Assembly (NCBI GenBank): GCA_041665625.1
Contig: JBAYIK010000001.1
Span: 134,587-194,340 of the forward strand
Length of the DNA stretch: 59,754 nt
Reading direction: 5' to 3'
From: Minisyncoccota bacterium
GTDB taxonomy: Bacteria; Patescibacteriota; Minisyncoccia; Phycocordibacterales; XYD1-FULL-46-19
Shown here: positions 1-59,754 of the stretch, in pieces
How positions within the stretch are numbered: position 1 is the first letter of the stretch
Layout of the letters: each line of letters starts with the position of its first letter
Program-made: the position numbers and the translations under genes
The notes under the pieces: generated by a model
What the model saw: the letters and a program-made list of their open reading frames with translations, nothing else
The model's database searches: none
What the model was told of the DNA's origin: nothing

Positions 1-1
1 T

Positions 2-628
2 GATGAGGTTAATATGCGTATTTTTATGGTTGATTCGCAATTGCGAAGTCTAATTGGTCGCAATGATTTCAACGTGGACGAAATTTCGATTGAACTTAAA
101 CCTGGCTTTGATCCGGCCACGATTCGTGATTCCCTTCTTTTAAATGGAGTTGGGAGTGTCGCCAAAGTCCAAACCTTCGATGATGCTTCGCCTAAATTTA
201 TTAAAGATATGATTACTACCTTTGCCATCTTAGGTAATATTTTTAGTTCACTTGGCCTGGTTGTGGCGGCCATCACCATCTTTATCGTTATTTTTATTAA
301 TGCGATCACGCGACGTAAGTTTATTGGCATCTTGAAGGGAATAGGAATCTCTGGTGAAGCCATCGAGATCTCCTATATCTTCCAATCTTTTTTCTATGCC
401 ATTATGGGCTCAGTCCTGGGTCTCTTAATTGTTTATGGGATACTACAACCTTATATTGCCGCTAACCCAATCAATTTCCCCTTCAGCGATGGCATTTTAG
501 TGGCCCCGGTCTCCTCTTCTTTTTTCCGCTTGTCCCTTCTTGTCTTGGTCACCATTATTTCTGGCTATATCCCAGCCCGCATGATTGTGAAGAAAAATAC
601 TCTCGATTCAATACTGGGTAGAAATTAA
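2..628 (+). CDS. FtsX/MacB-type ABC transporter permease, C-terminal part (5' end outside window)
   Basis: Frame open to window edge; C-terminal cluster of hydrophobic helices typical of FtsX-like permease domain; followed 13 nt later by a MacB/LolD-type ATPase gene. Confidence 0.7.
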   Translation, partial: DEVNMRIFMVDSQLRSLIGRNDFNVDEISIELKPGFDPATIRDSLLLNGVGSVAKVQTFDDASPKFIKDMITTFAILGNIFSSLGLVVAAITIFIVIFINAITRRKFIGILKGIGISGEAIEISYIFQSFFYAIMGSVLGLLIVYGILQPYIAANPINFPFSDGILVAPVSSSFFRLSLLVLVTIISGYIPARMIVKKNTLDSILGRN

Positions 629-641
629 ATATTACAAAAAT

Positions 642-1322
642 ATGATTGAAACAAAAAATTTAAAAAGATCTTTCTTTTCCGGAGGAGTAGAAACTCACGT
701 TTTAAGAGGTATTGATTTGAGAGTTGAGACGGGAGAGTTCATTGCCATTATGGGTCGCTCTGGCGCGGGCAAGAGTACTCTTATGTATCAAATGAGCCTT
801 CTCGATGAGCCAAATTCGGGAGAAATTCATATTGACGAGCACGATGTCCACACCATGAGTCCTGAAGAAAAAACTAAATTCCGTTTAGAGAAATTGGGCT
901 ATGTTTTCCAAGATTATGCCCTTATCCCAGACCTAACTGCTCTTGAGAATGTGGTCTTACCCCTTCTTATGCAAGAAGTTCCTAAAGCCAAGGCTTACGA
1001 GATGGCCTTCGAGTCATTATCTAAAGTTGGACTAGGCAATCACTTACATCAATTACCGAGTCAACTCTCGGGAGGGGAGCAACAAAGGGCTAGTATCGCT
1101 AGAGCTATTGCCCATCAGCCTAATATTCTTTTTGCCGATGAACCAACTGCCAACTTGGACAATGAATCCTCTCGAGCGATTATGAAGATCTTTTTGCAAT
1201 TGCATGAAGCGGGCCAAACTATTATTATGGTTACCCACGAAGAACCTTATGGGGCCATGGCCGAGAAGATTGTTCGTCTCGACGATGGAAAAATTATTGG
1301 CATAGAAAAAAATAAAAAATAA
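642..1322 (+). CDS. ABC transporter ATP-binding protein (MacB/LolD type)
   Basis: Walker A GRSGAGKST, ABC signature LSGGEQQR, Walker B ILFADEPT. Confidence 0.9.
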   Translation: MIETKNLKRSFFSGGVETHVLRGIDLRVETGEFIAIMGRSGAGKSTLMYQMSLLDEPNSGEIHIDEHDVHTMSPEEKTKFRLEKLGYVFQDYALIPDLTALENVVLPLLMQEVPKAKAYEMAFESLSKVGLGNHLHQLPSQLSGGEQQRASIARAIAHQPNILFADEPTANLDNESSRAIMKIFLQLHEAGQTIIMVTHEEPYGAMAEKIVRLDDGKIIGIEKNKK

Positions 1323-1326
1323 AAAT

Positions 1327-1878
1327 ATGGGCAACAAAAATATTCTAAAATGGGCTTTAATTATTGGGATTGTCATCGTTCTCAATCTCTTCTTTCACTT
1401 TGCCACAAAACTTGTCTACCTAGAGCCAAAGTTCGAAGACTTTTGTCAGACCAAACAGGTTAATATCCAACCAGAAGGAGAGAAGGCCTGTGTCGCGGCC
1501 GGTGGCGCCTGGAATAGTAATCCTAATGAGAAAGTCCCGGCCCCAGCTAATCTCAGCGGGGAAACAAAGCCCATGTCCATCAGTGGCTATTGCGACGTCT
1601 ACTTTAGTTGTCAGAAAAAATTTAATACCGCTCGTGATTTATATAACCGCAATATTTTCTTAGTTTTAGTTGGTTTAGGAATTATCTCAATTATTATTGG
1701 GCTAGTTCTCGCCGCTAATGCCGTAATTTCTGTCGGTCTATCATATGGCGGTATTCTGTCATTCATCGTGGGAACTATTCGTTATTGGTCCGCTATGGAT
1801 GATTACCTGCGCGTTATTGTTCTCGGATTGGCTCTGGCTGTTCTCGTCTGGCTCGGCCTAAAAAAATTCAAAGATTAA
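1327..1878 (+). CDS. hypothetical membrane protein
   Basis: 183-aa ORF packed between neighbours; N-terminal TM helix and C-terminal hydrophobic helices; no recognisable family. Confidence 0.5.
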   Translation: MGNKNILKWALIIGIVIVLNLFFHFATKLVYLEPKFEDFCQTKQVNIQPEGEKACVAAGGAWNSNPNEKVPAPANLSGETKPMSISGYCDVYFSCQKKFNTARDLYNRNIFLVLVGLGIISIIIGLVLAANAVISVGLSYGGILSFIVGTIRYWSAMDDYLRVIVLGLALAVLVWLGLKKFKD

Positions 1879-1888
1879 TCACAATTAA

Positions 1889-2671
1889 ATGAAACTATAT
1901 TTTGCGGTCGTTAAGTTCAATTGGCTTAAGATCTTGGCTTATCCTTTTGAAATAATAGCTTTCTTCGCTTGTCGCTTTGCTGCGCTCGGCTTTTTGGCTC
2001 TTTTTTGGTATGCCGTGGCCAGAAGTTCAGGAGGAACAATGGACTTTAGGCCTCTCGTGGCCTATTTTTTAGTGGCCGCGGCCGTTAAAGATCTAACCTT
2101 TTCTACTGATACAAAATTTGGTAAAACTGTTCAGGTTCTGATTAAGGGGGGAGATATTAGTAATTACTTTATTAAACCGACACGAACTGTTCCGTTCCTA
2201 TTGTCCGCTTTTATTGGCGAGAATGGGATGGGGGTAATCTACGCGATAGTTTCTCTTACTCTTGGCTTAATAATCCTACCACCCCTTGGGCTACTTAATA
2301 TTCTTTCTTTTCTTGTCTTCCTGATTTTTGCTTTTGTGGTCTCCGTTTGCTTCAACCTTCTAATCGGGATGCTCAGTTTTTATTTTACTGAAGCGGATGG
2401 CTTTAGAAATGCCATTAATCACGTCATTAAGATTCTATCAGGGGCTCTTATTCCTCTCAATTTATTTCCTTTTTGGATGAAAGGGGTAATCTTACTTTTA
2501 CCTTTCCCAGCTCTCGTCTTTACCCCAACTTATGTTCTTCAAAATACTCTGAGTTTAAATGAATTAAGTTCCTTTTTTGTCACCACTTTAGTCTGGTCGA
2601 TAATCCTAGTTATTATTACGCGCCATCTTTGGCGTTATTCACTTAAGCATTATGAAGGCGTGGGGATCTAA
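1889..2671 (+). CDS. ABC-2-type transporter permease
   Basis: Multi-helix hydrophobic 260-aa protein; overlaps next permease paralogue by 20 nt; ATPase gene follows. Confidence 0.6.
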   Translation: MKLYFAVVKFNWLKILAYPFEIIAFFACRFAALGFLALFWYAVARSSGGTMDFRPLVAYFLVAAAVKDLTFSTDTKFGKTVQVLIKGGDISNYFIKPTRTVPFLLSAFIGENGMGVIYAIVSLTLGLIILPPLGLLNILSFLVFLIFAFVVSVCFNLLIGMLSFYFTEADGFRNAINHVIKILSGALIPLNLFPFWMKGVILLLPFPALVFTPTYVLQNTLSLNELSSFFVTTLVWSIILVIITRHLWRYSLKHYEGVGI

Positions 2672-3464
2672 AATAAAAATAGCTTTACGGCTCCTTCGGG
2701 CCAGCACCATCAACACCTTCCAAAGTGAGACGGCTTATTTTGGTAATAATTGGGGCAATCTGGTCTCCACCATTTTTTATACTATCGTCCAAATTCTTTT
2801 CATCAATGTTCTCTATTCAAGAGTAACAACTTTTGCCGGTTATGATAAAAATGAAATGTTTTTCCTTCTCTTTGTGAGTCAGCTTGGTTTCTACTTTCAC
2901 TGGGCCTTTGGCAATATGAATCACAAACTTCTTATCGAAGATGTTAGGCGAAGGACTCTCGACTTTTTACTTATCTTGCCCGTGCCCGCTCTTTGGTATG
3001 TCACTTTTAGAAAAATACCCCTTCTCTCAATACTTCGTGATGGTGTGCCAAATTTAATTATTTTGGGATTGTTAATAAACTGGTCAATTTTGCCTCTGAC
3101 TACCATCAATGTAATTTTTGCAATCATTGTCTTCTTCTTGGGGCAAATTGCTTGGGAAGGCTTCGCTTTTCTTCTCCTCTTACCCGTCTTCTGGCAAGGG
3201 GATTCAAAACAAATTTATTCACTCAATTACACCTTAAGAGATAGCGAGAATGTGCCATGGGAAGGCTATCGACCCGTTTTCCAATTTGGCCTATCTGTTC
3301 TTATCCCAACCTTACTCCTCGCCATGATTCCTGTCTCAGTGGCTCTCGGCAAATCTGATGGCTTCATTATGTTAGGATTTACTTTTATCATCGCCTTAAT
3401 CTTTTTGTCATTAAAAAGAAGACTTTGGAGAAGCGCTTTGCAAAATTATACGTCAGCCTCATAA
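2652..3464 (+). CDS. ABC-2-type transporter permease (second subunit)
   Basis: 270-aa polytopic membrane protein between permease 1889-2671 and ATPase 3472-4434. Confidence 0.6.
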   Translation: MKAWGSKIKIALRLLRASTINTFQSETAYFGNNWGNLVSTIFYTIVQILFINVLYSRVTTFAGYDKNEMFFLLFVSQLGFYFHWAFGNMNHKLLIEDVRRRTLDFLLILPVPALWYVTFRKIPLLSILRDGVPNLIILGLLINWSILPLTTINVIFAIIVFFLGQIAWEGFAFLLLLPVFWQGDSKQIYSLNYTLRDSENVPWEGYRPVFQFGLSVLIPTLLLAMIPVSVALGKSDGFIMLGFTFIIALIFLSLKRRLWRSALQNYTSAS

Positions 3465-3471
3465 TAAAGAT

Positions 3472-4434
3472 ATGAAAAATATAATCGTCGTTAAAAATTT
3501 AGGAAAAGATTTTAAAATCAGACAGAATAAAAATATCTTGACCGGTCTTTGGAATCCAGATTATCGCTCGATGCCGGCAGTTAAAGAAGTTTCTTTTACC
3601 GTCCACAGTGGCGAGAGTTTAGCCCTTTTGGGACCCAATGGTGCAGGGAAGACAACGACAATTAAGGCTCTGACAGGCCTAATTTACCCCACACGAGGCG
3701 AAATCAGTGTCCTTGGGTTCACCCCCTTTGATCGCCAATCAGAGTATCTGCGCCAAATTGGTCTACTGATGGGTAATAAGGCTGGACTTAATTGGGACCT
3801 TACCGCCCGTCAAAGTTTCTACCTATCGCGCGAAATTTATGGCTTAGAGAAAGAAGCCTGCGACAAAAAAGTCGCCGAATTGGCTGAGCTCCTAGCGGTA
3901 ACTCATGTTTTAGATGTACCCGTGCGCAAACTATCTTTAGGAGAGAGAATGAAGCTAGAATTGATTAGTGCCATTCTTCATAGCCCACAAATTCTTTTTC
4001 TTGACGAACCGACAATTGGCTTAGATATTGTCTCGAAGAAAAAAATCCGCCATTTTTTACGGGAAATTCAAGAACGCTACAAGGTTACAATAATTTTAAC
4101 TAGCCATGATATGACCGATGTGGAAAAGGTCTGTGATCGAGTTATTGTTATTAATAAGGGTGAGAAAATTTATGACGGTACTGTAGAAAAACTGGTTGAC
4201 GATTACAACGAAGACAAAATTGTTAAATTCTATTTTGAATTAACTCCCGAGAACTTAGAAAAAATACCTCACAGTGAAATCATAGAGATTAGTGAGGATA
4301 GTGCCACTTTTAAAGTTAAGACCGAACATATGCCTAAATTAATTTCTCATATCACCAGTGATTATCCCGTTTTAGATATTGATATTTTAGCGACGCCACT
4401 TGAAGATATTATTGAAGACCTGTTTAAAAAATAA
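3472..4434 (+). CDS. ABC transporter ATP-binding protein (ABC-2 system)
   Basis: Walker A GPNGAGKTT, signature LSLGERMK, Walker B LFLDEPT, plus C-terminal extension. Confidence 0.9.
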   Translation: MKNIIVVKNLGKDFKIRQNKNILTGLWNPDYRSMPAVKEVSFTVHSGESLALLGPNGAGKTTTIKALTGLIYPTRGEISVLGFTPFDRQSEYLRQIGLLMGNKAGLNWDLTARQSFYLSREIYGLEKEACDKKVAELAELLAVTHVLDVPVRKLSLGERMKLELISAILHSPQILFLDEPTIGLDIVSKKKIRHFLREIQERYKVTIILTSHDMTDVEKVCDRVIVINKGEKIYDGTVEKLVDDYNEDKIVKFYFELTPENLEKIPHSEIIEISEDSATFKVKTEHMPKLISHITSDYPVLDIDILATPLEDIIEDLFKK

Positions 4435-4525
4435 TTGACACGATAGGGGCCCCGTATTAGCCTAAGTCTAGAAACAAGTTCTCAAGTCTTAACATGAGCC
4501 CTTAAGCTCAGGGAAGGAGAAGGTC

Positions 4526-4735
4526 GTGAAAATTCATGGCGCAGTACAATCAATCCGCGGGATGTCCATGCTCGACTTAGGGAAGTTGTTGCTCGATAAC
4601 TATCCCAACGTCGAGTTCAGCGATGAGGAGGCCGCAAGCCTCAGGCAACAATTCCCGAGGAAAAGTATCTTCCAGATTATCACCCAACTGAAGAATGACG
4701 CTCGCGTTGCCCGAGAACAGGAGAAGGGGAAGTGA
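4526..4735 (+). CDS. hypothetical 69-aa protein in a GC-rich cassette
   Basis: GTG start 7 nt after AAGGAG (4514-4519); visibly more GC-rich than flanks; strong terminator follows. Confidence 0.45.
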   Translation: MKIHGAVQSIRGMSMLDLGKLLLDNYPNVEFSDEEAASLRQQFPRKSIFQIITQLKNDARVAREQEKGK

Positions 4736-4758
4736 AGATTCTCCACAGAGATCAAGTG

Positions 4759-4797
4759 CCCCCGGCGCGCCCAAGTGCGCGCCGGGGGACTGTTTTT
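4759..4797 (+). terminator. intrinsic terminator
   Basis: 12-bp GC stem CCCCCGGCGCGC / GCGCGCCGGGGG, 6-nt loop, then T-run. Confidence 0.8.
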
Positions 4798-4814
4798 ATC
4801 TAATCTTTATACAA

Positions 4815-4842
4815 TTGAAATTGTTTTAATTCGTGTTAGAAT
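4815..4842 (+). promoter_or_regulatory. putative sigma70-type promoter of leuS (leaderless layout)
   Basis: TTGAAA (4815-4820), 16-nt spacer, TAGAAT (4837-4842); ATG at 4849 is 6 nt after the -10 box. Confidence 0.45.
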
Positions 4843-4848
4843 TTGAAA

Positions 4849-7815
4849 ATGGAAAACAAATCTAAGGCTCCTAAATATGAGCACGCAAAAATAGAAAGTA
4901 AATGGCAGAAGGTCTGGGCCAAAAATAAAACTTATGAGACCAAAGAGGGTGGCAAGAAGCCTAAAGCCTATGTTCTCGATATGTTCCCTTATCCATCTGG
5001 CGACGGGCTCCATGTGGGGCATCCCAAAGGCTATATCGCGACCGATATCTACTCCCGGTTCAAAAGGATGAACGGTTTTAATGTCCTACACCCTATGGGT
5101 TGGGACGCTTTTGGTCTACCCGCTGAGAATTATGCTATTAAGAATAAGATCAACCCAGAAATTGCTGTCAAAAAAAATATAAAATATTTCAAATCGCAAG
5201 TCGAGAAAATTGGTTTCGACTATGACTGGTCACGCGAAGTTAACACGACTGACCCCGGTTTCTACAAATGGACTCAATGGATTTTCCTTCAACTTTATAA
5301 AAAAGGCTTAGCTTTTGAGTCGTCTGAACCAATCAATTGGTGTCCATCGTGCAAGACCGGCCTAGCCAATGAAGATCTAGAAAATGGAAAATGCGAACGC
5401 TGCGGTTCAGAAGTAGAAAAGAAGCCAATTCGTCAGTGGGTACTCAAAATTACTGATTATGCTGAGCGCTTGCTCTCCGATCTTGAGGCTCTTAATTGGC
5501 CCGAGTCTATAAAAGAATCTCAGCGTAACTGGATTGGCAAAAGTGAAGGCTCCGAAATTTCTTTCCCGGTTAAAACTAAATATAAATATGTCCTTCTTCA
5601 TGGTTGGAAGAGTGATTCTAAGAGTTGCTTCATCCCATGGCTCAAACGTGAGCTTGAAGCTGAGGGCCACGAAGTGGTAGCACTTGATATGCCTCATCCA
5701 CTTATCCCTGACGTAGTAGAACAAGCCGACTATGTTCTCTCTAAGGTTAAATTTGACGAGAACACTATTTTGCTAGGGCATTCCCTTGGTTCTGTTGTCT
5801 CTTACCGCATCTTAGAGAAGTTAAAAACGCCCATCCACAAATTAATTTTAGTCGCTGGTTTGATTGAACCTAAATTCCGTGATCATGACCGGCTAATGGC
5901 AAAATACTTAATGAGTTGGAAATTTGATTTTGAAAAAATCAAAAAGAATGTCGGGGAAATAGTCATAATCGAAGACAACAATGACGTGATCATTCCTGAC
6001 GGAGAATCAGCGGTTATCCAACGAGCCTTAGGTGGCCTTACTTATCGTCTAGAAGCCGAGAAGCCTCATTTTTGTGGAATGGTTGAACCAATTGTTCTTG
6101 AACATTGTTTAGATAAAATAAAAGTCTTCACCACCCGAGCTGATACTTTGTTTGGGGCAACCTATCTAGTAGTGGCACCGGAGCACCCTCTAATTGAGAG
6201 ATTATCCCCTCAAATTACCAATATCAAAGAAGTCCAAGCGTACGTCGCAAAAACTATTAAAAGAACGGAAATTGAGCGCACTGCCGAAGGAAAAGAGAAA
6301 ACCGGGATAGAGATTCTTGGTTTAACCGCTATTAACCCTACCAATGGTCAAGAAATTCCTATCTGGGTGGCAGATTATGTCTTGCCTGACTACGGGACAG
6401 GGGCCATTATGGCGGTACCCGCTCATGACGAACGTGACCATCAATTTGCCAAGAAATTCAAACTACCAATTATCCAAGTAATTGGAGAAGATTTGCCGAC
6501 CAGATTAGAAAATTGGGGTGGGGCCTATGCCGGTTATGGCAAATTAGTTAACTCCGGTAAATTTACTGGGATGGAAAGTGTCAAAGCTAAAGAAGCCATT
6601 ACTAAAATGGTTCGCGGGAAAATTGTCACTAAATATAAACTACGCGACTGGGTCTTTTCTCGACAACGCTATTGGGGTGAACCAATCCCCATAATTCATT
6701 GCCCTAAATGTGGCCCAGTGCCCGTTCCTGAGAAAGATTTGCCCGTAATTCTGCCCAAAGTAAAGAGTTATGAACCAACCGGGACAGGGGAGTCACCGCT
6801 AGCCGCAATTTCTAAGTGGGTCAATGTGAAGTGCCCAACTTGTGGGGAGAAAGCTAAGAGAGAGACAAACACTATGCCTCAGTGGGCCGGTTCATCTTGG
6901 TACTACCTACGTTATATCGATCCTAAAAATACTAAAGCCCTTATTGATAAGAAAAAAGAAAAATACTGGTCACCCGTCGATATGTATGTTGGAGGGACCG
7001 AGCACGCAACACGACATTTAATTTACGCGCGCTTCTGGCACAAATTCTTGTTCGATATTGGTGCCGTCAGCCAAACTGAGCCCTTTACCCAGCTAAAAAA
7101 TCAGGGGATGATACTAGGTTCTGATAATCGCAAAATGAGTAAGCGCTGGGGTAATGTTGTTAATCCCGATGATATCGTCCGAGATTATGGCGCTGATACT
7201 TTACGCGTCTATGAGATGTTTATGGGCCCCTTCGAACAAGGAGCTTCTTGGAGCTCCGATAATCTAATGGGAGCCAGACGCTTTGTGGAGAAAGTTTGGC
7301 GACTAGCAGGGAAAGTCTCAACCGGGCGAAGTCACGTCTTAGGAGGGCCAGATAAGAGGCTCGAGACCTTACTTCATAAAACAATTAAACAGGCGACCAC
7401 CGACATTAATAACTTTAATTACAACACAGTTGTTTCGGCCTTAATGATATTAGCTAACGAATGGGAAAAGGCTGAGACAATCAACAAAGAAGATTGGCTA
7501 ACTTTCCTCAAGTTACTAGCTCCCTTGGCCCCTCATATGACCGAAGAATTGTGGTCCAGTTTAGGGCAAAAAGGGTCTATTCACCTTGCCGCTTGGCCAG
7601 TCTGGGACGAAAGCAAGCTAATTAGCGACACGGTTTCCCTGGTGATCCAAATAAATGGTAAGACCAGAGAAACAATAATTATCCCAACTAATCTCTCAGA
7701 AAAAGAGGCCGTAAAAATGGCTCTAGATAACGATATTGTGAAGAAGTGGGTCGGTGTCGAGCCCCTCAAAAAAATTATCTATATCCCTAATCGTTTGCTC
7801 AATTTAGTTATCTAA
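4849..7815 (+). CDS. leuS: leucyl-tRNA synthetase with inserted alpha/beta-hydrolase domain
   Basis: HIGH-type motif LHVGHP, KMSKS-type KMSKR, CP1 motifs VFTTRADTLFGATY and GTGAIMAVPAHDERD; ORF track starts at TTG 4843, ATG 4849 preferred. Confidence 0.95.
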   Translation: MENKSKAPKYEHAKIESKWQKVWAKNKTYETKEGGKKPKAYVLDMFPYPSGDGLHVGHPKGYIATDIYSRFKRMNGFNVLHPMGWDAFGLPAENYAIKNKINPEIAVKKNIKYFKSQVEKIGFDYDWSREVNTTDPGFYKWTQWIFLQLYKKGLAFESSEPINWCPSCKTGLANEDLENGKCERCGSEVEKKPIRQWVLKITDYAERLLSDLEALNWPESIKESQRNWIGKSEGSEISFPVKTKYKYVLLHGWKSDSKSCFIPWLKRELEAEGHEVVALDMPHPLIPDVVEQADYVLSKVKFDENTILLGHSLGSVVSYRILEKLKTPIHKLILVAGLIEPKFRDHDRLMAKYLMSWKFDFEKIKKNVGEIVIIEDNNDVIIPDGESAVIQRALGGLTYRLEAEKPHFCGMVEPIVLEHCLDKIKVFTTRADTLFGATYLVVAPEHPLIERLSPQITNIKEVQAYVAKTIKRTEIERTAEGKEKTGIEILGLTAINPTNGQEIPIWVADYVLPDYGTGAIMAVPAHDERDHQFAKKFKLPIIQVIGEDLPTRLENWGGAYAGYGKLVNSGKFTGMESVKAKEAITKMVRGKIVTKYKLRDWVFSRQRYWGEPIPIIHCPKCGPVPVPEKDLPVILPKVKSYEPTGTGESPLAAISKWVNVKCPTCGEKAKRETNTMPQWAGSSWYYLRYIDPKNTKALIDKKKEKYWSPVDMYVGGTEHATRHLIYARFWHKFLFDIGAVSQTEPFTQLKNQGMILGSDNRKMSKRWGNVVNPDDIVRDYGADTLRVYEMFMGPFEQGASWSSDNLMGARRFVEKVWRLAGKVSTGRSHVLGGPDKRLETLLHKTIKQATTDINNFNYNTVVSALMILANEWEKAETINKEDWLTFLKLLAPLAPHMTEELWSSLGQKGSIHLAAWPVWDESKLISDTVSLVIQINGKTRETIIIPTNLSEKEAVKMALDNDIVKKWVGVEPLKKIIYIPNRLLNLVI
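5581..6114 (+). other. alpha/beta serine-hydrolase-like domain inserted within LeuRS
   Basis: YKYVLLHGW, GHSLGS (GxSxG; Ser codon 5782-5784), EDNNDVIIPD, EKPHFCG; lies between SEGSEISFPVKTK and KIKVFTTRADT, which are about ten residues apart in ordinary bacterial LeuRS. Confidence 0.7.
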
Positions 7816-7896
7816 TTTAGAAAGAAAGGCTCCATATTAGGACACGGCTTGACAACATTTGACTTATTCCTAGTTTAATGATACAACTATATCAAC

Positions 7897-8931
7897 ATGA
7901 ATAATATATTATTTAAAGATATCACCAAGAAGCTCCTGGCCGAGTTGCCTGTTAGAAGTCGCGATGTCCTTACCAAGCGTTATGGCCTAGGAAAAGTCGC
8001 TAAGAGGGAGACCCTTGAAGCTATTGGCGGTGAATATAAAATCACTCGCGAACGTGTTCGCCAGATTGAGGCCTTTGCCATTAATCTTATTAAGAAATCC
8101 AAGTCTTACGACAACGCCCTCTCCGCCTTTAATCAACTTGGAAAAGCGATGGACGATTTTGGTGGTGTTGTCCACGAACAAATGTTCCTCGAATCCCTTG
8201 CTAAGGACAAGACAACTCAGAATCATATCCACTTCATTTTGGTTGTCTCTGATGCCTTTACTAAACTCAAAGAAGACGAGAACTTTCACTATCGCTGGAC
8301 CACTAACCCAGACCTCGCCGTTAAAGTTCACCAGTCTTTGCAGAACCTCTGTTCTAATTTTTCTGATGGTGACTTAGTTTCTGAACCAGAGCTTGTCAAC
8401 AAGTTCTTAGTTGAGCTCAAGAGTGTTAAAGAAGCTACTGGTGATTCCAAAGTTGATCAATTTGCCAACAAGTGGCTCTCTTTATCTAAACTCTTAGCCA
8501 AGAATCCTCTTGGGGAATGGGGTCTAGCTGCTTCCCCTAATATTCGCATGCGCGGTATCCGTGACTATGCCTATTTAGTTTTAAGACAAAATAAGGCCCC
8601 TATGCATTTTGCCGAGGTTGCCAAGAAAATCAACAAGACTTTTGGACGTGAGGCTCATCCTGCCACTTGCCATAACGAACTTATTAAAGATAATCGTTTT
8701 GTCCTTGTTGGCCGTGGTCTCTACGCCTTAACTGAATGGGGCTATTCTAAGGGTACTGTTATTGAAGTTATTCAAAAATTAATTAAAGAAAATGGTCCCT
8801 TAACTCGTGACGAAGTTCTTGAGAAAGTTCTCAAGGAACGCCAAGTTAAGAGCAACACTATCCTCGTTAATCTCCAGAATCCTAAATTTTTCAAGAAAAA
8901 CGCCGACGGCAAGTTCACTATTGCTAAGTAA
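7897..8931 (+). CDS. sigma-70 region-4-like HTH plus HARE-HTH-like domain protein
   Basis: N-terminus RSRDVLTKRYGL...TLEAIGGEYKITRERVRQIE resembles sigma region 4.2; C-terminus MHFAEVAKKINK...LVGRGLYALTEWGY resembles HARE-HTH / RNAP delta N-domain. Confidence 0.5.
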   Translation: MNNILFKDITKKLLAELPVRSRDVLTKRYGLGKVAKRETLEAIGGEYKITRERVRQIEAFAINLIKKSKSYDNALSAFNQLGKAMDDFGGVVHEQMFLESLAKDKTTQNHIHFILVVSDAFTKLKEDENFHYRWTTNPDLAVKVHQSLQNLCSNFSDGDLVSEPELVNKFLVELKSVKEATGDSKVDQFANKWLSLSKLLAKNPLGEWGLAASPNIRMRGIRDYAYLVLRQNKAPMHFAEVAKKINKTFGREAHPATCHNELIKDNRFVLVGRGLYALTEWGYSKGTVIEVIQKLIKENGPLTRDEVLEKVLKERQVKSNTILVNLQNPKFFKKNADGKFTIAK

Positions 8932-8942
8932 TCTCCCTAAAA

Positions 8943-8987
8943 CCCCCGCCGAACCTTGGGCTCACTTAAGGTTCGGCGGGGGTTTTT
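8943..8987 (+). terminator. intrinsic terminator
   Basis: 15-bp stem CCCCCGCCGAACCTT / AAGGTTCGGCGGGGG followed by TTTTT. Confidence 0.85.
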
Positions 8988-9026
8988 GCTTGGCGGGTTT
9001 TTCTTATTACTGTATAATAATCATTA

Positions 9027-10277
9027 ATGCAAGGGACTCTTAATTTTTTTGCGGCCCTAAATGTAATTATCTTCCGAGGCCTTGATAGTATCGGCCCCGG
9101 TCTAATGTATTTTGTTTATTTTGCTCCATTTATGCTGGCTTATCTCACGTGGCAATTTTATCTTCTTTATATCCGCGCTAGATATATCCACCAAGAAGCC
9201 CGAGTCTTGCTTGAGATAAGACTCCCTAAAGAAGTAACAAAGTCGCCCAAGGCCATGGAGCTTTTTCTTGAGGTCCTCGATCAGGGTTACGAGGGAGAAT
9301 ATGTTGACCGGTTTATAATGGGAAGCATACGTGGCTGGTTTTCTCTTGAGTTAGTCTCAAACGGTGGGCAAATCCATTTTTATTTTAATATTCCTAAATT
9401 TTTCCAGAACATTGTTGAGGCCCGACTTTATTCACAGTACCCAGAAGTCGAAATTAGTCTTGTTTCTGAAGATTATACTAAAGAAGTAACCTATGGCCAG
9501 CCTGGTTCACCCTGGGATATCAAAATTTGGGAATACGAACTTGATAAAGATGATGCCTATCCAATAAAGACCTACATTGATTACGAGATGGACAAGGATC
9601 CTAAAGAAGAATTCAAGATCGAGCCAATGACTCCTTTGCTTGAATTTCTGGCTTCAATCAAACCAACCGAGAAAATCTGGGTTCAGATTATGGTGATGGC
9701 CGCTAAAAAGAGATTCCCAATGGTTGGGAAGAAAGGAAAAACAGAACTAGTCACCTGGAAGAAGAAGGGGGCTAAATTAGTTGAAGATCTTGCCAAACGA
9801 AACCTCGACGCCAAAGACATGATGAGTGCTTGGACCAAAACTGTTCTCACTAATACGGAGCGAGATGTCATTACCTCCATCCAACGTAATCTTGGTAAAA
9901 TTGGATTCGATGTTGGGATTCGCACTGTCTACTCGGCAACTGAGGGGATTAAACCAAACGTTGGTGTTGGACTAAACTCCGCTCTTAAACAATTTGGTTC
10001 CGACAACCTAAACGCCTTCAAGGCCAAGCATCGAACAGGTTTCGATAACCCTTGGCAAGATCCCTTTGGTTGGAGGACAAGGGAGAGGAAATTAAGTCAT
10101 TTCCAATATTATTGCAATCGTTCTTATTTCTACCCACCAGCCAGCAAAAAACCAATTGGCTTAACGACCGAAGAGTTGGCCACGATTTATCATTTCCCAG
10201 GTAGTGTCGCCACGACCCCAACCTTAGGACGCATCCCATCTAAGCGTGGAGAACCACCAGAGAATCTGCCAATATAA
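9027..10277 (+). CDS. hypothetical membrane-anchored protein
   Basis: 416-aa ORF, N-terminal TM helices then soluble domain; TATAAT (9013-9018) 8 nt before ATG; no family recognised. Confidence 0.55.
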   Translation: MQGTLNFFAALNVIIFRGLDSIGPGLMYFVYFAPFMLAYLTWQFYLLYIRARYIHQEARVLLEIRLPKEVTKSPKAMELFLEVLDQGYEGEYVDRFIMGSIRGWFSLELVSNGGQIHFYFNIPKFFQNIVEARLYSQYPEVEISLVSEDYTKEVTYGQPGSPWDIKIWEYELDKDDAYPIKTYIDYEMDKDPKEEFKIEPMTPLLEFLASIKPTEKIWVQIMVMAAKKRFPMVGKKGKTELVTWKKKGAKLVEDLAKRNLDAKDMMSAWTKTVLTNTERDVITSIQRNLGKIGFDVGIRTVYSATEGIKPNVGVGLNSALKQFGSDNLNAFKAKHRTGFDNPWQDPFGWRTRERKLSHFQYYCNRSYFYPPASKKPIGLTTEELATIYHFPGSVATTPTLGRIPSKRGEPPENLPI

Positions 10278-10282
10278 ACCTT

Positions 10283-11257
10283 ATGGATAATGAGACTAAA
10301 CCACTATCACTTAGGGCAAAATTGGGCTTGACCGCGCTGGTCACCGGCACCAGTGTCTTTATTCTTCTTGTTGTTTTTACCGTCTTCCCTCCAACCGACT
10401 TCCCAACAAATTCTTTTATCCACGTTGATCGCGGGAAGACAGTCAGTATGATTGGCGGCGAATTAAAGACTAAGGGCATTATCCGTTCGGTCACCGCCTT
10501 TAAATTTTTTACCGTCCTTCTGGGAGGGGAGAAAAGATTACAAGTCGGAACCTATTTTTTCAAACAGCCGACCTCTGTCATTAACGTCGCTCTTAAGCTT
10601 ACCAATCGTTTCTTAGGGATCAAACCTTATCGGGTAACCATTCCCGAAGGAATGTCTAACGAGAAGATTGCCAATATTCTAGTTAAAGCTATCCCTCATT
10701 TTGACAAAAAAGATTTTCTCAAGAAAACAGAGGATCTTGAGGGGAAACTTTTTCCCGATACTTATTTTTTCGCCCCTCTCGATAATGTCGACGATATTAT
10801 CTTTGAGATGAGCAAAACTTGGGAAGAACAAACAAAAGATCTTCGAGCAGAAATTCTTTTTTCGGGCAAATCCCTCAACGATATTCTAACTATGGCTTCA
10901 ATCATCGAGAGAGAGACCAGAACCGCCGAAGATCGACGCTTAGTCAGTGGAATTTTATGGAAGCGCATTAGTATTGGCATGCCATTGCAGGTTGATGCAA
11001 CTTTTGAGTATTACACTAAGTACAACACCTATACAATAACCAAAGCCGAGATGAAAAAAGATTCTCCTTATAACACCTACACAAATAAGGGTCTGCCTCC
11101 GACCCCAATCGCCAATCCTGGCTTAGATTCCATTATTGCCGCTCTAAAACCGACGGACTCACCTTACCTTTATTACCTTACCGGCCGTGACGGCAAAATG
11201 TATTACGCCGAAGACTTTGCTGGACATAAGAAGAATCGTCGCTTATATTTGGACTAA
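10283..11257 (+). CDS. mltG: endolytic murein transglycosylase MltG/YceG family
   Basis: N-terminal TM anchor; ASIIERETR, LQVDATFEYY, YNTYTNKGLPPTPIANPG. Confidence 0.85.
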   Translation: MDNETKPLSLRAKLGLTALVTGTSVFILLVVFTVFPPTDFPTNSFIHVDRGKTVSMIGGELKTKGIIRSVTAFKFFTVLLGGEKRLQVGTYFFKQPTSVINVALKLTNRFLGIKPYRVTIPEGMSNEKIANILVKAIPHFDKKDFLKKTEDLEGKLFPDTYFFAPLDNVDDIIFEMSKTWEEQTKDLRAEILFSGKSLNDILTMASIIERETRTAEDRRLVSGILWKRISIGMPLQVDATFEYYTKYNTYTITKAEMKKDSPYNTYTNKGLPPTPIANPGLDSIIAALKPTDSPYLYYLTGRDGKMYYAEDFAGHKKNRRLYLD

Positions 11258-12330
11258 TGTCCGCGAAAAAACAACAAAGAGTCTTTATTGGTATGAGTGG
11301 TGGGGTAGATAGCTCCGTTTCCGCCGCCCTACTAAAGCAAGCTGGTTATGAAGTAATTGGCGTTTTTATTCGTGTCTGGGAACCAGCCGGTTTCGTCTGC
11401 AATTGGCGAGAGGAAAGACGTTGGGCCCGGCGCGTAGCGGCTCATTTAGACATTCCACTTCTTACTCTCGACTTAAGCAAGGAATATAAGCAAAGGGTCG
11501 TAGATTATTTTATCTCTGAGTATAAAGCGGGGAGGACTCCTAACCCGGATGTCATGTGCAATAAACACATTAAGTTTGGTGTCTTCTACGATTGGGCCAT
11601 GAAGCATGGGGCCGACTTTGTCGCCACCGGACATTATTCTCAAATAATTAAAAATGAATTCACTGTTTCTAAAGACAAAGAGAAAGATCAAACTTATTTC
11701 CTCTGGAACCTTGAGGCCGAGCAATTACCCAAAATTTTGTTCCCGATAGGCAAATATACTAAGCCAGAAGTCCGCAAATTAGCGACAAAATTCAAACTTC
11801 CCACAGCCCTCAAAAAAGATAGCCAAGGACTTTGTTTTGTCGGCAAAATTGATTTCAAAGATTTCTTGAAACGTGAAATAAATGAAAAGAGGGGAGATGT
11901 CTTAGACGAGCAGGGAAATATCATTGGCCACCATGACGGTGTAACTTTCTTTACGCTAGGCGAACGTCACGGCTTCGAGATCACAACCAAATCTCCAGAC
12001 GAGAAACCTTATTATATTATCGCCAAAGATCTTAAGAAAAATACGCTTACTGTCTCAGATAAAGCCTATTCGATAAGAGCTGAGAAATTAGAAGTAAGAA
12101 TAGAAAAAACTAATTGGCTAGCCAACTTGACCAAGGCTAGTCCTCGGTCAAAAACATTTTTAGGGAGAGTGAGATATAGACAACCCCTCCAAAAATGCCA
12201 GGTCACAAGTCTCGATCTTAAAAAAGGCGAGGCCACAATTACCTTCAATCAGCCCCAAATTGCTGTCCCCGGCCAGTCGCTCGTCCTATACGACAAGGAT
12301 ATTTGCCTCGGCGGAGGAATAATCGCTTAA
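11257..12330 (+). CDS. mnmA: tRNA 2-thiouridylase MnmA
   Basis: PP-loop FIGMSGGVDSSVSA, ATGHY, DSQGLCFVG. Confidence 0.9.
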   Translation: MSAKKQQRVFIGMSGGVDSSVSAALLKQAGYEVIGVFIRVWEPAGFVCNWREERRWARRVAAHLDIPLLTLDLSKEYKQRVVDYFISEYKAGRTPNPDVMCNKHIKFGVFYDWAMKHGADFVATGHYSQIIKNEFTVSKDKEKDQTYFLWNLEAEQLPKILFPIGKYTKPEVRKLATKFKLPTALKKDSQGLCFVGKIDFKDFLKREINEKRGDVLDEQGNIIGHHDGVTFFTLGERHGFEITTKSPDEKPYYIIAKDLKKNTLTVSDKAYSIRAEKLEVRIEKTNWLANLTKASPRSKTFLGRVRYRQPLQKCQVTSLDLKKGEATITFNQPQIAVPGQSLVLYDKDICLGGGIIA

Positions 12331-12340
12331 ACATAGAAAA

Positions 12341-12392
12341 CCCTTATTTGTCGAAGTCCAACTTCGTAAACATTACAAAAGTGGGGATAAGT
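12341..12392 (+). repeat. REP-like hairpin repeat, copy 1
   Basis: CCCTTATTTGTCGAAGTCCAACTTCGTAAA plus tail ...GTGGGGATAAGT; core has two mismatches to the other three copies; CGAAGT/ACTTCG stem. Confidence 0.8.
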
Positions 12393-12438
12393 TAGAAACA
12401 TTTTTATTTTTAAGGGTTTTTTGGTAATATGTAAGGCA

Positions 12439-14250
12439 ATGACATCTGAAGAAATCCGTCAAAAGTTCTTAGACTTCTTTGAACAAAGAGGGCACAAGAT
12501 CGTGCCTTCGGCTTCGCTTATCCCCAGCACTTATGGCGATGAAGGTACTCTCTTTACCACGGCCGGGATGCAACCAATGATTCCCTATCTTTTGGGTCAG
12601 CCCCATCCAGGAGGGAAAAGAATTGCTGATGTTCAAAAATGTCTTCGCACTATTGATATTGACGATGTGGGCGACAATCGCCACAACACCTTCTTCGAAA
12701 TGCTTGGGAATTGGTCACTCGGAGATTATTTCAAGACCGAATCTATCCCTTGGAGTTTCGACTTCTTAACCAACAAAGAATACGGCCTTGGCCTAGATCC
12801 CAAAAGATTTTATGTCACCGTTTTTAAAGGCGAGAACGGAATTCCGCGTGACGAAGAATCTATAAAAATCTGGCAAGAAGTTTTTGCTAAATACAACATT
12901 TCCAACGAAGTGGCCGGAGAAGATGGGGTGGTTAAGGAAGGAGTAAGAATTATTCCACTTGGGGTTGATGATAATTTCTGGATTGCGGGAAGTTCTGGCC
13001 CTTGCGGTGCTGATACGGAGATTTTTTATGATACCTGCCCGAACGGCGAAGCTGGGCGGGTTGGCCCGAAGTGCGGAGAATTAATCAGCAATTTTAACGA
13101 ACTCGTAGACTCCTTCAAACTGATTGAGGTGTGGAATAACGTCTTCATGGAGTACAACAAAACCCCAGAAGGCCTTTATGAGCCTCTAGCGGCCAAGAAT
13201 GTGGATACAGGAATGGGACTAGAGCGCACAACCGCCGTGGTTAATGGTAAGGACAATATTTTTGAGACAGATCTCTTTGCCCCAATTTTGAATGAAATCA
13301 AGCAGCAAGTTGCTAACTTTGACATCAAGGCTGCTCGTATTGTCGCCGACCATGTGCGCACTGCCGTCTTTATGATAGCTGACGGTGTCACTCCATCTAA
13401 TACTGACCGCGGTTACGTCCTAAGAAGAATTATTCGTCGCGCGGTGCGTTATGCCGATCAAATGCAAGCCGATGCGGAAGTGACGAGAAAAGTGGCCTAC
13501 GTTGTAATTGAGAAATATAAAAAAGTTTATCCAGAGATTGAACAAAATCGCGACCGGATTTTCGACGAATTAAATAAAGAGGAAGAAAAATTTAGAAAGA
13601 CTCTAGAACAAGGCCTTAAAGAATTTGAAAAAAACCAAGACCCCTTCGATCTTTATCAGACTTTTGGTTTTCCCATTGAGCTCACTGAGGAATTGGCCAG
13701 AGAAAGAGGAACCACTATTGATAGAAAGAAATTCGATGAGCAGATGGCCGAACACCAGTTAATTTCTAAAGCAGGAAGCGAACAGAAATTCAAAGGGGGA
13801 CTCGCCGGGACCGGAGAAATGGAGACCAAATACCATACGGCTACCCACATGCTCCTAGCGGCCTTGAGACAGGTCTTAAAGGCAGAAATTGTGCAGAAGG
13901 GGAGTAATATCACGGCCGAGCGTTTGCGCTTCGACTTCAATTGGGATGAGAAATTAACACCCGAGCAGATTAAGGCAGTGGAAGATTTGGTTAATGAGAA
14001 AATCCAAGAAAATATCCCCGTCAAATTGCTTGAATTACCTAAGGATGAAGCAACAAAAGTTGTTACAACCTTATCTTTTGACCTCTCCAAGTACGGCGAT
14101 ATCGTCAAAGTCTACAAAATTGGAGATTTCATTGCCGAATTCTGCGGTGGCCCTCATGTTGAGAACACTGGTGTACTTGGCCACTTCAAAATTACCAAGG
14201 AAGAGGCTTCCTCAGCTGGAGTCAGGCGCATTAAGGCGATTTTGGAGTAA
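12439..14250 (+). CDS. alaS: alanyl-tRNA synthetase, short form lacking the C-Ala domain
   Basis: FTTAGMQP, WNNVFMEYN, editing-domain HTATHML and CGGPHV; ends shortly after the editing domain; TAATAT (12425-12430) 8 nt before ATG. Confidence 0.9.
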   Translation: MTSEEIRQKFLDFFEQRGHKIVPSASLIPSTYGDEGTLFTTAGMQPMIPYLLGQPHPGGKRIADVQKCLRTIDIDDVGDNRHNTFFEMLGNWSLGDYFKTESIPWSFDFLTNKEYGLGLDPKRFYVTVFKGENGIPRDEESIKIWQEVFAKYNISNEVAGEDGVVKEGVRIIPLGVDDNFWIAGSSGPCGADTEIFYDTCPNGEAGRVGPKCGELISNFNELVDSFKLIEVWNNVFMEYNKTPEGLYEPLAAKNVDTGMGLERTTAVVNGKDNIFETDLFAPILNEIKQQVANFDIKAARIVADHVRTAVFMIADGVTPSNTDRGYVLRRIIRRAVRYADQMQADAEVTRKVAYVVIEKYKKVYPEIEQNRDRIFDELNKEEEKFRKTLEQGLKEFEKNQDPFDLYQTFGFPIELTEELARERGTTIDRKKFDEQMAEHQLISKAGSEQKFKGGLAGTGEMETKYHTATHMLLAALRQVLKAEIVQKGSNITAERLRFDFNWDEKLTPEQIKAVEDLVNEKIQENIPVKLLELPKDEATKVVTTLSFDLSKYGDIVKVYKIGDFIAEFCGGPHVENTGVLGHFKITKEEASSAGVRRIKAILE

Positions 14251-14696
14251 TGAAACAAACATTTATCATTGGGGTTTTTGGAGTAATTAGGGATGAAAAA
14301 AATCGAGTTCTACTTTGTTTACGGACTGATTATGAAATGTGGAATTTACCCGGCGGCGGATTAGAAAAAGGAGAGTCCCCTTGGGATGGCACAATTCGTG
14401 AAGTTAAAGAGGAAACCGGTTTTGACGTTGAGATTGTCAGGTTAGCCGGAGTTTATAGTAAACCAGAAAAAAATGAGTTGATCCTTAATTTTGAGTGCAA
14501 AATTATTGGTGGTGAGGCAACTCTCAATGATGAAGCCAAAGACATTAAGTGGTTCTCTTTTAACGAAATTCCCCATAACACTTCCCCAAAACACGTTGAG
14601 CGAATAAAAGACCTCCTCGAGGACAAAAAAGAGGCAATAATGAGGGTCCAAACAGGCAAATCTTCGATCGAATTAATAAAAGAAGGAAAACTTTAA
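14250..14696 (+). CDS. NUDIX hydrolase
   Basis: Nudix box GGGLEKGESPWDGTIREVKEETGF. Confidence 0.85.
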   Translation: MKQTFIIGVFGVIRDEKNRVLLCLRTDYEMWNLPGGGLEKGESPWDGTIREVKEETGFDVEIVRLAGVYSKPEKNELILNFECKIIGGEATLNDEAKDIKWFSFNEIPHNTSPKHVERIKDLLEDKKEAIMRVQTGKSSIELIKEGKL

Positions 14697-14700
14697 TAAA

Positions 14701-14967
14701 ATGCCCCCAATTAAAGAATTACAGCAAGAGATAGAACAGATTAAAGAACGCAACAAACGCGTGGAGGCAGACAAGGCGTGGGAGACAAGTTGGGCGAGAA
14801 AGATTGTGGTTCTTGTTTTAACATATATTGTTATTGTCATTTTTTTCTCTTTTGCTAGATTGCCGGAGCCATTTCTTAACGCCATTGTGCCTGCTCTCGC
14901 TTTTGTTTTATCGACTTTAACCATTCCTGTAATTAAGAAATTTTGGTTAGAAAAATTTTATAAATAA
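14701..14967 (+). CDS. small membrane protein
   Basis: 88 aa, coiled N-terminus then two hydrophobic helices; tight spacing with neighbours. Confidence 0.5.
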   Translation: MPPIKELQQEIEQIKERNKRVEADKAWETSWARKIVVLVLTYIVIVIFFSFARLPEPFLNAIVPALAFVLSTLTIPVIKKFWLEKFYK

Positions 14968-14970
14968 ATT

Positions 14971-15108
14971 ATGAATTTTGATGAATTTAAAAAACCATTG
15001 CCAAAAGAATCCGAGGAGGTAAGCAAAGGGATCGACGGCCTTTTGAATCAAGCAAAGTTTTTGTATCGAGGGATGAAGAAGATAAGGATGAAATTGATAC
15101 CAGAATAA
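14971..15108 (+). CDS. 45-aa ORF, possibly the N-terminal part of a frameshifted gene
   Basis: ATG 14971, stop 15106-15108; the frame of ORF 15171-15842 is already open from 14991; T5 run at 15058-15062. Confidence 0.3.
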   Translation: MNFDEFKKPLPKESEEVSKGIDGLLNQAKFLYRGMKKIRMKLIPE

Positions 15109-15170
15109 AAGAAATCTCCTTAAACCAAGGCCAACCAGCAAGGCTACCAACATTAGAAGAAGCTCTCGGT

Positions 15171-15842
15171 ATGACCCCCGAACAAGAAAGTGCCTTTCAT
15201 CTGAAAAGCAGAGGCGAGGAACAAGATAGGGAGGAAGAGGAAGAAGATACTGAAGAGGACGAAGAAGACATCCCGAGAAAATTCCCAGAACCATATGCTG
15301 AGAGCCCGACAGACTCAGAGGCCGAGAAAGATTTCAAAAGGATAATGAGAGAGAGTCAAGCCGAAGAAGAAGCCGAAAATCGTCTCTATAAAACCGAGAA
15401 CATAGAAGAATCTGTAAGAGAAATGGTTGACCCAGACTTTGAAATAAGTGGCCGAATGCTCTTTAGTGATACTATTCACTTTTGGCCAACCCCCGTGACA
15501 AGGGAACAATTTAATTCTATGGGAACAGAAATGAGGAAAGCGATGATCTTCATTGTCCCTCATTATAGACAAGGATATCAGAAACATCAGAACGAGTATC
15601 TTGCCCAAAACAGAGAAAATTTTGATCATTATGGTCCTAAAACTTTTGAAAGAGAGAAGGCTTTTGGGGATAGATACATCGGGAGAATTATGGAACTGAG
15701 CGATCCTAATCAGATAAGGAAATACGACAAACTTGTGGATGAATTCAACGCTGACAGAGAAAGAATTATAAGAGAAAAAGATTATGACAGCCTACGGGAA
15801 TATTTAGCAAAAGTGAGATCGCTTGTTAACGAAATAAAATAA
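15171..15842 (+). CDS. hypothetical acidic protein
   Basis: 223-aa ORF with Glu/Asp-rich N-terminus; see frameshift finding. Confidence 0.5.
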   Translation: MTPEQESAFHLKSRGEEQDREEEEEDTEEDEEDIPRKFPEPYAESPTDSEAEKDFKRIMRESQAEEEAENRLYKTENIEESVREMVDPDFEISGRMLFSDTIHFWPTPVTREQFNSMGTEMRKAMIFIVPHYRQGYQKHQNEYLAQNRENFDHYGPKTFEREKAFGDRYIGRIMELSDPNQIRKYDKLVDEFNADRERIIREKDYDSLREYLAKVRSLVNEIK

Positions 15843-15918
15843 TTTTAAATCTGTTAGAAAGGGTTTTACACAGTAAGCTCTTAACACTTAATGTCTTTTA
15901 ATGATATAATATTAAGTG

Positions 15919-18363
15919 ATGTTCGCCTCTAAGAAAAAGAAAGAGAGTGCTGTTATTGGTATCATTGATATTGGTAGCGCGCGGGTTAGTGGGGCCTTAA
16001 TGACCGACTGGCCCAAGGTAACCAACGAGATAAGCGAGGCTGTTACCTGGCAAGAAATGCCCAATTGGGAAAGGTTCCAAACGGGGATTGAGCAATCGCT
16101 AAAATCAGTTCTAAAAAAACTTGCCCATGGCAAACACAAGAAGCCCGAAGAATTATTTGTTTTTCTCTCAGCGCCTTTCTTTATTGGGAGTACCAAGATT
16201 GTTCATGCTAAAGACCGAACCGCTTTTGAGATTACTCCACCCTACCTCGCCGGTCTAGTAAAAAAGGATATTTTAAGCTTTGATCGTGGCCAAAAAGGGG
16301 ATTTAGTGCGGATCGAGAATGAGATTATGCAAATTAAGCTCGACGGCTATCCAGTCGAAGAACCTATTGGTCAAATGGCTCATGAATTAGAACTTTCTCA
16401 TTGGCAAAGTGAGAGCCATGTCTCGCTAATTGAGAGATTCAAAGAAATTATCCAGAGCGAATTCCCCGAAATTCAAATAAATTTCCATTCTTTTGCCTAC
16501 GCCTCTTATGCCGTCTTCAGTGAACTCCTGCCTGACAAAGACTGGATTTTTGTCGACACCGGCAACGAACTCACCGACGTTATTGTTATTAAAGACGGCT
16601 ATCTGGCTGAGCATCTGTCTTTCCCCATTGGTAAGAATTCGCTCATCCGAGCGGTCACCAGATCACTCCAAACTGTTCCCTTAGAAACTGAGAGTGTTCT
16701 CAACCGCTATGCCAGTGGCAAAACTAACCAAAATCTCAAGACCCGCTTAGAGCCCGCCCTGGTTAAACCGGCCGAAGAATGGCTGAGCAATCTAAGTGAA
16801 TCCCTAAATCGCGTTCTTGAGACAACCATATTACCCGAGTCTATTTATATGTTCGGAGATGAGCCCAGCGACAAGGTTTTTGCTGATTTCATTAAAAAAG
16901 CCGATTTTTCGGCTGTTTCTATTGGGCGCAAGCCGTTTAAGGTCTATTATGCTGACAAGCCCTTAGGGCAAGCCATAAACCAGCTAGAGGGCAAGGCTTC
17001 GCCCCCGGTTGGGAATAACTTCCTTTTGGCAGAAGCCCTCTTTTGTGCTATGCTTAAGGGTAGTAAATTGAATCTTTGGCCATTTAATCAATTAATAACA
17101 ACTATGCATGATATAACTAAAAACAAAAAAAGTTTGCGTGACATCTTCCCCGACAATAAAGTCGACAGAGCTGACAGTGAAGAAGTAAGTTTCAAGACTT
17201 CTAGTTATACCCCCCAGAGATCTTCAAGGTCGACCGGCGGAATGAATATTAAGGTTAAGATTTTTGCTGGCGTTCTAGTTTTAGCAATTATTATCGCTGG
17301 CGGTTTCGCTTTATCTTCCCAATTTGCCAAAATTACTGTCAAAGTTGTTCCTAAACAGGGACGATTAATGGTGAGCAACACTTACGAAGCTGACAAACTT
17401 GTCGGCGATAATCTCAAATTTTCTTTGGCAACCAATATCCAGGCTGAAGATAGTGTTAGTGTCCCAGCTAGCGGAGTAGAATCAGTAAAAACAAAGGCTC
17501 GTGGCCGAATTATCATCTCCAACAAGACCAACAGCAACCAGAACTTAATTGCGACCACCCGTTTTCAAAGTCAGACTGGCTTAATCTACCGTATTGAGAA
17601 GGGGATCACTGTTCCTCCGGGACAAATAGAAGCGACAGTTGTCGCCGATCAAGCTGGTCCAACCTACAACATCTCTAGCGCCGATTTTACCATCCCCGGT
17701 TTCAAGGGCGGGCCTAAATATACTCAATTTTCCGCCAAGACTAAGGAACCAATAACCGGTGGAGCGATTGGTGATCAGCCAAAGGTTTCTCCTGCTGAAC
17801 TCGCTAAAGCTACGGCAACCCTAGAAAAACAACTTCTCTTAACTGTCGCCAACAAACTTAAGCCCCAAATTCCCGATGGCTATATCCTTTTTGATGGAGC
17901 CGTTGTCGCCAATTTCACTCCAGAAATTGTTAACAATCCAGCCAAACCAGGCGAAGCAACACTCAAACTTAAGGCTGATGCCACTGGCTTAATTTTCGAT
18001 GAGAAAGAGCTCGCCAGTTTCCTCGCCAAACAGCAAGTTCCTGACTACAAAGGTGAGCCAGTTAAGGTTACCAATTGGTCAACTTTCAAATTTAGCTTGA
18101 TAAATAACGATAATTCTGACCTTAGTACGGCTTCTAAAATAAGCTTTAAACTCGAGGGGACTGGCCAATTAGTCTGGCTTTTTGACACCAAGGACCTCAA
18201 ACAGAAGCTCCAAGCCTCTGGCGCCAGTAACTATAAGACTGTCTTTACTAAGGACTTTCCGATGATCCAAACGGCCAGCATCGTCTTCACCCCACCCTGG
18301 ACCAGAAGCATCCCATCTGACCCCAACCGTATCCTGGTGGAAACTAACGTTAGCAAGCCTTGA
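15919..18363 (+). CDS. FtsA/PilM-like actin-fold domain fused to a TM helix and a large C-terminal domain
   Basis: VIGIIDIGSARVSG (phosphate-1-like), FVDTGNELTDV; mid-protein TM IFAGVLVLAIIIAGGFAL; TATAAT (15905-15910) 8 nt before ATG. Confidence 0.55.
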   Translation: MFASKKKKESAVIGIIDIGSARVSGALMTDWPKVTNEISEAVTWQEMPNWERFQTGIEQSLKSVLKKLAHGKHKKPEELFVFLSAPFFIGSTKIVHAKDRTAFEITPPYLAGLVKKDILSFDRGQKGDLVRIENEIMQIKLDGYPVEEPIGQMAHELELSHWQSESHVSLIERFKEIIQSEFPEIQINFHSFAYASYAVFSELLPDKDWIFVDTGNELTDVIVIKDGYLAEHLSFPIGKNSLIRAVTRSLQTVPLETESVLNRYASGKTNQNLKTRLEPALVKPAEEWLSNLSESLNRVLETTILPESIYMFGDEPSDKVFADFIKKADFSAVSIGRKPFKVYYADKPLGQAINQLEGKASPPVGNNFLLAEALFCAMLKGSKLNLWPFNQLITTMHDITKNKKSLRDIFPDNKVDRADSEEVSFKTSSYTPQRSSRSTGGMNIKVKIFAGVLVLAIIIAGGFALSSQFAKITVKVVPKQGRLMVSNTYEADKLVGDNLKFSLATNIQAEDSVSVPASGVESVKTKARGRIIISNKTNSNQNLIATTRFQSQTGLIYRIEKGITVPPGQIEATVVADQAGPTYNISSADFTIPGFKGGPKYTQFSAKTKEPITGGAIGDQPKVSPAELAKATATLEKQLLLTVANKLKPQIPDGYILFDGAVVANFTPEIVNNPAKPGEATLKLKADATGLIFDEKELASFLAKQQVPDYKGEPVKVTNWSTFKFSLINNDNSDLSTASKISFKLEGTGQLVWLFDTKDLKQKLQASGASNYKTVFTKDFPMIQTASIVFTPPWTRSIPSDPNRILVETNVSKP

Positions 18364-18407
18364 CGATTAGCCCCTTAATTTGCTAAGATAAGCAGGTCAT
18401 TTTGGTA

Positions 18408-18623
18408 ATGGATAAAGAAGAAAAAAAACAAGGAGTTTCCGGTGTTGTAACCGAGGCTTTACCCAATGCCCAATTTAAAGTGAAAATTGCCCCCGACCAA
18501 GAGGTTTTAGCCTATTTGGCCGGCCGTATGCGTCTACATCGCATTAGAGTGCTGATAGGCGACAAGGTCGAGCTCGTGCTCGACGACTACGGCGGAAGGG
18601 GACGAATCACTCGACGCTTTTAA
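18408..18623 (+). CDS. infA: translation initiation factor IF-1
   Basis: GVVTEALPNAQFKV...GRMRLHRIRVLIGDKV...GRITRRF. Confidence 0.9.
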   Translation: MDKEEKKQGVSGVVTEALPNAQFKVKIAPDQEVLAYLAGRMRLHRIRVLIGDKVELVLDDYGGRGRITRRF

Positions 18624-18627
18624 AAAA

Positions 18628-18744
18628 ATGAAAATCAAGTCGACAATCAAAAAAAGATGCGCTCAATGCAAGATGGTTAAACGCCGGAGTCATCTTTATA
18701 TTATTTGCCCTAATAAGCCTCGCCACAAGCAAAAGCAAGCCTAA
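18628..18744 (+). CDS. rpmJ: 50S ribosomal protein L36
   Basis: Own translation (ORF below track cutoff): MKIKSTIKKRCAQCKMVKRRSHLYIICPNKPRHKQKQA; between infA and rpsM. Confidence 0.9.
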   Translation: MKIKSTIKKRCAQCKMVKRRSHLYIICPNKPRHKQKQA

Positions 18745-18747
18745 ACT

Positions 18748-19128
18748 ATGCGTATCTCTGGTATTACAATCCCCGATAATAAGCGGTTAGAATATGCCTT
18801 GACGGCTATTTACGGTATTGGCCTAGCCCGTTCCCGTAAAATTTTAGACATTGCCAAAGTTTCTCATGCTAAGAAAGGACCTCAAATTACTCCTGAGGAG
18901 GAGAATCAGATTCGTAAGGCTGTTGAGAGCTTCAAGATTGAGGGTGACCTTAAGCGCGAAGTATCTGGCAACATCAAGCGTTTGAAAGATATCAAGTGTT
19001 ACCGTGGCACCCGTCACTTGAAGGGTTTGCCAAGTCGAGGACAACGCACCAAAACCAATTCTCGCACCCGCCGAGGTAATGTCAGAAAGACCATGGGCTC
19101 GGGCAAGAGAAAGACTGATAAGAAATAA
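18748..19128 (+). CDS. rpsM: 30S ribosomal protein S13
   Basis: MRISGITIPDNKR...YGIG...YRGTRHLKGLPSRGQRTKTN. Confidence 0.95.
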   Translation: MRISGITIPDNKRLEYALTAIYGIGLARSRKILDIAKVSHAKKGPQITPEEENQIRKAVESFKIEGDLKREVSGNIKRLKDIKCYRGTRHLKGLPSRGQRTKTNSRTRRGNVRKTMGSGKRKTDKK

Positions 19129-19150
19129 AATAGCAAAATAATATTGAGTT

Positions 19151-19576
19151 ATGGGAAAGAAAAGAATAATTAAAAAAGGAGGCCAGGATAGCGGTAAAAC
19201 TGCTAGCGGTGCTCGTGTGCCTAAGAAAAAGATTGACCACGGCATCCTAAACATCGAGGCTACTTACAACAACACCAAGGTTTCTTTAGCTGACACCAAG
19301 GGCAATATTTTTGTCTGGTCATCCAGCGGATCTTTGGGTTTTTCTGGTTCCAAGAAAGGAACACCGTTTGCCGCCGGTAAGGTTGGCGATTTGATTGCTG
19401 ATAAGGGAATTACCATGGGTCTTAAGGATGTAGACGTGGTCATCAAGGGTGTCGGAGCTGGACGTGAGTCAGCCATGCGCGCCTTTGCTGCTAAAGGTAT
19501 CAACATTTTATCAATTAAAGACCGGACCCCTGTGCCATTCAATGGCCCTAAGGCTCCTAAGCCCCGCCGAGTATAA
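19151..19576 (+). CDS. rpsK: 30S ribosomal protein S11
   Basis: NNTKVSLADTKGN...SSGSLGFSGSKKGTPFAA...KGVGAGRESA. Confidence 0.95.
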   Translation: MGKKRIIKKGGQDSGKTASGARVPKKKIDHGILNIEATYNNTKVSLADTKGNIFVWSSSGSLGFSGSKKGTPFAAGKVGDLIADKGITMGLKDVDVVIKGVGAGRESAMRAFAAKGINILSIKDRTPVPFNGPKAPKPRRV

Positions 19577-19579
19577 AAT

Positions 19580-20194
19580 ATGAAATTAGGACCAAAATAT
19601 AAAATTTGTCGTCGAGTTGGAGACCGTGTTTTCGGAAAGTGCGAAGGCACCAAATTTACCGTCTCCGGTACTGAGCGCATTCGCCGCGGTGGCAAACACC
19701 CTAAGGGCGCCCCTTCTGAATATGCTTTGCAATTAACCGAGAAGCAGAAAGCTCGTTTTACTTATGGCATGACCGAACGCCAATTTTCAAACTATGTTAA
19801 TGAGGCCAAGAAGAAGTCCGGTAGCAATCCTGGTGTTGAGCTCTACAAGCGCTTGGAGTCTCGTATCGACAACGTTATTTATCGTTTAGGCATGACCAGC
19901 TCCCGCCAAGCTTCCCGCCAAATGGTCTCCCATGGACACATTACTGTTAATGGCAAGAAAATCCGTGTTCCTTCTTACTTAGTTAAGATTGGCGACAAAA
20001 TCGGTATCCGTGAAGGAAGCAAGAATAAGGGACCTTTCACTGGCCTCGCCGAGAAGTTGGCTGGCAAGACTGTTCCTGAATGGATTGGTTTCGATTTGCA
20101 AAAAGCTGAAATCACTATCAAAGGTGAGCCTGTCTTTGGTCAAGCTGAGAGCACTATAAACTACGGAGTCATTCTTGAGTTCTATAGTCGTTAA
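19580..20194 (+). CDS. rpsD: 30S ribosomal protein S4
   Basis: [43 protein letters not shown]. Confidence 0.95.
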   Translation: [204 protein letters not shown]

Positions 20195-20229
20195 AAATAT
20201 AACTTATTATTAATAGCTTTTAAAAAAAT

Positions 20230-21192
20230 ATGCCGGATTTTAATATAATTTTACCTTCCAAGCCCCGCATCGCCAGCGAAAAAGGTTTTTCTGGTGTCTA
20301 CGAGATCGAAGGTCTCTACCCGGGCTATGGTCACACTCTTGGTAATTCGCTTCGTCGAATTATTTTGTCGTCTCTTCCCGGTTTCGCGATTACCTCCCTC
20401 AAGATTGATGGGGTTAATCATGAGTTCTCCACCATTGCTGGTGTTAAGGAGGATGTTATCAACATCATTCTTAATCTTAAGCGCGTCCGCTTCCAGGTCA
20501 TTGGTGATGAGCCACAGACCATCAAGTTGAACGTTAAGGGCCCTAAAGACGTCACTGCCAAGGACTTAAATCTCCCTGGCCAAGTCACTGTCATTAACCC
20601 AGAACAGCCAATTGCCACCATTACCGACAAAGGCACCACGCTCGAGGCCGAGATTGTCTTAGAGAAGGGCCTTGGTTATGTACCCAGCGAAGTTCTTAAA
20701 AAAGATCGTATCGAGGTTGGTAATATCGCTCTTGATGCTGCCTTTACTCCAATTAAGAAGGTTAGCTATGAGGTAGACAACATGCGTGTTGGTAATCGCA
20801 CTGACTTCAACAAATTAATTATCCACATTGAGACCGATGGGACCATTACTCCACGTGAGGCTCTCGAACAGAGCATTAAGATAATGGTTAACCAGCTTAA
20901 AGCCATTGTTGATTTCAAAGAAGAGGATGATCAAGACAAAATGCCATCTATTAAGGACATTAAGAACGAAGCCAATATTTCTGAGGGCGAAGAAGATGCC
21001 CTAAAAACCAAGATTGAAGACCTTGGTCTATCCGTCAGAACCCAAAAAGCTCTTACTAACGCCAGTGTCCGCACTATCGGTGGCCTCTCTAGGAAGAAAG
21101 AAGCCGATGTTAAGGAAATTGAAGGATTAGGCGATAAGGGTTTACAAGAAATCAAAAAAGTGTTAGAAGATTATGGTCTAAGCCTTAAATAA
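20230..21192 (+). CDS. rpoA: DNA-directed RNA polymerase alpha subunit
   Basis: GYGHTLGNSLRRILLSS, C-terminal domain DLGLSVRTQKALTNASVRTIGGL. Confidence 0.95.
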   Translation: MPDFNIILPSKPRIASEKGFSGVYEIEGLYPGYGHTLGNSLRRIILSSLPGFAITSLKIDGVNHEFSTIAGVKEDVINIILNLKRVRFQVIGDEPQTIKLNVKGPKDVTAKDLNLPGQVTVINPEQPIATITDKGTTLEAEIVLEKGLGYVPSEVLKKDRIEVGNIALDAAFTPIKKVSYEVDNMRVGNRTDFNKLIIHIETDGTITPREALEQSIKIMVNQLKAIVDFKEEDDQDKMPSIKDIKNEANISEGEEDALKTKIEDLGLSVRTQKALTNASVRTIGGLSRKKEADVKEIEGLGDKGLQEIKKVLEDYGLSLK

Positions 21193-21198
21193 AACAAT

Positions 21199-21552
21199 AT
21201 GCAACACCAAGCCAAAGGCCGAAAATTTAGTCGAGTTAAGAAAGTCAGAGTCGCTCTTTTGCGTTCTTTGGCCAGCAGTTTGATATTGCGCGAGAAAATG
21301 ACTACGACTGAACCTAAGGCTAAAGAAATCCGCCCCTATGTTGAAAAGCTTGTTACTAAAGCAAAGAAAGACACTCTGGCTAATCGTCGCTTGGTGATTG
21401 AAGAAATTGGTCAAGACAAGAAAGTTATCGCTAAACTATTCGGCGAACTCGGACCTCGTTTTAACGAACGACGTGGTGGTTATACCCGAATTATGAAACT
21501 TGGTCGTCGCATTAGTGATGGTAGTCCAATGGCTATAATCGAATTTGTATAA
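21199..21552 (+). CDS. rplQ: 50S ribosomal protein L17
   Basis: GRKFSRVKKVR...RGGYTRIMKLGRRISDGSPMAIIEFV. Confidence 0.95.
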   Translation: MQHQAKGRKFSRVKKVRVALLRSLASSLILREKMTTTEPKAKEIRPYVEKLVTKAKKDTLANRRLVIEEIGQDKKVIAKLFGELGPRFNERRGGYTRIMKLGRRISDGSPMAIIEFV

Positions 21553-21556
21553 TTAT

Positions 21557-21922
21557 ATGGAAAAGCAAACTGTAAAAAAAGAATACGTCATTGATGCTGC
21601 TGGGCGAGCTCTAGGCCGCGTTGCCAGTGAAGCCGCTAAGGTTTTGCGTGGTAAGGATTCTGTTGAATTCGTCAACAATATTGCCCCTAAGGTTACAGTC
21701 AAGATCATTAATGCTAGCCGTATCGACGCCACCCAGAAGAAACTTAAAGAGAAGATCTATACTCATTATACCGGCCACCCAGGTGGTTTGCGTGAGACGA
21801 GTCTTGGCCGTATGATTGAGAAGAAGGGTTGGGATGAGCCAGTCAGAAAGGCTGTTTATGGGATGTTACCTTCCAATCGTTTGCGCGCTGTTATGATGAA
21901 GAATTTAATAATCACCGAATAA
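21557..21922 (+). CDS. rplM: 50S ribosomal protein L13
   Basis: YVIDAAGRALGRVASEAAKVLRGK...YTHYTGHPGGL; ATG 21557 preferred over 21545. Confidence 0.9.
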   Translation: MEKQTVKKEYVIDAAGRALGRVASEAAKVLRGKDSVEFVNNIAPKVTVKIINASRIDATQKKLKEKIYTHYTGHPGGLRETSLGRMIEKKGWDEPVRKAVYGMLPSNRLRAVMMKNLIITE

Positions 21923-21923
21923 T

Positions 21924-22337
21924 ATGGCAACTACTACCACAAGCAAAGAAAGATATGTCGAGGGTGTTGGCCGTCGCAAGACCGCCACGGCTCGTGTCCG
22001 TTTAACCAAGGCTGGTAAAGACAGTGTTGTTGTTAATGACAAAACCTTAGACGCTTATTTCCCAACTGTCGAGATGCGTGAGCGTGTTAAGAAAGCCCTC
22101 GCTAAAGTTGGCGAACACGGTGCCTTTGCTATCAGTGTTAAGATCGCTGGTGGGGGAATTAGCGCCCATGCCGATGCCATGATTATGGGTCTCGGTCGCT
22201 CCATCATTAAGATCAAACCAGAAATCAAACCTGAGATTAAGAAAGAAAAGATGTTGACCCGCGATGCCCGCGAGAAAGAGCGCCGCAAGTTCGGCCTCAA
22301 GAAAGCCCGCAAGAGCCCTCAATGGTCCAAACGTTAA
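21924..22337 (+). CDS. rpsI: 30S ribosomal protein S9
   Basis: GVGRRKTATARVRL...GGGISAHADA...LTRDAREKERRKFGLKKARKSPQWSKR. Confidence 0.95.
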   Translation: MATTTTSKERYVEGVGRRKTATARVRLTKAGKDSVVVNDKTLDAYFPTVEMRERVKKALAKVGEHGAFAISVKIAGGGISAHADAMIMGLGRSIIKIKPEIKPEIKKEKMLTRDAREKERRKFGLKKARKSPQWSKR

Positions 22338-22354
22338 ATCTATATTATACCCGC

Positions 22355-22384
22355 AAAACCCCAGATCTTGTCTGGGGTTTTGTT
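22355..22384 (+). terminator. intrinsic terminator after the ribosomal protein cluster
   Basis: AAAACCCCAGA / TCTGGGGTTTT hairpin with T-run. Confidence 0.75.
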
Positions 22385-22400
22385 TGCCTCAATCTCGCCG

Positions 22401-22453
22401 CACTTATCCCCAGTTTTACATAGTTTACGAAGTTGGACTTCGCAAAATAAGGG
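22401..22453 (-). repeat. REP-like hairpin repeat, copy 2 (inverted, left of transposase)
   Basis: Reverse complement reads CCCTTATTTTGCGAAGTCCAACTTCGTAAACTATGTAAAACTGGGGATAAGTG. Confidence 0.85.
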
Positions 22454-22476
22454 TTTTATGATAAAGTGACGTGAAT

Positions 22477-23142
22477 ATGAGGGAAAAGCCTACCGAAGAT
22501 TACATTTATCATGTCTATAATCGCGGAGTAGACAAACGTGATATTTTTAACAATGATAGCGACAGGCGTCGTTTCTTAGCTTGTCTCCATTGTTTTAATG
22601 ACACTAATCAAGCAAGAAACACTGACTATGAAGAGTCTATAAAAAATGATGGCCGAGAAAAACTGGTAGAGATCCTCGCTTTTGTTTTAATGCCTAATCA
22701 CTATCATCTACTTGTTAAACCACTAGTAGAAAACGGGGTCTCAGAATTTATGAGAAAGATAGGAACTGGATATACTCATTATTTTAATATCCAGAACGAG
22801 AGGTCAGGAACTTTATTTCAAGGTAAATATAAATTCGTCAGAATTGAAGATGATGAGCAACTGAATTACATTCCTTTTTATATCCACTTTAACCCAGCTG
22901 AGCTCGTTGAAGAAAAATGGAAAGATAAAGAAATAAGGGACAAAAAAAGACTTTTAGATTTCTTAAAATCTTACGAATGGTCAAGTCTCCCTGTCTATCT
23001 GGGAAAATCTCGTTTCTCAAACATTGTCGATAAAAACATTCTCGATGACTACCTAGGAACCCCTGGGGAGTTGGAAAAGGAGGTAGAAGAGTGGATAGAA
23101 GAAATCGATTCACAAAACTATACAAATTTGTGGATAGAGTAG
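22477..23142 (+). CDS. IS200-like / REP-associated tyrosine transposase (RAYT-type, COG1943-like)
   Basis: YHVYNRGVDKRDIF, HUH motif LMPNHYHLLV, GYTHYFN...GTLFQGKYK. Confidence 0.75.
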   Translation: MREKPTEDYIYHVYNRGVDKRDIFNNDSDRRRFLACLHCFNDTNQARNTDYEESIKNDGREKLVEILAFVLMPNHYHLLVKPLVENGVSEFMRKIGTGYTHYFNIQNERSGTLFQGKYKFVRIEDDEQLNYIPFYIHFNPAELVEEKWKDKEIRDKKRLLDFLKSYEWSSLPVYLGKSRFSNIVDKNILDDYLGTPGELEKEVEEWIEEIDSQNYTNLWIE

Positions 23143-23150
23143 CCAAAATA

Positions 23151-23180
23151 CCCTTATTTTGCGAAGTCCAACTTCGTAAA
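23151..23180 (+). repeat. REP-like hairpin repeat, copy 3 (right of transposase)
   Basis: CCCTTATTTTGCGAAGTCCAACTTCGTAAA, identical to the reverse complement of 22424-22453. Confidence 0.85.
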
Positions 23181-23264
23181 TGTTGATTAAAATAGAAATT
23201 TTGATAGAATTAAGGTCAAGATAGTTAAGAATAAGGGTAAATTAACTAAAATAGCTTGTAAAAT

Positions 23265-23834
23265 ATGACTAAAAATAACGATAAAAACGAAGAGGACTTT
23301 GAGTTCGTGGAGAATACCGAGGACCGAGCCCCAGAGGCGGCCGAGATGGGCGGGAAGCTAAAGAAAGTTAAGGAGGAGCTTAAAGCCTGTCAGGCCGAGC
23401 GCTCTGAGTACCTTGATGGCTGGCAACGATCTAAGGCAGACTACCTGAATCTTAAAAAAGAAGGGGAGGTCGGAAGAAGTGAACTGGCTAAGTGGGCAAA
23501 AGAGGGAGTGCTCGCGGATCTCTTTGTTCTCGCTGACAGCTTCGAGATGGCCTTCAACAACAAAGAGGCTTGGGAACAGGCACCGGAGAATTGGAGGAAG
23601 GGAGTGGAGTACATTTATAACCAATTAGAAAACATCTTCCGTGATCATGGTGTTGAGGAGATAAATCCAAAAGTTGGTGACAAATTCAATCACGCCGATC
23701 AAGAACCTATCGCCACAGTAGAGACAAAAAATGAAAAAGAAGATGACGAGATTGTTGAAGTAATTAAAAAAGGTTACAAGTTACATGGCAAAATTGCCAG
23801 ACCAGCGAGTGTAAAGGTAAAGCATTTTAGTTAA
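23265..23834 (+). CDS. grpE: nucleotide exchange factor GrpE
   Basis: Coiled-coil N-terminus, DSFEMAF, C-terminal KGYKLHGKIARPASVKV; precedes dnaK. Confidence 0.9.
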   Translation: MTKNNDKNEEDFEFVENTEDRAPEAAEMGGKLKKVKEELKACQAERSEYLDGWQRSKADYLNLKKEGEVGRSELAKWAKEGVLADLFVLADSFEMAFNNKEAWEQAPENWRKGVEYIYNQLENIFRDHGVEEINPKVGDKFNHADQEPIATVETKNEKEDDEIVEVIKKGYKLHGKIARPASVKVKHFS

Positions 23835-23877
23835 AAAATTATTATAAAAACATTACAAGAAATAACGAAAAAATATT

Positions 23878-25791
23878 ATGGCAAAAATTTTAGGAATTGA
23901 TTTAGGGACAACTAACTCGGCAATGGCGGTCGTGGAAGGCGGTTCGCCACGAATCGTCGAGAACGTGGAGGGTATGCGCACCACCCCATCTATCGTGGCC
24001 GTTTCTAAAGCCGGCGAGCGATTGGTGGGGCAATTGGCCAAGCGCCAAGCCATCACTAACCCTAAGAACACTATCTTTGGGGTAAAGCGCTTGATGGGTC
24101 ATAAATTCAACGATCCCAATATCCAGAAAGACAAAGGGCTCGTCTCTTTCACTATGGAGCAATCAAGTGACGGTGGCGTGCAAGTCAAACTTGGCGACAA
24201 ATCCATGCGACCAGAAGAAGTCTCCGCTCAGATTCTCCAGAAATTAAAGCATGATGCCGAAGCTAAGCTTGGCGAGACCATTGAAGAAGCCGTTATTACT
24301 GTACCGGCCTACTTCGATGACTCACAACGTAAGGCCACTAAAGATGCTGGTGAGATTGCTGGCTTCAAAGTGCGTCGCATCATCAACGAGCCAACTGCCG
24401 CCGCTCTCGCTTATGGTCTTGATAAGAAGAAAGATGAGAAAGTTGTGGTCTACGACTTCGGAGGTGGAACCTTCGACGTCTCTGTTCTCGAGATTATCGG
24501 TGGCGAAGAAGAGCAAAGCATCTCCGTTAAGTCTACTGATGGCGACTCCCACATGGGCGGTGAAGATATTGATCAGAAAATTATCGAGTGGATCGGCGGC
24601 GAATTTAAAAAACAAAATGGTATTGATATCACCAAGGATGAGCTCGCTCTTCAACGCTTGAAGGAAGCGGCGGAGAAAGCCAAGCATGAGCTCTCAACCA
24701 TGAATCAGACCGAGATTAATATCCCGTTCATTACCTCTGATGCCAATGGACCCGTCCACCTCAACATGAGCATGACCCGCGCGACCTTAGAGGACCTCTC
24801 CCGTGAGTTTGTCGACAAGTCTATCGAGATTACCAAGCGCGCTATGGCCGCCTCAGGCTTCGCTATGAGCGATATCAACGAGATTATTATGGTTGGTGGC
24901 CAGACCCGTATGCCGGCCATCCAGGAGGCCGTGAAGGCCCTCTTCGGCAAGGAGCCGAACCGTTCAATTAACCCTGACGAGGTGGTCGCCATTGGTGCCG
25001 CTATCCAAGGGGGTATCTTTGCTGGTGACGTGAAGGATGTCCTCCTCTTGGATGTTACTCCGCTCTCACTCGGTATCGAGACCATGGGCGGGATTGCCAC
25101 CAAGATTATTGAGCGCAATACCACTATCCCAACTTCGCGTTCTCAAGTTTTCTCAACTGCGGCCGACAATCAGCCATCAGTCGAGATTCATATTGTTCAA
25201 GGTGAACGAGAATTAGTGTCTGATAACAAAACTCTCGGTCGCTTTATATTAGACGGTATCCCACCAGCTCCACGTGGTATGCCCCAAGTAGAAGTCACCT
25301 TTGATCTTGATGCTAACGGAATTCTATCGGTGAAGGCTAAAGAGAAAACAACCAACAAAGAACAATCAATTCGTATTGAGGCCAAGACAAGTCTCTCGAA
25401 AGAAGATATTGAAAGAATGAAAAAAGATGCCGAACTTCATGCCGAAGAAGATAAAAAGAAGAGGGAAATCATTGAGACTCGCAATATGGCTGATCAATTA
25501 ATTTATCAGGCTGAGAAAGCAATTAAAGATGCCGAAGGGAAAATTGGTGAAGATATTAAGAGGGGAGTTGAAGACAAAATTACGGCTCTGAAGGGTGTGA
25601 AGGATGGCGAGAATCTCGCGGCGATCAAAACCGCCACCGAAGCTCTCTCCGTCGAGATGTCCAAAATTGGCGAAGCAATGATGAAAGCTCAACAAGAAAA
25701 TCCCGCTCCCGCCGAAGGCGCTGCTCCAGCAGAAGAAAAACCTTCTGGCGATTCTACCGAAGGCAACGTCCGAGACGCAGAAACGAAATAA
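23878..25791 (+). CDS. dnaK: molecular chaperone DnaK (Hsp70)
   Basis: [31 protein letters not shown]. Confidence 0.97.
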
Positions 25792-25798
25792 TAGCTTT

Positions 25799-25834
25799 CG
25801 AGATTGGATCTCGCGTAGCCAGATCCAACCTCGG
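25799..25834 (-). repeat. GC-rich hairpin repeat (family 2), intergenic copy
   Basis: Reverse complement CCGAGGTTGGATCTGGCTACGCGAGATCCAATCTCG matches 31078-31113 inside pyrD at 33 of 35 positions. Confidence 0.8.
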
Positions 25835-25849
25835 GAACCTACCCCAAAC

Positions 25850-25890
25850 AAAAACCAGCCGTTGGTGCGCATGCGCACCAACGGCTGTGG
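25850..25890 (-). terminator. intrinsic terminator (T-run on minus strand)
   Basis: 15-bp stem CAGCCGTTGGTGCGC / GCGCACCAACGGCTG; A-run on + side gives the U-tract for minus gene 25913-26581. Confidence 0.75.
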
Positions 25891-25912
25891 TTGTAACTGA
25901 GAAGGGAATTGA

Positions 25913-26581
25913 TCACGAACCGAAAGCTGTATCCCGAATCTTCCTCCCGACACGAGAGCCGAGACAAGCCGCTGTTCTCAGAGACAATGAGTTGTCATTG
26001 TGGTTAAGAAGGAACAAGTAGACACGACGGTAGAACTCCTGCGTCTGTGCGAAGCGATTGCCAAGAGGGCTTTCAACTTCGTGTTTAGTGATCAGAGTGG
26101 CTAAACATTTCGCGAAATCATCGGGCGAAGCCTCAACATGGGTAGCCCAGATTGCTTCTGGAAAGTGCGCAGGAAAGTAAAGGAAGCAACCAGTACTGAT
26201 TCCAACGCGCTCCAAGGTCTCAATGGCTTGGTCAAGCTCATCCTGTCCCGCAGCCACCCTCATTGCGTCGATAATCTCGATGGCTCTGGCATGCTCGGCC
26301 AGTTCGCGCGCTTCCTCCTCCCGACGTCCATTCTTGCCACTAATGTACCAGTAAATGGGGAGGGTCATAAAGTAGAGAACGAGCAACTCTGTGGCAGAGA
26401 ACAGGGCAACCCACAGCGTAGTCGGTAGACTCGTGATCCCGAAGAAATAGATAAATGGGACAAAAGCAACTCCAACAAAAGCCAGGATTGCTTCTCCGCG
26501 AACAAAAAACTTCTTCGCGGCGGGGTCAAGTGCATTCCAAAACCCCTTCAACTCATTCGCCAATTCTTTCGCGTTCATCAT
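25913..26581 (-). CDS. hypothetical membrane protein (GC-rich cassette between dnaK and dnaJ)
   Basis: ATGATG at 26581-26576 preceded by AAGGAA; two hydrophobic helices; more GC-rich than flanking chaperone genes. Confidence 0.55.
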   Translation of the reverse strand: MMNAKELANELKGFWNALDPAAKKFFVRGEAILAFVGVAFVPFIYFFGITSLPTTLWVALFSATELLVLYFMTLPIYWYISGKNGRREEEARELAEHARAIEIIDAMRVAAGQDELDQAIETLERVGISTGCFLYFPAHFPEAIWATHVEASPDDFAKCLATLITKHEVESPLGNRFAQTQEFYRRVYLFLLNHNDNSLSLRTAACLGSRVGRKIRDTAFGS

Positions 26582-26759
26582 GACAAGGTTCCTTTTCTGC
26601 ATCCGCGGGGGATGCTCAGGGCCGATTTCTACGCAGGGTAGACAAGAGGGGGTTGCCCTAATCAGCTGATTTTCAAGGTTGTTGGTCTTACTACATTTCA
26701 GCCCAACAACATCCAATCTAATTACTACCACGGAAACGGTCTTGTGTAAATATCAAATC

Positions 26760-26787
26760 TTGCCTCAACCCAAAAACGTAGTATAAT
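26760..26787 (+). promoter_or_regulatory. putative promoter of dnaJ
   Basis: TTGCCT (26760-26765), 16-nt spacer, TATAAT (26782-26787); ATG 10 nt downstream. Confidence 0.5.
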
Positions 26788-26797
26788 AAAGCCCTAT

Positions 26798-27883
26798 ATG
26801 GCCAAGGATTATTACAAAACTCTAGGTGTGGAGAAGGGGGCCTCGAAGGAGGAACTCAAAAAAGCCTTCCATAAACTCGCCCACAAACATCATCCTGACA
26901 AGCAGGGTGGCGATGAAGCGAAGTTCAAAGAAATTAACGAGGCTTATCAAATTCTCTCTGACGACAACAAGCGCGCACAATACGATCAATTTGGCGAAGC
27001 GGGAACTAATGGTGGATTCGGTGGAGGACAACCAGGCGGCGGCTTTGGTGGATTCGATTTCTCGGGCTTCCAAAACGCTCAAGGCGGACAAGGTTTCGAA
27101 TTTGATCTCGGCGATATCTTCGGCGAGATGTTTGGCGGTGGGGGACGCAGTCAGGTACGACGTGGACGAGACATCTCTGTCGATATTCAGATTAGTTTCA
27201 AAGAAGCCGTCTTCGGTGTGGAGCGCAATATTTTAATCAATAAGATTAGCGAGTGCGATACTTGCCGTGGCTCTGGCGCTGAGGCTGGTTCACAAATGAA
27301 GAAGTGTGCCACTTGTAGTGGTAAAGGAAAAGTTAATGAGACCCGTCGCTCTATCTTTGGGACCTTCCAATCAGCCCGAGAATGTCCAGATTGTTTAGGT
27401 CGCGGTGAAGTGCCAGATAAGAAGTGTAAAACTTGCCGTGGTGAAGGAGTTCTTAACAAACAAGTGAACATCAAAGTTCAGGTCCCAGCAGGAATGGATG
27501 CTGGCGAGATGATTCGTCTCACCGGACAAGGCGAAGCGGTTGCCGGAGGACAAGCTGGCGACTTATATGTGAAGGTTCATATTGAAAAAGATAATACTTG
27601 GAAGCGTGTTGGCCATGACCTCACAACTGAGATTAAGATCAAATTAACCGACGCTCTCTTAGGCACAGATTATAAACTTGAGACTTTAGATGGTCCGCTT
27701 ACTCTCAAGGTGCCAGCCGGCTTAACCTATGGCGAAATTTTGCGTGTAAAGGCTAAGGGTGTACCCGTCCGTGGCACCGGACGCCGTGGTGACCTCCTCA
27801 TCCGCGTCACTTTCTCCACCCCGGCCAAACTTTCTAAAACGGCTCGCAAAGCCATCGAAGACCTGCAATCTGAAGGGCTCTAG
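26798..27883 (+). CDS. dnaJ: molecular chaperone DnaJ
   Basis: J-domain HPD (KHHPDK), G/F-rich linker, four CxxCxGxG zinc-finger repeats. Confidence 0.95.
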   Translation: MAKDYYKTLGVEKGASKEELKKAFHKLAHKHHPDKQGGDEAKFKEINEAYQILSDDNKRAQYDQFGEAGTNGGFGGGQPGGGFGGFDFSGFQNAQGGQGFEFDLGDIFGEMFGGGGRSQVRRGRDISVDIQISFKEAVFGVERNILINKISECDTCRGSGAEAGSQMKKCATCSGKGKVNETRRSIFGTFQSARECPDCLGRGEVPDKKCKTCRGEGVLNKQVNIKVQVPAGMDAGEMIRLTGQGEAVAGGQAGDLYVKVHIEKDNTWKRVGHDLTTEIKIKLTDALLGTDYKLETLDGPLTLKVPAGLTYGEILRVKAKGVPVRGTGRRGDLLIRVTFSTPAKLSKTARKAIEDLQSEGL

Positions 27884-27951
27884 GCAAAAACGTCTAGAAG
27901 TTGTAGGATTAAGGCAGACAGCAACTTCAACCCACCATGGAGGAACGTGTC

Positions 27952-28179
27952 ATGCAACAGGATTATCGTTGCGACCGATGGCTCCACGGGATTGGAGTCT
28001 TCCTGGTTTTTGCAAGTTTTGCCTTCTTGGCCTTAGCCATAGCTAAGGAAAGTCTCGTGGCTTTCGTTTTCTTTATCTTCTTTCTAATTGTCGGCTTAGC
28101 CTGGAGCTATGAGCCCGGCAAGATAGAAGAAAAGCTTCGGCGGCTACGAGACTGGCGAGAAAAAACTAATCGTGAATAA
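27952..28179 (+). CDS. small membrane protein (GC-rich cassette)
   Basis: GGAGG (27939-27943) 8 nt before ATG 27952; two hydrophobic helices; terminator follows; track start 27937 also possible. Confidence 0.45.
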   Translation: MQQDYRCDRWLHGIGVFLVFASFAFLALAIAKESLVAFVFFIFFLIVGLAWSYEPGKIEEKLRRLRDWREKTNRE

Positions 28180-28212
28180 CCCACCACGCTCCGCGCGGTG
28201 GGTTTCCTCTTT
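28179..28212 (+). terminator. intrinsic terminator
   Basis: ACCCACC...GGTGGGT hairpin followed by a T-rich tract. Confidence 0.6.
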
Positions 28213-28255
28213 GCATTATTTTTAAAGAGTGGTATAGTAAAAATAATATAAATCT

Positions 28256-28600
28256 ATGACTACCAGGGTACCCAAATTTTTGCCCGAGGATTTTCTTTTG
28301 TTGCAAGAAAAAATTGCCGAACTTGAGGCAAAGCTTATTAGCAATGGCCAGGCACTTGGAGACTCCACAGAACAAAGTTCAGAGACCTGGCACGATAATG
28401 CCACTTATGATGTTGCCCGAATGAACTTCGAAATTACCGCGGACGAGCTACAGAAACTTATTGAGGTAAGAAATAGCGCAATTATCATCGAACCAGCCAG
28501 AGATTATACGGAAGAGGTAATTCTTGAGAGCATTGTCACAATTTTAAATGAAAAAACCGGCGAGAAGCAGAAGATTAAATTAACAGGGGATACAGCGTAA
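28256..28600 (+). CDS. short GreA/GreB-like transcript cleavage factor homologue
   Basis: LQEKIAELEAKL...GDSTEQSSETWHDNATYDVARMNF resembles the Gre N-terminal coiled coil; short C-terminal domain. Confidence 0.45.
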   Translation: MTTRVPKFLPEDFLLLQEKIAELEAKLISNGQALGDSTEQSSETWHDNATYDVARMNFEITADELQKLIEVRNSAIIIEPARDYTEEVILESIVTILNEKTGEKQKIKLTGDTA

Positions 28601-28646
28601 GGTTCTTCCAGTGGACCTCTTTCTCTAAATTTTGTATAGTTGGGCT

Positions 28647-29651
28647 ATGGAGAAATTCACACCACAACAAGTAAAAGAGAAAATCCTTGCTATAGAGAAC
28701 CTTAGCCTTAAAGAGAGCGACGTAACAGAAATCAGAGAACAACAAGGTGGTTTAGTAAATTATGTATTCAGAATAGAAACGACTAGGGGGCTTTTCTTCC
28801 TTAAACAATTTTTAGGAGAACTAAAAGCTGATTTCTTTAAAGGTTTAGAATTAGGCCCGAAAGACAGAATAACTTTATCCTACGAGGTTGAAAATACTTT
28901 TGAAGAAATATTGGGGAAAGAGACGAAAATAATTCCCCACATATTTGAACATAACAAAGAAGAGGGATATTTGGCCATCGAAGGGTTTAACAATGTAAAA
29001 CCCTTAATAGAAGAATTCAAATTGGGTAATTTCCCTGAAGCAGTAATAAAAGATTTAGCAAACAAACTAGCCCGAGTTCATCAAATAACTTACAAAAACC
29101 CAAATACTAAGTTAAATTTATATAACAAAGAATGGCTAAAACTTAAGCTCAAATATCAATATTACGAAGTAGCGAGTTTCCTTTCCCAAAAAAATGCTCA
29201 GAAGCTAATCAACTTTGCCAATGGATATATTAAGAGAAAATTTGTCCTTACTCATGGGGACCTTTGTTCAATAAACATTTTACTTGATGACAAAGCTTGG
29301 CATCTCATTGATTTTGAAGATGCGCACATAGGAACACCGGCTTTTGATTTAGGTTATTTCTTGTCAGAGCTCTTTATCGCTAGGCTAAACTTCCCCGAGA
29401 AAAAGGAACAGATAAGTTTCTTGATTCTAGAATTTCTTAATAATTACTTTAAAATTTTTGATAAACAAGAGAGAGCTGAAGTAGAAAAAGAAGCTTCTCT
29501 TCACCTCGGAAGTCTACTTCTATACAGAACCTTTGGGTTGTCTAAAGATATTTTTACCAGCCATGTAAGGGAAGAGGTCCGTTCTCAAATAAAAGAACTG
29601 GCAGAAAGTATCTTTGAAAAAGAAAATTTAACCTTAAGTAACTTAATCTAA
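28647..29651 (+). CDS. aminoglycoside-phosphotransferase-fold kinase (APH/MTR-kinase-like)
   Basis: Catalytic loop THGDLCSINILL and IDFEDAHIGTPAFDLGYF. Confidence 0.7.
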   Translation: MEKFTPQQVKEKILAIENLSLKESDVTEIREQQGGLVNYVFRIETTRGLFFLKQFLGELKADFFKGLELGPKDRITLSYEVENTFEEILGKETKIIPHIFEHNKEEGYLAIEGFNNVKPLIEEFKLGNFPEAVIKDLANKLARVHQITYKNPNTKLNLYNKEWLKLKLKYQYYEVASFLSQKNAQKLINFANGYIKRKFVLTHGDLCSINILLDDKAWHLIDFEDAHIGTPAFDLGYFLSELFIARLNFPEKKEQISFLILEFLNNYFKIFDKQERAEVEKEASLHLGSLLLYRTFGLSKDIFTSHVREEVRSQIKELAESIFEKENLTLSNLI

Positions 29652-29653
29652 AT

Positions 29654-30484
29654 ATGTTTAATCTAGAAGACCAAAGTAAACCAGAAGCAGCCATTGAACG
29701 AGAAAAGTTTGAAAAAATTATTCTTCTAATACGCCATCCAAGTACTCAGATCGAAGTCCTCGCTAGTCAGGGTGACAACGATACACCCTGGGACAGCTTA
29801 GAAGACCGTGTTCGAATAGAAAAAGGTAAGGGCCATGACATGACCCGCTTATTAGCGCAACATTTAGTTGCAGAAATTCCAGAAATAGTTAGGACCTCCA
29901 AAGGAAATAGAGATTATAAGATAGTATCTGGACCTCTACCAAGAACAAAAGTAATGGCAAGATATGATCTTTCTTTCTTAAGAGAAGCCCACAAACATGA
30001 TCCCAATATCCCCCTGCCAGTAGAGACAGGGGTTGAGGTTATCGACAACTTCACGGAAATCCCAATGACTTATACTAAGGGGCAGATTCTAGAGCTCGTT
30101 GAAAAAACTAGGAAGGAGGGAAAACCCCTAATGTCTGTGATGGAGGAATGGTTTAAATCTGATCCCATCTTTATTGCTTCAGTTTTTGAAAAAGAAAGGC
30201 AAAGAGTGACCGAGGGTTTAAAGAAAATCGTTTCTGATCCCACTCCAATAACCCTTATCCATACGCACAGGCTCGTGACTGGGTTTATCCTTTGGTTAAT
30301 TGCAAACAAAAAATTTGATGAGCCAATCACCCCAAATGACTTACCGGGCATCATGGAAATTGCCAGGAAGTTACCTTACACTTCTGAATCAGAGCTAGGA
30401 TGGAATAGCAAAGAAGGCTGGAATATCTTGAGAAAGGGTGACACAACTCATTTAGACGAAGGACTGATTGGCGGAACATTCTAA
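29654..30484 (+). CDS. hypothetical protein, possibly histidine-phosphatase-like
   Basis: LLIRHPST near the N-terminus and LIHTHRLV later are weak matches to RHG / H motifs. Confidence 0.3.
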   Translation: MFNLEDQSKPEAAIEREKFEKIILLIRHPSTQIEVLASQGDNDTPWDSLEDRVRIEKGKGHDMTRLLAQHLVAEIPEIVRTSKGNRDYKIVSGPLPRTKVMARYDLSFLREAHKHDPNIPLPVETGVEVIDNFTEIPMTYTKGQILELVEKTRKEGKPLMSVMEEWFKSDPIFIASVFEKERQRVTEGLKKIVSDPTPITLIHTHRLVTGFILWLIANKKFDEPITPNDLPGIMEIARKLPYTSESELGWNSKEGWNILRKGDTTHLDEGLIGGTF

Positions 30485-30522
30485 TAGTCTGAGAGGCAAT
30501 TCTGTGCTATTCTAGAACGAAT

Positions 30523-30637
30523 ATGGATCCCGTTAGAAGTTTTACTATCTAAGGGTATGAGTATTAACTTTACGGTTATAGATAAAAATAAAAGGTCTGA
30601 AATTATGTATAAATTAATGAACTTCTAACGGGATGGA
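30523..30637 (+). repeat. long palindromic element abutting the pyrD start codon (family 3, copy 1)
   Basis: ATGGATCCCGTTAGAAG ... CTTCTAACGGGATGGA; 13-bp arms about 80 nt apart; 3' arm ends at position -1 of ATG 30633. Confidence 0.8.
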
Positions 30638-31859
30638 GGCTTGGACTAAACTTAGAAACGATGTAATTGGTTGGAATTACCGGAACATCCTTAAGCCAAT
30701 ACTCTTCAAATTTGATCCTGAAGATATACACGATTTATTCGTTAAGGTCGGGAATTTTCTCGGCCGGGCCTCTCTTCCCCGTTATTTAACTGGGGTTCTT
30801 TTTGATTATGAGAATCCAGCACTCGAACAGGAAATTCTGGGCATCAAATTCAAGAACCCGATTGGGCTCTCGGCGGGCTTCGATAAGAACGCAAAATTAA
30901 CTCAGATTATCTCGAAGGTCGGTTTTGGCTTCACCGAGATTGGTTCGGTGACCGGCCGTCCCTGCAAGGGTAACGAGGGGCGACACTTGTGGCGCTTGCC
31001 TAAATCCGAGAGTTTGATTGTTTATTATGGTCTGACGAATGATGGGGCAGAAAATATTGCTAATAGGCTGGGGGCTACCGAGATTGGATCTGGCTACGCG
31101 AGATCCAATCGCTTCCGCCCCCAGGGCAACTTCGTTCTAGGCGTCAGCCTTGCCAAAACCAACGACCGCGAAACAACGACGACCGAAGCGGGGATTGAAG
31201 ATTATATCAAAGCCTATGAAGCCTTCCTTAAAACTGAGGTGGGAGATTATTTTACCATCAATATCAGTTGTCCCAACACCTTCGGTGGCGAACCTTTTGT
31301 CGAACCAGAACGCTTAGACTTGTTACTATTCGCTTTTGCCAAAGTTAGAGATGGCCAATCTGGCCGAGGACTAGCCTCGGTCAAAACTAGACCTCTTTTT
31401 GTTAAACTCCCGCCAGACCTAAGCGACGAGAAATTAGATGCGATTATCGAGCTAGTTAAGAAATACAAAATCAACGGCTTCGTCTCGACTAATTTAACCA
31501 AAGATAGAAATAATCCTCTTATCAAAGATAAAATTAAAGATCCCTTGCCGACAGACAAAGGGGGATTATCGGGCAAAATTGTCGAGGAATTAGCGACCAA
31601 ACAAATTGAATATATTTATAAAAAAATAAAAGATTTGCCTCAGACAGAGAGACCAATCATCATCGGTTGTGGAGGAATCTTCACCGCCGAAGATGCTTAT
31701 AACAAAATCAAAGCTGGCGCCTCACTTCTCCAGCTCATCACCGGGATGATCTTCGAAGGACCCCAAGTCATTAGCGAAATCAACCAAGGCCTTGTCGCCC
31801 TGCTCCAAAAAGATGGGTATAAAAATATAAGTGAAGCGGTAGGTAAAAATAATTTATAA
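30633..31859 (+). CDS. pyrD: dihydroorotate dehydrogenase (class 2-like) with a palindrome-encoded 19-aa insert
   Basis: PIGLSAGFDKNA, FTEIGSVT, INISCPNT, GGLSG, IIGCGGI. Confidence 0.85.
   Translation: MEAWTKLRNDVIGWNYRNILKPILFKFDPEDIHDLFVKVGNFLGRASLPRYLTGVLFDYENPALEQEILGIKFKNPIGLSAGFDKNAKLTQIISKVGFGFTEIGSVTGRPCKGNEGRHLWRLPKSESLIVYYGLTNDGAENIANRLGATEIGSGYARSNRFRPQGNFVLGVSLAKTNDRETTTTEAGIEDYIKAYEAFLKTEVGDYFTINISCPNTFGGEPFVEPERLDLLLFAFAKVRDGQSGRGLASVKTRPLFVKLPPDLSDEKLDAIIELVKKYKINGFVSTNLTKDRNNPLIKDKIKDPLPTDKGGLSGKIVEELATKQIEYIYKKIKDLPQTERPIIIGCGGIFTAEDAYNKIKAGASLLQLITGMIFEGPQVISEINQGLVALLQKDGYKNISEAVGKNNL
31068..31124 (+). repeat. GC-rich palindromic element (family 2) in frame within pyrD
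   Basis: CTGGGGGC-TACCGAG-ATTGGATCT-GGCTACGCG-AGATCCAAT-CGCTTCC-GCCCCCAG; 57 nt = 19 codons. Confidence 0.75.
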
Positions 31860-31912
31860 AAACAAAGAGCCCGCCACACGGAGCGAGCTCTGCGAAGCGG
31901 GACGGGGGTTGT

Positions 31913-32077
31913 CTATTTTCTTTTCGACCTTGCCTTGGCCTTCGGTTTGGGTTTGGCCTTTGGTTTGTTTGGGTCCTTCAACATTATGCAGACAACCTTT
32001 GGAGCCTCTACATGGAAGGGGCGCCAGCGTCCGCTGCGATCTTCGTCATAGTCACCCTCGCGATCTGGGTCGGCCAT
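31913..32077 (-). CDS. hypothetical 54-aa basic protein (GC-rich cassette)
   Basis: Own translation: MADPDREGDYDEDRSGRWRPFHVEAPKVVCIMLKDPNKPKAKPKPKAKARSKRK; GAAAGGAAAGG 5 nt upstream of ATG. Confidence 0.4.
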   Translation of the reverse strand: MADPDREGDYDEDRSGRWRPFHVEAPKVVCIMLKDPNKPKAKPKPKAKARSKRK

Positions 32078-32162
32078 AAGAACCTTTCCTTTCTAGAGTG
32101 TTCGTCTACTCTTTTTCAATTATACCCCTCTTATTATGTTATGTCAAATAAAAACAGGGTTC

Positions 32163-33374
32163 CTATTTAAAAACCACCTTAGTATATCTCTTCTTGCCGA
32201 GGCGAATTAAGACAAAATCTTTGTCTTTTTTGAGAGTGAAGGCAAGATCCGGGACCACCACATCATCCACATAGACACCCCCACTTTCTACCAAATTACG
32301 GGCTTTGGTTTTAGATTCTACCAAACCAGTTTCTACGAGGACATCAACAATATTTTTTCTTTCACCCAGGTCTATCTCAACAGTAGGCACAGCCTCAGAA
32401 CTTGCGCCTGCTCCAGAAAAAAGCTCCAGCGCAGCTTGCTTGGCTTTATCAGCCTCCGCTTCGCCATGAATAAACTTGGTTACTTCATAAGCCAAGACTT
32501 CTTTAGCTTTCTTAATTTCAGCGCCTTCAAGCTTCTCTAATTCAGCCACTTCTTCAAGCGGTAAGAAAGTGAATATCTTCAAGAAACGGCCAACATCACG
32601 ATCATCAACATTAATCCAGTATTGGTAAAAATCAAAAGGGGAGTACTTGCTCGCCTCGAGCCAAACCGCTCCACCCATGCTCTTGCCCATTTTCTTGCCA
32701 TCGCTGGTCGTGATAAGAGGAATAGTAAAAGCATAAACTTCTTTCTCGCGCTTACGCCTAATCAAATCAACACCAGCAATAATATTGCCCCATTGATCGG
32801 TCCCGCCAATTTGCAAACGACAACCAAAAGTATCGTGAAGATGAAGATAGTCGACAGACTGAAGGAGAAGATAATTAAATTCAAAAAATGTTAAACCTTG
32901 TTCACTCTCTAAACGCTCACGGTAAGTCTCATTCTTGATCATCTCGTTAACCTTGAAGTAAGCTCCATATTCCTGCAAAAATTCGAGATAATTAACATCA
33001 CGGAACCAATCTAGATTATTCACGAACTCGACATCATGCCCCTTCAGAAGCTTTCGCACTTGGTCAGACAAACCTTTATAATTATTGGCCAGAGTTTCTG
33101 GGCTCATCATCTGCCGCATCTCGGTGCGACCAGAGGGATCGCCCACCATGCCAGTCGCGCCGCCAACAAGGCACACCGGCTTGTGACCAGCGGCGGCCAG
33201 GCGAGCCATAGTAATAATTAAAGCCAAACTCCCAACATGCAAGCTATCAGCTGTTGGGTCGAAACCAGCGTAGAAAGCAATTTTCTCTTGCCCTAACACT
33301 TCACCCAATTTCCCCTCATGGGATTCTTGGGCGAGTAACCCGCGAGCCTTTAATTCTTCAATTATATTTTGCAT
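32163..33374 (-). CDS. tyrS: tyrosyl-tRNA synthetase
   Basis: GFDPTADSLHVGSL, KMGKS, C-terminal S4-like domain. Confidence 0.95.
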   Translation of the reverse strand: MQNIIEELKARGLLAQESHEGKLGEVLGQEKIAFYAGFDPTADSLHVGSLALIITMARLAAAGHKPVCLVGGATGMVGDPSGRTEMRQMMSPETLANNYKGLSDQVRKLLKGHDVEFVNNLDWFRDVNYLEFLQEYGAYFKVNEMIKNETYRERLESEQGLTFFEFNYLLLQSVDYLHLHDTFGCRLQIGGTDQWGNIIAGVDLIRRKREKEVYAFTIPLITTSDGKKMGKSMGGAVWLEASKYSPFDFYQYWINVDDRDVGRFLKIFTFLPLEEVAELEKLEGAEIKKAKEVLAYEVTKFIHGEAEADKAKQAALELFSGAGASSEAVPTVEIDLGERKNIVDVLVETGLVESKTKARNLVESGGVYVDDVVVPDLAFTLKKDKDFVLIRLGKKRYTKVVFK

Positions 33375-33418
33375 AGATTTATTGATATAATTCTAACATA
33401 AGTCTTAAATTAACAAAC

Positions 33419-33447
33419 TTGACTATATATAAAAAGTGTGATACACT
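33419..33447 (+). promoter_or_regulatory. putative promoter
   Basis: TTGACT (33419-33424), 17-nt spacer, TACACT (33442-33447). Confidence 0.45.
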
Positions 33448-33499
33448 GTGGGCAGAGATTGAAAAAAGGATTCTAGCCACAAAAAAAGGAGCTAAGGAC

Positions 33500-33997
33500 A
33501 TGTTTCAAAAGAAGCGTCTTCTGACGCTCTTTGTCGGACTGACAGGCAATTGGGCCATGGTTTATGGTTTTGACTTTGTGTTATATCCCTATGTGCTGTA
33601 CACATTTGGGACGACCAAAGGCTGGGCCATAATGACTTTTGCCTCGCTCGTGCTTTGTCTCTTAACCCTCTGGTTCTATGATTGGTCCAAGCAGGACTGG
33701 GTCGGAATAGAGGCGATCAAAGGCTTGCGCGACGGCGAAGCGACGAGTCGAGTAGGAAAATTGACCGCTTGGATGCTCAAGAAGAGCGATCCAGTGGTAC
33801 TCGTCTTCCTCTCACTCAAGTTTGACCCACTCATTACAGCGTTGTACATGAGAAAAGGTTCAAACCTGTTCAGTGGTTTTGCTAAGCGCGATTGGGGTAT
33901 CTTCTCTCTCAGCCTGATTATCTCAAACCTCTACTGGGGGTTGGTCGTGCTGGCAGGGATAGACATTATCCAGTGGCTCTGGGCCCACGTTATGTAA
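33500..33997 (+). CDS. hypothetical polytopic membrane protein
   Basis: ATG 33500 after AAGGAG; four hydrophobic segments; terminator follows. Confidence 0.55.
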   Translation: MFQKKRLLTLFVGLTGNWAMVYGFDFVLYPYVLYTFGTTKGWAIMTFASLVLCLLTLWFYDWSKQDWVGIEAIKGLRDGEATSRVGKLTAWMLKKSDPVVLVFLSLKFDPLITALYMRKGSNLFSGFAKRDWGIFSLSLIISNLYWGLVVLAGIDIIQWLWAHVM

Positions 33998-34036
33998 GGG
34001 TGTCACGTCCAAGAGACGGGGCACCCTTTTGTTTTT
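33997..34036 (+). terminator. intrinsic terminator
   Basis: GGGTG...CACCC hairpin with inner CGTC/GACG pairs, then TTTTGTTTTT. Confidence 0.6.
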
Positions 34037-34054
34037 AAGTTAGAGTAGCTTATA

Positions 34055-34453
34055 ATGGAAAATATGAAAAAGAAAATTGAAATAAAAGTTATACAAGATG
34101 AGGATCAGCGTTACAACACCGTTGGTGATTATTTTGTAAAAAAGGACAAATGGGAAATTATTGTTTCCGACCTACCCAGTTGGAAATATGAGGCTCTCGT
34201 CGCAATTCATGAATTAGTAGAGATGGTTCTCTGTGATGATCGAAAAATTACCAATAAGAGCATCGATGAATTCGATATAGAATATAACAAGCATCGGCCG
34301 GAAGATGACGCCAGCGAGCCCGGTGATGACCCTCAAGCCCCTTACTACAAAGAGCATCAATTCGCGACAAAAATAGAAAAAATGATGGCTGAAGAATTAG
34401 GTGTTGACTGGGAAACTTATAACAAAGCTATCGCCAAACTGATGAAGAACTAG
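34055..34453 (+). CDS. hypothetical protein
   Basis: 132-aa ORF, no recognised motif. Confidence 0.5.
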   Translation: MENMKKKIEIKVIQDEDQRYNTVGDYFVKKDKWEIIVSDLPSWKYEALVAIHELVEMVLCDDRKITNKSIDEFDIEYNKHRPEDDASEPGDDPQAPYYKEHQFATKIEKMMAEELGVDWETYNKAIAKLMKN

Positions 34454-34493
34454 CTCTTTACAAAAGTCATATTTTAATATATAATCAAGAAAT

Positions 34494-35411
34494 ATGAACA
34501 AAATTCCTGATTTTCCCGACTTTAAGGAGCTTGAACTCCGAGACAAGTCGGCACTTGAAAGATTAACCAAAAAATTCAAACCTTACTCCGACTTTAATTT
34601 CTCAAGCCTTTGGGCTTGGAACATAAAAACAAAAACTAGAATCTCTAAATTAAACAACAACTTAGTGATTCTTTTTAATGACTATATTACCAACAAACCA
34701 GTTGTCTCCTTTCTCGGTTTAAATAAAGTTATAGAAACAACTAATGCTTTATTCGATTTTTCTCAAAAGCATAAGTACGGCGAATCACTCCGACTGATTG
34801 CCGAGGAGACAGCTGAAGCTCTTCCTAAATCGGAATTTAAAGTTGAGGCCGATCAAGATTCCTTCGACTATGTTTACCCTGTTGCCAATTTGGCCAATAT
34901 GAATAATTGGCCAAAAAGCCGTTCTCGCAAAAGCATTCGGCAATTTATAAAAAAATTCCCCGATTACAAAATTAAACTTTCAAGCATTCAGAAAGTAGAT
35001 CAGGAAGAACACTTAAAGATGTTCCAGAAATGGGCCGAGAACAAAGAGATCTCGAATGTCTTTGAGTTAAATGAGTACAAAGCTTTCAAACGTTTCCTCG
35101 AATTGCCTGACCCCAAAATTAAAGTGGTCTCTCTTTATGTGGACAATGTTTTGCTTGGATTTACTGTCTACGAGATTCAAACTGATGAGTATGTTTTATC
35201 ACACTTTGCTAAGGCCAATACTAAATTCCACCCAGGAACCAACGATATCTTAAACTGGGAGGAGGCCAAGCTCCTCGACGCCCAAGGTTTCAAATACTAT
35301 AACTGGGAGCAAGACCTCGGCCTTCTTGGTTTGCGTAAGTCTAAAGAAAAATATAAGCCCAGTTTCTTTTTGAAGAAGTTTACGGTGAGGAAAAATAATA
35401 GCTTAGATTAA
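34494..35411 (+). CDS. hypothetical protein, possibly DUF2156 / MprF C-terminal-like acyltransferase fold
   Basis: N-terminal YSDFNFSSLWAWN pattern recalled from DUF2156 proteins; TATAAT (34480-34485) 8 nt before ATG. Confidence 0.35.
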   Translation: MNKIPDFPDFKELELRDKSALERLTKKFKPYSDFNFSSLWAWNIKTKTRISKLNNNLVILFNDYITNKPVVSFLGLNKVIETTNALFDFSQKHKYGESLRLIAEETAEALPKSEFKVEADQDSFDYVYPVANLANMNNWPKSRSRKSIRQFIKKFPDYKIKLSSIQKVDQEEHLKMFQKWAENKEISNVFELNEYKAFKRFLELPDPKIKVVSLYVDNVLLGFTVYEIQTDEYVLSHFAKANTKFHPGTNDILNWEEAKLLDAQGFKYYNWEQDLGLLGLRKSKEKYKPSFFLKKFTVRKNNSLD

Positions 35412-36065
35412 AAAGCTAACTGTATCATCTACCAATTCCTTCTCTTGCTCTGGGGTCTCCACCGAATGCCCCATATCATTTATTTTTTCCACATTAGAAT
35501 CTGGCAAATAACTAGCTAACCGGAGAGAATTCTCTATTGATACATTATTGTCCTTGGTTCCGTGAATAATCTTTACTGGTACTTTTATATTAGACAGCAA
35601 ATTCTTATCGACAAGTACTTCCAACAGTGAGCTAATTTCAGAAAAAACAATATCAATTTTTTCATTTAAGTTGCCCTTATCATCCGCGACTCCAATAACT
35701 GGTGCCCAGAGGACCATCTTGGTAATCTCAGGGTAATTGCGAGTCAGGAGAATACCTCCACCCAGACTTTTACCAATAGCAAATATTTTAGTGTAGCCCT
35801 TAAATCTGAGAAATTCTATCGCTTGAAAAACGTCTTCTTGAATTTGTCTGATACTTTTCTTCTCAAGCTCTTCAACGCTATCCCAACTTTGGACACGAAG
35901 AAAATCCATACCTAAGCGCAAGCACACGTCGGACAATTGCTTATATTTATCAGAAAAAGCTTTACCGCTAACACCGGGGATAAAAATAACAGCAGTGTTA
36001 GATTCTGCTTCCCCCTTATCGAGAACAACTTTAGTTATGCCATTGTCTAATGTTATTATATCCAT
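35403..36065 (-). CDS. alpha/beta hydrolase (serine hydrolase), last gene of the YcaO cassette
   Basis: VIFIPGVSG, nucleophile elbow GKSLGGG, IHGTKDNNV, C-terminal MGHSV; 26 nt downstream of ycaO. Confidence 0.75.
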   Translation of the reverse strand: MDIITLDNGITKVVLDKGEAESNTAVIFIPGVSGKAFSDKYKQLSDVCLRLGMDFLRVQSWDSVEELEKKSIRQIQEDVFQAIEFLRFKGYTKIFAIGKSLGGGILLTRNYPEITKMVLWAPVIGVADDKGNLNEKIDIVFSEISSLLEVLVDKNLLSNIKVPVKIIHGTKDNNVSIENSLRLASYLPDSNVEKINDMGHSVETPEQEKELVDDTVSFLI

Positions 36066-36091
36066 AAGTTAAATATTATCATTAGGAATGA

Positions 36092-37372
36092 TTATGGGAA
36101 AGGGTGAGGAAGAGAGTTCAGTTTTTCTTCTATCTTTAGACCTAGCTTAATAGGCATATCCCAGAGTCTTTTAGCCCCCTCTCTTGGTAGCAGGTGGGTC
36201 TTGTTTAGATCTACTAAACCTGGGACAATGACGCGGAAGACCCTAACTTTTGTCGACTCAATATCTTTGGTGGTCAATTCTTTAAAGAAGACTTCTAATC
36301 CTAGTTCCTGTAAGTTATTTAACAGGTGGTTAAAAGAGTATTTTTCTTTTAAGTATTTAATTGTTCCACCATTAAAGACAAGTTGGTTAAATTTCTCGTC
36401 TTGATAATAAAGAAAGTGCTCATAAAGCGCCCTTATTGATTCTTTATTTTTGGGTTTGGCGCCCATGATATTTTTAGAGTAGAGAAAGGTAAAAAGACAC
36501 TCTTCAAGAGTTTTGTTGATAGCTATCTCTGAATCGAGAGAAGCGCAGGCTCCGATACCGTAATGAATCTTTTTACCTTTACCTTTCCAAATCAAACCGA
36601 CAAAAATTGGTATATTAATGTCACTATAAAGTTTATAAATTTTAATCTCATACCCATCTTCGGATAGTTTTTTTATTAGAGACTCATTAGAGTCATTTAT
36701 TGAACTAATTAATATTTCTGGGGGATCTAGCCTCTGCAGAAAATTAGTCATCAGAGCATCTCGTTCTATTAACTCCAATAATCCGCTCATTATTATCCTC
36801 TTCTTGTCAGTTCCGGCCGCCATTCCAGTCGAAGTCGTCTCGGCGGATAATTTCCCCTCATCAAATGGTAGGTAAATAAGACTGGCTGGCCAATATTTAA
36901 ATTTCCCAGGGCTTACAAATGACTCGATTTTATCCCAATATATTTTTTCCTTTAAGGGGTCGGCAAAAGATTTATTTTTACGATATTGTTCTTTTGAATA
37001 TAAAGAAAAATCATCAAATCTCGTTTTTTTAGATAGATCTTCGTGTCGCCCGAAAAATAAACCACCTTTATTGTAATAGGACATGCAGTATCTCTCCAGA
37101 GACTCGCCCATACAGGCATGAAGAGCAAAACGACCATCTTTATTTATTCCCAAGCCTCCACTTGATACCTCGCGGGATCTATTAAAAAGGATAACTGTTT
37201 GGGCTGATAGAGACTGGAACATTGAATAGCCGTAGCGTGACAAGTCGTTACGACGAAGGAGAGCATTAACTATCCCAATTTTATCACTAAAAATCTTTGA
37301 GTATTGTTTCCTGTCTGGCGCGGTTAACTCAGTAATCTCCCTTAAATTTTTAATTAGCTGTTTATTTGCCAT
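36092..37372 (-). CDS. ycaO: YcaO-domain protein (ATP-dependent peptide backbone-modifying enzyme family)
   Basis: ACMGESLERY, STGMAAG, LELIERDA, C-terminal PHPFP (PxPxP tail). Confidence 0.85.
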   Translation of the reverse strand: MANKQLIKNLREITELTAPDRKQYSKIFSDKIGIVNALLRRNDLSRYGYSMFQSLSAQTVILFNRSREVSSGGLGINKDGRFALHACMGESLERYCMSYYNKGGLFFGRHEDLSKKTRFDDFSLYSKEQYRKNKSFADPLKEKIYWDKIESFVSPGKFKYWPASLIYLPFDEGKLSAETTSTGMAAGTDKKRIIMSGLLELIERDALMTNFLQRLDPPEILISSINDSNESLIKKLSEDGYEIKIYKLYSDINIPIFVGLIWKGKGKKIHYGIGACASLDSEIAINKTLEECLFTFLYSKNIMGAKPKNKESIRALYEHFLYYQDEKFNQLVFNGGTIKYLKEKYSFNHLLNNLQELGLEVFFKELTTKDIESTKVRVFRVIVPGLVDLNKTHLLPREGAKRLWDMPIKLGLKIEEKLNSLPHPFP

Positions 37373-37697
37373 TTTGGCAGGAATGATTACACCCGGGTAT
37401 TAAGATAAAATGGTGTTCGGTCACTTGTTGTTCTTTAGTAATTTCTAGCATTAGATTTTCTAAGCCCTTCTTATTGAAGTAATGTTTTAGGTTTCCTCCC
37501 CCAATAAAATTAAGATAATTAATAAATTCTCTAAATTCAGAAGATAAAATTCTTTTTTTAAAACAAACAGAACAAAAAGATGGGGAGACCCGAGGGCCTA
37601 TTAGCAAATTTTTACCCACTCTGGCCACAAAAATATCCCCCGAGACCAGGGTTATTTTTTCTTTTTCTATAAAATCTTTGAGGTTTATTAAGGCCAT
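37362..37697 (-). CDS. small Cys-rich protein translationally coupled to YcaO
   Basis: 111 aa from ATG 37697; CSVC and C-terminal PGCNHSCQNGK; stop overlaps the ycaO start by 11 nt. Confidence 0.6.
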   Translation of the reverse strand: MALINLKDFIEKEKITLVSGDIFVARVGKNLLIGPRVSPSFCSVCFKKRILSSEFREFINYLNFIGGGNLKHYFNKKGLENLMLEITKEQQVTEHHFILIPGCNHSCQNGK

Positions 37698-37717
37698 TGT
37701 TATCAACTGAAATAAAA

Positions 37718-37740
37718 GCCATCCCTTGTTAGAGATGGCC
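37718..37740 (-). terminator. weak hairpin plus T-run between the sORF and the YcaO operon (possible attenuator)
   Basis: Minus strand GCCATC-TCTAACAAGG-GATGGC followed by TTTTATTT. Confidence 0.35.
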
Positions 37741-37752
37741 CTTATTTTTTAA

Positions 37753-37806
37753 CTACGCGGTACAGAGTAAATCGTATTTCTTATCGAATTTCTTGATAAA
37801 TTTCAT
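37753..37806 (-). CDS. candidate 17-aa sORF MKFIKKFDKKYDLLCTA
   Basis: Own translation of the minus strand; lies between the putative promoter and the weak hairpin; no independent coding support. Confidence 0.2.
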   Translation of the reverse strand: MKFIKKFDKKYDLLCTA

Positions 37807-37856
37807 TCTATAGTAGAATTATTTAGGAGGCTAATCGCTTGGCCGACCTTTTTTCT

Positions 37857-37884
37857 ATAGTATACGTTTATTTTTATTAGTCAA
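37857..37884 (-). promoter_or_regulatory. putative promoter of the YcaO cassette
   Basis: Minus strand TTGACT (37884-37879), 16-nt spacer, TACTAT (37862-37857). Confidence 0.45.
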
Positions 37885-37888
37885 TAAA

Positions 37889-37921
37889 GGCCCGGCGAAT
37901 CAATTAAGATCCGCCGGGCCT
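37889..37921 (-). terminator. intrinsic terminator of the C39-like peptidase gene
   Basis: AGGCCCGGCG ... CGCCGGGCCT hairpin; on the minus strand followed by TTTATT. Confidence 0.7.
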
Positions 37922-37935
37922 GTTTCAAAACGAGT

Positions 37936-39513
37936 CTAGGCAAGGAGTTTCCGGGCCTCTTCCTGATAAGCGGGCAGGCTCTTCGTCAGGTTAAGGACGG
38001 ATTCTTGGTCTGAACGTAGGGCCATAATCCAACGACCAATCTTGGTGTCCATAAAGGACGCGAGTTCTCTTTCTCTCATCTGCCTTTTTCGTCCGCCAAT
38101 AGGGTCGATGACCAAGTAGCCACCTGAGTTGTAACCCGTTAGGAGAATCGAGTGCAATATACCACCACTGATAACCCCAGCCACCATTACCAGGTAGCCG
38201 TCCTCAAGGTAGCTCCTAATGTCTTCGGGGGTCAACCTTGCGTTACATTCGACCCTTGCCAAGCGATGACCCTTAATCTTCTCCAAATAGGATCGGTACT
38301 CGTTCATCAGTGATTCGAAGAGCTCTGCTGGTAACCATTTCTGGGAGTTATCGAACATCTGAGGTGCTGAATGCACCAGAACTGTCTCCAGACCCAACGA
38401 AACAGCTTTTACGGCTACTCCTGAGTAGTGTTGGCCAATGGTTATGTTCGACTTACTGGCCTCGGCAACTTCTTCTTCAAACCCCTCACTCAGCTCTGCG
38501 AGTCCAAAGTGTGCCGCAACCATTGTTAGGCAGGCTGCACTGCAGGTAAGTCCGTGCTGGCCGAATGGTGCCACTTGTCTGTCCATAACGTCCCTCCGGT
38601 AGGTGATGAGTTTGTTCAGGGCCGCCTCAATGTCACTATCCTGGTATTGGTAGATACCACTGCCCGCTGGCAAAATCTTTGTTTCTACCAAGTACCGCAA
38701 CACTTCTTTCCTCAGGACGAAACCGGAAATTCCGACAAGCTCTCGGGCGATCTGTTTTTCCTCGTTGTTGTCATAGGCGAGACTTTGCATCATCGCCCTG
38801 ATTCTCGGTCTCTCCAGCCCAAGGTAAAAATGCTTGACCCAGCGAGTATCTTCGTACGTCAATTCCTCGGTCCTCCTTTTCAAGGCAAAGACATCATCTT
38901 CGACCAAATAAGCAAAACGCCTCATCCGGCCACTGAAGATTTCTTCGTCACCGGCGTGGTACTGCCTGATCAGTTGCTCTCTTTCGCTCGTCGCGTCATT
39001 GCCTTCCCTCATCGAAATGAGATAAGAAATATGATCGATGACATACTGAACAGGGTACGGAGTCGCAGGGAGACTAAGGAAGACTCCAAGATCCTCATCG
39101 CTCAGGCACTTGCATTCCGGTAGACACCCCATCCAGTAAGAGACATGTTTCTTTATCGCGGCCGATACCACCAAGGTGGCCTGATCGACAAGTGAACCTG
39201 CCATGTAGGCATCACGGAGGATTTCAATCCGTTTTGGGGTAAGACGAAAGACGTTTGGCTCAAGCAACAAGGGAAGAGCCGGTTCGAGAAGATTCTCATA
39301 GAATTCGTTATGCCAGTTCCACCTAGCGCAGAGTTCTTGAAAAAATTCCTGTGGGGGGATAAGAGAGCGTCTTTCGACGATCTCACTAAGACGGGGGTTG
39401 GCTTCGGCAAAATAACGGTTTGCTCCCACCAGTTCTCTCTCGAGCGTAGCGTCAATATCGTCTTTCCACGAGGAAGGGATAATGACAGACTTAAGAGTTT
39501 TTTTCCTTTGCAT
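37936..39513 (-). CDS. large protein with C-terminal C39-like (papain-fold) cysteine peptidase domain
   Basis: FGQHGLTCSAACLTMVAAHF (Gln...Cys) and HSILLTGYNSGGYLVIDP (His...Asp) fit C39-like catalytic order; ATG 39513 sits 5 nt after AGGAGG (39524-39519). Confidence 0.6.
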   Translation of the reverse strand: MQRKKTLKSVIIPSSWKDDIDATLERELVGANRYFAEANPRLSEIVERRSLIPPQEFFQELCARWNWHNEFYENLLEPALPLLLEPNVFRLTPKRIEILRDAYMAGSLVDQATLVVSAAIKKHVSYWMGCLPECKCLSDEDLGVFLSLPATPYPVQYVIDHISYLISMREGNDATSEREQLIRQYHAGDEEIFSGRMRRFAYLVEDDVFALKRRTEELTYEDTRWVKHFYLGLERPRIRAMMQSLAYDNNEEKQIARELVGISGFVLRKEVLRYLVETKILPAGSGIYQYQDSDIEAALNKLITYRRDVMDRQVAPFGQHGLTCSAACLTMVAAHFGLAELSEGFEEEVAEASKSNITIGQHYSGVAVKAVSLGLETVLVHSAPQMFDNSQKWLPAELFESLMNEYRSYLEKIKGHRLARVECNARLTPEDIRSYLEDGYLVMVAGVISGGILHSILLTGYNSGGYLVIDPIGGRKRQMRERELASFMDTKIGRWIMALRSDQESVLNLTKSLPAYQEEARKLLA

Positions 39514-39558
39514 AGACACCTCCTTTCAATGTTCAAACTGACCAATTATTAAACATTA

Positions 39559-39587
39559 ATTATACAATGTCAATGTTTCGCCCGCAA
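39559..39587 (-). promoter_or_regulatory. putative promoter of the C39-like gene
   Basis: Minus strand TTGCGG, 17-nt spacer, TATAAT (39564-39559). Confidence 0.4.
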
Positions 39588-39631
39588 CAGACCTTCTTCG
39601 ATAATTTGGATAAATTTGTTAGAATGAAGAC

Positions 39632-40126
39632 ATGATTATCTTCCTAAACGGCTCAATAAATTCTGGCAAAACCACAGTGGCGAAGATTCTCGCCAGCAAG
39701 CTTTCTAATGTGGCAATTGTTGAGATTGATGCTCTTCGAAAGATGATTGAATGGATGCCAATTGACCAAGCGGTACCAATCAATCTCGAAAATGCTGTCT
39801 CGGTAATTAAGAATTTCTCTAACAGGGGACTGAGTGTAATCGTTCCCTACCCACTTTCTCAGAAAAATTACGATTACCTGATAAGGGAGTTAGGAGATTT
39901 TGGTTCCGATATTTACACTTTTACCCTTGCTCCGAAAATAGAAAAGGCGGTGACTAATAGGGGGACGAGGGAATTGAATAAGGAAGAAAAAGAAAGAATT
40001 AATCACCATTATAATATTGGTATCCACAACCCCAGCTTTGGAGAAATAATTGATAATTCTGACCAAAGTCCAGAAGAAACAACCAACTACATTTTAGCGA
40101 AAATAATTAAATTGGAAGATAAGTAA
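39632..40126 (+). CDS. P-loop kinase/NTPase (AAA_33 / CPT-like)
   Basis: Walker A LNGSINSGKTT; TAGAAT (39620-39625) 6 nt before ATG. Confidence 0.6.
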   Translation: MIIFLNGSINSGKTTVAKILASKLSNVAIVEIDALRKMIEWMPIDQAVPINLENAVSVIKNFSNRGLSVIVPYPLSQKNYDYLIRELGDFGSDIYTFTLAPKIEKAVTNRGTRELNKEEKERINHHYNIGIHNPSFGEIIDNSDQSPEETTNYILAKIIKLEDK

Positions 40127-40172
40127 ATTACTCCACCTTTCCCCCTAAACCTTTTATTGCTATAATACTGAC

Positions 40173-40547
40173 ATGGACAAAAAGTCTAAAATCTTATTAG
40201 GGATATTAGCTTTAGTGATTTTTATTTCGGTTGGGATTAGCTTCTATCAGACAATTTATATCCACAAATATCTGATTACAACTGAAATTTCTTGTGACCC
40301 AAACAAAGAATCTTGTTTCGTCTTTGAGTGTGACCCTGTAGAGGATGAGTCTTGCAGTAAAGACCCAAATCAGCAGGTCAGCTATTATAAAATAATAAGC
40401 AAGAATGCTCAAAACATACCAATCTGTGAAAGCGGAAATGATAATTGTCCAGAATTATCCTGCATTTATGGGGAAAAAGATTGCCAAATAACATTATGCG
40501 CCCCAGATGAAGGCGAAGGGATAATTTGTAGTGATAATAAAATATAA
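40173..40547 (+). CDS. secreted or membrane-anchored Cys-rich protein
   Basis: N-terminal hydrophobic anchor ILLGILALVIFISVGISF, then 12 Cys in about 95 aa; TATAAT (40161-40166) 6 nt before ATG. Confidence 0.55.
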   Translation: MDKKSKILLGILALVIFISVGISFYQTIYIHKYLITTEISCDPNKESCFVFECDPVEDESCSKDPNQQVSYYKIISKNAQNIPICESGNDNCPELSCIYGEKDCQITLCAPDEGEGIICSDNKI

Positions 40548-40551
40548 AGAC

Positions 40552-41433
40552 ATGGTTGAATCCATAATAAACACAAAAAAAATAGCCGAGGCCGAAGTTG
40601 TAATATTAAGCGCCCCCTATGGGAAATCCTTCACCTACCGATCAGGAGCAGAAAATGGACCCAAAGAAATTGTTAACTGTTTACATGGGAATCTTGAATT
40701 TTTTGATAGGTTTCTCAAGCTTGAGCCCGTACGATATATAAAAACAGCGCATCATGAATTAAAGGGGCTTAATAAATTAACCCCGACAAAAATGATCCAA
40801 ACTGTCAATAATTTTTATAAAGAAAATAAAGATAAATTTATTGTCATGCTGGGCGGAGATCATTCTGTTTCGCTTGGATCTTTTTCTTATTTTTCCCAAA
40901 ATAACAACTCTTCAGAGATAACGATCTTGCAGATAGATGCCCACCCAGACCTAAGAGACGACACCTCTGACTATCAAGAAAAAACAGAGAAACTTAGTCA
41001 TGCCTGCACAATGAGGCGAGCCTACGAAATGGGATTCAAAACCGTCCAGGTCGGGATTAGGACATATTCAATATTCGAAAATGATTTTATTAAAAAAAAT
41101 AATCTAAAGGTTTTCGAATGGGGAAGAGGGAAGAATCCTTCTATAAAAGAAATCATTGATTCCATAAAAACAGACAAAGTTTACCTAACCTTAGATGTTG
41201 ACGGTCTTGATCCAGCCCACATGCCCGCCACCGGAACGCCCGTGCCAGGAGGATTAGAGTGGTTCTACGCTCGAGATTTAATCAGAAATTTAATTATATC
41301 CAAAGACTTAATTGGAGCCGATATTGTAGAAGTTTCTCCTGTAAGAGAGAGTGTTTTGACTCAGTATGGAGCAGCTCAATTGTGCTATGACATTTTTGCT
41401 TATAAAAAATTAAAGGATAAGGGGCTACTTTAA
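40552..41433 (+). CDS. speB: agmatinase/arginase-family ureohydrolase
   Basis: GGDHSVSLG, LQIDAHPDLRDD, LTLDVDGLDPAHMPATGTPVPGGL. Confidence 0.85.
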   Translation: MVESIINTKKIAEAEVVILSAPYGKSFTYRSGAENGPKEIVNCLHGNLEFFDRFLKLEPVRYIKTAHHELKGLNKLTPTKMIQTVNNFYKENKDKFIVMLGGDHSVSLGSFSYFSQNNNSSEITILQIDAHPDLRDDTSDYQEKTEKLSHACTMRRAYEMGFKTVQVGIRTYSIFENDFIKKNNLKVFEWGRGKNPSIKEIIDSIKTDKVYLTLDVDGLDPAHMPATGTPVPGGLEWFYARDLIRNLIISKDLIGADIVEVSPVRESVLTQYGAAQLCYDIFAYKKLKDKGLL

Positions 41434-41435
41434 AT

Positions 41436-43202
41436 ATGGGTTATAATCTAATCACAAATATCGAGAATTGTTATTTTAATATTCCAGAGCTACTTTACTA
41501 TTCCCACATACCAACAGCAATAGTCGCTTTAATCTTAGGATTTTTTGTCTTCACCAGGAATAAAACTTCTATCTCTTCAAGGCTATTGATGCTAATTTCT
41601 ATTTTCTTTCTTCTTTGGTCTATTTCCGACCTAATTATCTGGATAAGTCCCGACAGTCGTGAAGTTATGTTCTTCTGGTCCATTGTAAATTTGATAGAAG
41701 TAGTAATTTCCACTTTAACTTTATATTTTGCTTATGTTTTCTTAGAAAAAAAAGATGTCCCTTTTTGGTCTAAACTAATTTATTTTTTTATAATAGGGGC
41801 TTACGCAATATTTTTACCCACAAGATTAAATATCACTGGTTTTGACATATCTAATTGTGAAGCTGGCCAAGGACCTTTAATTAACTTTTTTTATGCCATA
41901 GAAATACTGAACTTTCTTTGGTTAATTATCTATCTAGTAAGAAAAAACTTGCGGCCTGAAGAAAAAAAGTTAACAAGGGCTTTTTCTATTGGAGTTATAC
42001 TTTTCTTAGCTTCGTTCTCTGGAGCTAACTTGATCGGGAGTGTCTTTTCCTTAATAAACCCAGACAGCCCAGACAATTGGAAAATTTTACAATATGGATT
42101 ATTCGGCATGCCAATCTTTATGGCATCCCTAGCTTATTTAATTGTAAAATTTAAGGCCTTTGACATTAAACTTATCGGAACAAAAGTCTTAATGTATGCA
42201 GTCATCGCAATGATCGCTTCGCAGTTCTTCTTTATCAAAGCATCGACAAATTTTGTTTTGACAGGAGTGACTCTAGTGATTGTAGTTGTTCTAGGGGGTC
42301 TATTAATTAAAAGTGTGGAAAAAGAGGTCGCTCAACGTGAAGAGATTGAAAATTTGGCCAAGAATCTGGCCAAGTCTAACGATAGCCTCTTCGTCGCTAA
42401 TGAGGAATTGAAGGAATTAAACAAACAAAAAACCGAGTTCGTCTCAATTGCTTCACATCAACTCCGAAGCCCATTGACCGCCATTAAAGGTTACTCCTCA
42501 ATGCTCTTAGAGGGTTCCTTCGGACCAGTAGAAGAGAAGGCCAAGGGCGCCATTGACCGCATCTTCGAATCAAGCAAGAGACTGATGACCGTTATCGAAG
42601 ACTTCTTGAATATCACTCGTATTGAATTGGGTAAAATGAAATACGAGATGTCCGTCTTCGACCTTGGCCAAGTGGCCCAGACGGTTGTCAAAGATCAAGA
42701 ACCCAATGTTACAAAAAGAGGGCTCACAATTGAGTTCAAAGATGGAACCAATAATCACCAGGTTTCAGCTGATATCGGTAAAGTCACCCAAGTTGTCTCC
42801 AATATTATTGATAATAGTATCAAATATACACCTAGTGGTTGGATCAAAGTAAGCGTGGAGAACTTCCCAGCTGGAAAAAGTAAAACTAAAGAGGTCGTTC
42901 GTTTAACAGTCTCTGACAGCGGCATCGGTCTTGACCCGACGGCAATCAAGAAACTCTTCGATAAATTCGTCCGGGCTGATGATGCTGGTAAAACCAATAT
43001 CACCGGGACGGGACTTGGCCTATATGTCGCCAAGCAGATTGTTGAAAGTTTAGGTGGTAAAATCTGGGCCGAGTCAGAGGGTAAAGGTAAGGGTTCACAA
43101 TTCATTGTTGAATTTCCAAGGTCCACAAGTGAAGCCATTCATACTGAACAAAAGATTGAAGCTTACACTAAAGCGGACTTCGACAAACTAAAGAAAAAAT
43201 AG
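41436..43202 (+). CDS. sensor histidine kinase with polytopic N-terminal sensor
   Basis: Multiple TM helices, coiled coil, H-box SIASHQLRSPLTAIKG, N/G boxes NIIDNSIKYT, GTGLGLY. Confidence 0.85.
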   Translation: MGYNLITNIENCYFNIPELLYYSHIPTAIVALILGFFVFTRNKTSISSRLLMLISIFFLLWSISDLIIWISPDSREVMFFWSIVNLIEVVISTLTLYFAYVFLEKKDVPFWSKLIYFFIIGAYAIFLPTRLNITGFDISNCEAGQGPLINFFYAIEILNFLWLIIYLVRKNLRPEEKKLTRAFSIGVILFLASFSGANLIGSVFSLINPDSPDNWKILQYGLFGMPIFMASLAYLIVKFKAFDIKLIGTKVLMYAVIAMIASQFFFIKASTNFVLTGVTLVIVVVLGGLLIKSVEKEVAQREEIENLAKNLAKSNDSLFVANEELKELNKQKTEFVSIASHQLRSPLTAIKGYSSMLLEGSFGPVEEKAKGAIDRIFESSKRLMTVIEDFLNITRIELGKMKYEMSVFDLGQVAQTVVKDQEPNVTKRGLTIEFKDGTNNHQVSADIGKVTQVVSNIIDNSIKYTPSGWIKVSVENFPAGKSKTKEVVRLTVSDSGIGLDPTAIKKLFDKFVRADDAGKTNITGTGLGLYVAKQIVESLGGKIWAESEGKGKGSQFIVEFPRSTSEAIHTEQKIEAYTKADFDKLKKK

Positions 43203-43243
43203 CAGAACTTCACCAGAAGACTCTTTTCTGGTACCATTAGAGG

Positions 43244-44227
43244 ATGGAAGAAAATAATAAAAAAATACTACTATCCGGCGTTAAGCCAACCGGGCGTCCA
43301 CACATTGGTAATTATTTTGGGGCGATGAAACAATTTGTCGATCTCCAAGACGATTATCAAGCTTTGGTCTTTATCGCTGATCTTCACTCTCTCACTACCA
43401 CCCGTGATGCTAAGCAACTCAAACAAGACACCTTAGACTTAGTGATTGATTATCTCGCCATTGGCCTCGATCCTGAGAAAGTTATCTTCTACAAGCAATC
43501 CGAGGTCCTAGAGCATGCCAACCTAGCTTGGATCTTCAATTGCCTGACAACTATGCCATATCTGGCTCGCGCTCATGCCTACAAGGATGCCGAGGCTAAG
43601 AACAAAGAAGTAAATGTTGGGCTCTTCGACTACCCAATACTCATGGCGGCCGATATCTTGCTCTACGATGCCGACGTAGTGCCAGTGGGCGCCGATCAGA
43701 AACAACATGTCGAGATTGCCCGCGATACCGCAGAGAAATTCAACTTTAATTATGGCGAGACTTTCAAACTACCAGAACCTCTTATCATGGAGGGGGTCAA
43801 AACCATTGTTGGACTCGACGGCCAGAAGATGAGCAAGAGCTATGGCAATACCATCCCGCTCTTTGCCGACGAAACCGAACTTAAACGCCTCATTATGACA
43901 ATAAAGACTGATTCTAAGGGCGTTGAGGAACAAAAAAATCCCGAAGAGTGTAATGTCTTTGCCTTGCACAAACTCTTCACCCCCACTGAACAACTAGCCG
44001 AGATTAAGAAGCGTTATGTCGAAGGGGGGATTGGCTACAAAGAATCTAAAGATATTTTGTTCGAAAGTATGAATAATTATTTGAAGCCCTTGAGAGAAAA
44101 GCGCGAAGAAATAGCTAAGGACCCCGCCCGCGTCATCGAGATTCTCAAAAAGGGAGCGGTGCTCGCCCGCGCCCGTGCCCAAGCCAAAATGGCTGATGTA
44201 AATGCCAAAGTGGGAATTGATTTATAA
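43244..44227 (+). CDS. trpS: tryptophanyl-tRNA synthetase
   Basis: GVKPTGRPHIGNYFGA, GADQKQH, KMSKS. Confidence 0.95.
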   Translation: MEENNKKILLSGVKPTGRPHIGNYFGAMKQFVDLQDDYQALVFIADLHSLTTTRDAKQLKQDTLDLVIDYLAIGLDPEKVIFYKQSEVLEHANLAWIFNCLTTMPYLARAHAYKDAEAKNKEVNVGLFDYPILMAADILLYDADVVPVGADQKQHVEIARDTAEKFNFNYGETFKLPEPLIMEGVKTIVGLDGQKMSKSYGNTIPLFADETELKRLIMTIKTDSKGVEEQKNPEECNVFALHKLFTPTEQLAEIKKRYVEGGIGYKESKDILFESMNNYLKPLREKREEIAKDPARVIEILKKGAVLARARAQAKMADVNAKVGIDL

Positions 44228-44229
44228 GC

Positions 44230-44604
44230 ATGGAAAATCCTTTTGGCCAAACGCCGATAAGCTTACAAGAAGCGACAAAAGAAGTTAGAGGAAAAGCTCT
44301 CGCCGAGATAATTGCTGACCCAGCAAATGTAGAATCTCTAGGTCAATTTATAGACCAGCTTCAAATTATAGTTGAGGAGAGAGAAACCGATGACAAAGCC
44401 TTTAATCTGAGGCTAGCCTTAGAGATGAATGTAACGTTAGCCGAATTCTACGCCGAGGCAGCGGACCAGAACCCTGCCTGGCGCGAGTCGGCTTATGACA
44501 GTTATTACGATGCTGCCGCAGTTGCTAACCAATCAAAAGAAGAAGCCATCTATAACGACAAATATAATGAACTAATATCTCGAGCTAAAGAATTTTTGAA
44601 TTAG
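44230..44604 (+). CDS. hypothetical acidic protein
   Basis: 124-aa ORF 2 nt after trpS; no motif recognised. Confidence 0.5.
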   Translation: MENPFGQTPISLQEATKEVRGKALAEIIADPANVESLGQFIDQLQIIVEERETDDKAFNLRLALEMNVTLAEFYAEAADQNPAWRESAYDSYYDAAAVANQSKEEAIYNDKYNELISRAKEFLN

Positions 44605-44605
44605 T

Positions 44606-44633
44606 TTGCCAAAAAATTAATTAGTGTTATTAT
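44606..44633 (+). promoter_or_regulatory. putative promoter of the T-box leader
   Basis: TTGCCA (44606-44611), 16-nt spacer, TATTAT (44628-44633). Confidence 0.45.
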
Positions 44634-44639
44634 AAGAAG

Positions 44640-44768
44640 AAGCTCTTGAGCCGACTAACAACCGGACAAAAACTCAAGGCCAAAGCTATAAATCAGGGTG
44701 GCACCGCGGAGAAACCGCCCCTGCGAGTTTAAGATTTCTTAAACTTGGAGGGGCGATTTTCTTTGCCC
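44640..44768 (+). promoter_or_regulatory. T-box riboswitch leader, short Stem I, probable Asp specifier (GAC)
   Basis: T-box sequence AGGGTGGCACCGCG (44695-44708); antiterminator AGGG-[TGGCACC]-GCGG-agaaa-CCGC-CCCT; competing terminator CGCCCCT...AGGGGCG (44716-44755) plus T-tract; GAC-A at 44665-44668. Confidence 0.75.
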
Positions 44769-44809
44769 CGCGAAACTTTAGTGAAGTAGGGTAGTTTAAA
44801 AATAAAACT

Positions 44810-45490
44810 ATGACCAGAGAAAATTCAGAACAATTACCAGAACTAAAATTTGAATATTCGGCCGAAACAGAAATGCGAAGAGCTAAATATCTTCTTTTAC
44901 CTGAAAAAAGAAAATTCTACCTAGACCAAGGGTACGAGGTCACGTTACCAAAAGGTTTAGATATGGAAGATACTTCTGAAATTTCTGATGAAGATTTACT
45001 AGAAAAAATTAACGCTGAGTTGGATTTTGAAAAAACAGAAAAACTAAAATTGGAGATACAAGAAGAATGGCCTTCAATAGCAGAAACCCTGAGAAAACTC
45101 TTTAGGGAGACGGGTTATGAGATGCCCGAAACTTACACTATCCAGTTAACTAATTATAGGCCAGGTGGTGGCTATCGAGTGGAAGACAATAGTATAATCC
45201 TCGTTTTTTCCAGGACCTATAAAGAAGGGTGGTCTCGATCCAGAACTTTAATTCACGAGGGGATCCACTTATCAATTGAGAAATTACTTTTTAAATATGG
45301 CTTAGCCGATCCCGATTGCCAGGGGATTAAAGAACACTTGGTTGACCTCCTAATGCTAAAAGTTGTCCCAGATTACCCGCTACAAGATAGACTACCTAAA
45401 GAAAAAATTGAAGAGATAGATAAAATCTTTAATCAACATTATCCAAACATCGAAAAAATATTAGAAGAAGTTAGTAAAATTAAAAAATAA
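44810..45490 (+). CDS. hypothetical protein with HExxH motif (putative zinc metallopeptidase)
   Basis: TLIHEGIHLS contains HEGIH; first ORF after the T-box, 4 nt before aspS. Confidence 0.45.
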   Translation: MTRENSEQLPELKFEYSAETEMRRAKYLLLPEKRKFYLDQGYEVTLPKGLDMEDTSEISDEDLLEKINAELDFEKTEKLKLEIQEEWPSIAETLRKLFRETGYEMPETYTIQLTNYRPGGGYRVEDNSIILVFSRTYKEGWSRSRTLIHEGIHLSIEKLLFKYGLADPDCQGIKEHLVDLLMLKVVPDYPLQDRLPKEKIEEIDKIFNQHYPNIEKILEEVSKIKK

Positions 45491-45494
45491 AATT

Positions 45495-46880
45495 ATGGAC
45501 AGAATATATATCAACACAATTAAGGAACATGTCGGCAAAGAAATCAGCATCTACGGCTGGGTAGACATTCGTCGTGACCACGGCAAATTAATCTTTATTG
45601 ATTTGCGAGACGTTACCGGCAAAGTTCAGATGGTCATCCTCCCGAACCATGAGGAAGCCTATAAAGTGGCTCAGGATTTGCGACCAGAGTGGGTCGTTAA
45701 GATTACCGGTCTCGTTAATCAACGCCCCGAAAAAATGATTAATAAGGAACAAGAAAATGGCGATTTAGAAATTGAGGTCACGGGGATCGAAGTTATTAAC
45801 AAATCAGAAACCCCACCCTTCCTAATCAACGAGGATACTAGTGGGGTCAACGAAGAACTTCGTCTTAAATATCGCTATCTAGATCTACGTAGCGAACGCA
45901 TGCGCAAGAATATTGTCCTACGTGACAAGGTTATCACTTTCTTCCGCAACCATATGCACGAGAATAATTTTATTGAGATAGAGACGCCAATTATGATGAA
46001 GGGAACACCTGAGGGATCACGTGAATATTTGGTACCTTCACGTCTTGAGCACGGCAAATTCTATGTCCTACCTCAGTCACCTCAGCAATTCAAACAACTC
46101 TCCATGGTCGCCGGCTTCGACCGCTACTTCCAAATTGCACGCTGCTTCCGTGATGAAGACCAAAGAGGTGACCGCCAACCTGAATTTACTCAACTCGACT
46201 TCGAGATGTCCTTCGTTAACCAAGAAGATGTTTTACAATACACTGAGAAAATGTTTATCGAGTTAGTAACAAAAATGTTCCCTGAGAAAAAATTAACTCA
46301 AGTTCCTTTTCCTCGTCTTACTTATAAAGAATCTGTCGAGAGATATGGTAGCGACAAGCCCGACTTAAGAAATAATAAAGAAGACAATAATGAATTGGCC
46401 TTTGCCTGGATTATTGACTTCCCAATGTTTGAAAAAGATAAGGAAGGTAATATTAATGCCGCCCATCACCCCTTCTGCTCAATCCACGAAGAAGACATGC
46501 CTAAATTTATGGCAGGAGAAGACCTCTTCAATATCCGGGCTAATTCTTATGACATGGTTTTAAATGGTTTTGAATTAAGCTCAGGAAGTATTCGTATCCA
46601 TCAAGCCGACGTTCAACAGAAAGTTTTCGATCTTCTTGGAATTAGTAAGGAGGAACAGAAACTTCGTTTCGGACATATGATTGAGGCTTTTCAATTCGGT
46701 GCCCCTCCACACGGCGGTTTTGCTCCTGGTATTGATCGTATTGTGATGCTCTTAGCTGGTGAGCCAAATATTCGCGAAGTCATCGCCTTTCCTAAGAACG
46801 GCGAGGCTAAAGACCTAATGATGGGTGCTCCTTCAGATGTCTCCGACAAACAACTAAAAGAGTTGGGGATCAAAATCTAA
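45495..46880 (+). CDS. aspS: aspartyl-tRNA synthetase, bacterial-type sequence lacking the GAD insertion domain
   Basis: LPQSPQQFKQL, motif 2 FRDEDQRGDRQPEFTQLD, motif 3 GGFAPGIDRIVML; SDKPDLRNNKEDNNELAFAWIIDFPMFE joins the two halves directly. Confidence 0.9.
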   Translation: MDRIYINTIKEHVGKEISIYGWVDIRRDHGKLIFIDLRDVTGKVQMVILPNHEEAYKVAQDLRPEWVVKITGLVNQRPEKMINKEQENGDLEIEVTGIEVINKSETPPFLINEDTSGVNEELRLKYRYLDLRSERMRKNIVLRDKVITFFRNHMHENNFIEIETPIMMKGTPEGSREYLVPSRLEHGKFYVLPQSPQQFKQLSMVAGFDRYFQIARCFRDEDQRGDRQPEFTQLDFEMSFVNQEDVLQYTEKMFIELVTKMFPEKKLTQVPFPRLTYKESVERYGSDKPDLRNNKEDNNELAFAWIIDFPMFEKDKEGNINAAHHPFCSIHEEDMPKFMAGEDLFNIRANSYDMVLNGFELSSGSIRIHQADVQQKVFDLLGISKEEQKLRFGHMIEAFQFGAPPHGGFAPGIDRIVMLLAGEPNIREVIAFPKNGEAKDLMMGAPSDVSDKQLKELGIKI

Positions 46881-46884
46881 AAAA

Positions 46885-46936
46885 CCTTATTTTGCGAAGT
46901 CCAACTTCGTAAACTATGTAAAAATGTGGCTAAAAG
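46885..46936 (+). repeat. REP-like hairpin repeat, copy 4
   Basis: CCTTATTTTGCGAAGTCCAACTTCGTAAACTATGTAAAAATGTGGCTAAAAG directly after the aspS stop. Confidence 0.85.
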
Positions 46937-46941
46937 AAAAA

Positions 46942-46993
46942 CCCGCCGGTGGCGTACGAAAGGTTTTTCTTTTCGTACGACGCACACGGCGGG
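46942..46993. terminator. long bidirectional hairpin between convergent genes
   Basis: CCCGCCG..CGTACGAAA / TTTCGTACG..CGGCGGG. Confidence 0.6.
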
Positions 46994-47012
46994 GAAACAC
47001 ACACGGGGATTC

Positions 47013-47474
47013 CTAGAGGAAATTCTGCCCATCCCGGAATTGGCCACCTTGATGTAACAGGAATTTCAAGGCGGCGTTCAGGCCATCACGTTCTGGCCCA
47101 TTCTCTGGGAGAGGAAAGGACGATAGGCGAGAGAAGAATTCATCGACCAGTCCTTGGGCTGCCCGCATTTTCGCCTCATTGTAACGATGAAGGAATTCAC
47201 CCCCCTTGCTTCTTTCGTCATACTCATCTTCATATTCCTCCAACCAGGGAGCAGTGAGTACGGTGTTGGAAAAAGCCAGGAATCTGTCCTCCCACGACAT
47301 ACGAGGGACAGGCAGGCTCAAGGTAGTCAAAAACAAGCCGGCCTGGTGGGCCCAATTACTGTTGCGATGGCTAGCCTGCCACCGATACATAGAATTGCGG
47401 TCCTTCTCTTTTACCCGGTCAATACCGAGAGCAACAAGAACCAGAAGTGTCGCGACTGAAATAAACAAATCCAT
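47013..47474 (-). CDS. hypothetical protein with N-terminal TM/signal helix (GC-rich cassette)
   Basis: ATG 47474 is 4 nt after AGGAGG (47484-47479); MDLFISVATLLVLVALG hydrophobic N-terminus. Confidence 0.55.
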   Translation of the reverse strand: MDLFISVATLLVLVALGIDRVKEKDRNSMYRWQASHRNSNWAHQAGLFLTTLSLPVPRMSWEDRFLAFSNTVLTAPWLEEYEDEYDERSKGGEFLHRYNEAKMRAAQGLVDEFFSRLSSFPLPENGPERDGLNAALKFLLHQGGQFRDGQNFL

Positions 47475-47633
47475 AAATCCTCCTCTTTCAAAAGCTTGCG
47501 AGCTTAGCTCGTAGCCGTTCATATTTTCTTCTGCGTTAAATTATACACCTCTTAATTCATTTTGTCAATGGAGAGAAGCAAGCCCAAAAACCTGAAAAGT
47601 TGTGGGGATTTGCTATAATAGAAAATAAGTTTT

Positions 47634-48359
47634 ATGGATAACTTCAAAGTAAAAGTAGGGGAATTCGAGGGGCCTTTGGACCTCTTGTTAAACCTAATTG
47701 AGAAAAGGAAATTGCATATCTCGCAGGTGTCTCTGGCGCAGGTGGCCGATGATTATGTCGCTTATCTCAAGAGTGAGGATGAGGGACAATCGATGGAGGC
47801 AATGGCGAATTTTATTATGGTCGCTTCAACTCTAATGTTAATTAAATCGCTCGCGCTCTTGCCGGGCCTCCAGCTTAACGAGGAAGAAAAAAGTGATATC
47901 TCGAACCTTGAAGACCGACTCAAACAATTACAGAGAGTAAGGGAATTAAGTTTGCATGTGAAAGAAAGATTCGGAAAAGACATAATCTTCACCCAGACGG
48001 AGCGAGCAAAGAGAGTCACCGTCTTCGCCCCAACTCACGAATTAATTATCCCAAACCTGTTGACAGCGATTAAAGAGCTGATAAAAAATCTGCCAAAAGT
48101 TGAAGCTATCCCCGAGAAAGTGATTAGGAAAGTGATTAGCCTAGAAGAGGTCATCAGCGACTTGGCTAAGCGCGTCGGGCAGGCGATGAAGATGTCGTTC
48201 AAAGACTTCGTGAAGGATAAGGCCGACAAAGTGAACATAATTGTCAGTTTCTTGGGGATGCTCGAGCTAGTCAAACAAGGGGCTATAAACATTGAACAGA
48301 AGGCTCATTTTGAGGATATTGGGATGGAATCCACAACGGTTGGAATTCCACGTTATTAA
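47634..48359 (+). CDS. scpA: segregation and condensation protein A
   Basis: FEGPLDLLLNLIEKRKL, C-terminal winged helix FLGMLELVK; scpB follows. Confidence 0.9.
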   Translation: MDNFKVKVGEFEGPLDLLLNLIEKRKLHISQVSLAQVADDYVAYLKSEDEGQSMEAMANFIMVASTLMLIKSLALLPGLQLNEEEKSDISNLEDRLKQLQRVRELSLHVKERFGKDIIFTQTERAKRVTVFAPTHELIIPNLLTAIKELIKNLPKVEAIPEKVIRKVISLEEVISDLAKRVGQAMKMSFKDFVKDKADKVNIIVSFLGMLELVKQGAINIEQKAHFEDIGMESTTVGIPRY

Positions 48360-48374
48360 AGTTATAATGTGGAC

Positions 48375-48463
48375 ATGGATCCCGTTAGAAGCCCCATAGG
48401 CCGAGAGCGGGAGGTAATATTATGTATAGATTATTAGATATCTTAAGCTTCTAACGGGATGGA
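48375..48463 (+). repeat. long palindromic element abutting the scpB start codon (family 3, copy 2)
   Basis: ATGGATCCCGTTAGAAG ... CTTCTAACGGGATGGA; same 13-bp arms as 30523-30637; 3' arm ends at -1 of ATG 48459. Confidence 0.8.
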
Positions 48464-49013
48464 TCTAGCTGCGAAAATCGAGGCTGTTTTATTTTATCGT
48501 GCCGAACCGGTTAAAAAGACCGAGCTGGCTAAATTGCTGAATACTGACCAAGAAGCCCTCTTAGAGGCTATAAATGGCCTTAAAACAAGGCTAGAGGGCC
48601 AAGGCTTATGTTTGCTTGAATTAGGGGAAGAGTTAGAACTGGGGACCGCCCCAGAAGCTTCTGGCCTAATCGAACAAATGGCCAAGGAGGAATTATCCCG
48701 AGAGCTTGGCAAAGCTGCCCTCGAGACACTAACCCTTATCATCTACCAAGGACCAATTAGCCGCCCCGAAATTGACCAGGTACGCGGAGTTAACTCTAGC
48801 TTTATCTTGCGCAATTTAATGGTCCGCGGTCTAGCTGAGAGAGTCATAGATGAGAAAGACTCACGACGTTTTCTCTATAAGCCAACACTTGAACTATTAC
48901 GTCATCTTGGTTTAGAAAAAATTGAAGAGCTTCCCGAATACGAAATTGTCCAACAAGAACTAAATAAATTTTTAGAAACTAATAAAGATACAGATGGAGC
49001 CGGAATTGATTAA
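48459..49013 (+). CDS. scpB: segregation and condensation protein B
   Basis: IEAVLFYRAEPV, LETLTLIIYQGPISRPEIDQVRGV. Confidence 0.9.
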   Translation: MDLAAKIEAVLFYRAEPVKKTELAKLLNTDQEALLEAINGLKTRLEGQGLCLLELGEELELGTAPEASGLIEQMAKEELSRELGKAALETLTLIIYQGPISRPEIDQVRGVNSSFILRNLMVRGLAERVIDEKDSRRFLYKPTLELLRHLGLEKIEELPEYEIVQQELNKFLETNKDTDGAGID

Positions 49014-49947
49014 AAAAACGCACGATAAAGAAATTATCGGGGCTCTTGTCCTCTCTCTTTTGTTTATGTGGAGCGGTTTTTTCTTAACTTATAAAACCGA
49101 CCCACTTAATCTCACTGCCCAACGGGAGAAAAAAGAGGAAGCCCTGGCCGCTGAACAAACAAAAATTGCTGAGATTAAAAAAAGTTTTTTTGGTAATCTC
49201 AATTTAGAAGCCGAAGCTTATGTCGTCTACAACACAGAGACGGGCGAGATTATCGCTAGTTCCAATGAGGGAAAAACACTACCGTTAGCTTCACTTACCA
49301 AAGTCATGACCGTTCTCGCGGCAAGCGACGAACTTAGTCCTGGGTCTAAGGTCACGGTCCACCAAACCGGTGGCGAACTATCGGGAGGCTTAAAGTCTGG
49401 GGAGAATTGGCAAATGGCTAATTTGGCCGCCTTAACCCTTGTTGGGTCCTCTAACGAAGGAGCAACCGCCTTAGCCCTTGCCGCAACCAGTAGTGAGGAA
49501 GCCCTAGTCTCCTTAATGAACCAAAAAGCTGAGACCCTCAACTTAAAATCCTTGCGCTTTAGCAATCCGACGGGCTTAGACGACGGACCATTACCGGGCG
49601 GGCAGGGGAGCGCTCTTGATGTGGCAAAGTTATTTACTTATGTTTTCAAAAATAAACCAGAGCTACTTACCGCCACTAAAGAGGGTGTCTTAACAGAAAA
49701 GAGTGCCGATGGTTTAAGCCATAGTGTTGTTAATACTAATACCATCATCAATCAGATTCCCGGATTAATCGCCTCTAAAACTGGTTATACCGAAAGAGCC
49801 GGCGGGAATTTGGCAGTAATTGCCAACATTGGTCTCCATCGCCCTCTAGTTTTTGTTGTCATCGGCTCAAGCAAAGAGGGGCGTTTCTCTGACACGAAGA
49901 AACTGTCTGAGGCCGCTCTAAATTATTATGCCAGTATTAATAAATAA
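48994..49947 (+). CDS. D-alanyl-D-alanine carboxypeptidase (S11, PBP5/6-like)
   Basis: N-terminal TM; SxxK (ASLTKV), SxN (SSNEG), KTG (SKTGYT). Confidence 0.85.
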   Translation: MEPELIKKTHDKEIIGALVLSLLFMWSGFFLTYKTDPLNLTAQREKKEEALAAEQTKIAEIKKSFFGNLNLEAEAYVVYNTETGEIIASSNEGKTLPLASLTKVMTVLAASDELSPGSKVTVHQTGGELSGGLKSGENWQMANLAALTLVGSSNEGATALALAATSSEEALVSLMNQKAETLNLKSLRFSNPTGLDDGPLPGGQGSALDVAKLFTYVFKNKPELLTATKEGVLTEKSADGLSHSVVNTNTIINQIPGLIASKTGYTERAGGNLAVIANIGLHRPLVFVVIGSSKEGRFSDTKKLSEAALNYYASINK

Positions 49948-49956
49948 TTTTTTATC

Positions 49957-51027
49957 ATGCTATACCTAAGTTTAACTAAAGTTTTTCTCGCTTCAGCCAG
50001 CGCCTTCTTTATTGGTATTATTATTACCCCTTTTTTGACAAACTTTTTGTATAAACACAAGTGTTGGAAAAAAACCGCCGACAAAATTGATCCACTAGGA
50101 AATTCAACCCCCATTTTCAATGAACTAGATAAAGAACGAGCAAAAAGAGCCCCCCGAATGGGCGGGATCATCATTTGGTCCAGTGTTTTAATCATTACCA
50201 TAATTTTTGCTGTCATTTCTTATTTTTTCCCAGACAATGCACTCTCCCAAAAGCTGAATTTCTTAAGTCGTAACCAGACATGGCTTCCTTTATTTACTTT
50301 GATTTTTGCTTCGCTGCTCGGATTAGTTGATGACATTCTCCAAGTTACAGGAGAAGCCGGAACAAAAAGTGGTCTATCATTTTATCAACGCTTATCCGTT
50401 GTTGTTATCCTCGGATTGATTGGAGGTTACTGGTTTTATTTTAAATTAGGGATGTTAGCGATCACCCTGCCTTTTATCGGCAGTCTCTACCTAGGTTGGC
50501 TAATCATCCCACTTTTTATTTTAGTCATGATTGCCCTTTTCTCCAGTGGGGTTATTGACGGACTCGATGGTCTCTCCGGGGGAGTAATGGCGATCATCTT
50601 TGCTTCTTATACCGTCATTGCCTTCTTCCAAAGCCAATTTGATCTTGCTGCCTTTTGTGGAGCTATAACCGGTGGACTCTTAGCCTTCCTCTGGTTTAAT
50701 ATTCCGCCGGCTCGTTTCTACATGTCAGAGACAGGGATATTAGGCCTAACAACAGCCCTCACCGTTGTCGCTTTTCTCACTGACTCCGTTGCTACTTTAC
50801 CAATTATCGCTTTGCCACTAGTCGCCACCGTTCTCTCTGTTGTTATCCAACTTGCCTCCAAAAAATTTAGACATGGCAAAAAAGTTTTTCTCGTGGCTCC
50901 ACTTCATCATCACTTCGAAGCTCTTGGTTGGCCAGCTTATAAAGTTGTAATGCGTTATTGGGTTATTGGCATCATCTTTGCCATCATTGGTTTGATCATC
51001 ACTCTAATTGGTGGACCCAAATTATAA
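49957..51027 (+). CDS. mraY: phospho-N-acetylmuramoyl-pentapeptide transferase
   Basis: Polytopic; GLVDDILQV, IDGLDGLSGG, APLHHHFE. Confidence 0.93.
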   Translation: MLYLSLTKVFLASASAFFIGIIITPFLTNFLYKHKCWKKTADKIDPLGNSTPIFNELDKERAKRAPRMGGIIIWSSVLIITIIFAVISYFFPDNALSQKLNFLSRNQTWLPLFTLIFASLLGLVDDILQVTGEAGTKSGLSFYQRLSVVVILGLIGGYWFYFKLGMLAITLPFIGSLYLGWLIIPLFILVMIALFSSGVIDGLDGLSGGVMAIIFASYTVIAFFQSQFDLAAFCGAITGGLLAFLWFNIPPARFYMSETGILGLTTALTVVAFLTDSVATLPIIALPLVATVLSVVIQLASKKFRHGKKVFLVAPLHHHFEALGWPAYKVVMRYWVIGIIFAIIGLIITLIGGPKL

Positions 51028-51030
51028 AGA

Positions 51031-52128
51031 ATGAAAACAAAGAAACCAGATAGAATTTTTTTCTTTCTCACAATTATTTTAGTCATTGTGGGGATAGCCA
51101 TATTCTCTTCGGCCGCTTTGGGTCAAGTAGGTAAAGATAGTGCCAGCTTTGCCACTATTGTTATTAAACAGGTCGCTATCCTGTTGGTGGGGTTGGTTCT
51201 CTTATTGGTTACGGCTAACCTTCCTTATCAGCCACTTAAAAAGTGGTCACCCTTCCTCCTTATTGGAGGTATCGCTCTCTCATCCTTGGTCTTTGTTCCC
51301 GGACTTGGTTTTATGTACAACGGAGCAACCCGTTGGATTGACTTAGGTTTTCTCACTATCCAACCAGCCGAATTTCTTAAACTAGCTTTTATCATCTTTC
51401 TCGCCGCGTGGGCTGGAGCCCGTAAAGAAAAAATAAAAAGTCTCACTGAGGGTCTCTTGCCTTTTATCCTTTTTATCGCCCTCGTTGTTGCCGTCATGTT
51501 CTTCCAAAAAGATACCGGGACATTAATGGTCATGATGGCCGGAGCAATTAGTATTTTTATTGCCGCCGGTGGACGAGCTGTCCATATTCTAGCTTTGGGC
51601 CTTATTGGGGTAATTGCTTTTGGCGCGCTTGTTGTCGTCCGGCCACACGTTAAAGATCGAGTTATCACTTTCCTTAACCCTAGTCATGATGAACGGGGAT
51701 CTTCTTATCAGATAAATCAATCTTTAATTGCCATTGGGGGCGGGGGGATAGTTGGGCGAGGCTTTGGCCAGAGTATCCAAAAATTTAATTTCTTACCTGA
51801 GCCAATTGGTGATTCCATTTTTGCTGTGGCCAGTGAAGAATTCGGTTTAATTGGTTCAAGCCTCCTAGTCCTTCTCTTCCTCGCCTTTGTTCTTTATGGT
51901 TACCGTTTGGCAAACAAAACCAGTGACGGTTTTGGCCGGCTTTTAATTGTCGGTTTAATCAGTTTGATTGGAGCCCAGGCCTTCATTAATATAGGAGCGA
52001 TGCTGGGGCTTCTACCCCTAACCGGTGTGCCCTTACCCTTTGTCAGCCATGGAGGCACGGCCCTTCTCTTTGCTCTAATCGAAGTCGGTATTATACTAAG
52101 CGTAACGCGTCATCATAAAACTATATGA
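51031..52128 (+). CDS. ftsW: SEDS-family peptidoglycan polymerase FtsW/RodA
   Basis: IQPAEFLKL, LPEPIGDSIFAV, LTGVPLPFVSHGGT. Confidence 0.9.
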   Translation: MKTKKPDRIFFFLTIILVIVGIAIFSSAALGQVGKDSASFATIVIKQVAILLVGLVLLLVTANLPYQPLKKWSPFLLIGGIALSSLVFVPGLGFMYNGATRWIDLGFLTIQPAEFLKLAFIIFLAAWAGARKEKIKSLTEGLLPFILFIALVVAVMFFQKDTGTLMVMMAGAISIFIAAGGRAVHILALGLIGVIAFGALVVVRPHVKDRVITFLNPSHDERGSSYQINQSLIAIGGGGIVGRGFGQSIQKFNFLPEPIGDSIFAVASEEFGLIGSSLLVLLFLAFVLYGYRLANKTSDGFGRLLIVGLISLIGAQAFINIGAMLGLLPLTGVPLPFVSHGGTALLFALIEVGIILSVTRHHKTI

Positions 52129-53261
52129 AAATCTTATTTACAGGAGGAGGCTCAGGGGGACATTTTTACCCAATTATTGCGATTGCCCAAGAGGTACGTA
52201 ATTATGCGACCAAGGAGAAACTTGTTCAGCCCGAACTTTATTTTATGTCTGATGCTCCTTATAACGAGCGAGTTCTTTTTGAAAATGACATTAAATTCAT
52301 AAAAGTCAGCGCCGGCAAGTTGCGTCGTGATTTAACACCGCTAAACATCGTTAAAAATTTCTTTGATTTATTCAAAACTTTCTTTGGCACCGTCCAGGCC
52401 TTCTTTAAGGTTTTTGGTCTCTACCCAGACATTGTAGTGGGGAAGGGGGGATATGCGAGTTTCCCCGCATTATTGGCTGCAAGAATCTTCCGCATACCGG
52501 TTCTTATCCATGAATCAGATTCGCACCCTGGAAAAGTAAACCTTTTCGCTGGTAAATTTGCCGTTCGAATTGCTTTGTCTTATCCTGAAGCGGCTAAATT
52601 TTTCCCAGCCGACAAAGTTGCTGTTACTGGTAACCCTTTGCGTCAAGAAATTCTTACTCCAACCAAAAGTGGGGCCTACGAATACTTGCGACTAGATAAG
52701 AGTTTGCCAGTCATCTTTGTTGTTGGAGGATCTCAGGGGGCCAGCAAGATCAATGAAATTATCGTTGATATCTTGCCTAAGATTATTGAGAAATACCAAA
52801 TTATTCACCAAGTCGGCAAAAATAATTTTGCTGATTTATCTAACCGAGCGAACTTTGTCTTAAAAGGGAACCCCTTTGCTGACCACTATAAAATCTTCGA
52901 TTATCTCGATGCAGCGGCCATGAGAATGACAGCCGGCGTCGCCTCTCTCGTCATTACTCGAGCCGGCTCCGCTTTGTTTGAAATTGCCAACTGGGGCCTC
53001 CCCGCCATCATCATTCCTATTCCTGAAGAGATTAGTCACGACCAGAGAACCAACGCTTTTACTTATGCCCGAAGTGGTGGAGCTGCCGTAATTGAAGAAA
53101 GAAATCTCACCGCTTCAGTTTTACTTTTCGAAATAGACAAAATAATGAGCGACGAGAAGATGAGAGAAGATATGATCAAGGGAGCCAAATCATTTGCCCG
53201 GCCAGACGCCGCCGCGGTTATTGCTGGCGAAATCTTAAAAATAGCTTTGAGTCATGACTAA
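52125..53261 (+). CDS. murG: UDP-GlcNAc:lipid I GlcNAc transferase MurG
   Basis: FTGGGSGGHFYP, VVGGSQGA, ITRAGSALFEI. Confidence 0.93.
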   Translation: MKILFTGGGSGGHFYPIIAIAQEVRNYATKEKLVQPELYFMSDAPYNERVLFENDIKFIKVSAGKLRRDLTPLNIVKNFFDLFKTFFGTVQAFFKVFGLYPDIVVGKGGYASFPALLAARIFRIPVLIHESDSHPGKVNLFAGKFAVRIALSYPEAAKFFPADKVAVTGNPLRQEILTPTKSGAYEYLRLDKSLPVIFVVGGSQGASKINEIIVDILPKIIEKYQIIHQVGKNNFADLSNRANFVLKGNPFADHYKIFDYLDAAAMRMTAGVASLVITRAGSALFEIANWGLPAIIIPIPEEISHDQRTNAFTYARSGGAAVIEERNLTASVLLFEIDKIMSDEKMREDMIKGAKSFARPDAAAVIAGEILKIALSHD

Positions 53262-54606
53262 CAAAATAATCACCAGATTTGCTCCTAGCCCCACGGGGCT
53301 CTTACATATCGGCAGTGCCCGGACCGCTCTTTTTGTTTACCTTTTTACTCGGCAAAATAATGGCAAATATATTCTTCGCATGGAGGATACTGACAAAGAA
53401 CGTTCTAAGCCAGAAAATGAAAAAGAAATCCTCGAGAGTCTCAAATGGCTCGGATTAGAACATGATGAATTTATCCGCCAATCTGATAATCTTGATTACC
53501 ACAAAGAATGTCTAAAAAAATTAATCGATAATAATCTCGCTTATTTCTCTAAAGAAGAGATAATTAAAGAAGGGGATAGGGCCGAGGTCATCCGTTTCCG
53601 CAACCCAGGGAAGAAGATTGCATTCAAAGATCTTATCCACGGAGAGATCGTCTTCGACACGACAGAACTAGGAGATTTTGTTATTGCTAAAGATTTAGAC
53701 ACACCAATCTTTCACCTCGCTAATGTCGCCGACGATATCAAGAGTGGCGTTACTCATGTTATCCGGGGCGAAGATCATATCTCTAATACCCCAAGACAAA
53801 TTCTTCTTTTCGAAGCTCTTGGCGCTCTGACTATCCCTATTTATGCCCATATTCCTCTTATCTTAGATAGCGATCGAGCCAAACTCTCCAAACGCAAGCA
53901 TGGCGCCTTCGTCTGGATTAGCGAATACCGTAAGAATGGATACCTACCTGAAGCAATGAATAATTATCTCGCCCTCCTTGGTTGGTCACCTCAAGCGGCT
54001 AACAATAATGAGGCCGGGACAGACGACGAAATTCTTTTTATGGAGGAGTTACTTAAGCGTTTTGATATTAGCAAAGTCCAAAAAAAGAGCGCTATCTTCG
54101 ACCTTGAGAAACTCAATTGGCTAAATCGCGAATACATCAAGCGTCAACCTCAATCAGAAAAAATAAAAGAGCTTATAAACAGATGCCCCGCCCGAGTTAG
54201 AGAACTTCCTCTTTACTCTGATGACAAACTATCTCTTGCCGTCCCCTTATTAGTAGAGAGAATAAATAATTATGGTGAGCTCTCCGACATTCTTGGTCGA
54301 GGCGATTTCGACTTCTTCTTCACGACACCTCACCCTAACAAAGAATTATTAAGAGGCGGGACCTTCTTGCGTCAGACCTTAGACCTCATAAAAGAAACAC
54401 CAAATGAAAATTTTGCTGATCCCGAAGAATTAAAAAAAACTTTGTGGGGTTTTGCCACCGAGAAGGGGAGAGGAGAAGTCCTCTGGCCAATGCGAGTCGC
54501 CTTAACTGGCCAAGCCAAATCGCCTGACCCCTTCACTGTCGCCTCAATTTTAGGTAAAGAAGAAACAATAAAAAGGCTAACTCATGCTGAGCAAATATTA
54601 CTCTAA
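53254..54606 (+). CDS. gltX: glutamyl-tRNA synthetase
   Basis: RFAPSPTGLLHIGSARTALF, HVIRGEDHISNTPRQ, KLSKRK. Confidence 0.95.
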   Translation: MTNKIITRFAPSPTGLLHIGSARTALFVYLFTRQNNGKYILRMEDTDKERSKPENEKEILESLKWLGLEHDEFIRQSDNLDYHKECLKKLIDNNLAYFSKEEIIKEGDRAEVIRFRNPGKKIAFKDLIHGEIVFDTTELGDFVIAKDLDTPIFHLANVADDIKSGVTHVIRGEDHISNTPRQILLFEALGALTIPIYAHIPLILDSDRAKLSKRKHGAFVWISEYRKNGYLPEAMNNYLALLGWSPQAANNNEAGTDDEILFMEELLKRFDISKVQKKSAIFDLEKLNWLNREYIKRQPQSEKIKELINRCPARVRELPLYSDDKLSLAVPLLVERINNYGELSDILGRGDFDFFFTTPHPNKELLRGGTFLRQTLDLIKETPNENFADPEELKKTLWGFATEKGRGEVLWPMRVALTGQAKSPDPFTVASILGKEETIKRLTHAEQILL

Positions 54607-55873
54607 GTTTCTAATTTTAATTATTACCCTAAGCCTTGGGTTAATTGCCGGAGGGGTCTATTTGCAAGCAGCGACAAAAGAGGAACTCCAGGGTCAGATC
54701 TCTAGCAAGCAGGACCAAATAAAGCAACTTGATATTGAGATCGCCAATTATCAGAAAAAAATTAGCCAAACAGGAAGCCAGAAAGCGTCTTTAAACAAAG
54801 AATTATCTATCCTCGAGTTATCCCGCAAGAAACTCCAGGCGGATATTGCGGTCACTCAAAATAAAATTTCTATCACCAACAGCACCATCAAAAATTTGGA
54901 CCAAGGGATTAAAACAACCGCGGAGAGAGTTCTCGACAATCAAAAGGCGTTAGCCCTATCATTACGCTTAGTAAATAGTGAGGAGCAAATGAGCCTCCCT
55001 GAATTTATTGTAAGCGGGGAGAATACCACCGAACTCTGGGACAGTTTGAGTCGCTACCAAAGTTTAGGTCAACAAGTCGATGAGTTAATCAGTACTTTGC
55101 GTCAAGACAAAAAAGAACTTGAGGGAGACAAGGCTCAAAAAGAGGTGGAGAAGAAAAGTCTGACCAATCTAGAGGGGCAATTGACTGATCAAAAAATTAT
55201 TACGGAGCAAACTAAGCAGGCCAAAAATACTCTCCTCACCGAAACCAAAAACAAAGAATCAGCTTACCAAAAACTATTGGCTGATAAACTAAAAAAGAAA
55301 CAACAAGTTGAGAGTGAGATACTCGCCGCCGAAGCCGCTCTTCGCTATACAGCCACCCCAGGGCAATTACCAAAGACAGGCACGGGGGTGCTTGCTTGGC
55401 CAATCGCTAAAGTGATTATTACCCAAGGTTTTGGCAACACCGCTTTTGCTAAAAGTAATCAGGGGATTTATAATGGGAATGGTCATAACGGAATTGATTT
55501 AGGCACAGCCATTGGTACCAGCTTGAAATCGGCAGGGGACGGAGTGGTAATTGGCGCCGGTGACACCGACCTTACCTGCAAGGGCGCCTCTTATGGCAAG
55601 TGGATCCTTATTGGTTACGATAATGGCCTAGCCTCTTTGTACGGCCACCTATCAGCCATTAAAGTAAGCGAGGGACAAAGAGTGACGACCGGACAGCTCG
55701 TCGGTTATACTGGGAACACTGGCTACTCAACTGGACCCCACCTCCACTTCTCGGTCATTGCCAAAGAAGCCGTTCAAGTTGGGTCACTTAAGAGCAAGGT
55801 CCCTGGTTGTGGCACTTACCGCCTACCACTAGCCGCCTTCAGCGCTTATCTTAATCCTTTGAAATATTTATAA
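54584..55873 (+). CDS. M23 peptidase with N-terminal coiled coil (EnvC-like)
   Basis: TM/signal, long coiled coil, HNGIDL and GNTGYSTGPHLHF. Confidence 0.85.
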   Translation: MLSKYYSKFLILIITLSLGLIAGGVYLQAATKEELQGQISSKQDQIKQLDIEIANYQKKISQTGSQKASLNKELSILELSRKKLQADIAVTQNKISITNSTIKNLDQGIKTTAERVLDNQKALALSLRLVNSEEQMSLPEFIVSGENTTELWDSLSRYQSLGQQVDELISTLRQDKKELEGDKAQKEVEKKSLTNLEGQLTDQKIITEQTKQAKNTLLTETKNKESAYQKLLADKLKKKQQVESEILAAEAALRYTATPGQLPKTGTGVLAWPIAKVIITQGFGNTAFAKSNQGIYNGNGHNGIDLGTAIGTSLKSAGDGVVIGAGDTDLTCKGASYGKWILIGYDNGLASLYGHLSAIKVSEGQRVTTGQLVGYTGNTGYSTGPHLHFSVIAKEAVQVGSLKSKVPGCGTYRLPLAAFSAYLNPLKYL

Positions 55874-55887
55874 TTTTTTAAAAACCT

Positions 55888-56136
55888 ATGTATAAAAACA
55901 AACAAGCGGGGCTCGCCAAATTAATCGTTTTAATTATCGTGGTTGTCCTCATCCTAAGCTACCTGGGCATCAATATCCAAAGGATTGCCGAGTCTGACGC
56001 CGGGAAAGCCAACTTTGGCTATGTTTGGCAGATAATCCAGCAGATCGGGGCTTGGTTCGGTGATTTATATACAAAATACCTGTCTAGCTACTTCAATCCA
56101 ATTCTTCGTTATTTGCCATTTAACCTTGTAAAATAA
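55888..56136 (+). CDS. small membrane protein
   Basis: 82 aa with N-terminal TM LAKLIVLIIVVVLILSYLG. Confidence 0.5.
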   Translation: MYKNKQAGLAKLIVLIIVVVLILSYLGINIQRIAESDAGKANFGYVWQIIQQIGAWFGDLYTKYLSSYFNPILRYLPFNLVK

Positions 56137-56179
56137 GGGTTTTCTAGAGCTTTATCCACTATAAAAGGGGAGTTTTACC

Positions 56180-56208
56180 TTGACTTTTGGGGCCTATTAT
56201 GCTACGAT
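56180..56208 (+). promoter_or_regulatory. putative promoter ahead of a long structured leader
   Basis: TTGACT (56180-56185), 17-nt spacer, TACGAT (56203-56208). Confidence 0.4.
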
Positions 56209-56402
56209 ACATATACCTACAGATGTCAAGATAGACAGCGAACGCTTAATCCTTGTAGGTCTAATCCGCCCCGGCGGACAACGTCGAAATTAAAAATATA
56301 GGCTCGTTTAATTAGCTATCTGTTATCAAAGCTAGCCCCACAAAGGCCGGCAGGTAGTAGGTGGTTTAAAATTGACTTATTTTACAAACCCTACAAATAG
56401 GC

Positions 56403-56867
56403 TTGGCAAGCCTTATTATCACCGCTTCTTCGACCGGTCCGACTTTAGCTCTTAACCCAATTCTAACGAATCAGATTAATAGCAAAAGTGCTCAGACTAT
56501 CGAATATAGCGTCGAACGTCCTACTAGTACCGCCTCTGGTGCCGTCTATGACAAAATTATAGAAGCCAGTGCCAAGTATGGTATTGATACCGACAACGCC
56601 CTCCGTATTGCCCGTTGTGAAAGCAACTTCAGACAATACAATGAGGATGGTAACGTCCTCCATGGCAAGGTGAATCCAGCCGACTCAGGAATCTTCCAGA
56701 TTAATGAGAAGTGGCACCTTGAAGCCAGTCAGACCTTAGATCTCGACATTCACACAACCAAAGGTAATATTGAATATGCCATGCGGTTAATGAAGAAAGA
56801 GGGAAATCGTCACTGGAATTGGAGCAAGCCCTGTTGGGGTGGAGACGGTCCAGTTAAAAATGCCTAA
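56403..56867 (+). CDS. lytic transglycosylase-like (SLT/GEWL-type) protein
   Basis: RCESNFRQY...SGIFQINEKWH; only a TTG start in frame (in-frame stop at 56373-56375); no clear signal peptide. Confidence 0.55.
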   Translation: MASLIITASSTGPTLALNPILTNQINSKSAQTIEYSVERPTSTASGAVYDKIIEASAKYGIDTDNALRIARCESNFRQYNEDGNVLHGKVNPADSGIFQINEKWHLEASQTLDLDIHTTKGNIEYAMRLMKKEGNRHWNWSKPCWGGDGPVKNA

Positions 56868-56881
56868 CAAACAAAAAAGAT

Positions 56882-56913
56882 AACCGAGGGGTCAAACCCC
56901 CGGTTTTCTTTTT
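56882..56913 (+). terminator. intrinsic terminator
   Basis: AACCGAGGGG / CCCCCGGTT hairpin then TTTCTTTTT. Confidence 0.7.
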
Positions 56914-56994
56914 GTCTCCGTTATATTGACAAATCTTTATTATAATGCTATAGTTAAAAGCAGAAGAAGTCGCTCACAAATAGGAGTAAGCATC

Positions 56995-57153
56995 ATGAGC
57001 AATAAGAAAGAAGATGACAAGCCGATGAGTCCGATGGACAAGGGCTTCGAGAAAGGACTCGGCTGGGGCATCGGATTCGGATTTCTTGCGGGAATCCTTG
57101 TCGGAGTGGCAATCGGCGTGATCATCGCCGGAACCACATTGAACATTCCCTGA
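56995..57153 (+). CDS. 52-aa Gly-rich membrane protein
   Basis: AGGAG (56982-56986) 8 nt before ATG; MSNKKEDDKPMSPMDKGFEKGLGWGIGFGFLAGILVGVAIGVIIAG; terminator follows. Confidence 0.5.
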   Translation: MSNKKEDDKPMSPMDKGFEKGLGWGIGFGFLAGILVGVAIGVIIAGTTLNIP

Positions 57154-57194
57154 AAAGCCCTCCCAACATTAGCCCGTCCATCGAACCGCCGGCA

Positions 57195-57228
57195 AGCCCG
57201 TCGTCTTGATGAGACGGGCTTTGCTATT
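57195..57228 (+). terminator. intrinsic terminator
   Basis: AGCCCGTC / GACGGGCT hairpin then a T-rich tract. Confidence 0.6.
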
Positions 57229-57355
57229 ACTTTAAATTTTAAATAAGCGATTTTTGAGGCAAAAAGTGAAAAAATCCAAAAATGGCCAAAATTGGCTTTT
57301 TTAGGGTTTTTGAGAAAATAGCAATATTTAGGCTTTTAAACAAAAAGAGGAAGTG

Positions 57356-57585
57356 GCGACAGAAATCCTTGAGCGGAAAATTTAGCGACAAGTTGACGGA
57401 GAAGTAAAGAAAATATTTTTTGCAAAATAATTTTTAGACAGCAGGGTAGGGGGCCTATGTCGCAAGAGCCATTGTGCGACGTCGAGGGCGCACGTCAGCA
57501 CAATGGCGACAGATTTTGCGGACATGCCCTTACAGGGCTATGTCGCAAAATCTATGTTGTGCGACATATACCATAGTTATCCACA
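57356..57585. repeat. array of GCGACA / TGTCGC half-sites, two spaced palindromes, a long hairpin and a DnaA box
   Basis: GCGACA at 57356, 57385, 57506; ATGTCGCA-N10-TGCGAC (57457-57480); ATGTCGCA-N12-TGCGACAT (57540-57567); GCCATTGTGC / GCACAATGGC (57468-57507); TTATCCACA (57577-57585). Confidence 0.7.
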
Positions 57586-57616
57586 GTTAAGAAAAAGCCC
57601 TCCCCCCTTTACAACC

Positions 57617-57645
57617 TTGACGATTTGTTTCACATTTGATAATCT
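57617..57645 (+). promoter_or_regulatory. putative promoter just downstream of the half-site array
   Basis: TTGACG (57617-57622), 17-nt spacer, TAATCT (57640-57645). Confidence 0.4.
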
Positions 57646-57835
57646 GATTTTTAGACAAAGTGGTGAGCAATTGGTGCTTACTAAAACAAAATAGGAGCGG
57701 CCGTTTTGCCTCAAGGTAACAGTGTCTTCAGGGAGCTCATGCTCCAAGAAGGCCTCCCTCTCCCCCACCACAGCGGTGAGGGCGAGGAGCAATTGACGAA
57801 GAACCCAAACGAAGAACAGCGGGAGTATCATCAAG

Positions 57836-58054
57836 ATGAAGGAGAAGGTCGAAAAGGTTGTGGTGGGTGCTGAGGAGAAGTTTGGCACCACCGAAGTGTT
57901 ATCGGATGGGGTGTGTGAACCAAGAGTAGTGGTTTTTCACACTCGCACCGTCAAGCACAGATTCCCGATTGATGTCATTCTGCGCGAACGCCCCGCGGCG
58001 TACGCAGTGAGGACATCCGGAATTCTCAACCAGAGGACCGGGACGGACAACTAA
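57836..58054 (+). CDS. hypothetical 72-aa protein (uncertain; overlaps an alternative 55-aa frame)
   Basis: ATG ORF ending 23 nt before a strong + strand terminator; alternative TTG ORF 57706-57873 after AGGAG (57693-57697). Confidence 0.3.
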   Translation: MKEKVEKVVVGAEEKFGTTEVLSDGVCEPRVVVFHTRTVKHRFPIDVILRERPAAYAVRTSGILNQRTGTDN

Positions 58055-58076
58055 CGGAGGTGTGGAGAAGATTTTC

Positions 58077-58119
58077 CCCCCGACGCATGGCGAAGCCATT
58101 GCGTCGGGGTGCTTTTTTT
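58077..58119 (+). terminator. intrinsic terminator
   Basis: CCCCGACGCATGGC / GCCATTGCGTCGGGG (one bulge) followed by TTTTTTT. Confidence 0.8.
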
Positions 58120-58155
58120 ATACAAAAACCCAGCGGAGCAAGGCGAAGTAAAAAC

Positions 58156-58186
58156 TTGACTATTTCTTAATTTAGGAGTGTAATAT
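58156..58186 (+). promoter_or_regulatory. putative promoter
   Basis: TTGACT (58156-58161), 17-nt spacer, TGTAAT (or TAATAT with 19 nt). Confidence 0.4.
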
Positions 58187-58258
58187 AAAACAGAAAGTTT
58201 GCTGAGTGTCATGTGGCACGCAGCTGTCGAAAAGCGGATAACAGAGGAGATTGCCGAA

Positions 58259-58783
58259 ATGAAGAAGCTTACGTTGATCGCCCTTTTTGCGACCCTCATG
58301 TCGCTCATCACCCCCACCGCCACAGCCGACCCGCGGCCCTTCGCCCCCTATCTGTGGACGAGGGACAGCGCCACCCCGTTCTGGAAGTTCGAGATGGGGA
58401 TAGACAAACAGATCGGGCAGGTTCTCGATTGTCTTGTCATCACCCCTGACCCCGGTGGGAGCTGTGTCGAAGAGGGGCGGATCTTCTGGGTCTATCCCGG
58501 AACCGAAGGCACCCGCTACTGGTTCCGACAGAACGATCTGGTTGGAGATCCCAGAGAGACCGAGTGGTGGAAGAAGTCCCTGTACGAAGACAAGGGCAAA
58601 ACCCTTTGGTCAAGGGTAACGAGGGCCGCCAAGACAGAAAGGCATCCCGACCTGACCAAGGTCATCATCAGGAATATGGTCCGGGAGGGCGTCACCACAC
58701 AAGAGGAGATTGACGCCTGTCGGATGACACCTGATCGCCTGGATGAGATCATGCGGGCCTATACTGACCTCATTGAGGACTGA
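58259..58783 (+). CDS. secreted hypothetical protein
   Basis: GAGGAG (58244-58249) 9 nt before ATG 58259; signal peptide MKKLTLIALFATLMSLITPTATA then DPRP. Confidence 0.6.
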   Translation: MKKLTLIALFATLMSLITPTATADPRPFAPYLWTRDSATPFWKFEMGIDKQIGQVLDCLVITPDPGGSCVEEGRIFWVYPGTEGTRYWFRQNDLVGDPRETEWWKKSLYEDKGKTLWSRVTRAAKTERHPDLTKVIIRNMVREGVTTQEEIDACRMTPDRLDEIMRAYTDLIED

Positions 58784-58809
58784 CAAAAAAGTCCTCCCTC
58801 GATAATAGA

Positions 58810-58850
58810 AGCCCCCGTCTCGCCCAGTGCGAGGCCGGGGCTTTAGTTTT
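58810..58850. terminator. bidirectional hairpin between convergent genes
   Basis: AGCCCC...GGGGCT with inner CTCGC/GCGAG pairs, T-rich on the + side. Confidence 0.55.
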
Positions 58851-59034
58851 TAAGGACGTCAGCCCCCTCAATTTGTACGGGCATTTTGTCACTCTCAAGC
58901 CGAGACAAGCGCCCTAGGCCAAAAGCGAGCAGGGCAACAAGGATTACCAGCAAGGCGACAGAAAGCTCTTTCTCATATTCTCCAATCTTCCCCAGCTTGC
59001 CCTTGATTTTTTCCCCTATTTGATTTATACTCAT
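58843..59034 (-). CDS. small membrane protein
   Basis: 63 aa from ATG 59034; one TM LSVALLVILVALLAFGLG; minus-strand TATAAT 9 nt before the ATG. Confidence 0.45.
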   Translation of the reverse strand: MSINQIGEKIKGKLGKIGEYEKELSVALLVILVALLAFGLGRLSRLESDKMPVQIEGADVLKN

Positions 59035-59063
59035 ATGGTTAATATTATACCAATTATAGCAAT

Positions 59064-59342
59064 ATGGCACATAGAAAAGCAGGTGGTACTGCCAAAAACT
59101 TAAGAGATTCTAATCCTAAGTACCTAGGAACCAAGTTATATGACGGTGAGGCCACTCAGTCTGGCAGCATTATTATTCGTCAGCGTGGCACCAAGATCAT
59201 GGCTGGCAAAAATACCGCTGTTGGTAAGGACCACACTATCTACGCCAAGACTGCCGGTACTGTTAAATTTGGCACCAAGCGCAAACTCGGTTTTGATGGC
59301 CGCATGAAAGTTATGCGTTCAGTCTCGGTCGAAGCTAAATAG
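59064..59342 (+). CDS. rpmA: 50S ribosomal protein L27
   Basis: [24 protein letters not shown]...IIIRQRGTK. Confidence 0.95.
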
Positions 59343-59754
59343 CTTCAATTAAAATAGAAATTTCTTTACGAGAGTCGCCCGCTTTGAGGGCGATTTTTGT
59401 TTCCCCTACTTCTTTGATCGGTTTGTCTAAAATGATAAGGTCAGCAGGAAATTCTAAATTCAAATTTTTCTTAATAGCCTCCGCAATATCTTTGGAATGA
59501 AGCGAAGCAAAAAGGTGCCCAGCGGCATTGGCCTTGACCTTAATTACCAAAGGGCTCTCCCCTACTCTCATCAAAAATTGATCAACTAAAGAAACAGTTT
59601 TTTTAACTTGCTCCACTTGGCCCTGCTTAAGTCCCAGAACGCGGGACAAGTTGGCCGGGTTAGCCAACACTGCCTTATTGTTCCCTAATAAGAAATTCCG
59701 CGCGAAGCCATCATTAACCTCCTTAATCTCGTGTTTGCGTCCCACTTTGGCGAC
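59335..59754 (-). CDS. rplI: 50S ribosomal protein L9 (N-terminus beyond window end)
   Basis: Frame open to window edge; [23 protein letters not shown] matches the L9 N-domain pattern. Confidence 0.8.

What the first reader, a model, noticed from the sequence alone, without database searches (positions are those of the whole stretch)
30523..30637. Long palindromic element with a duplicated ATGGA that buries the pyrD start codon context
Seen: ATGGA-TCCCGTTAGAAG-[~80 nt]-CTTCTAACGGG-ATGGA, where the second ATGGA begins the pyrD ORF. The 13-bp arms (ATCCCGTTAGAAG / CTTCTAACGGGAT) would pair the nucleotides just 5' of the real ATG with a distant segment that follows a decoy ATG. The decoy opens a 9-codon ORF, MDPVRSFTI. 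A second copy sits identically at scpB (48375-48463), and both loops share ATTATGTATA(A/G)ATTA near the 3' arm. Inference: either a MITE-like insertion with an ATGGA target duplication, or a cis-regulatory hairpin controlling initiation in a genome without SD sequences.
Basis: partly seen in the sequence, partly recalled or inferred. Interest (0 to 1): 0.65.

Follow-up and report, generated by a model that had tools for sequence, protein, structure and literature searches.

The report
Mobile hairpin elements sitting on start codons
The two palindromes in front of pyrD and scpB are copies of a tiny mobile DNA hairpin, apparently undescribed in the literature, that in ultra-small (CPR/Paceibacteria) bacteria lands almost only on the start codons of genes, rebuilds the start codon with its own last base, and is related to 280-base elements whose only gene is a miniature GIY-YIG nuclease.

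Summary
Window 30528-30633 (106 bp) and 48380-48459 (80 bp) are bounded by perfect 13-bp inverted repeats (TCCCGTTAGAAG.). Each is flanked by a 4-bp duplication, TGGA. The A of the second "ATGGA" is the element's last base.

These are insertions, not evolved leader hairpins. Seven pyrD and eight scpB orthologues in the same genus have the site empty and start at the same ATGGA. The scpB sites keep a conserved TATAAT-6/7 nt-ATG leaderless promoter.

The 854-kb genome holds 13 copies, all exactly on start codons of housekeeping genes. In 61 related genomes, 42 of 50 T...A-ended copies do the same.

In gene orientation, 34 of 47 copies carry a chain of short ORFs. The chain runs from the old start codon to a TAA inside the right repeat, 4 nt before the rebuilt ATG. 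Only 5 of 47 do so when reverse-complemented. I read this as a translational relay; that is inference, not shown.

Full-length relatives (275-283 bp, same repeats) encode only an 86-aa GIY-YIG nuclease. Its stop codon overlaps the rebuilt host ATG. This genome keeps a repeat-less copy of that nuclease.

How start codons are found is unresolved. I found no published description.

The parts
30505..30513 (+). Native pyrD promoter -10 region. TGCTATTCT is an extended -10-like box; its hexamer TATTCT is at 30508-30513, 9 nt before the old ATG.
   Evidence: Read. Same-genus empty sites keep TGCTATnnT 9-10 nt before ATGGA. The genome-wide peak of -10 boxes lies 6-8 nt before starts.
30523..30552 (+). 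Old pyrD start codon (30523-25), now opening the 9-codon ORF1 MDPVRSFTI*. It contains the left copy of the duplication, TGGA (30524-30527).
   Evidence: Orthologues start ATGGA(A/G) at this position relative to the promoter.
30528..30633 (+). Element copy 1 (106 bp, MITE form). Left repeat 30528-30540 TCCCGTTAGAAGT. Right repeat 30621-30633 ACTTCTAACGGGA. The last base, A30633, is the first base of the rebuilt pyrD ATG.
   Evidence: About 92% identical to a copy at another gene in genome G005.
30557..30628 (+). Internal ORF2 MSINFTVIDKNKRSEIMYKLMNF*. It starts 4 nt after the ORF1 stop. It ends at the TAA (30626-28) inside the right repeat, 4 nt (CGGG) before the pyrD ATG.
30633..31859 (+). pyrD (dihydroorotate dehydrogenase, 408 aa) with the rebuilt start. 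The right copy of the duplication, TGGA, is at 30634-30637.
48363..48368 (+). Native scpB -10 box TATAAT, 6 nt before the old ATG (a leaderless-type promoter).
   Evidence: TATAAT followed by 6-7 nt and ATG is conserved in same-genus orthologues.
48375..48437 (+). Old scpB start codon (48375-77), now opening the 20-codon ORF1. It contains the left duplication TGGA (48376-48379).
48380..48459 (+). Element copy 2 (80 bp, MITE form). Left repeat 48380-48392. Right repeat 48447-48459. The last base, A48459, is the first base of the rebuilt scpB ATG.
48410..48454 (+). GGAGG (48410-14), then 7 nt, then ORF2 MYRLLDILSF* (48422-48454). ORF2 ends at the TAA in the right repeat, 4 nt before the scpB ATG.
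48459..49013 (+). scpB (184 aa) with the rebuilt start. The right duplication TGGA is at 48460-48463.

Best explanation
Both palindromes are non-autonomous (MITE-type) copies of a family of hairpin-ended mobile elements of Paceibacteria. Each copy inserted just after the first base of the start codon of a gene that is probably leaderless. It duplicated the next four bases (TGGA). Because its inverted repeat ends in A, it rebuilt an ATG in front of the intact gene.

The old ATG stays behind the native promoter. I infer that the transcript still starts there. Ribosomes would begin at the old ATG and translate one or two short ORFs carried by the element. That would melt the 13-bp stem that otherwise pairs the A of the real AUG. 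The ribosomes would then terminate at the TAA built into the right repeat, 4 nt before the rebuilt ATG, and re-initiate on pyrD or scpB. On this reading the insertion is nearly harmless.

The autonomous relatives are 275-283 bp long and have the same repeats. They carry a single 86-aa GIY-YIG nuclease gene with no room for a promoter of its own. That gene is read from the host's start codon and ends in a TGA overlapping the rebuilt ATG. I infer that such a nuclease moves the short copies in trans. This genome keeps a repeat-less homologue at contig 5, 28948.

Shown: insertion, duplication, start-codon rebuilding, position and orientation bias, the ORF chain, and the existence of the nuclease-bearing form. 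Inferred: the relay translation, the role of the nuclease in mobility, and the way start codons are found.
For: Insertion and duplication.
- Seven pyrD orthologues and eight scpB orthologues in the genus have an empty site beginning ATGGA at residue 1.

Position.
- 13 of 13 copies in this genome, and 42 of 50 T...A-ended copies in the sample of 61 related genomes (copies were found in 15 of them, this one included), have last base + TG opening an ORF of at least 60 codons.
- Hosts include rplI, dnaB, lysS, gap, gpmA, map and a release factor. Pfam profiles begin at residues 1-5 of these proteins.
- Even if DTGRA were the only target requirement and all insertions in coding sequence were lost, only 26% of sites would be start codons.

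Ends.
- The stem is exactly 13 bp. Positions 1, 12 and 13 co-vary and are paired in 64-65 of 66 copies.
- Old GTG or TTG starts have been replaced by ATG.

Relay.
- 34 of 47 copies have a complete ORF chain in gene orientation. The figure is 5 of 47 when reverse-complemented and about 4 of 47 with shuffled interiors.
- The largest subfamily is oriented 17:1 relative to the host gene.

Leaderless context.
- -10 boxes peak 6-8 nt before start codons in 107 of 735 genes, while the SD signal is weak.

Hairpin.
- The predicted RNA stem includes the A of the real AUG.

Nuclease.
- I found 15 full-length copies: 14 in 14 genomes with the same repeats, plus one (L073) with related TCCCGATAG ends.
- In 13 of those 14 same-repeat copies the rebuilt ATG opens a long host ORF; L073 also sits on a start codon. 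In all of these the nuclease TGA overlaps that ATG.
- In 9 of the 11 copies with a recognisable old start, the nuclease ORF is fused to it or starts within 13 nt of the stop of the short ORF it opens.
- The GIY-YIG protein at contig 5, 28948 in this genome is 57-70% identical to those nucleases.
Against: - No RNA or ribosome data exist for this organism. Only metagenome contigs were available. Transcript starts and re-initiation are therefore untested.
- 13 of 47 copies lack a complete ORF chain and their host genes still look intact.
- Copies within a subfamily descend from one another, so the counts are not independent events.
- No full-length copy lies in this genome. Its four small GIY-YIG genes have no matching repeats.
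- A single-domain GIY-YIG hydrolase is not known to join DNA.
- Duplication length varies from 2 to 7 bp, which is unusual for a transposase.
- Insertion sites are not enriched for leaderless -10 spacing (10 of 43 against 15% genome-wide).
Confidence: 0.8

Rival explanations
1. This is an ordinary MITE with a loose TGRA/TTGA target preference. Copies are seen on start codons only because, in a 90%-coding genome, insertions that fail to rebuild a signal are lost. That would be survivorship, not targeting.
For: Targets are enriched for TGAA and TGGA: 68% against 30% of gene starts. Other 'rebuilt' sites exist. One is the 5' base of tRNA-Gly. Others are TTGAC -35-like boxes and a TGATATAAT box. 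A few copies lie off start codons.
Against: 794 intergenic DTGRA sites compare with 273 at starts. That gives an expectation of 26% on starts, against 13 of 13 observed here and 84% overall. Orientation bias is 17:1. Second insertions land on the ATG rebuilt by a first element.
Confidence: 0.25
2. The element is a mobile promoter and leader cassette. Transcription of pyrD and scpB starts inside the loop, so only the right arm is in the mRNA and the old ATG is irrelevant.
For: Several copies carry TGnTATAAT-like boxes pointing towards the gene, about 7 nt before the internal ORF's ATG (contig 5 29209 and contig 3 23727). RNA containing only the right arm is unstructured.
Against: The two window copies have only weak boxes. 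The native -10 boxes remain intact directly upstream. Full-length copies have only about 20 nt before the nuclease ATG. No RNA data are available.
Confidence: 0.2
3. The hairpin is a host-evolved translational control device for pyrD and scpB, such as a sequestering stem with a decoy uORF.
For: The stem pairs the A of the real AUG, and a uORF precedes it.
Against: It is absent from every congeneric orthologue. It is flanked by a target duplication. The same ends occur in front of 13 unrelated genes and in at least 83 of 301 genomes of the order. Rfam has no match.
Confidence: 0.04

Closest known systems
Bacterial MITEs, e.g. Correia/NEMIS elements of Neisseria, ERIC/IRU, RUP (from general knowledge)
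   Same: They are short (about 70-130 bp) and multicopy. They have terminal inverted repeats and a short target duplication, are co-transcribed with neighbouring genes, and fold as an RNA hairpin. Orthologous loci differ in presence or absence.
   Different: The target is the start codon itself, with a TGNN duplication, instead of TA or random intergenic sites. The element's last base rebuilds ATG or GTG. Orientation is fixed relative to the gene. A built-in stop codon lies 4 nt before the rebuilt start, with an ORF chain leading to it. The parent element is about 280 bp and encodes a GIY-YIG nuclease, not a DDE transposase.
Ssn single-stranded-DNA nucleases with NTS/SRM hairpin repeats (Chenal et al. 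2025, PMC11893778)
   Same: Both involve a single-domain GIY-YIG protein of about 90 aa whose gene is bracketed by hairpin-forming repeats, and the repeats are amplified in the genome. The authors themselves note an IS-like NTS-ssnA-NTS layout. The stem foot TCCCG...CGGGA recalls ATTCCC..GGGAAT.
   Different: Here the two flanks are the two arms of one inverted repeat, not two separate hairpins. The copies have target duplications and sit on start codons. That paper contains no occurrence of 'start codon', 'MITE' or 'Patescibacteria'. Membership of the cd10448 clade could not be tested. The nearest solved structures are UPF0213 proteins, and only weakly.
IS200/IS605 and their hairpin derivatives (PATEs, REP/RAYT)
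   Same: Hairpin DNA is the likely recognised form, the elements are very small, and a single-strand mechanism is plausible.
   Different: Those elements have subterminal hairpins, no terminal inverted repeats and no target duplication. They use a Y1 HUH transposase and insert 3' of a fixed tetra- or pentanucleotide. Here there are terminal repeats, a duplication and a GIY-YIG protein.
Rickettsia palindromic elements (RPE)
   Same: These are selfish palindromes tolerated inside essential genes of reduced genomes because the insertion keeps the gene functional.
   Different: RPEs insert in frame within coding sequence and are translated as part of the protein. These elements sit at codon 1 and leave the protein unchanged.

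Membership tests
MITE (miniature inverted-repeat transposable element) | Short, non-coding, bounded by terminal inverted repeats | tested here: met
   Copies are 68-127 bp with an exact 13-bp stem in nearly all of 66 copies.
MITE (miniature inverted-repeat transposable element) | Target-site duplication, and empty sites at orthologous loci | tested here: met
   TGGA is duplicated. Seven pyrD and eight scpB orthologous sites are empty. The length varies from 2 to 7 bp across copies.
MITE (miniature inverted-repeat transposable element) | Multiple dispersed copies | tested here: met
   13 copies in this genome. Copies followed by RTG occur in 83 of 301 genomes of the order.
MITE (miniature inverted-repeat transposable element) | A longer autonomous element with the same ends that encodes the transposase | tested here: inconclusive
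   Elements of 275-283 bp with the same TCCCGTTAGAG ends encode an 86-aa GIY-YIG protein. Whether that protein is a transposase is unknown.
Ssn / SRM system | Single-domain GIY-YIG protein of about 90 aa | tested here: met
   PF01541 scores 62.9 bits for the 89-aa protein of this genome. The element-borne ORFs are 86 aa.
Ssn / SRM system | Protein belongs to the cd10448 clade | not testable with these tools
   CDD is not available. The PDB search gives only weak UPF0213 hits. NCBIfam has no specific model.
Ssn / SRM system | Gene flanked on each side by a self-contained 20-50 nt hairpin repeat (NTS/SRM consensus) | tested here: not met
   The flanks are the two halves of one inverted repeat, TCCCGTTAGAG...CTCTAACGGGA. 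They do not match ATTCCC-N8-GGGAAT.
Ssn / SRM system | Sequence-specific cleavage of single-stranded DNA next to the hairpin | not testable with these tools
   Needs biochemistry.
IS200/IS605-type hairpin elements | No terminal inverted repeats, no target duplication, Y1 transposase | tested here: not met
   Terminal repeats and a duplication are present, and the associated protein is GIY-YIG.
Conserved cis-regulatory leader RNA | Conserved at orthologous loci, or a known RNA family | tested here: not met
   Absent from all congeneric orthologues. There is no Rfam match near any gathering score.
Integron attC site | Outer core sites ordered RYYYAAC ... GTTRRRY | tested here: not met
   The order here is GTTAGAA ... 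TTCTAAC, the inverse, read. The host genes are single-copy housekeeping genes, not cassettes.

The most novel reading that the evidence does not exclude
The family could be a new class of DNA transposon. Its autonomous form would be about 280 bp, among the smallest known, and its only protein would be a single-domain GIY-YIG nuclease. On this reading it actively homes to the first codon of genes, recognising the 5' end of a functional unit. It would live as a translational parasite: it borrows the host gene's promoter and start codon for its own ORF and hands the ribosome back through a stop-start overlap. That would explain how it persists inside essential genes of the most reduced bacterial genomes.
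Probability: 0.4. Interest if true: 0.92.

Novelty: new variant of a known kind. Interest (0 to 1): 0.78.

Why it matters
- **A site class not described before.** If the reading holds, this mobile element chooses the start codon and repairs the signal it splits. I know of no described transposon that does this.
- **Persistence in tiny genomes.** It shows how selfish DNA can survive in 0.5-1 Mb genomes with almost no spare DNA.
- **A natural experiment on translation.** It offers a view of leaderless initiation and termination-reinitiation in CPR bacteria, whose translation signals are barely studied.
- **A testable link to Ssn nucleases.** It connects the recently discovered Ssn-type GIY-YIG single-strand nucleases to DNA mobility, a link the Ssn authors only raised as a hypothesis.
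- **Annotation.** Gene callers may pick the decoy ATG or miss these elements. About a quarter of the genomes sampled in this order carry them.
- **Possible tools.** A 13-bp hairpin foot plus an 86-aa protein would be an unusually compact site-directed DNA tool.

Tried and rejected
- **Rfam scan of the pyrD copy.** It returned only chance snoRNA-like hits far below their gathering scores.
- **Conventional transposase between the same ends.** I looked within 3 kb in this genome and found none.
- **First check of the 30 best small GIY-YIG loci in relatives.** None had the exact CCCGTTAGAA ends. The link appeared only with related ends in L073 and L024 and with a length-tuned pattern search.
- **Leaderless promoters as the true target.** Sites are not enriched for -10 boxes at leaderless spacing.
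- **Public reads.** I found three metagenome runs, stored as contigs only. They showed no empty-site allele and there were no RNA runs.
- **attC site, riboswitch or attenuator, and translational bypass (matched ATGGA 'take-off/landing').** All rejected. The core-site order is wrong. The feature is not conserved at orthologous loci. The second ATG is a normal N-terminus.
- **The 38-bp in-frame palindrome noted earlier in this genome.** It has unrelated arms and belongs to a different family.
- **Supplements of the Ssn paper.** They are not held, so clade membership could not be checked.
- **Denominator for the order-wide count.** I did not run the search for all copies regardless of flank. The 83-of-301 figure therefore counts only copies followed by RTG.

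Full report
**Observation**

Upstream of pyrD it reads aatATGGA | TCCCGTTAGAAGT ... ACTTCTAACGGGA | TGGAGGCTTGG. Upstream of scpB it reads gacATGGA | TCCCGTTAGAAGC ... GCTTCTAACGGGA | TGGATCTAGCT.

The exact 12-mer occurs in the window only at these four ends. It occurs eight times in the whole 854-kb, 17-contig genome, always as inverted pairs. The downstream ORFs are dihydroorotate dehydrogenase (PF01180) and ScpB (PF04079).

**It is an insertion**

I fetched the pyrD orthologues of seven genomes of the same genus. All begin ATGGA(A/G)..TGG (M-E-x-W), aligned to residue 1 of this PyrD, directly behind a TGCTATnnT-type -10 box. None contains the element.

The eight scpB orthologues are likewise empty. 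They keep a conserved TATAAT, 6-7 nt, ATG arrangement. One reads ATGGATCTAGCTGCG, identical to this genome once the element and one TGGA are removed.

The elements are therefore 30528-30633 and 48380-48459, each with a 4-bp target duplication, TGGA.

**The family in this genome and its relatives**

A tolerant search finds 13 copies of 68-127 bp in this genome.
- In every copy, the last base of the right repeat plus the duplicated TG forms the start codon of an ORF of 138-816 codons.
- The hosts are a ClpB-like AAA+ ATPase, pyrD, scpB, ribosomal protein L9, DnaB, LysRS, GpmA, GAPDH, a HIT protein, methionine aminopeptidase, a solute-binding protein, a protease and a release factor.
- Pfam profiles begin at residues 1-5 of several of these proteins.
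- Where the old start was GTG (two copies) or TTG (one copy), the rebuilt start is ATG. It is GTG in the two copies whose repeats end C...G. The first base of the new start codon therefore belongs to the element.

In the sample of 61 related genomes, 15 carry the same ends, this one included. I fetched all those copies.
- Of 66 copies in total, 47 sit on a start codon followed by at least 60 open codons.
- Among T...A-ended copies the figure is 42 of 50.
- Several of the rest are tandem insertions on an ATG rebuilt by a previous element.

Across 301 genomes of the order, 83 genomes (63 of 190 genera) hold copies followed by RTG. By my hand count that is about 418 matches.

Suppose the only requirement were a DTGRA target and every insertion in coding sequence were lost. 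Only 26% of the remaining sites in this genome are start codons. Thirteen of thirteen is therefore far from that expectation.

**Anatomy of the ends**

The stem is exactly 13 bp in almost every copy.
- Positions 2-9 were fixed, and positions 10-11 limited to purines, by my search pattern.
- Positions 1, 12 and 13 were unconstrained. They are paired in 64-65 of 66 copies, each with two alternative pair types (T-A/C-G, A-T/G-C, T-A/C-G).
- Position 14 is nearly always a mismatch.

This covariation argues that intrastrand pairing, or strict two-fold symmetry, is what is recognised.

The duplication is mostly 4 bp (TGAA 16, TGGA 12, TGAG 3, TGTA 2). It is 3 bp in the five ATGG|..|TGGC sites that show a clean duplication. 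It is occasionally 2 bp, or 5-7 bp. I cannot explain this variation.

C...G-ended copies in one relative duplicate TTGA followed by C. That is a -35-like TTGAC, and several have a -10-like box about 17 nt downstream.

**Interior: a chain of short ORFs**

The right repeat contains TAA four bases before the rebuilt ATG (TAACGGGATG).
- In gene orientation, 34 of 47 copies have an ATG-started ORF of at least 5 codons, typically 21-23, ending at that TAA.
- Only 6 of 47 do so when the element is reverse-complemented (Wilcoxon p = 3e-7).

I then defined a complete chain as one of two cases. Either the old start codon's ORF runs to that TAA, or it stops within 25 nt of the ATG of an ORF that does.
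- 34 of 47 copies qualify.
- The controls give 5 of 47 reverse-complemented and about 4 of 47 with shuffled interiors.

In the pyrD copy the chain is exact:
- ORF1 MDPVRSFTI*, 30523-30552
- a 4-nt gap
- ORF2 MSINFTVIDKNKRSEIMYKLMNF*, 30557-30628
- the 4 nt CGGG
- the pyrD ATG

In the scpB copy, ORF1 has 20 codons and overlaps ORF2. ORF2 is MYRLLDILSF*, preceded by GGAGG and 7 nt, and it again ends 4 nt before the ATG.

The largest subfamily, with the CGCGATCGC inner stem, is oriented 17:1 relative to the host gene.

One caution applies. Copies within a subfamily are related by descent. At least eight unrelated interiors nevertheless show the feature.

**Genomic context**

A crude gene call of this genome gives 735 genes.
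- -10-like hexamers peak sharply with their end 6-8 nt before the start codon. This holds for 107 genes, against a background of about 6 per position.
- SD-like tetramers show only a weak peak.

Leaderless mRNAs are therefore common here. scpB (TATAAT-6-ATG) is a clear case, and pyrD is near-leaderless.

Insertion sites as a whole are not enriched for that spacing (10 of 43 against 15%). A leaderless promoter is thus not the target as such.

RNA folding predicts that a transcript containing both arms forms the stem, with the A of the real AUG as its last pair. The energies are -27.9 and -34.6 kcal/mol. RNA containing only the right arm is unstructured.

**The long form and the nuclease**

Earlier notes of this scan pointed to a GIY-YIG gene. 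I tested this.
- The 30 best small GIY-YIG loci in relatives lack the exact repeats.
- One locus (L073) is a 279-bp element, TCCCGATAGTTCT...AGAACTATCGGGA. It sits on the ATG of a methionine aminopeptidase gene.
- Another (L024) has TCCTGTTAGAGACCG...CGGTCTCTAAC ends around a GIY-YIG ORF, with a short copy directly upstream.
- A length-tuned pattern search over 301 genomes then found 275-283-bp elements with TCCCGTTAGAG...CTCTAACGGGA ends in 14 genomes.

In these full-length elements:
- Each carries an 86-aa (rarely 72-90 aa) GIY-YIG ORF starting about 20 nt from the left end.
- The last residues of that ORF (..KRFLSLTG) are encoded by the right repeat.
- Thirteen of the 14 sit on the ATG of a long host ORF. 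In those the flank after the element begins with TGA (TGAA, TGAG or TGAT where a duplication is recognisable).
- The nuclease stop codon therefore overlaps the rebuilt ATG as ATGA.
- Eleven of the 15 long copies (these 14 plus L073) have a recognisable old start. In four of them the nuclease ORF is fused in frame to it. In five the short ORF that the old start opens stops 1-13 nt before the nuclease ATG.

The long form thus has no room for its own promoter or ribosome-binding site. It appears to be read from the host's start codon.

This genome has no long form. One of its four small GIY-YIG genes (contig 5, 28948, 89 aa, PF01541) is 57-70% identical to the element-borne nucleases. It lacks repeats and lies immediately upstream of a short copy.

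**How it most likely works**

Shown:
- The elements are insertions that split a start codon after its first base and rebuild it.
- They are strongly biased in position and orientation.
- They carry a stop codon 4 nt before the rebuilt start, with an ORF chain leading to it.
- They share their ends with nuclease-bearing elements.

Inferred:
- Transcription still begins at the old promoter.
- Ribosomes start at the old AUG, unwind the stem, terminate at the repeat's UAA and re-initiate on the gene.
- The GIY-YIG protein mobilises both forms, probably acting on the extruded hairpin.

Unresolved:
- How start codons are found, that is, active targeting against very strong filtering.
- How a hydrolytic nuclease could give integration with a variable duplication.

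The pyrD copy is about 92% identical to a copy at a non-orthologous gene in another species whose PyrD is only 73% identical. This suggests recent spread or constraint on the element.

**Comparison with what is known**

It behaves like a MITE in its repeats, duplication, multiple copies and empty sites. No MITE I know of targets and rebuilds start codons.

The nuclease and its hairpin bracket resemble the Ssn/NTS systems of Chenal et al. 2025 (PMC11893778).
- That paper shows ssDNA-specific cleavage next to hairpin repeats and remarks on the IS-like layout.
- It reports no start-codon association and no CPR members.
- Clade membership (cd10448) could not be tested here, and the repeat architecture differs.

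IS200/IS605, attC sites, regulatory leaders and translational bypass all fail defining features; the membership table gives the details. Three full-text searches found no description of such elements.

**Limits**

- No expression data or biochemistry are available.
- The gene calls are crude ORF calls.
- Copies are not phylogenetically independent.
- The order-wide count lacks a denominator.
- Earlier notes of this scan describe the same family in other genomes. I used them as leads only and re-derived each point cited here.

Noticed in passing
Genome contig 4, 77562-77593 (outside the window): A 32-bp minimal hairpin, CCCCGTTAGAGGCTCGGAAGCCTCTAACGGGG, has the same stem foot and is flanked by a CGGG duplication. 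Its last G is base 1 of tRNA-Gly(TCC) (aragorn 77593-77664). The 5' end of a tRNA gene is thus rebuilt in the same way as a start codon.
   Followed up: partly
Genome contig 6, 2937-3090: The old ATG of the release-factor gene that carries a copy lies only 4 nt after the 3' end of tRNA-Thr(CGT). The mRNA may become near-leaderless through tRNA processing.
   Followed up: no
Genome contig 5, 28948-29329: The element-type GIY-YIG gene has no repeats of its own. It overlaps the stop of the upstream superoxide-dismutase-like gene (TAATG). It now terminates at the TAG inside the left repeat of the neighbouring short copy.
   Followed up: partly
Genome contig 3, about 83050-83360: Another small GIY-YIG gene is bracketed by an 11-bp inverted repeat, AATCCCTTTAT/ATAAAGGGATT, next to tRNA-Ile(TAT). 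It may be a second, related element type.
   Followed up: no
Loci L014, L034, L035, L037, L040, L041 (genome G024) and L004 (G039): The G024 copies, mostly C...G-ended (L034 is T...A-ended), duplicate TTGA followed mostly by C (TTGAC, -35-like), and some have a -10-like box about 17 nt downstream. One copy duplicates the TGATA of a TGATATAAT-6 nt-ATG promoter. Promoter boxes also seem to be rebuilt.
   Followed up: partly
L049 (G020), L035 (G024), L003/L021/L023 (G049), L024 (G039): Tandem or nested insertions occur. A second element lands on the ATG, or the TTGA, rebuilt by the first. In L024 a short copy sits directly upstream of a full-length nuclease element.
   Followed up: partly
Whole genome: -10-like boxes end 6-8 nt before the start codon in 107 of 735 crude gene calls. 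SD-like motifs are barely enriched. Leaderless initiation therefore seems to be a major mode in this Paceibacteria genome.
   Followed up: partly
Window 30528-30633 against locus L032 (G005 contig 3, 19219): The short copy is about 92% identical between two species at non-orthologous genes, while their PyrD proteins are 73% identical. This points to recent transfer between species or strong constraint on the element.
   Followed up: no

What the first reader, a model, noticed from the sequence alone, without database searches (positions are those of the whole stretch)
31068..31124. GC-rich palindromic repeat inserted in frame in pyrD, with a near-identical intergenic copy after dnaK
Seen: pyrD contains a 57-nt nested palindrome (CTGGGGG/CCCCCAG outside, ATTGGATCT/AGATCCAAT inside). 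It encodes part of LGATEIGSGYARSNRFRPQG. Its core, CCGAGATTGGATCTGGCTACGCGAGATCCAATC, matches the reverse complement of 25799-25834 (just after the dnaK stop) at 33 of 35 positions. The length is exactly 19 codons. From memory of E. coli PyrD, the site lies between NRL and the GxxLGVxxxKN strand, where the linker is only a few residues. Established: Rickettsia palindromic elements are the classic mobile palindromes that insert in frame into genes. Inference: this is an RPE-like event in a different lineage.
Basis: partly seen in the sequence, partly recalled or inferred. Interest (0 to 1): 0.65.

Follow-up and report, generated by a model that had tools for sequence, protein, structure and literature searches.

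The report
Transposase-linked hairpin repeat translated inside pyrD
A short hairpin-forming DNA repeat sits in frame inside the essential pyrD gene of an ultra-small (CPR/Patescibacteria) bacterium and is read through as a floppy surface loop; it belongs to a repeat family whose stems match the hairpins that bracket a REP-type (RAYT-like) transposase gene 8 kb upstream.

Summary
Window 31068-31124 is a 57-nt nested palindrome covering pyrD codons L146-Q164. Its core matches the reverse complement of 25800-25834, just after the dnaK stop, at 33 of 35 positions. The genome holds four copies. The 16-nt apex ATCTGGCTACGCGAGA occurs 3-8 times in seven of nine same-genus genomes and in none of 32 other genera. 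About two thirds of copies lie in frame inside housekeeping genes, in both orientations, and never in the one frame with a stop. Relatives outside the genus have a 3-4-residue linker at this PyrD site. Six of eight genus members carry different palindromes there. AlphaFold models the insert as the only disordered stretch of PyrD. Three independent metagenome runs contain it.

The RPE-like reading holds as behaviour, but the closest known system is REP/REPIN-RAYT. A single-copy, syntenic HUH/Y1 gene (22471-23142) has E. coli TnpA-REP as its best structural match. It is bracketed by inverted hairpins whose stems recur in the dispersed repeats. Mobilisation by this enzyme is inferred, not shown. 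I class it as a new variant of a known kind. I found no paper describing it in Patescibacteria, although this scan has noted it repeatedly.

The parts
31068..31124 (+). 57-nt nested palindrome inside pyrD, covering codons L146-Q164. Outer stem CTGGGGG/CCCCCAG, inner hairpin, 9-nt apex.
   Evidence: AlphaFold gives pLDDT below 50 only for residues 152-165.
31080..31112 (+). 33-nt core, GAGAT-TGG-ATCT / GGCTACGCG / AGAT-CCA-ATCGC. It reads as two inverted small hairpin units around a 9-nt spacer, a REPIN-like doublet. It is a stem variant of the genus consensus GAAGTCG[G/C]ATCTGGCTACGCGAGA[T/A]ACGACTTC.
30633..31859 (+). pyrD, class-2 dihydroorotate dehydrogenase, 408 aa. It is intact and keeps all invariant family residues.
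   Evidence: Pfam DHO_dh 8e-60. PDB DHODH hits at 7e-53. Alignment invariants. AF2 mean pLDDT 91.5.
25800..25834 (-). Second copy of the same stem variant. It is intergenic, 8 nt after the dnaK stop, and lies upstream of the terminator (25856-25887) of the convergent gene.
22471..23142 (+). RAYT-like HUH/Y1 transposase-family gene (223 aa). HUH motif NHYHLL; Tyr motif YIHFNP. Proposed mobilising enzyme.
   Evidence: PF01797 39 bits, above the cut-off of 23. NCBIfam REP_Tyr_transpos 46 bits, below the cut-off of 80. Motifs align to 4ER8. Foldseek top hit 4ER8, E 1e-4, TMt 0.65. Syntenic orthologues across the genus.
22424..22457 (.). Left terminal inverted repeat of the RAYT-like gene, with small hairpin CGAAGT-TGG-ACTTCG.
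23145..23180 (.). Right terminal inverted repeat of the RAYT-like gene (hairpin CGAAGT-CCA-ACTTCG). It is the reverse complement of the left end.
12337..12370 (.). Solo intergenic copy of the RAYT terminal repeat (CCCTTATTTGTCGAAGTCCAACTTCGTAAA).
46879..46913 (.). Solo intergenic copy of the RAYT terminal repeat.
8937..8988 (.). Terminator-like 21-bp hairpin whose apex is the 10-nt loop GGGCTCACTT of a sister repeat family ('family B').

Best explanation
The pyrD insert is one copy of a small, non-autonomous hairpin repeat of the REP/REPIN kind.

Anatomy. The pyrD copy reads as two inverted 12-13-nt mini-hairpin units (GAGAT-TGG-ATCT and AGAT-CCA-ATC) around a 9-nt spacer. This doublet is nested inside a copy-specific outer stem.

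Proposed mechanism (inferred). The repeat family is mobilised, or at least maintained, through single-stranded hairpin DNA by the single-copy RAYT-like HUH/Y1 enzyme encoded 8 kb upstream at 22471-23142. That gene is itself bracketed by an inverted pair of such mini-hairpins.

Why copies sit in genes. About 91% of this 0.85-Mb genome is coding, so most new copies land inside genes. Only copies that keep the frame, avoid the one stop-containing frame and hit a permissive surface loop survive. They are then translated.

The pyrD copy. It adds about 13-16 residues as a disordered loop between helix 139-153 and strand 168-173 of an otherwise intact TIM-barrel enzyme. The PyrD linker is a permissive hot spot where hairpins have been gained, flipped in place and replaced repeatedly within the genus.

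Shown versus inferred. Shown here: repeat family membership, lineage-specific in-frame insertion, translation-compatible frames, hairpin covariation, the RAYT-like fold with its flanking hairpins, and the shared stems. Inferred: that this enzyme actually cuts and moves these hairpins.

Confidence. About 0.85 that this is a selfish or mobile hairpin repeat tolerated as a protein loop. About 0.55 that the RAYT-like enzyme is its mobiliser.
For: Copy number and distribution
- There are four copies in the genome. The 16-mer apex occurs 3-8 times in 7 of 9 genus genomes. It is absent from 32 other genera, and reversed-pattern controls give 0.
- A covariance model finds 17-37 hits (both strands counted) in 8 of 9 genus genomes (G006 only 3, G001 none), and only 1-2 in two genomes outside the genus.

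Hairpin structure
- In 36 copies, 76.9% of cells are paired, against 29-41% in slid controls. 18 of 25 pairs show changes on both sides. 0 of 500 shuffles reach the observed score.
- The pyrD/dnaK variant differs from the consensus by three fully compensatory pair changes.

Coding context
- 24 copies lie in open frames of at least 180 aa. They use 5 of the 6 frames, 16 in the same orientation as the gene and 8 opposite, and never the frame with TAG.

Insertion rather than native sequence
- PyrD alignment and codon-level DNA show the insert is lineage-specific.
- A Dus-like gene gives a clean filled/empty pair with a net 42-nt gain.

Protein and data quality
- AF2 mean pLDDT is 91.5. The only segment below 50 is residues 152-165.
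- Three independent runs contain the insert.

Link to the RAYT-like gene
- PF01797 scores above its cut-off. HUH and Tyr motifs align to E. coli TnpA-REP. The Foldseek top hit is 4ER8.
- All 13 family genes examined are flanked by an inverted hairpin pair: 8 genus orthologues, 4 genes from other genera, and the G000 paralogue.
- The flank stems are GAAGT-N3-ACTTC in G000, G002, G007 and G008, and GAGAT-TGG-ATATC in G003-G005. These are the stems of the dispersed repeats.
- An unbiased 5-N3-5 census of G000 puts AAGGA (19 observed vs 0.6 expected) and GAAGT (14 vs 2.0) on top among non-AT hairpins. These are exactly the hairpins flanking the two RAYT-like genes.
- An enriched small hairpin is present in 5 of 6 RAYT-positive genomes and 0 of 5 RAYT-negative genomes, Fisher p = 0.015.

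Conservation
- At orthologous sites the core is 128/132 identical, while the flanks are about 75% identical (binomial P = 5e-12).
Against: - No transposition event, empty-site read or excision joint was seen. The run data are contigs only, which cannot show absence.
- The exact family-A apex (GGCTACGCG) is not present at the RAYT flanks. Only the stems are shared.
- Both stem types co-occur in genomes whose RAYT carries just one of them.
- NCBIfam's RAYT model scores below its cut-off, 46 vs 80 bits.
- The canonical 5' GTAG tag of REPs is not at the foot of the hairpin.
- The consensus family-A arms (GAAGTCGGATCT) are not themselves self-complementary, so only the pyrD/dnaK variant reads cleanly as a REP doublet.
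- The copy-specific outer stems, in-place flips and apex swaps are not explained by simple cut-and-paste.
- RAYT-like genes occur in 19 of 33 genera, many without this family. The phyletic test uses only 11 genomes.
Confidence: 0.7

Rival explanations
1. The hairpins arise and spread without any transposase. Replication template-switching at quasi-palindromes (fold-back copying) and gene conversion between hairpins would create, extend, flip and homogenise palindromes. On this reading the neighbouring RAYT-like gene is a bystander.
For: - Nearly every copy has an outer stem of unrelated, copy-specific sequence.
- At the PyrD linker, G007 carries a full core with almost no net length gain, which looks like replacement rather than insertion.
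- Copies at orthologous sites in polA and pyrD are flipped in place.
- Arms and loop can be inverted relative to one another.
- At one Dus site the same stems carry an A-type apex in one species and a B-type apex in another.
Against: - Template switching within a locus cannot place the same 33-nt sequence at 30 or more unlinked loci. Some copying between loci is required.
- It leaves unexplained why the over-represented mini-hairpins are exactly those bracketing the two Y1 genes.
- It leaves unexplained why they are enriched only in RAYT-positive genomes.
- It may well act as a secondary process on inserted copies.
Confidence: 0.15
2. The conserved apex is a functional RNA element, such as a binding site for a protein or RNase, or an mRNA-stability or 3'-end hairpin. 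It would be kept by selection, and its presence in coding regions would be regulatory.
For: - The 16-nt apex is invariant across species whose flanking coding DNA is only about 75% identical.
- There is strong stem covariation.
- Several copies sit right after stop codons, after dnaK in G000 and after pyrD in G007.
Against: - The apex is asymmetric, yet copies lie in both orientations relative to transcription. The 16:8 split fits a random 3:2 expectation once the stop-containing frame is excluded.
- Orthologous copies are flipped between species.
- The host genes are functionally unrelated.
- No Rfam family matches at gathering score anywhere in the window.
- Covariation is equally expected for a DNA hairpin.
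Confidence: 0.1
3. The 19 residues are a native, ancestral PyrD loop, or the palindrome is an assembly artefact.
For: - Human DHODH has a 13-residue linker at this site, so the site is naturally variable.
- The first two codons of the palindrome are native.
Against: - Ten outgroup CPR orthologues and two genus members have a 3-4-residue linker.
- Genus members carry different, unrelated palindromes at the site.
- The same core occurs at three other loci in the genome.
- Three independent runs contain it unchanged.
Confidence: 0.03

Closest known systems
REP / REPIN elements with RAYT (TnpA-REP) transposases of Proteobacteria (E. coli RayT/YafM, PDB 4ER8; Pseudomonas fluorescens REPINs; Bertels & Rainey, PMC3116915, PMC3337134)
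   Same: - Short imperfect palindromes are repeated around the genome.
- Doublets of inverted units form a long hairpin.
- A single-copy, vertically inherited HUH/Y1 gene is bracketed by its cognate hairpins.
- Two distinct RAYT-like genes in one genome each have their own hairpin type.
- The best structural match of the enzyme is TnpA-REP bound to a REP hairpin.
   Different: - The elements are far smaller: a 33-nt core against roughly 90-110-nt Pseudomonas REPINs (recalled from memory).
- There is no GTAG at the foot of the hairpin.
- The enzyme is about 225 aa with an extra C-terminal region and falls below NCBIfam's RAYT cut-off.
- Copy numbers are tens, not hundreds.
- About two thirds of copies are intragenic and translated.
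- Copies carry copy-specific outer stems and interchangeable apex modules.
Rickettsia palindromic elements (RPE; Ogata et al. 2000, as summarised in PMC10969869 and PMC3733652)
   Same: - Palindromic repeat families are inserted in frame in unrelated housekeeping genes of a reduced genome.
- They are read through as extra peptide segments compatible with protein fold and function.
   Different: - RPEs are about 150 bp, carry a CGTC end tag and have no known dedicated transposase.
- There is no sequence similarity, and the phylum differs.
- Here the inserts are 11-19 codons and are linked to a candidate enzyme.
Intragenic REPs and 'TIRtrons' (RAYT-like genes flanked by long terminal inverted repeats with moderately abundant solo TIR families; Di Nocera et al. 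2013, PMC3733652)
   Same: - That paper reports REPs inside genes in several species, many in replication and repair genes. Here polA is one host.
- It also reports Y1 genes flanked by TIRs that form small dispersed families. Here 34-36-nt TIRs flank the gene, with at least 3 solo copies.
   Different: - That survey lists Proteobacteria, Cyanobacteria, Chloroflexi, PVC and others among the GTAG-repeat hosts in the passage I read. I found no mention of Patescibacteria.
- Intragenic copies were the exception there and are the majority here.
Very small nested dispersed repeats of cyanobacteria (Elhai et al. 2008; recalled from memory, not read here)
   Same: Tiny palindromic units that insert inside one another and inside genes.
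   Different: No linked transposase was proposed there.

Membership tests
REP/REPIN-RAYT system | Short (20-40 nt) imperfect palindrome repeated at many loci of the genome | tested here: met
   The 33-nt core has 4 copies in G000 and 3-8 exact-apex copies per sister genome. The covariance model finds 17-37 hits in 8 of 9 genus genomes (G006 only 3, G001 none).
REP/REPIN-RAYT system | [quoted passage not shown] | tested here: met
   The pyrD and dnaK copies read GAGAT-TGG-ATCT / 9-nt spacer / AGAT-CCA-ATC(TC), and fold with z = -4.7 and -5.1. The consensus family-A arms are not self-complementary, so this holds for this variant and for family B, but not strictly for all copies.
REP/REPIN-RAYT system | Conserved GTAG tetranucleotide at one end (foot) of the REP (PMC3733652) | tested here: not met
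   GTAG occurs only inside the 9-nt apex on the reverse strand (CGCGTAGCC), not at the foot. The RAYT-flanking hairpins have no adjacent GTAG.
REP/REPIN-RAYT system | Genome encodes a RAYT: an IS200-like Y1 enzyme with HUH and catalytic Tyr motifs | tested here: inconclusive
   PF01797 scores 39 bits against a cut-off of 23. The HUH motif (NHYHLL) and YIHFNP align to 4ER8. The Foldseek top hit is 4ER8, E 1e-4, ahead of IS608 and ISDra2 TnpA. However, NCBIfam REP_Tyr_transpos scores only 46 bits against a cut-off of 80.
REP/REPIN-RAYT system | RAYT gene flanked by its cognate repeats, with a specific RAYT-repeat pairing | tested here: met
   All 13 genes examined carry inverted flanking hairpins. 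The two G000 paralogues carry GAAGT-N3-ACTTC and AAGGA-N3-TCCTT respectively, which are the two most over-represented non-AT mini-hairpins of the genome. Caveat: the family-A apex itself is not at the flanks.
REP/REPIN-RAYT system | RAYT single-copy and vertically inherited | tested here: met
   One orthologue per genome (50-77% identity) was found in 8 of 9 genus members. It lies near pyrD wherever both genes are on one contig. The second G000 gene is only 39% identical.
REP/REPIN-RAYT system | Extragenic location | tested here: not met
   24 of about 33 family-A copies lie in long open frames. Intragenic REPs are, however, on record (PMC3733652).
REP/REPIN-RAYT system | The enzyme binds and cleaves the single-stranded hairpin | not testable with these tools
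   Needs biochemistry.
Rickettsia palindromic elements (RPE) | About 150-bp palindromic repeat families of Rickettsia with a CGTC end tag | tested here: not met
   The element is 33-57 nt and contains no CGTC or GACG. The organism is Patescibacteria (PMC10969869, PMC3733652).
Rickettsia palindromic elements (RPE) | In-frame insertion into unrelated functional genes, compatible with the protein fold | tested here: met
   Hosts include pyrD, polA and a Dus-like gene. The insert is the only low-confidence loop of a confident PyrD model.
MITE (TIR plus target-site duplication) | Direct target-site duplication flanking the element | tested here: inconclusive
   No direct repeat is visible at the clean filled/empty Dus site or at pyrD. 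Only one clean pair was available, and the two species are diverged.

The most novel reading that the evidence does not exclude
The hairpins behave as 'Russian dolls'. New units would enter preferentially at the single-stranded apex of an existing hairpin. This would explain four observations:
- the conserved apex inside progressively older, copy-specific outer stems;
- the recurrent hot spots, such as the PyrD linker;
- the interchangeable A-type and B-type apex modules on identical stems;
- a nested insert seen inside a RAYT-flanking hairpin of G005.

On this reading the domesticated RAYT-like enzyme keeps the apex homogeneous across millions of years. That would make a REPIN-RAYT partnership living mainly inside coding sequence, and it would be a standing source of lineage-specific loops in essential Patescibacteria proteins.
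Probability: 0.3. Interest if true: 0.7.

Novelty: new variant of a known kind. Interest (0 to 1): 0.5.

Why it matters
Patescibacteria proteins and rRNAs are known for unexplained lineage-specific insertions. This locus gives a concrete source for some of them, with a candidate enzyme attached. Tiny transposase-linked hairpins have almost no intergenic DNA to occupy, so they persist in frame inside essential genes and are translated as surface loops.

It would extend the REPIN-RAYT paradigm, so far described mainly for Proteobacteria and for extragenic DNA, to a new phylum and a new niche. It also offers a simple in-vitro test. For annotation, such inserts should not be read as functional domains or as frameshift or assembly errors.

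Tried and rejected
- Rfam at gathering thresholds over the whole window gave no match. No known RNA family explains the hairpin.
- I looked in three public runs for an empty site or excision joint at pyrD. Only contigs were available. The joints listed are far from the insert and come from other organisms.
- The general count of long hairpins (stem at least 11-12) does not separate RAYT-positive from RAYT-negative genomes, because terminators dominate it. My 8-mer 'family' metric was too strict and was uninformative. Only the mini-hairpin census separates the two groups.
- I considered the GTAG inside the apex as the REP tag. I rejected it as evidence because it is in the wrong position and has about a 5% chance expectation.
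- I considered the model 'inverted duplication of the target flank at insertion' for the outer stems. At the one clean filled/empty site the short outer stem (CGTGC/GCACG) belongs to the semi-conserved element, not to the target. The model is therefore neither supported nor excluded.
- I did not attempt to orient copies relative to replication. The assembly has 17 contigs, and the loops flip.
Full report
**Observation**

The window is C1:134587-194340 of an 854-kb, 17-contig, 43% G+C genome. The nearest public relatives of its PyrD are labelled Patescibacteria/CPR, including Vogelbacteria, Nomurabacteria and Paceibacterota.

pyrD is the ORF 30633-31859, 408 aa. It matches Pfam DHO_dh at 8e-60 and class-2 DHODH structures at 7e-53.

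The stretch 31068-31124 reads CTGGGGGCTACC-GAGATTGGATCT-GGCTACGCG-AGATCCAATCGC-TTCCGCCCCCAG. It begins on a codon boundary and encodes L146-Q164. As single-stranded DNA it folds as a nested hairpin at -20.1 kcal/mol, z = -4.7.

Its core matches the reverse complement of 25800-25834, 8 nt after the dnaK stop, at 33 of 35 positions. Shuffled sequence gives no such match. Contigs of three independent public runs, from two groundwater studies and one lake, carry the palindrome unchanged. It is therefore not an assembly artefact.

**It is an insertion**

I aligned 18 PyrD orthologues from 41 related genomes.

- All ten from other genera, and two from the same genus, have a 3-4-residue linker between the helix ending in R-L-x-x and the strand (N/K)F-x-x-G-(I/V)-S.
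- G000 has 17 residues where its relative G005 has 4.
- The first two codons of the palindrome (Leu-Gly) are native, so the net gain is 13-16 codons rather than 19.

Six of the eight genus members that have pyrD carry a palindrome at this very linker, and the palindromes differ:

- G002 has the same stem variant in the opposite orientation.
- G003 and G007 have a compensatory variant (TACTT...AAGTC). In G007 there is almost no net length gain.
- G004 has two inverted copies of a different hairpin (GAAGTCCAACTTC-AAGTGAGCCC-GAAGTTGGACTTC).
- G008 has an unrelated palindrome.

A second PyrD site, around residue 240, is also hit in G002 and G004.

An AlphaFold model built on 42 sequences has mean pLDDT 91.5. 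Its only segment below 50 is residues 152-165, between helix 139-153 and strand 168-173. All invariant family residues are present. The insert is a tolerated, disordered surface loop of an intact enzyme.

**The repeat family**

The genome holds four copies sharing ATCTGGCTACGCGAGA: in pyrD, after dnaK, in polA (contig C4) and at an intergenic site, C1:209770. This 16-mer occurs 3-8 times in seven of nine same-genus genomes. It is absent from 32 other genera, and the reversed control gives zero hits.

The genus consensus is GAAGTCG[G/C]ATCTGGCTACGCGAGA[T/A]ACGACTTC. The pyrD and dnaK copies differ from it by three fully compensatory stem changes.

On 36 distinct copies my hairpin model pairs 76.9% of cells, against 29-41% when partners are slid. 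18 of 25 pairs change on both sides, and no shuffle out of 500 reaches the observed score. The outer columns carry copy-specific complementary sequences, so almost every copy has its own outer stem. This covariation is expected for a DNA hairpin as much as for an RNA one.

A covariance model finds 17-37 hits (both strands counted) in 8 of 9 genus genomes (G006 only 3, G001 none). Outside the genus it finds one hit in G010 and two weak hits in G034. The lower-scoring hits are a sister family with the same stems and a different 10-nt apex, AAGTGAGCCC.

**Coding context**

Twenty-four family-A copies lie within open frames of 180-819 aa. The hosts include PolA, PyrD, a Dus-like enzyme and a ComEC-like protein.

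They are read in five frames:

- EV(G/A)SGYAR..
- KSDLATRDTTS
- RSRIWLRE..
- EVVSRVARSDF
- RSR(I/F)SRSQ..

They are never read in the sixth frame, which contains TAG. Orientation relative to the gene is 16 same to 8 opposite. This fits random insertion filtered by the closed frame, which predicts 3:2.

At orthologous sites the element can be flipped in place, as in polA and pyrD of G000 versus G002. The loop can also be inverted relative to its arms. A Dus-like gene gives a clean filled (G002) versus empty (G005) pair, with a net 42-nt gain of CGTGC-core-GCACG. At a second site of the same gene, identical stems carry the A-type apex in G005 and a B-type apex in G002.

Across four orthologous pairs the 33-nt core is 128/132 identical while flanking coding DNA is about 75% identical (binomial P = 5e-12). 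The core is either constrained or continually homogenised.

**The candidate enzyme**

The genome encodes two Pfam Y1_Tnp (PF01797) proteins. One lies in the window at 22471-23142, 2.7 kb upstream of the dnaK copy and 8 kb upstream of pyrD.

- Its best NCBIfam model is 'REP-associated tyrosine transposase', at 46 bits, below the cut-off of 80.
- Its only marginal PDB sequence hit is E. coli TnpA-REP (4ER8), with NHYHLL aligned on the HUH motif and YIHFNP on the Tyr motif.
- Its AlphaFold model (pLDDT 85.7) has 4ER8, 'REP associated tyrosine transposase bound to a REP hairpin', as top Foldseek match (E 1e-4, TMt 0.65). IS608 and ISDra2 TnpA rank lower.
- An orthologue (50-77% identity) was found in 8 of 9 genus genomes. 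It lies next to pyrD wherever both genes are on one contig. Paralogues occur in 19 of 33 genera.
- More than 1,200 homologues, mostly from Paceibacterota-type genomes, are annotated only as 'transposase'.

Every one of the 13 family genes I inspected is bracketed by an inverted pair of mini-hairpins.

- In G000 these are 34-36-nt terminal inverted repeats at 22424-22457 and 23145-23180, with the hairpin CGAAGT-TGG-ACTTCG.
- Solo copies lie at 12337-12370, 46879-46913 and C1:260161.
- In G003, G004 and G005 the flanking hairpin is GCGAGAT-TGG-ATATCGC. This has the stem of the pyrD and dnaK copies.
- The G000 paralogue on contig C7 is flanked by CCAAGGA-CTC-TCCTTGG. This is the arm of a third dispersed family found in frame in tsaD, holB, pheT and prmC.

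An unbiased census of all 5-N3-5 mini-hairpins in G000 puts AAGGA (19 observed vs 0.6 expected) and GAAGT (14 vs 2.0) on top among non-AT-rich ones. These are the two RAYT-flanking types.

I also examined 80-200-kb samples of eleven genomes. A G/C-containing mini-hairpin is over-represented (6-13 copies) in five of six genomes with such a gene. It is over-represented in none of five without, where the maximum is 4. Fisher p = 0.015. This is a small sample.

**Interpretation**

The anatomy matches the published definition of REP/REPIN-RAYT systems: inverted REP doublets forming hairpins; a single-copy HUH/Y1 gene flanked by its own repeats; and one repeat type per RAYT (PMC3337134). It also matches the 'TIRtrons' and intragenic REPs described by Di Nocera et al. 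(PMC3733652).

It departs from those systems in several ways:

- the very small size of the elements;
- the absence of a GTAG foot;
- the predominance of in-frame intragenic copies;
- the nested architecture, with an invariant apex, semi-conserved inner stems and unique outer stems.

RPEs (about 150 bp, CGTC-tagged, no known enzyme; PMC10969869, PMC3733652) are a behavioural analogue, not a relative.

I therefore read the pyrD insert as a REPIN-like hairpin that landed in, or was rebuilt in, a permissive linker and is translated as a passenger loop. Mobilisation by the neighbouring RAYT-like enzyme is the most likely mechanism, but it rests on association, not on an observed event.

Template-switching at hairpins probably contributes to flips, outer stems and apex exchange. 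It is the main rival as sole cause. A strand-specific RNA function is unlikely given the random orientation.

**Novelty**

My full-text searches found no paper that treats RAYT or REPIN together with Patescibacteria or CPR.

Earlier AI notes of this scan describe the same kind of system in this genome (miaA and prmC copies; the RAYT unit at 22401-23180) and in many other Patescibacteria genomes. I reached the RAYT link from my own searches before reading the notes. They agree with my reading but are not independent evidence.

The finding is thus real and apparently unpublished for this phylum, but it is a variant of a known class of selfish DNA and one more instance within this scan.

Noticed in passing
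window 31352-31380: The second variable PyrD site (around residues 240-250) holds two adjacent mini-hairpins in G000, GGCCA-ATC-TGGCC and CCGAGG-ACTAG-CCTCGG. They encode GQSGRGLAS. In G002 the same site holds a canonical family-A copy, and in G004 a family-B copy. Model confidence dips there (block mean pLDDT 68).
   Followed up: partly
window 30527-30541 and 30620-34: A 15-nt perfect inverted repeat (ATCCCGTTAGAAGTT / AACTTCTAACGGGAT) brackets about 78 nt just upstream of, and touching, the pyrD start codon. It is also the subject of another first-reader note.
   Followed up: no
L136 (G005:C1), upstream flank of the RAYT-like gene: The RAYT-flanking hairpin GTGCGAGA...TTGGATATCGCAC carries a second palindrome (CCCGCCTGCC-TAGGCATTTC-GGGCAGG) nested in its loop. 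This is a direct example of a hairpin inserted within a hairpin.
   Followed up: partly
G000 contigs C1, C2, C3, C9 (outside the window): Sister families sit in frame in many housekeeping genes. The apex AAGTGAGCCC (peptide TSSEPEV and similar) is found in uvrC, comEC-like, miaA and prmC. The apex TTGAGAGGCCGCCCAAA on AAGGACT-TCCTT arms (peptide KDSPLG.SQGKS.G) is found in tsaD, holB, pheT, prmC and rnhB.
   Followed up: partly
window 8937-8988: A 21-bp terminator-like hairpin with A-run and T-run flanks has the family-B 10-nt loop GGGCTCACTT at its apex. This suggests either insertion into terminator loops or co-option of the repeat as a terminator.
   Followed up: no
G010:C6 about 86367 and G010:C7:6730-6785: A different genus of the same family carries a family-B copy inside a long ORF and one strong covariance-model hit (51.7 bits). 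The superfamily is therefore not strictly confined to the genus.
   Followed up: no
L139 (G006:C115): In G006 a copy of the flanking mini-hairpin (TGATTGAAGTCGAACTTCAATCA) lies inside the region matched by the RAYT-like protein itself, as well as after its stop.
   Followed up: no

What the first reader, a model, noticed from the sequence alone, without database searches (positions are those of the whole stretch)
35403..37884. Minimal YcaO cassette: small Cys-rich protein, YcaO, alpha/beta hydrolase, with no known partner enzyme
Seen: three tightly packed minus-strand genes. 36092-37372 encodes a 426-aa YcaO-domain protein (GESLERY, STGMAAG, LELIERDA, C-terminal PHPFP). Its start overlaps by 11 nt the stop of a 111-aa protein with CSVC and a PGCNHSCQNGK tail. 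A 220-aa serine hydrolase (GKSLG elbow, C-terminal GHS) lies 26 nt downstream. Established: YcaOs ATP-activate backbone amides, giving azolines with E1/Ocin-ThiF partners, thioamides with TfuA, or amidines; the PxPxP tail is typical of active members. No E1/ThiF-like, TfuA, FMN dehydrogenase, radical-SAM or exporter gene is in the window. Inference: this trio is not a named YcaO architecture. It is visibly more AT-rich than its flanks but shares the SD-less start style of the backbone. The substrate could be a small peptide, the Cys/Ser tail of the 111-aa protein, or a housekeeping protein.
Basis: partly seen in the sequence, partly recalled or inferred. Interest (0 to 1): 0.8.

Follow-up and report, generated by a model that had tools for sequence, protein, structure and literature searches.

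The report
Compact YcaO peptide-maturation operon, unannotated precursor
The YcaO gene is real, but it belongs to a conserved four-part operon: a 17-residue peptide gene that the gene calls on related contigs did not include, a protease with a new helical domain, a remnant of the usual YcaO partner, and YcaO itself; this looks like an undescribed, very small ribosomal-peptide pathway shared by Patescibacteria and gut Bacilli.

Summary
The three minus-strand ORFs and all quoted motifs are present, and the 426-aa protein is a YcaO of the azoline-forming SagD type. The cassette was drawn wrongly, though. Across about 37 related loci from Patescibacteria-like and gut Bacilli contigs, the conserved unit has four parts:

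- A tiny ORF that was not among the genes called on related contigs (window 37753-37806, MKFIKKFDKKYDLLCTA). Its tail is always D-[LM]-[LI]-C-[T/S/C]-x-stop.
- The upstream 525-aa protein: a new all-helical domain fused to a C39-like cysteine peptidase with its catalytic residues (Gln, Cys, His, Asp) intact.
- The 111-aa protein.
- YcaO.

The 111-aa protein is not a substrate, because its cysteines are lost in the Bacilli branch. It is a cryptic remnant of the C-terminal half of the E1-like (SagC) partner. The hydrolase is optional: it occurs only in the closest relatives and in one distant locus.

The nearest other YcaOs (25% identity) sit in canonical SagC-SagD-SagB clusters. No SagB dehydrogenase or TfuA was found here.

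Best reading: a minimal RiPP pathway that makes one or two azolines at the C-terminal Cys-Thr of an 18-mer, followed by proteolytic processing. This is a new variant of a known kind. The chemistry and the role of the product are untested.

The parts
37753..37806 (-). Precursor-peptide gene, not among the genes called at the equivalent position in relatives: 17 aa, MKFIKKFDKKYDLLCTA. The family consensus ends D-[LM]-[LI]-C-[T/S/C]-[A/S/V]-stop.
   Evidence: Translation is. The ORF is present in all 37 family loci that hold the relevant DNA. Bacilli-type copies have a strong AGGAGG Shine-Dalgarno 6-9 nt upstream. Invariant F, D, C and T are each written with several different codons. Gene callers did not call it at the equivalent position in relatives.
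37710..37747 (-). Stem-loop followed by a T-run, lying between the peptide gene and the 111-aa gene. Probably an attenuator or transcript-stabilising hairpin.
   Evidence: RNAfold gives -21.4 kcal/mol. A hairpin follows the peptide ORF in every lineage, although the sequences differ.
37857..37884 (-). Promoter-like site (TTGACT, 16 nt, TACTAT) in front of the peptide-small-YcaO-hydrolase transcription unit.
   Evidence: Promoter scan. The site is conserved in L002, L011 and L012.
37362..37697 (-). 111-aa protein: a cryptic remnant of the C-terminal half of the E1-like (SagC) cyclodehydratase partner. A CxxC...H...PGC zinc-type motif is present in this lineage only.
   Evidence: It lies directly upstream of YcaO in all family loci. 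Its AF2 model has pLDDT 75.7. Foldseek top hits are all E1-like proteins: MccB, LynD, PaaA, ThiF and Atg7, and all are weak. hhalign against SagC-like proteins gives E=0.0024, against 0.12 for the reversed profile. The HMM hits are colinear with residues about 150-305 of fused E1-YcaO proteins.
36092..37372 (-). YcaO, SagD/azoline-forming type, 426 aa, with the PHPFP C-terminus.
   Evidence: PF02624 matches at 1.6e-40 and TIGR03604 scores 193.6 bits. The closest solved structures are MusD, LynD and TruD. E90/E93/R94, E200/E203/R204 and PHPFP are invariant in 24 family members.
35403..36065 (-). Alpha/beta serine hydrolase, 220 aa. An accessory, lineage-restricted member of the operon.
   Evidence: Pfam matches Hydrolase_4 and Peptidase_S9. 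It is present only in relatives whose YcaO is at least 61% identical. A homologue with 32% identity (E=4e-34) lies beside a distant N-domain plus C39 gene pair in L094.
37936..39513 (-). 525-aa protein: a new all-helical N-terminal domain (about residues 1-312, window 38578-39513) fused to a C39-like papain-fold cysteine peptidase (window 37936-38577). The catalytic residues are Q319, C324, H454 and D470.
   Evidence: It lies immediately upstream in every family locus that holds enough DNA. Peptidase_C39_2 matches all 18 aligned members, best E 1.5e-10. The PDB entry 3erv, a C39-like peptidase, matches at 0.0024. Q, C, H and D are invariant. The N-domain matches no Pfam family and only 100 of 1.84 billion representative proteins.
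37889..37920 (-). GC-rich hairpin (GGCCCGGCG...CGCCGGGCC) followed by TTTATT, just after the 525-aa gene. Terminator-like, it separates two transcription units in this lineage.
   Evidence: Read directly from the sequence and conserved in L002, L011 and L012.
39545..39573 (-). Promoter-like site (TTGACA, 17 nt, AATAAT; 11 of 12 matches) upstream of the 525-aa gene.
   Evidence: Promoter scan.

Best explanation
This is a compact RiPP (ribosomally synthesised, post-translationally modified peptide) operon with four core genes and one optional gene.

Proposed steps, all inferred from sequence:
1. The 17-18-residue peptide, which has a basic N-terminal part and an invariant D-[LM]-[LI]-C-[T/S/C]-x tail, is the substrate.
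2. YcaO, assisted by the 111-aa remnant of the E1-like partner, uses ATP to activate the backbone amide in front of the invariant Cys. It probably also activates the amide in front of the following Thr/Ser/Cys. The result is a thiazoline, or a tandem thiazoline-(methyl)oxazoline, at the C-terminus.
3. No dehydrogenase is present, so the rings would stay as azolines.
4. The 525-aa protein then processes the peptide with its C39-like cysteine-peptidase domain. Its new helical domain probably binds or positions the peptide, since the usual leader-binding RRE is missing.
5. In this lineage the alpha/beta hydrolase would add a trimming or tailoring step.

Shown here: the gene set, its co-conservation, the peptide and its selective constraint, intact catalytic residues, and the E1-like ancestry of the small protein. 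Inferred: the substrate assignment, the azoline chemistry, the cleavage, and the role of the helical domain. The biological role of the product is unknown.
For: - **Discrete YcaO family.** It forms a clade of 281 clusters, more than 50% identical within the family and about 25% to the next YcaOs.
- **Conserved gene set.** Every locus with enough DNA has the 525-aa gene, the 111-aa gene and YcaO in that order. The flanking genes differ from locus to locus.
- **The peptide.**
  - The tiny ORF is present in all 37 informative loci. It lies upstream of the big gene in Bacilli and between the big and small genes in Patescibacteria-like loci.
  - It has a strong SD in Bacilli and a hairpin behind it in all lineages.
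  - Synonymous codon variation occurs at invariant residues.
  - The residue after the invariant Cys is only T, S or C, which is exactly the set that YcaO cyclodehydratases heterocyclise.
- **YcaO type.** Its best matches are SagD-type TIGR03604 and the heterocyclases MusD, LynD and TruD. The acidic ER motifs and PHPFP are invariant.
- **Nearest outgroups.** These YcaOs sit in SagC-SagD-SagB clusters, with SagC in the position held here by the 111-aa gene.
- **Small protein.** It resembles the C-terminal half of E1-like domains.
- **Peptidase.** The catalytic residues (Gln, Cys, His, Asp) are invariant.
- **Helical domain in other RiPP contexts.** Homologues lie next to MbnB/TglH/ChrH-type RiPP enzymes in L092 and L095.
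Against: - No modified peptide has been observed, so the chemistry is entirely inferred.
- The peptide has no double-glycine site, which is the usual C39 cleavage motif, and no clear FxxxB leader motif.
- No RRE was detected in any of the proteins, so leader recognition is unexplained.
- The similarity of the small protein to E1-like domains is weak in every single test (Foldseek E 0.07, hhalign E 0.0024, probability 12%). It rests on consistency across tests.
- No exporter or immunity gene is conserved, which is unusual for an antibiotic-type RiPP.
- The near-invariance of the whole peptide across phyla is unlike most RiPP cores.
- TIGR03604 scores below its curated cut-off.
- The helical-domain model is poor (pLDDT 53), so its role is a guess.
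Confidence: 0.6

Rival explanations
1. Scaffold-peptide logic, as in pearlins or mycofactocin. The conserved 12-13 N-terminal residues are only a handle. The last three to six residues (…L-C-T-A) are converted into a small azoline-containing molecule, such as a cofactor, metal chelator or signal. The peptidase, and the hydrolase where present, then cut it off.
For: The whole peptide is nearly invariant across two phyla. That fits a conserved physiological product better than a diversifying antibiotic. No exporter or immunity gene is conserved. A cytoplasmic peptidase is always present and a second hydrolase sometimes. Homologues of the helical domain accompany MNIO enzymes, which act on Cys residues of short peptides.
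Against: There is no direct evidence for a released small molecule, and the cleavage site is unknown. This is a refinement of the best explanation rather than a true alternative.
Confidence: 0.2
2. YcaO performs a different amide-activation reaction on the same peptide. Candidates are amidine formation, thioamidation with a sulfur donor encoded elsewhere, or ATP-dependent peptide-bond cleavage as shown for MusD.
For: MusD is the best-matching solved structure. It both cyclodehydrates and cleaves a C-terminal dipeptide (PMC10885120). Bottromycin and streptamidine YcaOs make amidines with no partner or only a cryptic one (bioRxiv 10.1101/2020.05.04.076059). The family scores below the SagD cut-off.
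Against: The restriction of the residue after Cys to T/S/C points to side-chain nucleophiles, that is, azolines. No TfuA appears in any neighbourhood.
Confidence: 0.12
3. The tiny ORF is a regulatory leader peptide that works by attenuation through the downstream hairpin. On this view YcaO modifies a housekeeping protein, as archaeal YcaO modifies McrA.
For: In the window the ORF is followed by a terminator-like hairpin with a T-run, just upstream of the small-YcaO genes. The module sits among housekeeping genes in some Bacilli loci.
Against: In Bacilli the ORF precedes the peptidase gene, not YcaO, and the hairpin there lacks a T-run. The amino-acid sequence is conserved across phyla through synonymous changes, including the Cys-[T/S/C] pair. 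A dedicated peptidase is always linked. The YcaO is of the peptide-heterocyclase type, not the McrA type: TIGR03266 scores only 66.5 bits against a cut-off of 365.
Confidence: 0.06
4. One reading: the Cys/Ser-rich tail of the 111-aa protein is itself the YcaO substrate.
For: This lineage has CSVC and PGCNHSC motifs, and the small gene is translationally coupled to YcaO.
Against: All these cysteines are absent from the Bacilli-type orthologues, whose tails end in PGENDEKK or similar. Only G34, P35, R49, S52, E85 and P101 are invariant. Where present, the cysteines align with the structural CxxC…PxC zinc motif of SagC-like proteins.
Confidence: 0.02

Closest known systems
SagBCD / McbBCD-type TOMM (linear azol(in)e peptide) synthetases
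   Same: The YcaO is of the SagD type (best NCBIfam model). A gene derived from the E1-like C protein lies directly upstream of YcaO, as in the nearest outgroup clusters. A ribosomal precursor with Cys/Thr sits at the modification site.
   Different: The C protein is reduced to about 110 aa: only the C-terminal half of the E1-like fold, with no RRE. There is no SagB FMN dehydrogenase. The precursor is only 14-20 aa, with a single Cys-[T/S/C] pair rather than a Cys/Ser/Thr-rich core. The protease is a soluble C39-like enzyme with a new domain, not a CAAX or TldD/E protease.
Cyanobactin heterocyclases LynD, TruD and MusD
   Same: These are the closest solved YcaO domains (E 4.5e-25 to 5.7e-21). 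They are azoline-forming and need no dehydrogenase for the azoline step.
   Different: Those enzymes are 775-784-aa fusions of RRE, E1-like domain and YcaO. Here YcaO stands alone and only a fragment of the E1-like part is encoded, as a separate gene. There are no PatA/PatG-type subtilisin proteases.
Partner-free or cryptic-partner YcaOs (bottromycin BotC/BotCD; streptamidine AmiB/AmiD)
   Same: The YcaO gene stands alone. A partner that ordinary domain searches miss has a precedent: AmiB was recognised only by structure modelling (bioRxiv 10.1101/2020.05.04.076059).
   Different: AmiB spans the full RRE plus E1-like region (TruD residues 4-315), whereas the protein here is a 110-aa fragment. 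Those pathways occur in Actinobacteria, with longer precursors and different chemistry (amidines).
C39 leader peptidases of PCAT transporters (for example LahT150)
   Same: Papain-fold Gln/Cys/His/Asp active site, with a Peptidase_C39_2/C39 HMM match in all members.
   Different: No ABC transporter is fused or adjacent. The peptide has no GG/GA/GS cleavage motif. The peptidase is fused instead to a 310-aa helical domain with no known family.
MNIO (MbnB/TglH/ChrH) RiPP clusters
   Same: Homologues of the helical domain, with or without the C39 domain, lie beside MNIO genes in L092 and L095. MNIO enzymes also act on Cys in short peptides.
   Different: The modifying enzyme is unrelated: an iron oxidase rather than an ATP-dependent YcaO. 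Only the accessory protein is shared.

Membership tests
YcaO superfamily (PF02624) | Significant match to the YcaO domain model over its full length | tested here: met
   E=1.6e-40, 139.9 bits against a cut-off of 25.7; model positions 10-324 of 325.
YcaO superfamily (PF02624) | Conserved acidic/Arg ATP-Mg motifs and the proline-rich C-terminus typical of active members (the mapping of these motifs is from established knowledge) | tested here: met
   E90, E93, R94, E200, E203, R204 and P422-H-P-F-P426 are invariant in 24 family members.
SagD-family TOMM cyclodehydratase (TIGR03604) | Score at or above the curated cut-off of the model | tested here: not met
   193.6 bits against a cut-off of 219.25. 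It is still the best-scoring model and is matched end to end, positions 2-377 of 377.
TOMM / linear azol(in)e peptide gene cluster | E1-like (SagC/McbB) or Ocin-ThiF partner with an N-terminal RRE | tested here: inconclusive
   Only a 110-aa protein is present. It aligns weakly but consistently with the C-terminal half of E1-like domains. No RRE and no Pfam or NCBIfam match was found.
TOMM / linear azol(in)e peptide gene cluster | SagB-type FMN dehydrogenase (needed for azoles, not for azolines) | tested here: not met
   An HMM built from six outgroup SagB proteins gave no hit (E up to 1) in the window or in any family locus.
TOMM / linear azol(in)e peptide gene cluster | Adjacent precursor peptide with cyclisable Cys/Ser/Thr | tested here: met
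   An 18-codon ORF with an invariant Cys followed by T/S/C is present in all 37 informative loci. It is a minimal version, with one pair only.
TOMM / linear azol(in)e peptide gene cluster | Azoline or azole rings in the product | not testable with these tools
   Needs mass spectrometry of the co-expressed peptide.
TfuA-dependent thioamidation systems | TfuA gene next to YcaO | tested here: not met
   No TfuA family appears among the precomputed Pfam hits of neighbours in L002-L009. The McrA-type model TIGR03266 scores 66.5 bits against a cut-off of 365.
Cyanobactin-type fused heterocyclase (LynD/TruD/MusD) | RRE, E1-like domain and YcaO in one polypeptide of about 780 aa | tested here: not met
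   The protein is 426 aa. The alignment covers only residues about 350-775 of those chains.
Peptidase C39 / C39-like (PF03412, PF13529) | Papain-fold domain with catalytic Gln, Cys, His and Asp | tested here: met
   PF13529 matches 18 of 18 aligned members, best E 1.5e-10; the window protein itself reaches only 0.017. PDB 3erv matches at E 0.0024. Q319, C324, H454 and D470 are invariant.
Peptidase C39 / C39-like (PF03412, PF13529) | PCAT context: fused ABC transporter and a double-glycine leader in the substrate | tested here: not met
   No transporter domain is present in the protein. The peptide contains no Gly at all.

The most novel reading that the evidence does not exclude
The operon makes a conserved, very small azoline-bearing molecule, such as a cofactor, metal chelator or signal, rather than an antibiotic. 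Reduced-genome Patescibacteria and gut Bacilli keep the pathway because their host-dependent life needs this molecule. The 310-aa helical domain would then be a new kind of RiPP recognition or tailoring module, shared between YcaO-based and MNIO-based pathways. The 110-aa protein would define the minimal piece of the E1-like fold that a YcaO needs.
Probability: 0.25. Interest if true: 0.9.

Novelty: new variant of a known kind. Interest (0 to 1): 0.74.

Why it matters
- **Hidden precursors.** A YcaO that looks 'orphan' can hide its precursor and partners. Here the precursor is only 14-20 codons, and gene callers did not call it in the relatives examined.
- **Role of the partner protein.** A natural E1-like remnant of 110 aa offers a direct test of which part of the partner protein activates YcaO. 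That question is still unsettled in the mechanism of azoline formation.
- **A new accessory domain.** The helical domain fused to the peptidase has no known family. It is rare (about 100 clusters among 1.84 billion representative proteins) and also accompanies MNIO enzymes. It may be a new accessory module for Cys-modifying peptide pathways.
- **Biology of small-genome bacteria.** Almost the same peptide occurs in Patescibacteria from digesters and in small-genome Bacilli of the human gut. This suggests a conserved physiological product in organisms with very little biosynthetic capacity.

Tried and rejected
- **Structure of the helical domain.** The run with the permitted fragment alignment gave pLDDT 53, and its Foldseek matches were meaningless (best E 0.8). 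The fold of this domain therefore remains unknown.
- **Profile searches with no useful result.**
  - Profile against PDB sequences for the small protein.
  - Pfam scans of all 78 small-protein homologues.
  - hhalign of the full small-protein family, which is dominated by Cys-less Bacilli sequences, against SagC. It aligned only the last 18 columns. The signal appeared only with the Cys-containing subgroup.
- **Chimeric alignment trick.** I used it to retrieve homologues of both proteins in one search. It returned the small proteins but only fragments of the big one.
- **Taxonomy.** Cluster look-up gave no organism names.
- **Other negative searches.**
  - No relatives on viral contigs.
  - No PADLOC defence models.
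  - No Rfam family in the intergenic regions.
- **Literature.** Searches found no description of this architecture or of the peptide sequence. The library does not cover all journals.
- **Ideas rejected.**
  - The 111-aa protein as substrate: its cysteines are not conserved.
  - The hydrolase as a core member: absent from the Bacilli loci.
  - A recurring out-of-frame match 'NFFCSISN' inside the big gene: treated as a by-product of the conserved coding sequence.
  - My early guess that the helical domain is a heme-oxygenase-like diiron oxidase: nothing supports it.

Full report
**1. Observation**

- Hydrolase: 35403-36065, 220 aa.
- YcaO: 36092-37372, 426 aa.
- Small protein: 111 aa from the ATG at 37697. 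Its stop overlaps the YcaO start by 11 nt.

Every quoted motif is present. YcaO matches PF02624 at E=1.6e-40. Its best curated family is the SagD-type cyclodehydratase TIGR03604, matched end to end at 193.6 bits, a little under the 219.25 cut-off. The hydrolase passes the Pfam cut-offs of Hydrolase_4 and Peptidase_S9. The small protein and the 525-aa protein upstream match no Pfam or NCBIfam family.

**2. The conserved unit is different from the trio**

The YcaO belongs to a tight family. There are 281 clusters at 90% identity, nearly all 423-428 aa and more than 50% identical to the window protein. In a metagenome scan identity then falls abruptly to about 25%.

The closest named relative (86% identity) is annotated Candidatus Paceibacterota. 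Most other members come from human-gut and other metagenomes, and one from a MAG labelled uncultured Bacilli.

I compared 44 family loci by tblastn and ORF calling.
- Every locus with enough upstream DNA has a 520-565-aa homologue of the window's 37936-39513 gene, then a 105-119-aa homologue of the small protein, then YcaO.
- The surrounding genes differ completely between loci.
- The hydrolase is found only in the closest subgroup, where YcaO is at least 61% identical.

**3. A precursor-peptide gene that gene callers did not call**

The 229-nt gap between the big and small genes contains an 18-codon ORF, window 37753-37806, encoding MKFIKKFDKKYDLLCTA.

It aligns with the same ORF in relatives. 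The differences are synonymous, for example AAA/AAG, TTC/TTT, GAT/GAC, TGT/TGC and ACC/ACA.

A pattern search found the ORF in every family locus that contains the relevant DNA, 37 in all.
- In Patescibacteria-like loci it lies between the big and small genes.
- In Bacilli-type loci it lies 45-91 nt upstream of the big gene, as MRKLMKKFNRKYDMLCTA.
- The Bacilli copies carry a strong AGGAGG Shine-Dalgarno sequence.
- All copies are followed by a hairpin.

Among 13 distinct Bacilli-type ORFs, the invariant F, D, C and T are each written with two or three codons. The amino-acid changes are mostly K/R and L/M.

The tail is always D-[LM]-[LI]-C-[T/S/C]-[A/S/V]-stop. The residue after the invariant Cys is Thr, Ser or, in L030, Cys. 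These are exactly the residues that YcaO cyclodehydratases convert to azolines (established knowledge of the family).

Gene callers did not call this ORF in the relatives. A full-text search for the peptide sequence found nothing.

**4. The 525-aa protein**

An alignment of 18 orthologues shows two parts.

The C-terminal 210 residues are a C39-like papain-fold peptidase.
- PF13529 matches all 18 members, best E 1.5e-10.
- The PDB entry 3erv, a 'putative C39-like peptidase', matches at E=0.0024.
- Gln319, Cys324, His454 and Asp470 are invariant.

The N-terminal 310 residues are predicted to be all-helical. They match no Pfam family.
- A profile search of 1.84 billion representative proteins found only 100 relatives.
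- Across the wider family W65, D248 and E252 are invariant. H68, S117, K121, H186, R196, N249 and R268 are nearly so.
- The AF2 model was poor (pLDDT 53), and its fold search gave nothing usable.

Distant homologues place this domain in other peptide-modification settings.
- L092: a stand-alone copy lies directly after an MbnB/TglH/ChrH enzyme (Pfam E=1.2e-73). A 22-codon ORF ending MCGD lies between the two genes.
- L095: a copy fused to C39 lies divergent from another MNIO gene.
- L094: the domain, a separate C39_2 peptidase gene and an alpha/beta hydrolase follow one another. That hydrolase is 32% identical to the window's (E=4e-34).
- P0283: the domain is fused to PPDK_N and PEP-utilizer domains.

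The hydrolase is therefore a recurrent but optional companion of this peptidase module.

**5. The 111-aa protein**

Only G34, P35, R49, S52, E85 and P101 are invariant. The CxxC and PGC cysteines exist in the Patescibacteria-like branch and are lost in Bacilli. The tail therefore cannot be a conserved substrate.

Several weak results point to an E1-like origin.
- An AF2 model built from 78 sequences reached pLDDT 75.7.
- Its Foldseek hits are weak (E 0.07-0.7). However, 19 of the first 21 ranks are MccB chains, and the others are LynD and PaaA; ThiF also appears there and Atg7 follows. All are E1-like proteins.
- The nearest outgroup YcaOs lie in canonical clusters. A 244-332-aa SagC-family protein sits directly upstream and a SagB dehydrogenase downstream. 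The small gene occupies the SagC position.
- hhalign of the Cys-containing subgroup against four SagC-like proteins aligns residues 28-109 with SagC residues 159-266 of 269.
  - Both the CxxC motif and the H-x-h-h-x-[VI]-P-x-C motif are in register.
  - E is 0.0024, against 0.12 for the reversed profile and 0.75 for SagB.
- An HMM of the subgroup was searched against all 1,335 ORFs of the outgroup loci.
  - About 21 of the top 26 hits are SagC-like proteins or fused E1-YcaO cyclodehydratases.
  - HMM positions 5-60 fall at residues about 150-215. Positions 93-110 fall at about 260-305. This is the last part of the E1-like domain, just before the YcaO domain.

Each test is weak, but together they agree. 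I conclude that the small protein is a remnant of the C-terminal half of the E1-like partner, without its RRE.

**6. What is absent**

- No SagB-like dehydrogenase in the window or in any family locus.
- No TfuA among the annotated neighbours.
- No conserved exporter or immunity gene.
- No relatives on viral contigs.
- No defence-system models.
- No Rfam family in the intergenic regions.

**7. Transcription units in the window**

A promoter-like site (39545-39573) precedes the big gene, which ends in a GC-rich hairpin plus TTTATT (37889-37920). A second promoter-like site (37857-37884) precedes the peptide gene. Its hairpin (37710-37747) is followed by the small gene, YcaO and the hydrolase, tightly packed.

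The big gene has GC 0.50 and GC3 0.56. The other three genes have GC 0.33-0.38 and GC3 0.30-0.35, in a window of GC 0.427. I have no explanation for this contrast.

**8. Mechanism**

The best-supported reading is a minimal RiPP pathway.
1. YcaO, with the E1-like remnant, cyclodehydrates the Cys, and probably the following Thr/Ser/Cys, of the short peptide.
2. Without a dehydrogenase the rings stay as azolines.
3. The C39-like domain processes the peptide, with the helical domain supplying recognition.
4. The hydrolase adds a step in some lineages.

None of the chemistry has been observed. The main rivals are:
- Scaffold-peptide logic that releases a very small molecule.
- A different YcaO reaction on the same peptide, such as amidine formation or MusD-like cleavage. 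MusD is the closest solved structure.
- A regulatory leader peptide combined with a protein substrate. This is unlikely, given the peptide's conservation pattern and its changing position between lineages.

**9. Comparison and novelty**

The system works like a TOMM cyclodehydratase, but it fails or only partly meets several features of that family.
- Its score is below the SagD cut-off.
- It has no RRE-bearing partner.
- It has no dehydrogenase.
- Its peptidase is not of the PCAT type.

Cryptic E1-like partners have a precedent (AmiB, bioRxiv 10.1101/2020.05.04.076059), as do partner-free YcaOs (bottromycin, same source). A review of RiPP leader peptidases lists C39 enzymes only as PCAT domains that cleave at double-glycine motifs (PMC10885120).

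I found no description of this gene set, though the searchable library is incomplete. I rate it a new variant of a known kind.

Noticed in passing
window 37936-39513 versus 35403-37697: There is a sharp compositional break inside the module. The 525-aa gene has GC 0.50 and GC3 0.56, at the top of the window's range. The small gene, YcaO and the hydrolase have GC 0.33-0.38 and GC3 0.30-0.35, near the bottom. The window average is 0.427. A different origin or a different expression regime could explain it, but neither was tested.
   Followed up: partly
L092:5889-5957 (between the MNIO gene at 5008-5865 and the helical-domain gene at 6001-6975): A 22-codon ORF, MEFTIQEVLTTEVETKEKMCGD, with a Cys near its C-terminus, lies between an MbnB/TglH/ChrH enzyme gene and a stand-alone homologue of the helical domain. 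It is a candidate precursor of a second, MNIO-based pathway that uses the same accessory domain. Its conservation was not checked.
   Followed up: partly
L094:100-2356: In a distant locus three genes follow one another: the helical domain (353 aa), a separate C39_2 peptidase (198 aa, overlapping reading frames) and an alpha/beta hydrolase 32% identical to the window's. The contig starts just upstream, so it is unknown whether a YcaO or a peptide gene precedes them.
   Followed up: partly
P0283 / L090:526-3078: An 850-aa protein joins the helical domain to PPDK_N and PEP-utilizer (phosphotransfer) domains, which is a different ATP-using partner. The locus does not translate to the stored protein with table 11, and a neighbouring gene shows 10 in-frame stops. 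This suggests an alternative genetic code.
   Followed up: no
L001:7336-9740: In the Bacilli MAG, YcaO is followed by a nucleotidyltransferase-like protein (322 aa, weak NTP_transf_5 match) and a radical SAM protein (479 aa, E=5e-21). These could be lineage-specific tailoring genes. They are not present in other Bacilli-type loci such as L006.
   Followed up: partly
L037:1946-1987: The peptide ORF in L037 lacks an in-frame ATG unless one A is removed from a run of eight A's. This could be an assembly error in a homopolymer or a real frameshift. The tail, TDLLCTA, is intact.
   Followed up: no
window 34494-35411 (+): A 305-aa protein of the LPG_synthase_C / DUF2156 family (E=1.1e-21, related to aminoacyl-tRNA-dependent transferases) converges on the hydrolase gene and overlaps its 3' end by 9 nt. 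It is not conserved next to the module in the 86%-identical relatives.
   Followed up: partly
window 40173-40547 (+): A 124-aa protein with an N-terminal hydrophobic anchor and 12 cysteines has no Pfam match. Its end overlaps the start of an arginase-family gene at 40531-41433.
   Followed up: no
L008:8300-15281: In one gut Bacilli lineage, YcaO is followed by a 289-aa protein with no Pfam match. After it come three genes of 230-239 aa and a 61-aa gene, all without precomputed Pfam hits, and then an ABC_tran/FtsX-type transporter. This could be an export or immunity set, but it is not conserved elsewhere.
   Followed up: no
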